A DNA stretch of 64,000 bases from Eledone cirrhosa (Eukaryota), in the NCBI GenBank assembly GCA_964016885.1, contig OZ024749.1, positions 51,832,001 to 51,896,000 on the forward strand. The letters run 5' to 3'. Made by a program: the position numbers and the translations under genes. Numbering within the stretch: position 1 is the stretch's first letter; the number at the start of each line of letters is the position of its first letter. Shown here in pieces: positions 1-64,000 of this stretch. Under the pieces are notes generated by a model that saw nothing but the letters and a program-made list of their open reading frames with translations, did not search any database and was not told the origin of the DNA.

Positions 1-32074: not shown

Positions 32075-33465
32075 ATCTTGAAAGTTTGAACTGGAACAAA
32101 CATTTAAGCAACTTATATCTTTGTCGTTACCTCAGGACACTCCTGATTAAACAGACATAGGACCAATACAATATATTGTGCTTCATGTGTACATTGAGGT
32201 AGATTTAACTATTACAACTAACAGGCTGAATGGTTGTGTAGAGAGGCCCCATTCATTGGTATGTTATGTTTGTTTGTTTTTCTTTGTTGTTTGATTTTTG
32301 TTCTTTTCACCAATAGATTTTTCATCATGGCTCCTATGAAGAAATAAATGTTTTAACTAGTCAAACGAAGAAAACCTCATAATCTCTCATTTTATTTGAA
32401 ACGTTTTTATTTTTTTTTTCCATTTTTTAAACTCAATTTTGAACAGCCAAATAAAAAATTTAGTAAAAAGGATGAAAAAGAAACATTAGATGATGGGGGG
32501 AATTAAAATGGCTGATTTTCATCAAACCATTGATATTCGTGCCATGGTATTCGTGGTCATGAAACTTGGGTAATGACCGAAAGAATATGATCGCAAATTC
32601 AAGCGACTGAAATGGGGTTCCTCCAAAGGGTCTTTGGAGTAACATTACTCGATAGAGTGTGTAGCTCGGAGATCAAATAGAGCCACTACTTCTCTGAATT
32701 GAGCGATCATAGGGGTATCATCATCATGGGTATCATCATCATCATCATCATCACCATTTACATCTGCTTTTCCCTGCTTGCAAGGGTTGGATGGGTCCTA
32801 TTCAGCACAGCATCTCTCCAGATTTTACGGGCAAAACCAACTAGCAAGAGACCCAAGGGTAGACTCATCTCGAATAAGATGGTTGGATGAATTCCATGAG
32901 CATAGCTGGTCTCACTTGGGAGACGGTGGCTTTTGACAGGACCTGCTGAAAGGAGTGTTTGAGGATTCTACCCTCTCAACGGCATTCCCAGGAATACATG
33001 AAAGAAGGTTTCATATACTACAATAATTACGTCAACTTTAGTTTCTGTGCATTTTATATGTTTTGTATTATTAGTTTATCATTCACATCAAACAACGGCA
33101 GTTTTAAGTTTTTATTTATTTTATATTAAAAAAAAAAAGCTAAAATCTTTCAAAGCCCAAAATGTTTTCTTTGTTGTTTTTGTTTTTGTTGTTGTAGTTG
33201 CTATTGTTGTTGTTTTTATTGGTGGTGATACCGTTGATATTGTTGTTGTTTTTGTTGCTATTGTCATTGTTGTTGATGTTGTAGTTTTTATTGTTATTGC
33301 TGCTGTTGCTATTGCTGCTGTTGTTTTTGTTGTTGTTGATGATGATGATGATGGTGAGGTTGATGATATCGTTTTTCAATACTTTTATTTTTTTGTTATT
33401 GTTGCTGTTGGTGTTATTGATGTTGTTGTTGTTGTTGTTGTAAGTGTTACTTCTTTCTTAATATT

Positions 33466-51712
<18,247 letters not shown>

Positions 51713-53330
51713 TTTGTTCTACAAAAGAGATAGAAATGTTTTTAAAAAATGAAAGACTGCATTTATATTTTGTAGTTGCAATAGTAAATCTGTACATTAA
51801 CATAATATCCAGATATAAGGTCATTCTTCTTCTTCACCCACTTATTCCTGGAAGGGTTGTTGGGAGGGCAGAGTCCTTCTATAACCATCTGTTGTCGCTA
51901 AAGTAAAGAAATTTTGATGAATTGCCATAAAAGTAACATTACTTTTTTTTAAATATTGTTCTGGTAAAGATTTGATGTCTCTAAAGTAGATTGTATCATC
52001 ATCATCATCATTTAACATCCATTTTTCCTGCTAGTAAGAGTTGGACATGTCCTCACAGACTGGTCAGTACTTAAGCAAATGAAGCCTCTAGACTCCAGGT
52101 GGGCTAGGGGAACTTTGTTTATACACTGCATCATGCAGAATCTCACTGAGAATTTCATTAAAGTTACACATATCTGTGGAATGCTTAGCCACTTACACCA
52201 TGTTAGAGCAGGCAGTAATGTTGATTAAACAGCTGGAGCCCTCCTTGTTGAAACTGATGAAGGTCTTATTTAAAAAATCTGAATATATCAGACAAAACCT
52301 TTGATGAGTTGTAGTGCACCTGAGCATTGTTCACAATAATTTTCATTATTATTATATAAAACTGTTGCTCATTTATAAGATTCTGTTTGTTATATTATGA
52401 CATCTTTATACTTAAAGACCATTTGATTAAATAAAATATGCTATATTGAATAAGTAAAGAGACCTAGATAAATATTGCTGAAATTTCTTAAGACATAATG
52501 AAAATTTAGAGGAATACTTTTTGTTGTGAAAGCAATGGTAAGAAAATCTCAGGAGAGCTGGACAGCAGAAGGTCTTCAGAGAAGAACCCCCCACATATAT
52601 GCACACCTCAAGGTTGTGTGTGGGGGGGGGGGGGGGGCATATCCAGGTTATGATACCTGTATGGTACTCGGGAGTAAACAGAAATGTCAGCAACCCAAAG
52701 AAAGGGCTTGATGATTTATATCCCTCAACCAACATCACGCTGTGTTTAAAATGTCTAGTTATTAGGTATTGCAGAGAGACACTGCTTCTCACTGAGGAAT
52801 GTTGTATGAAACCATCCTCACCATCCTCTGGGACAATGTCTTCTCCATCCTGTCTGCCAGGACCCCAACAAAGACTGACCCTTAAGTTTCATCTATGGTG
52901 GTGGGATCATAGGAAGTAGATTTACTTGCATTTTATTATATTTTCTCCTTTTCTGGAAGAAATCTGCTGTGTTCAGACCTAGAGGGAAGGGATTAAAAAT
53001 GCCCAATAAACACCATATGTGACTACGACACCTCTATGACCCTTTCAGAAGTTACGTACCATACCGTACAATTCCTTAGAATGGGGAAAAAAACATTCAA
53101 TTTTGTATTTTATTACTTCATATTCCACTACATCTTCCAGCTGATAGGCTGTTTTTGTTCTATGAGGAAAAAGTTGCTATAAATTTGTATTCTGTTTTGA
53201 ATTAAAGACATTATATATACTTAATCTTCTTCTTCACCCACTTATTCCTGAGAGGGTCGTGGGGGAAGAGTCCTCAATATGTAGTAATTCTTTTTTTTTT
53301 TTTTAATTCTGAGACTGAAAGATTTTGTCC

Positions 53331-53420
53331 ACTTACCTTATAGAAAGATTATCTGGTGGAAATAATAGAAAAGCAATAAACCGTTCCAGCTTTTCACAAA
53401 AGTATTGTGAAAACTAAGTT
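53331..53420 (-). other. Candidate 5' UTR exon of the SLC5 gene
   Basis: Minus-strand AAG|GTAAGT donor at 53336; coding exon 1 is preceded by an acceptor. Confidence 0.3.
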
Positions 53421-53709
53421 ATAATTAAGTGTTGTTATATTTCAAATAATAATGTTATGTATCGCAATGTACTGATAAGCTGAAATCAAGAATTCCCAAA
53501 TAGAAAAAGGTTCATAAATATTTAGTAAAAAAATTAGTATTTTACACAAGCATGGCTCATAGCCCTACCTACCCACATCACACAACCCTACCTCACACAC
53601 ACCCCACAACTCTGTCAATGCATGTTAATACTGCATTACATTATCTATGAAGTACAATCTCTCTCTTTCTCTCTCTCTCTCTTCCTCTTTCTCTTCCTCT
53701 CTCTCTCTC

Positions 53710-53773
<64 letters not shown>

Positions 53774-56700
53774 CGTAACTACTGAGGGAGTCGTAAGGCC
53801 GCCATATTGACATACAGCATTTCTAGGGTATTTTTGAAAACCTGATTCAACCCATCTCCTCTCTCCAGGTCTGAATACAGCAGATTTCTTCCACAGAAGG
53901 AGAGAGAGTGAGAAAATGGACATGAAAAAGAGATAGAAAGGAAGAATCAACCCCAGTACTTTTTTTATTGACGTCATATGGATGAAAGGCAAAGTTGACC
54001 TCGGCAGGATTTGAACTAAGAATGTAAAGAGACGAAACAAATACTGCAAAGCATTCTGTCTGGAAAGCCATCTCTGCCAAGAAATACCGAAAATATTGGG
54101 CAGTGGTGGTGAGAGCAGACCTCAGATCACTGAAACTCACGGAGGAGATGACGAAGGACCATGACAAGTGGAGAAATGCTGGGCTGAATAGGACCCATCC
54201 CACCCTTGCAAGCAGGGAAAAGCGGACGTAAAATGATGATGATGATGATTGCTGACTGGGAAGCATTACGTTGTGGCATAAGTGGTGGTGATGTTGTAAA
54301 TGGTGGTGGTGGTGGTGGTGGTCATCATCATCGTCGCAGTTGAAGCAGTAGTGGTGGTGTTCGCTATGGTGGCAGTTGTGATGATGATGATGATGATAAT
54401 GTTTGTCATGCTGCTGCTGCTGTTGAATCTCCCTTGACCAATTCTGAACCTTTTCCTTTATCCAATGAAATATACAAGTATCAGTGGAAAAGTTCATAGT
54501 CTGACCAAGATACTCTCATGGAATGACCAAATGAGGTTTATTTTTCAACATAGTCCCTGAAAAGAAACAATGCAGTTATTAATAAGAAGAGTTGAAATTA
54601 ATAAATGCAAGATTCCACAGCTCTAGCATCACTCCTTCATAGTCAGTCTATGAACTTTTCAGTCGACCTTTGTAAAGCATAAACTACCTGATTCAGAAAC
54701 TTTCTCGGGGTCAGCAAATGTAAATGAGACTTATATATTTTTTTATCTAATACATTTATCAAGTAGTTTCGAATAAATCCAAACTAAATTATATATACAA
54801 CCTAATTAACTTTTACTAATTTCTGTCTAAATATTTAAAAGATTTCCATAGTTTTGTCCTTTAATTCAAGTTGCCAGTAGTTAACCATTTCTAGGCCATC
54901 ACCTTTAATATTGTAGTTATTCATAATGATGTGCTGTGATCCTATTCTTGAGCAAAACACTTCATTTCACATTGTTCCAGTATACTCAACTGAAAATAAG
55001 CTCCAGCAATAGCTGGGGAGTTTAACCCTGCAATGAACTGGTGTCCTGTCCAGGGGCCAGTGTTGTACCCTCATTTGCTTCACACCACAGAAACATGGAT
55101 AAGTACCTGCCTGATGACACTCTTGGCTTGATACAGTCTTTAACCCTGTGATGGACTGGCATCCTGTCCAACTGGCAATCTTGTACTCCCAGTCACTTCA
55201 CTCCATGAAAACCGGGAAAAACACCGTCTTGATGAGTCACTAGATTTGAGACAGACTTTAGACATAAAGACATCACTAAACAAGTAACATGAGAGATGAT
55301 ATCAAGCAAGAGGAGCCAAGCTGATAGGGATGGAGGCAGGGTTGTGTTCACGAGTGATGGAAGGCAGGAGACTGAATTTAATATTCAAGAAGAATTGCAG
55401 GAGCTGATTCAGTAATGCACCAGCTTCAGCAACATAGTCTTATTGATTACATAAATTGTATCTTCCAGATATTAATTCCTTCAACAGAAAAATAAGACAT
55501 TTTCCAAATATTTCCATTTGTAAGTTTGCAGAAAAACTAAGTGAACTTCACATTGTATATAAAAAAAATAGAAAATTTGAAAAAAAACTGAAAGAGAGTT
55601 CAAAATGTTATCAGAATGGTAAATAATCTATCATACATGCCTTATCTTTGGCATGCTGGTTGATTATTGATATAACCTTTTTCTCATCCATGAAATAAAC
55701 TATATTTTTATATTGATAAGAACCGGTATATTTTTGTGCTAATACTGTATGATATAATTTCAAACAACTCCCACATAATTTGTAGTTGTAGACACTTTTT
55801 ATGTCAGGGGGCAGAGTCCTCAGATACTTCTTCCAGTGGGTCCTGTCAGAAGCAACCATCTCCAACTGGTCCAGCTGAATACCCAAGCGAGATTAGCCAA
55901 GTTCGTGGATGTAATCCAACAATCTTGGAACACTCATCTATCTTTCAAATTTATATGTTGAGAATCAAGAGAAATGTTCTGCCTATTTCTCTAACACAAA
56001 CTGACAGCACACTTGTGAAAATAAGAAGTGTGGGTTCGATTCCCACATATGCTGAGACCCATTTTTTTCTGTTATTTGGCTTACTTAGACTTAGACTAAG
56101 AAGCTCCCATGTCTTGAAACACATGAGGCAACCAAAGTGCTCCAATGACCAACAGTCAATTGCATCTATCAATACATCCAATGTCTTGAGACACATCAAG
56201 CAACCAAAGGTATGGTATGGTCCTGTCCCATAATTCCTGAGGGAATCATTGGAGCGCTGTATTGACATATGACATTTCTAGGGCATTTTGATTTTTAAAC
56301 CTAGCAAAACCCTTCTCCTTTCTAGGTTTAAATACAGCAGATTTCTTCCAGAGAGGAAGTGAGAAAGAGATAAAGAGGAAGAATCAACCCTAGTACTAGA
56401 CTGGTACTTTTTTTATGGACCTTGAATGGATGAAAGGTAAAGTTGACCTCGATGGGATTTGAACTCAAAGAGCAGAGAACCGAAACAAATACTGCAAAGC
56501 ATTCTATCCAACTTTCTAACAACTGCCAATTCACCACCTAGAACTCTACTGCTCAGTCTAAAAACTATCAAACAATTATTTTTTCTATCCTGTGAGATTT
56601 GAGACGTTTAGTGGATTTGGGCTGCTGACAGCAAAGTTCTTGTCATCGTTGGCAGCTAGCCTTACTGAGGTGTCAGGTGATGTCTGTGAGGGTGCTTGGT

Positions 56701-57555
56701 TGTTCCAGCCTCGCTATCACCGGTTGCTAGTGTGTTGGCTTGCCTCAAACATTTCCTTTGACCTTTGTGATGTGATGTGTGACCAATTATCGCACTTGTT
56801 CATGAATTGATGGTCGTTTTTGTATCCCTTTTTTTTTCTTTCTCAATTAGATAATATATTTTATTGCGTTATATTTGTGAGGTTCCTAGCAGTAATTAAT
56901 TGTATTTATTATATATGTTTATATGTGTGTTTATATTGTGTGTTTATATTTTCATTCTGAAATAATTGTGAACAATTTGTAATGTTATTTATAGAACTGT
57001 AAATAAAATAATTTTCATCTAAAAACTGTTTATTTAAAACCAATTATCCAAACGTTTCTATTAACTACAATAGAATCAAAACAGTATTATAAGAATACAG
57101 ATTTTAAATAATACTTCACTACCTTGAAATCATTCAAGTTTATAGAGTTTTTTGTTTGTTTGTTTTGGTTTAGTTTTCATAACTTTTTTTAATTAGTAAC
57201 GTTCTTCTTTTTTTTTTTTCTTTTGCCGTATATAATTTATTTCGAACTCAAATTTTTTTATTTTAAAAAGTGAAAAATAAAAGGAATTATATTTTCCTTT
57301 TTTTTTTATTATAATTTTTACCTTCAAGTTATTTGGGATTTTCAAAACTTATTTCACTTTTTTTTTTTTTTATTTACCTGACTTTACAGGTTTTACAGGT
57401 GTGCTATTTGAAATAATACAACAAACTTATCTCCCTTCTTATTGTCCCATTTCTTCAGGTGTGATTAATGGTTGACATACAATACAAATAATGAAGTAAA
57501 CACTTGTAGTGTTAATATTGTTCAGTATAAACGGTTATTTTAAATATATATCAAA

Positions 57556-57628
57556 ATGTTTCTAACACACGTTAAGAAAACTTATCAATTACTAATACTG
57601 GCCATTGGATTTTTAAATTTTTCTGAAG
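57556..57628 (+). CDS. CUB-LU exon 1 (signal peptide MFLTHVKKTYQLLILAIGFLNFSE)
   Basis: AAAATG context, hydrophobic core, GTATG donor phase 1. Confidence 0.72.
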
Positions 57629-59715
57629 GTATGTTTCAAGATTTACCTGTCTTTTTTTATTGTTTGTTTGGGAAAATCTAGATCAGATCGACACAAACTG
57701 ACGAATTGATTGTTTTCATTCTTTTTTTTTAATAAAAACTTCATTTGAATTTGGTTAATTTATACATAACCAATACTTCTTTAAAAGTATTGAAAAGTGA
57801 ATACATAATAAACACACATACATATACCTATATATTCTATTTATTATGCTGTAGTATATTTTTAGTTTATTAATGTGTATGTATATGTGTGTGTCCGGAC
57901 AAGGGCGGAGTTTTAATACAATGGCAGTTTCTTTTTAAGGCTTGGTGCCTATAGTAGAAATCATGATTAAGGCATGTCCATGCTCGTTTTTTAGTCGTAT
58001 TTCATACCAATTATCAATTCTAAAATAGGCTAGACAGTTTAAATAAGTTCATGATTTGAAGGAACTGACACAATTCGAAGATGTACTCTCGGGTCCCAAA
58101 TAATGGGGGTAGGTGCAGTTGGAATAAGCGGGGGAGTTATAATAAACAGGGAGTTGGAATTAGTGGGTGGGGGACGATTATTCGAGATCCGTGAGTATGA
58201 AATGAATCGATTCTTGTGGGTCGATCAAGTGTCGAAACTTGCTGTATTTATCATGAGTGAATACTCGCCACACGAATTGAACCTAATTCACAAGGCACTT
58301 TTCTTCTTTGGATTTTTTTTATTGGAAAGGGAAAGAAATTCTTCATATTTTCATAATTTGTATATGTATGACTTATTTTAGTATTGATCATTCATTTGTA
58401 TTGTTAATATTGTTCATATAAAATGAAAACAAAGGGAGTGGCAGCAGAAACAAAAACGAAAACGTCCATCAATTCACCACCAAGTACGACAATCTGCCGC
58501 ACATCATATAAGGGTTAACGGAACACTTTGAGGCAAGCCAACCTCTCGCAACATTACCACGGGTAGTGGTGGAACTAAGGCGCTGAAACAACCATTTTAT
58601 CTATTTGTACAACTATTATACAACTGTGAATAAAGAATTTCTAAGTTTGAAGTTGAAAGAAATAGCTACACGCATATCTGACCAGCAAATCCATTTTACG
58701 AATAGTTAAAAGCCCCCCCAAAAAATTATAAAATCTCCCTCCTTTTCTTTCATTGCTTCATTCTTTATTTCTTTTTCTTCTTTTCATTTCATTATTTATT
58801 ACTATTGTTTTCTGTTCCCTTTAGCGGTGTGTTATTGTCTATAGCCTGTTGCATTGCATATGTAAACAGGTAAGGCAGAAGAGTGTCTCCTTGTAGTACC
58901 CTTTGTCTTTGTAAAATAAAATAACTTAATAGTGTGATTATCACATTTTAAAAAATGGACCTGAGTCAATATCCCTTCAATTCCTGAGCCACTTGGATTG
59001 TCTTGGGTCGATGGGAAGAGGCCTCATCAAGACTGGGTTAAGTCGTTTGAGTCTGTAAGGACTTGAAACATTATGGATCATATTGGATCACTGACAATGA
59101 AGTGTTTGTCATCGTCACTCATCTTATCTTACTGAAGTATTCCGGTGATGCTTGGCTGTTCCAGTTCCAGCACCTCAGACACGCTATCATGTGTAGTAAC
59201 ACCTTGAGTGTTTTGAGTTGCCTCAAAAACTTTTAGAGGGCAACACCTATTGTTGATGTTGTAGTTGTTGTTGCTTACTACTGGAAGACATCTTTAGAGA
59301 GCAACACCAATTGTTGTTGTTATTGTTGTTGATGTTATTGATGTTTACTACTGGAAGACCCCTTTAGAGGGCAACAGCAATTGTTGTTTACTAATGGAAG
59401 CCATTTTTATTTTCTTCTGTCTTCTAGCTGACTTCATTGTGATGCCTGAAATTTGTTCCAGAGAAATGAGCATAAGAGTTGAACAGATGAAATATGACTT
59501 TGAATCTGTAATTGTAGCTCATAATAAAAAAGATAGTGAAATACATTACTCCCAATGTGACAGTGTTCTTACTATAATAGGAATTGATAACTATCAGTTT
59601 GATTTTGAACTCCAATCACTTGACATCCGTCCTCCTCATGATGGTCGCTGTATTGATTCCTTAAAATTTTTTAATGGTAAATATTTTGTTTTTTATATGT
59701 TTCTGAATTACATGA

Positions 59716-59753
<38 letters not shown>

Positions 59754-61821
59754 ATATATATCAAGTGAATATTAAGACAGAAGTTACATAATCATAATTA
59801 TTGTTATACGTATTTCTGTGACACCGACATGGAGCTGTTGTTAAATTTAACAGCGACCTGCACCAGTGTGACATCATCAGATGTTAACATAAATATTGCT
59901 AGTGGGTTGATATGTTGTTGGCTAACGCAAACCTAACCCTTTAGCATTTAAACTGGCCATATCTGGCCAGAATTCTCTCACCTCTTTCTGTTCATACTGA
60001 CTGTAACCAGCTGCTCACACTTATGTTAGGGTATTATTCTCCTTTACCATGAAAATACAATAGTAAATATAGGGTAGTTAAATGCTAAATGGCTAACACT
60101 AATTTATTTATTTCAATGCTTTTTCCTCATATATTTTGTTTTATCAAAACAGGGCCTCGGGTTGACAATGCCAACATTCTGACACCAATGGGTGGACTTT
60201 GTGGTAATTCATTGCCACCAAAGACATCTTTTAAAACCAGTCGTAACTACTTGACTGTTCGTTTCAAAATTGATAGTTACAATAATGAAAAATATGAGGG
60301 ATTTGCTATCAAAATTCAACAACATGAATGGAGCAGTCCTGTCAACTCCCATGGTGGAGGATTTAATCCTGGTGGTAAGTAACAAATATATTATATTTTT
60401 ATTTTGTATTTGATATAATCTAAGTCAGCTCTTGTGTAAAGAAGGGTAGTTTACTCTCCAGAGACCCAGATTTATACAGGACGTACTAAAAAGCAAACTT
60501 AGCACAGGCAAGAGATCATGTGACCAGGGCCGGATTTAATGGGGGGAGGGGCAAAGGAGACAATTGCCCCAGGCCCCCACCAGTGACAGCCGTAGCAATA
60601 TATTTGTGCCCTCAGCTGGGCTTTTTTGTTTTAGGATGATTAGAATTTTTGAATTTAATATCTGTATATATAACTTTTCAATTCCAATTTTTTATGGTTT
60701 AATATTTTTGTCAGACCAACATAAAGTTGAGTCAATCGATATAACATGAGGTTTATTTTTGTCATATAATATTAAGAAAACTGACGAGCTGAGGTGTACC
60801 TGTATTTTTATTTCTAATAGAGTTACTTTTCATTTCAGGATGGAATGATGGTGTCACATCTTTATTTCAATGGACATGGGATCTTCAAGTGAGAGTTCCT
60901 GGAAGTTCTTTACCTAGACCAGGTCAAGATCTAGAGAAAAGCCGTAAAGGCATCGAATGTGTTGAATGTACAAGCTGTACCCTTAGAGATTTTGATTGGG
61001 ATCGAGATGTTTTCACTCTTGCTAGTGGTTGCTACGTTTGTGCCAAACAATGGGATATATGTAAGTTCTAAATGTCTTAATCTTACCATATTCTGTATAT
61101 TTCAACATGATATTTCAGGGCTATTGGGCAGCATGGAAGTTTTAAAGGCTGCAGTGTCCCAACAGCTAACAACTGATGTAGGTAGTTTGTATGGTATTTT
61201 ATGGTATTTTATCAATTATGTCATTTACCATCCTTAAAGTACTTATAGTTTTAATATTTTAAAATAATTATTTCTACTTTAAATTCACTATTTTCCATTT
61301 GTCTTTTCAGCTTATAACACAGCCCAGCGAGCATGCTACTCACAACGATCCTATCTCAGTTTAATCCGCAGAATTAAAGGTAAGATATTATTAATTCAAC
61401 ATCACCATCATTTATCTTACATCCGGTTTCCATTCTGGAAAAGTTTGGGTAGATTGTCACAATCCAATACAGTTCTTATACAGAGTTATTGCTCTCCTAC
61501 ATATGTTAAGGACCATGTTTCACTAACATGTTCCAATTTTTGGCATATGTCAAAACAAAACAATCAATGTGTTCTTCCCTAACTGTTTTGTTTTGAACTG
61601 TTTTTGTTTTTACATTTGAAAAGAAGGTACTAGCCCTGAAATATTATATTGAAATATACTGGGTAAAAACATTACTTTGTTTTGTTTTATTTGTCATCCT
61701 TTGCCCTTTATATATTTCTACCACATTGTACTGGCTTTCTGAAACTTAGTCATTTATTATATAGCTCACAATGCTTCATTTATTATACTACTTAATATAT
61801 ATATACATATCTTTCTCTGTA

Positions 61822-61863
<42 letters not shown>

Positions 61864-63287
61864 AAAGGTAAACAGAAATAACAACACAATCGGTACAGTA
61901 TATGGAAGGTTTAGATTAAGTTAACGCTTGATATAGCAGGAAGAGGGTCTTAACATTTCGGACGCTAGTCCTTCATCAGAAGAAAGAATGGGAAATAAAA
62001 TAGATTAAGGGGACGGGCGGGATGGAATTGGAAAAAATGTCTTTAGATAAAAATAACAGGTCCATTCATGTTGACATCTCTTATATATATATATAATAAT
62101 TGTTTCTACTTTAGGCACAAGGCCAGCAATTACCCAGTGCATTACTGGTACTTTATTTTATCGACCCCGTAAGGGTGAAAGGCAAAGTCAACCTCGGCGG
62201 GATTTGAACTCAGATTGTAAAGGGACGTAACTATGCTGGAAAGCATGGCGTCCGACCCTCTACCGATACTGCCAAAATAATAATAATACAAGGACGATTT
62301 GTTAAGCCTTCATTACGTTTATTGATTGGTGATGCGCGTTTCACTATTGATCAGCTCAAAGTTCGATCTGTATCGATCTGGCTCAACTCTGGAATCAAAA
62401 GCATGTCAGACCTCTGCTGTAGTAATGACAGAATGAATATATAAGACAATCAAAACAATATAAATTGATCAACTTATGAACGCGAAACGTTAGACATTTC
62501 TATACCTTATATATTCATTCTGTCATTACTTCAGCAGAAGTTTGACAGTCTTTTGATTCCAGAGTCGGGCCAGATCGATACAGATCGAACCTTGAGCTGA
62601 TCAATAGCGAAACACGCGTCACCAATCAATAAACGTAATGAAGGCTTAACAAATCATCCTTGTATATTACACTGTCTGGCTCAACACCTCGCCACTGACG
62701 TGAACCTAAACATTGAGTGCTCACCTGGGTTAACCTACAGTAACTTCATGTTACACTCCCTAGATATATATGTATATATGTGAAGGCACATGGCCTAGTG
62801 GTTAGAGCATTGGGCTTGCAATCGAATGGTTGTGGGTTCAATTCTCGGACCGGGTGATGTGTTTTTCCTTGAGCAAGACACTTTATTTCACGTTGCTCCA
62901 GTTTACTCAGCTGTAGAAATGAGATGATAGGACTGGGGTCCCTATCATTAAATCACCCAAGACACCTCCAACGAGATATACCTTGGAGGAGGCCAGCTAA
63001 ACTGCATAGGTGTGAGCTGTAACAACAACAACAACAAAATATATATATATCTTTCTTTATGTGTATATATTATATATAGCTATTTTCTTTTATTTTTAGA
63101 TCCATCAATTAATCTGGATGATCCTGTAACATCAGGGAAGATACTAGGATGTCATCGCTACAGTAATCCATATGGAGTTCAAATAAACTACTGTTTTTGT
63201 GATGAAAACCGTTGTAATAATTCCAGAAGAAATCTACCTTTGAACATATTGTTGTTGACTCTGGTTATACTTATACTGCAACTGTGA
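57556..63287 (+). CDS. Secreted CUB-domain + Ly6/uPAR (quiver/sleepless-like three-finger) protein, predicted GPI anchor, 340 aa, 6 coding exons
   Basis: Exons 57556-57628, 59428-59676, 60153-60374, 60839-61060, 61311-61379, 63100-63287; all GT-AG, all introns phase 1, total 1023 nt. Signal-like N-terminus. CUB motifs (4 Cys, C.DSL.FF.G, GLCG, S.N.LTVRF..D, EGF.I). 10 Cys with IECVECTSC start and CFCDENRCN end. Hydrophobic C-terminal tail. Confidence 0.88.
58830..58903 (-). mobile_element. Decayed LINE RT fragment
   Basis: Translates GVLQGDTLLPYLF. Confidence 0.55.
59428..59676 (+). CDS. CUB-LU exon 2 (CUB N-half)
   Basis: Polypyrimidine acceptor; F..LDI...C.DSL.FF.G. Confidence 0.9.
60153..60374 (+). 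CDS. CUB-LU exon 3 (CUB C-half)
   Basis: GLCGNSLP...TSRNYLTVRFKID...EGF. Confidence 0.92.
60839..61060 (+). CDS. CUB-LU exon 4 (linker and LU N-part)
   Basis: IECVECTSC...GCYVCAK; GT-AG. Confidence 0.9.
61311..61379 (+). CDS. CUB-LU exon 5 (SYNTAQRACYS...)
   Basis: R.C motif of the LU second finger; GT-AG. Confidence 0.88.
61948..61983 (-). ncRNA. Minimal type-I hammerhead ribozyme motif
   Basis: Minus strand reads UCUU CUGAUGA A GGAC UAGC GUCC GAAA UGUU AAGA. Confidence 0.58.
62100..62273 (-). mobile_element. SINE family A copy
   Basis: Near-identical to 34721-34906. Confidence 0.85.
62284..62668. repeat. About 160-bp imperfect inverted repeat in CUB-LU intron 5
   Basis: 62284-62445 is the reverse complement of 62504-62668; related sequence at 50895-51010. 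Confidence 0.85.
62782..62925 (+). mobile_element. tRNA-derived SINE, family B (CORE-like domain)
   Basis: TGGCCTAGTGGTTAG A-box, GGTTCAATTC B-box, CCTTGAGCAAGACACTT core; related copies near 850-955, 4470-4600, 6790-6985, 19770-19900, 26220-26510, 54940-55260. Confidence 0.8.
63100..63287 (+). CDS. CUB-LU exon 6 (CFCDENRCN and GPI signal)
   Basis: C.C....CN terminal LU motif followed by NNS and a hydrophobic tail. Confidence 0.92.
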
Positions 63288-64000
63288 AAACATTTTGTTT
63301 GTTTTTTTGTGTGTATCTGACTCATATGAAACATAGACATTGCCGTATTGTATTCAGACATTCATATTTCTGTACAAATCCATTCTACATGGGTAAAAAT
63401 ATATTCATAAGATCTCATCATAGACATATACAAGAACATATCTTCTTCTTTTTCTTCTACTTCGTCCATTTATTCCTGGGAGGTTTGTTGGGGTAGAGTC
63501 CTCAAACATTCCTTCCATTAATTCTCTCTAACTTGTTGTTGTTAATGTCCATTTGAGTTTTGTTAAATTGGCACAACTAACAACACAGAACTTGAGAATT
63601 GACGCTTACGAATCATAGCTATGAAAGGATATCTTCTTATCTTATTTATCCACTTATTCCGGGGGGGAGGGGTTCGTGGGAGCTGAGCCTTCAAACACTC
63701 CTTCCTGCAGGTCCTGTCAGAAACCAGAAGCAACTGTTTCCAGTTGATCTGGTTGAATCCCCAAGTGAGACCAACCAAGCTCATGGATGTTATCCAACCA
63801 TCTTACTTACTCAGGGTCTATTCCTGGGTCTCTCGCCGGTTGGTTTTGCCCATAAAATCTGTCAGCTGACCCTTTCCTGATACATTCTAACCACATGTCC
63901 GTAATATCAGAGCTGTTATTTTATTGTTAAAGATCTTTGACCAACATTTACATCAATTTTAATTCTTTTAATACCAAACTGCCTGGAACTGTCCCGGATT

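Follow-up and report, generated by a model that had tools for sequence, protein, structure and literature searches.

A single spliced gene of Eledone cirrhosa, on the + strand at positions 57556..63287 of the window (the whole stretch of DNA analysed, 64,000 nucleotides), encodes in six exons a 340-residue protein in which a signal peptide, a CUB domain, a conserved linker, a predicted quiver-type three-finger (LU) domain and a GPI-type tail follow one another. This order of parts, proposed in the initial annotation, is borne out by the relatives of the protein and by predicted folds. At odds a little short of even (a probability of about 0.45), the CUB-LU protein serves a conserved receptor or channel of molluscs as a membrane-tethered (GPI) co-receptor or auxiliary subunit.

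The six exons form one open frame, as first annotated, and all five introns are GT-AG introns in phase 1 (Table 1). In run X4, a single contig of 1,548 nt (0 other letters) joins the exons, including exon 3 to exon 4, with pieces at 57464-57626, 59426-59675, 60152-60373, 60838-61060 and 63098-63600. The 67 unlisted letters between the last two pieces are an exact fit to exon 5. Contigs of runs X1-X3 cross the exon borders unspliced; all these runs come from one study, in which the library type of X4 is not on record, and the RNA origin of X4 is deduced from the splicing of its contig. The six exons are confirmed as one gene with a single spliced transcript, and the joining of exons 3 and 4, assumed in the initial annotation, holds insofar as X4 is RNA. 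Each exon has one match across the E. cirrhosa genome, the same layout recurs in orthologous models of other octopods, cuttlefish, snails and bivalves, and no obvious long coding frame lies in the 40 kb 3' of the gene.

Table 1. Features of the CUB-LU gene of Eledone cirrhosa (positions in the window).
Feature	Position	Strand	Content
5' UTR	57464..57555	+	Spliced contig begins at 57464; in-frame stop just 5' of the ATG
Exon 1	57556..57628	+	ATG and predicted signal peptide (aa 1-24); hydrophobic N-terminus shared by relatives
Exon 2	59428..59676	+	First half of CUB (aa 25-107); Cys34, 68, 99; Arg92, Asp101
Exon 3	60153..60374	+	Second half of CUB to about aa 166 (base 60328); Cys124, Asp148; start of linker
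Linker motif	60839..60903	+	aa 181-203; first codons at the end of exon 3
Exon 4	60839..61060	+	Linker motif and first half of LU (Cys 1-5); LU starts at base 60949
Exon 5	61311..61379	+	Remainder of loop II, Cys 6, predicted helix
Exon 6	63100..63287	+	Cys 7-10, predicted GPI site, hydrophobic tail, stop codon
3' UTR	63288..63600	+	Covered by spliced contig, which goes 120 letters further

The CUB cysteines (Cys34, 68, 99 and 124) are kept in relatives. In models of the O. vulgaris orthologue, the predicted CUB fold matches solved CUB domains at Z 14.2-14.4 (rmsd 2.2-2.3, 115-118 residues), and a Foldseek match of the CUB model has an E-value of 2.4e-7. Fold matches include TSG-6, cubilin, neuropilin, PCPE-1, Kremen and spermadhesins. 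The profile matches expected in the initial annotation came out in part. Indeed, the curated cut-off of Pfam PF00431 is passed by 7 of the 12 family members scanned (42 of 59 match at E up to 0.1) but not by octopod proteins, the Pfam CUB match of the octopus protein being limited to exon 3 with an E-value of 0.058 only, whereas the best match to the quiver profile QVR (PF17064) stays below its cut-off (15.9 bits, E 0.027, against 27.3 bits). Just two of 59 members match QVR at E up to 0.1, and the octopus protein has no LU or QVR match. As Pfam alone does not identify either domain in the octopus protein, the two were assigned from relatives and predicted folds. Searched by sequence, the PDB gave nothing for the single protein, and profiles gave CUB proteins and chance rows only. 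The weak Pfam matches to PH_met_RdRP, zf-Vps39_C, NCD3G, DUF6664 and BRO1 were taken as chance.

The ten LU cysteines (222, 225, 228, 246, 249, 264, 296, 310, 312 and 317) are found in 57 of 59 rows, the other two rows being incomplete, and the quiver-type ending C8-x-C9-x4-C10-N (x4 or x5) is found in 57 of 59 as well. In the same octopus genome, a quiver-type protein aligns with the family profile at E 1.1e-4. In the O. vulgaris model, the LU part forms three predicted hairpins (pLDDT about 70-85), and all four matches to residues 214-320 among the 50 listed rows are three-finger folds (rmsd 3.0-3.8, 68-77 residues). These are chain C of an ALK2-ActRIIB-BMP6 entry (Z 5.4), chain C of a lipase-GPIHBP1 entry (Z 5.3, rmsd 3.0, 72 residues), Lypd6b (5.1) and BMPR-IA (5.0); a Z near 5 lies in the range that the fold-comparison tool calls common, the LU was judged as part of the full model, and the predicted model agrees moderately with a three-finger fold. 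In the ESM Atlas, a molluscan QVR cluster is the top match of the C-terminal part (0.90, a lead only), and an activin-receptor cluster stands at rank 27. No Arg or Lys is conserved at the tip of loop II, and this lack of a cationic tip argues against a toxin-like block of the acetylcholine site.

The protein ends with NNS and a hydrophobic tail, after which nothing follows, and GPI attachment is predicted at or near Asn318 (63216-63218). By a simple rule of length and hydropathy, a GPI-type tail is present in 53 of the 57 rows with a tail; four Mytilus rows have a longer basic tail, more like a transmembrane form. These sequence features make a GPI anchor likely on the CUB-LU protein.

The 52 residues between CUB and LU, regarded at first as a spacer, hold a motif of 23 residues (G-G-W-x-D-G-x5-Q-x2-W-x2-Q-x3-P-G) that is the most conserved block of the whole protein. 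Columns conserved at 90% or more make up 10 of its 23 positions, versus 22 of 142 in CUB and 18 of 100 in LU, and the motif is the best or tied-best conserved region in 11 of 15 species pairs. It is predicted to be unfolded in both structure models (pLDDT <50), a low confidence that may merely reflect the shallow alignment (Neff 23). Against the PDB, a profile of exon 4 with the motif returned chance Cys-rich matches only (best E 0.053).

Three acidic ligands are the signature of the calcium-binding CUB subtype, and their predicted positions were read off an alignment to neuropilin-2 and cubilin. Predicted ligand 1 is Arg92 in E. cirrhosa and is acidic in none of 11 coleoid rows, versus all 48 gastropod and bivalve rows. 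Predicted ligand 2 (Asp101 in E. cirrhosa) is Asp in 59 of 59 rows; at predicted ligand 3, the 48 gastropod and bivalve rows divide into 37 with Asp and 11 with Asn. The E. cirrhosa CUB thus lacks the full acidic set of the calcium-binding subtype, and the alignment suggests that the site was likely weakened or lost in coleoids.

Relatives turned up in gastropods, bivalves and cephalopods alike, among them Lymnaea and Biomphalaria; the corresponding gene is LOC101861519 in Aplysia, LOC105347086 in oyster, and LOC115222183 or LOC106878819 in octopus. A gene tree of 39 rows tracks mollusc classes and orders, with a long coleoid branch (1.71, midpoint root) and with expansion limited to near-identical pairs in two Saccostrea species. 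Among named non-molluscan proteins, no match to the linker or LU was found, many short matches carrying no name, and the matches in Lingula, Owenia and Glandiceps cover the CUB only. The gene may have originated when a quiver-type gene took up a phase 1-1 CUB cassette (exons 2-3) in the phase-1 intron that follows its signal-peptide exon, an event that would predate the split between gastropods, bivalves and cephalopods.

The closest known system is Quiver/Sleepless (PF17064), with which the CUB-LU protein shares the ten cysteines ending in C-x-C-x4-C-N, a GPI-type tail, a K after Cys 5 and an R two residues before Cys 6. Whereas quiver is a stand-alone single LU, the CUB-LU protein adds an N-terminal CUB and the linker; its C2-x2-C3 and C4-x2-C5 spacing also differs, its loop II has 14 residues instead of 19, and its C6-C7 interval has 20-31 residues with a predicted helix. 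GPIHBP1 is a GPI-anchored LU preceded by a disordered, functionally important acidic segment, without a CUB; the corresponding segment here carries the W/G/Q/P motif with fixed spacing and is not simply acidic. The auxiliary subunits Neto1/2, SOL-1 and LEV-10 contain several CUB domains, mostly with LDLa and a transmembrane helix. This layout is not that of the CUB-LU protein, which has one CUB and no LDLa match in 59 members. The Neto2 chain matches the CUB fold at Z 10.1, and a feature search with the whole protein has SOL-1 clusters on top at 0.79, a score within chance range; TSG-6, cubilin, neuropilin and PCPE-1 all rank above Neto, to which the CUB thus has no special kinship.

Loop 2 of quiver binds Shaker and nicotinic receptors (PMC4735452). 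Belly roll of Drosophila, a GPI-anchored LU too, is described as a tethered cis-ligand of the GPCR AstC-R2 (10.64898/2026.06.29.735401), and the CUB-LU protein could likewise act on a receptor of the same membrane. The two are alike by description, and the abstract on Belly roll mentions no CUB.

Invertebrate fusions of LU with C1q, fibrinogen-like, Ig, MAM, Kunitz, thioredoxin, permease and 7TM parts are reported in the main text of Paramonov et al. 2026 (PMC13719153); like the CUB-LU family, they include lineage-restricted combinations of LU with an extracellular module, several of them from molluscs. CUB is absent from the text and domain legend of that survey, in agreement with the initial annotation, which knew of no characterised CUB+LU protein; no description of the architecture was found in the literature. 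According to its text, the survey was based on Pfam LU profiles and covers 2,086 molluscan LU proteins, a list that might include the CUB-LU family. Pfam-based surveys would, however, miss this family, because its LU domain scores below profile cut-offs. In the annelid Owenia fusiformis, the proteins P0037 and P0044 (P0043 being a shorter model) similarly combine a signal peptide, a CUB, a ten-Cys LU-like part and a hydrophobic tail. Unlike the molluscan proteins, they have no W/G linker, their Cys spacing is 2,8,11,6,19,7-8,5,4,4, and only their CUB aligns with the molluscan profile, so that they probably represent a separate fusion.

In the predicted model, the two domains fold independently and are linked by a flexible tether (pTM 0.46), and a homodimer prediction of residues 23-318, run without an alignment, gave no call for or against a dimer (score 0.00). 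As a co-receptor or auxiliary subunit, the protein would have its LU domain at the membrane, where it would bind its partner in cis, like quiver/sleepless and Belly roll. The W/G motif, invariant but unfolded by itself, would fold on this LU partner as the main specificity element, and the distal CUB would hold a second extracellular ligand or a matrix protein, in snails and bivalves through its calcium site. A bolder version, which we consider rather unlikely, makes it an auxiliary subunit shared across molluscs, with two classes of channel regulators bridged in one GPI-anchored chain, LU and the W/G motif on an ionotropic receptor or potassium channel of neurons or muscle, and the CUB on a synaptic or matrix partner and rewired in coleoids by loss of the calcium ligand. 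No partner, tissue or phenotype data were found in the literature, nor did any of 12 gene or protein identifiers match in the full text searched. The octopus gene identifiers are absent from the searchable supplements of PMC9712504, PMC9815951 and PMC13230822, an absence with no bearing on expression, as the full marker tables may lie outside these files.

The LU fold does not fix function, since GPI-anchored LU proteins of the fly also act at septate junctions (PMC6600238). Thus, the CUB-LU protein could be an epithelial surface or junction protein that organises septate junctions or tethers a cuticle, shell or mucus layer, its CUB gripping a matrix partner. The matrix binders PCPE-1 and TSG-6 among the top CUB fold matches, as well as the predicted calcium ligand that every shelled gastropod and bivalve row retains and coleoids lost, are consistent with this role. 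However, the shell-less sea slugs Elysia and Plakobranchus also keep the ligand, cuttlefish lost it despite their mineral cuttlebone, and the identifiers had no match in the literature, which leaves this role improbable, if the strongest of the rivals. A co-receptor or decoy for growth factors (BMP/activin or Wnt) in development, with an LU like BAMBI/LYPD6 and a CUB like Kremen/neuropilin, is less probable again. An old, unexpanded and slowly changing gene would suit such a role, as would fold matches to TGF-beta receptor ectodomains and Lypd6b for LU and to neuropilin and Kremen for CUB, but these matches are generic (12-15% identity), and both the C-x-C-x4-C-N ending and the nearest feature clusters point to quiver rather than to activin receptors.

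Both domains have roles in gamete recognition elsewhere, LU in Bouncer of fish and CUB in spermadhesins. A similar role here is suggested by the spermadhesins among the CUB fold matches and by exon 2, which of all domain parts changes fastest among cephalopods (64% to O. vulgaris versus 84-92% in the LU parts); it is nonetheless very unlikely, as O. vulgaris and O. bimaculoides are 89-100% identical in every region and the gene is alike in broadcast spawners and internal fertilisers. Even less credible is the link first emphasised, with the protein as an auxiliary subunit reserved for the chemotactile receptors of cephalopods. The E. cirrhosa genome does have an intronless Cys-loop receptor cluster (26 of 111 receptor matches within about 0.3 Mb of contig C11), and the long coleoid branch together with the lost predicted calcium ligand makes a change of partner possible in coleoids. 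Yet the gene has one match per exon and lies on contig C9, unlinked to that cluster, and it is older than the chemotactile receptors, since its relatives span three mollusc classes in a gene tree that agrees with the species tree. The chance that two adjacent genes, one CUB and one LU, were wrongly joined is negligible: the O. vulgaris model P0001 is without exon 3 and phase-1 introns permit in-frame skipping, but the X4 contig, insofar as it is RNA, refutes a break between exons 3 and 4, intron 3 has only 464 nt and no polyadenylation hexamer, and full-length joined models exist across three mollusc classes.

As far as could be found, the CUB+LU architecture is new to print, and the conservation of the W/G linker motif, the loss of a predicted CUB calcium ligand in coleoids and the probably separate annelid CUB+LU protein are new here. 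Apparently without expansion, the gene has persisted from a time before the split of gastropods, bivalves and cephalopods. Its presence in Aplysia, Lymnaea, Biomphalaria, oysters and octopus makes its role testable in standard preparations, and the invariant linker motif offers ready bait in a search for partners. If it proves to be a junction or matrix protein, it would be a modest extra entry among LU fusions; with an ion channel as partner, it would give molluscan receptors that have been under study for decades a subunit that has gone unrecognised.

Splicing and translating the six exons proposed in the initial annotation reproduced the open reading frame, with its CUB part, its ten-cysteine part, and a C-terminus in which NNS is followed by a hydrophobic tail. 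All introns are GT-AG and of phase 1, and the 340-residue product, which carries four cysteines in its N-terminal half and ten in its C-terminal half, is closest to octopod proteins (78% to that of Octopus vulgaris). Four public sequencing runs of a single study (X1 to X4), none recorded as RNA, were compared with the gene. Contigs of X1-X3 read through the exon borders without splicing. X4 gives a single contig of 1,548 nt with no other letters, in which the listed pieces are exons 1, 2, 3, 4, and 6 in order and the unlisted gap of 67 letters corresponds to exon 5 minus two letters assigned to the exon 6 side. X4 is inferred to be RNA from this spliced contig; an origin from a processed copy in the DNA is unlikely because exons 3 and 4 each have one match in the 3.0-Gb genome, in which the window occupies C9:51832001-51896000. 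The exons being joined in order, the main objection foreseen in the initial annotation, that exons 3 and 4 are not joined, therefore falls.

Coordinates of the CUB-LU gene and of other features of the window
Feature	Position	Strand
Exon 1	57556-57628	+
Exon 2	59428-59676	+
Exon 3	60153-60374	+
Exon 4	60839-61060	+
Exon 5	61311-61379	+
Exon 6	63100-63287	+
Intronic depth peak (near)	59930-60080	
Intronic depth peak (near)	61940-62360	
Neuropeptide precursor frame (predicted)	29845-31305	+
Fragments similar to LINE reverse transcriptase (presumed)	9287-10588	-

The introns contain high-copy repeats, which show as the two depth peaks listed above. About 26 kb upstream, on the same strand, a 486-aa open frame holds 26 near-identical 10-residue repeats ending in G-L-I/L, nearly all then followed by G-K-R; it is predicted to be the precursor of an amidated neuropeptide, which we take to be buccalin/allatostatin-A-like.

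The profile matches expected for both domains were only partly obtained. Pfam CUB misses the octopod proteins, but its cut-off is passed by 7 of the 12 family members scanned, and with a limit of E 0.1 it matches 42 of 59. The best Pfam QVR match only reaches E 0.027. The O. vulgaris orthologue was modelled twice, with 14 rows of the family alignment (mean pLDDT 62.7) and with 59 (69.2), and the models match the solved CUB domains of TSG-6, cubilin, neuropilin, and PCPE-1 with Z of 13-14. The positions of the calcium-ligand signature were placed by alignment to neuropilin-2 and cubilin. The first predicted position is acidic in all 48 gastropod and bivalve rows versus none of the 11 coleoid rows (Arg92 in E. 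cirrhosa), and the second is Asp in 59/59. Because the rows are related, the coleoid change would represent a single loss and not eleven. The closest CUB relatives include short proteins that combine CUB with LDLa and end in a transmembrane or GPI-type segment (P0040-P0042, P0031), from hemichordate, brachiopod, and other sources.

The C-terminal part is accepted, on sequence and predicted structure taken together, as a divergent LU domain, although the low Pfam QVR match and the middling Z of the fold matches count against it. Ten cysteines are found in 57 of 59 rows (spacing 2, 2, 17-19, 2, 14, 20-31, 13-15, 1, 4-5), with a quiver-type ending; the family profile can be aligned to a quiver-type protein encoded in the E. 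cirrhosa genome (E 1.1e-4, probability 56%); the region adjoins QVR clusters in the Atlas (0.90); and the four fold matches to residues 214-320 among those listed are all three-finger domains, at a middling Z of 5.0-5.4. Every row has a 14-residue loop II with an acidic or polar tip and no conserved Arg there, in contrast to snake toxins and Lynx1, in which a conserved Arg is used at the acetylcholine site. The tail, likely a GPI-type anchor signal, spans 23-31 residues in 53 of the 57 tailed rows, in which the last Cys-Asn is followed by small residues and the terminus is hydrophobic. Four Mytilus rows (P0072, P0132, P0134, P0136) have a longer, 50-residue tail with a basic end, one M. galloprovincialis model having the short tail; the Mytilus orthologue has perhaps switched from a GPI anchor to a transmembrane helix. 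Two intronless quiver-type frames on other contigs of the genome (L002, C3:117.73 Mb; L003, C4:316.60 Mb) are almost identical, with identical upstream coding letters. L003 stops directly after the last cysteine and hence has no GPI tail; the pair is possibly a duplicate or retrocopy yielding a secreted or dead form.

The most conserved block of the protein in the 59-row alignment lies in the linker between both domains (residues 181-203), with G, W, D, G, Q, W, and P invariant in every row. Conservation of 90% is reached by 10 of its 23 columns versus 22/142 for CUB and 18/100 for LU, and no other region surpasses the block in 11 of the 15 species pairs compared. It lies almost entirely on exon 4, shared with the first LU half, shows pLDDT below 50 in both models, and had no match among solved structures in a profile search. 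The motif may fold upon binding a conserved partner; alternatively, its low model confidence may come from the shallow alignment (Neff 23).

Searches recovered three octopod proteins out of 6 candidates with exon 4, 48 representatives out of 1.84 billion with a four-sequence profile, and 20 proteins out of 2,129 candidates with a 14-sequence profile. Full-length named members occur in cephalopods (Octopus, Argonauta, Sepia), gastropods (Patella, Gigantopelta, Pomacea, Babylonia, Nucella, Aplysia, Elysia, Plakobranchus, Biomphalaria, Bulinus, Lymnaea, Physella, Candidula, Bradybaena), and bivalves (Mercenaria, four scallops, Tegillarca, Pinctada, oysters, Mytilus), every one of which is annotated as uncharacterised, as hypothetical or as 'CUB domain-containing'. 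The 59 rows exclude fragments, models that are too long, redundant entries, and strays from the clusters, for example a cytochrome c1. A 39-row tree with roughly one row for each species, for which the tool issued a long-branch warning, supports cephalopods (100/100) and gastropods (99/99), and less strongly bivalves (83/79); the subgroups are as expected. The family thus reads as one orthologue, apparently inherited from the common ancestor of the three classes. Single-exon fragments in other genomes share the same start and stop points, and the exon borders are therefore old.

As the initial annotation had supposed, no characterised CUB-LU protein emerged: the open-access literature searched yielded no description of a CUB + Ly6/LU/quiver protein, nor of 12 gene or protein identifiers of the family. 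A survey from 2026 that covers the LU proteins of 387 invertebrate genomes, including 25 from molluscs, gives Kunitz, C1q, fibrinogen-like, Ig, MAM, thioredoxin, permease, and 7TM as fusion partners in the body text examined, with CUB not among them (PMC13719153). 'CUB' does not occur in the accessible part of a starfish survey (PMC11595613). The CUB-linker-LU architecture is real, old, mollusc-wide, and apparently undescribed.

Concerning its origin, exons 2-3 would constitute a CUB cassette inserted, with the frame intact, into an LU gene, in the intron that follows its signal-peptide exon, which is possible because every intron is of phase 1. The same phase permits in-frame exon skipping, and exon 3 is missing from one O. 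vulgaris model. The annelid Owenia fusiformis has a further CUB+LU-like type, apparently of independent origin (P0037, P0043, P0044, the contig of each entry being equally long). The pairing probably arose twice, since the Owenia proteins have no linker, their cysteine spacing differs, and their CUB alone aligns with the molluscan family.

The favoured reading is that the protein could be a GPI-tethered co-receptor or auxiliary subunit (probability of roughly 45%), in which the LU domain and linker motif would engage a conserved partner of their own membrane, either a receptor or a channel, while CUB would hold a second ligand. Reported precedents for such LU binding are quiver with a receptor or channel (PMC4735452) and Belly roll, a GPI-anchored Drosophila LU protein, with a receptor (bioRxiv 10.64898/2026.06.29.735401). 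An epithelial junction or matrix role, for which LU proteins described at epithelial junctions are a precedent (PMC6600238), is less likely; a growth-factor co-receptor is less probable still, and gamete recognition quite improbable. Least credible is a subunit of chemotactile receptors, and the special cephalopod link once suggested is not supported, since the gene predates coleoids and sits on contig C9, whereas the Cys-loop cluster is on C11. This intronless cluster, presumably the chemotactile receptor array, accounts for 26 of the 111 Cys-loop receptor matches in the genome; in C11:23.62-23.92 Mb, the matches (L008, L010, L011, L013-L016) stand in tandem, most in intronless frames of 380-430 aa. 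LU fusions in general are common among molluscs and the channel link of the CUB-LU protein is a proposal; the conserved linker motif makes the partner of the protein findable.
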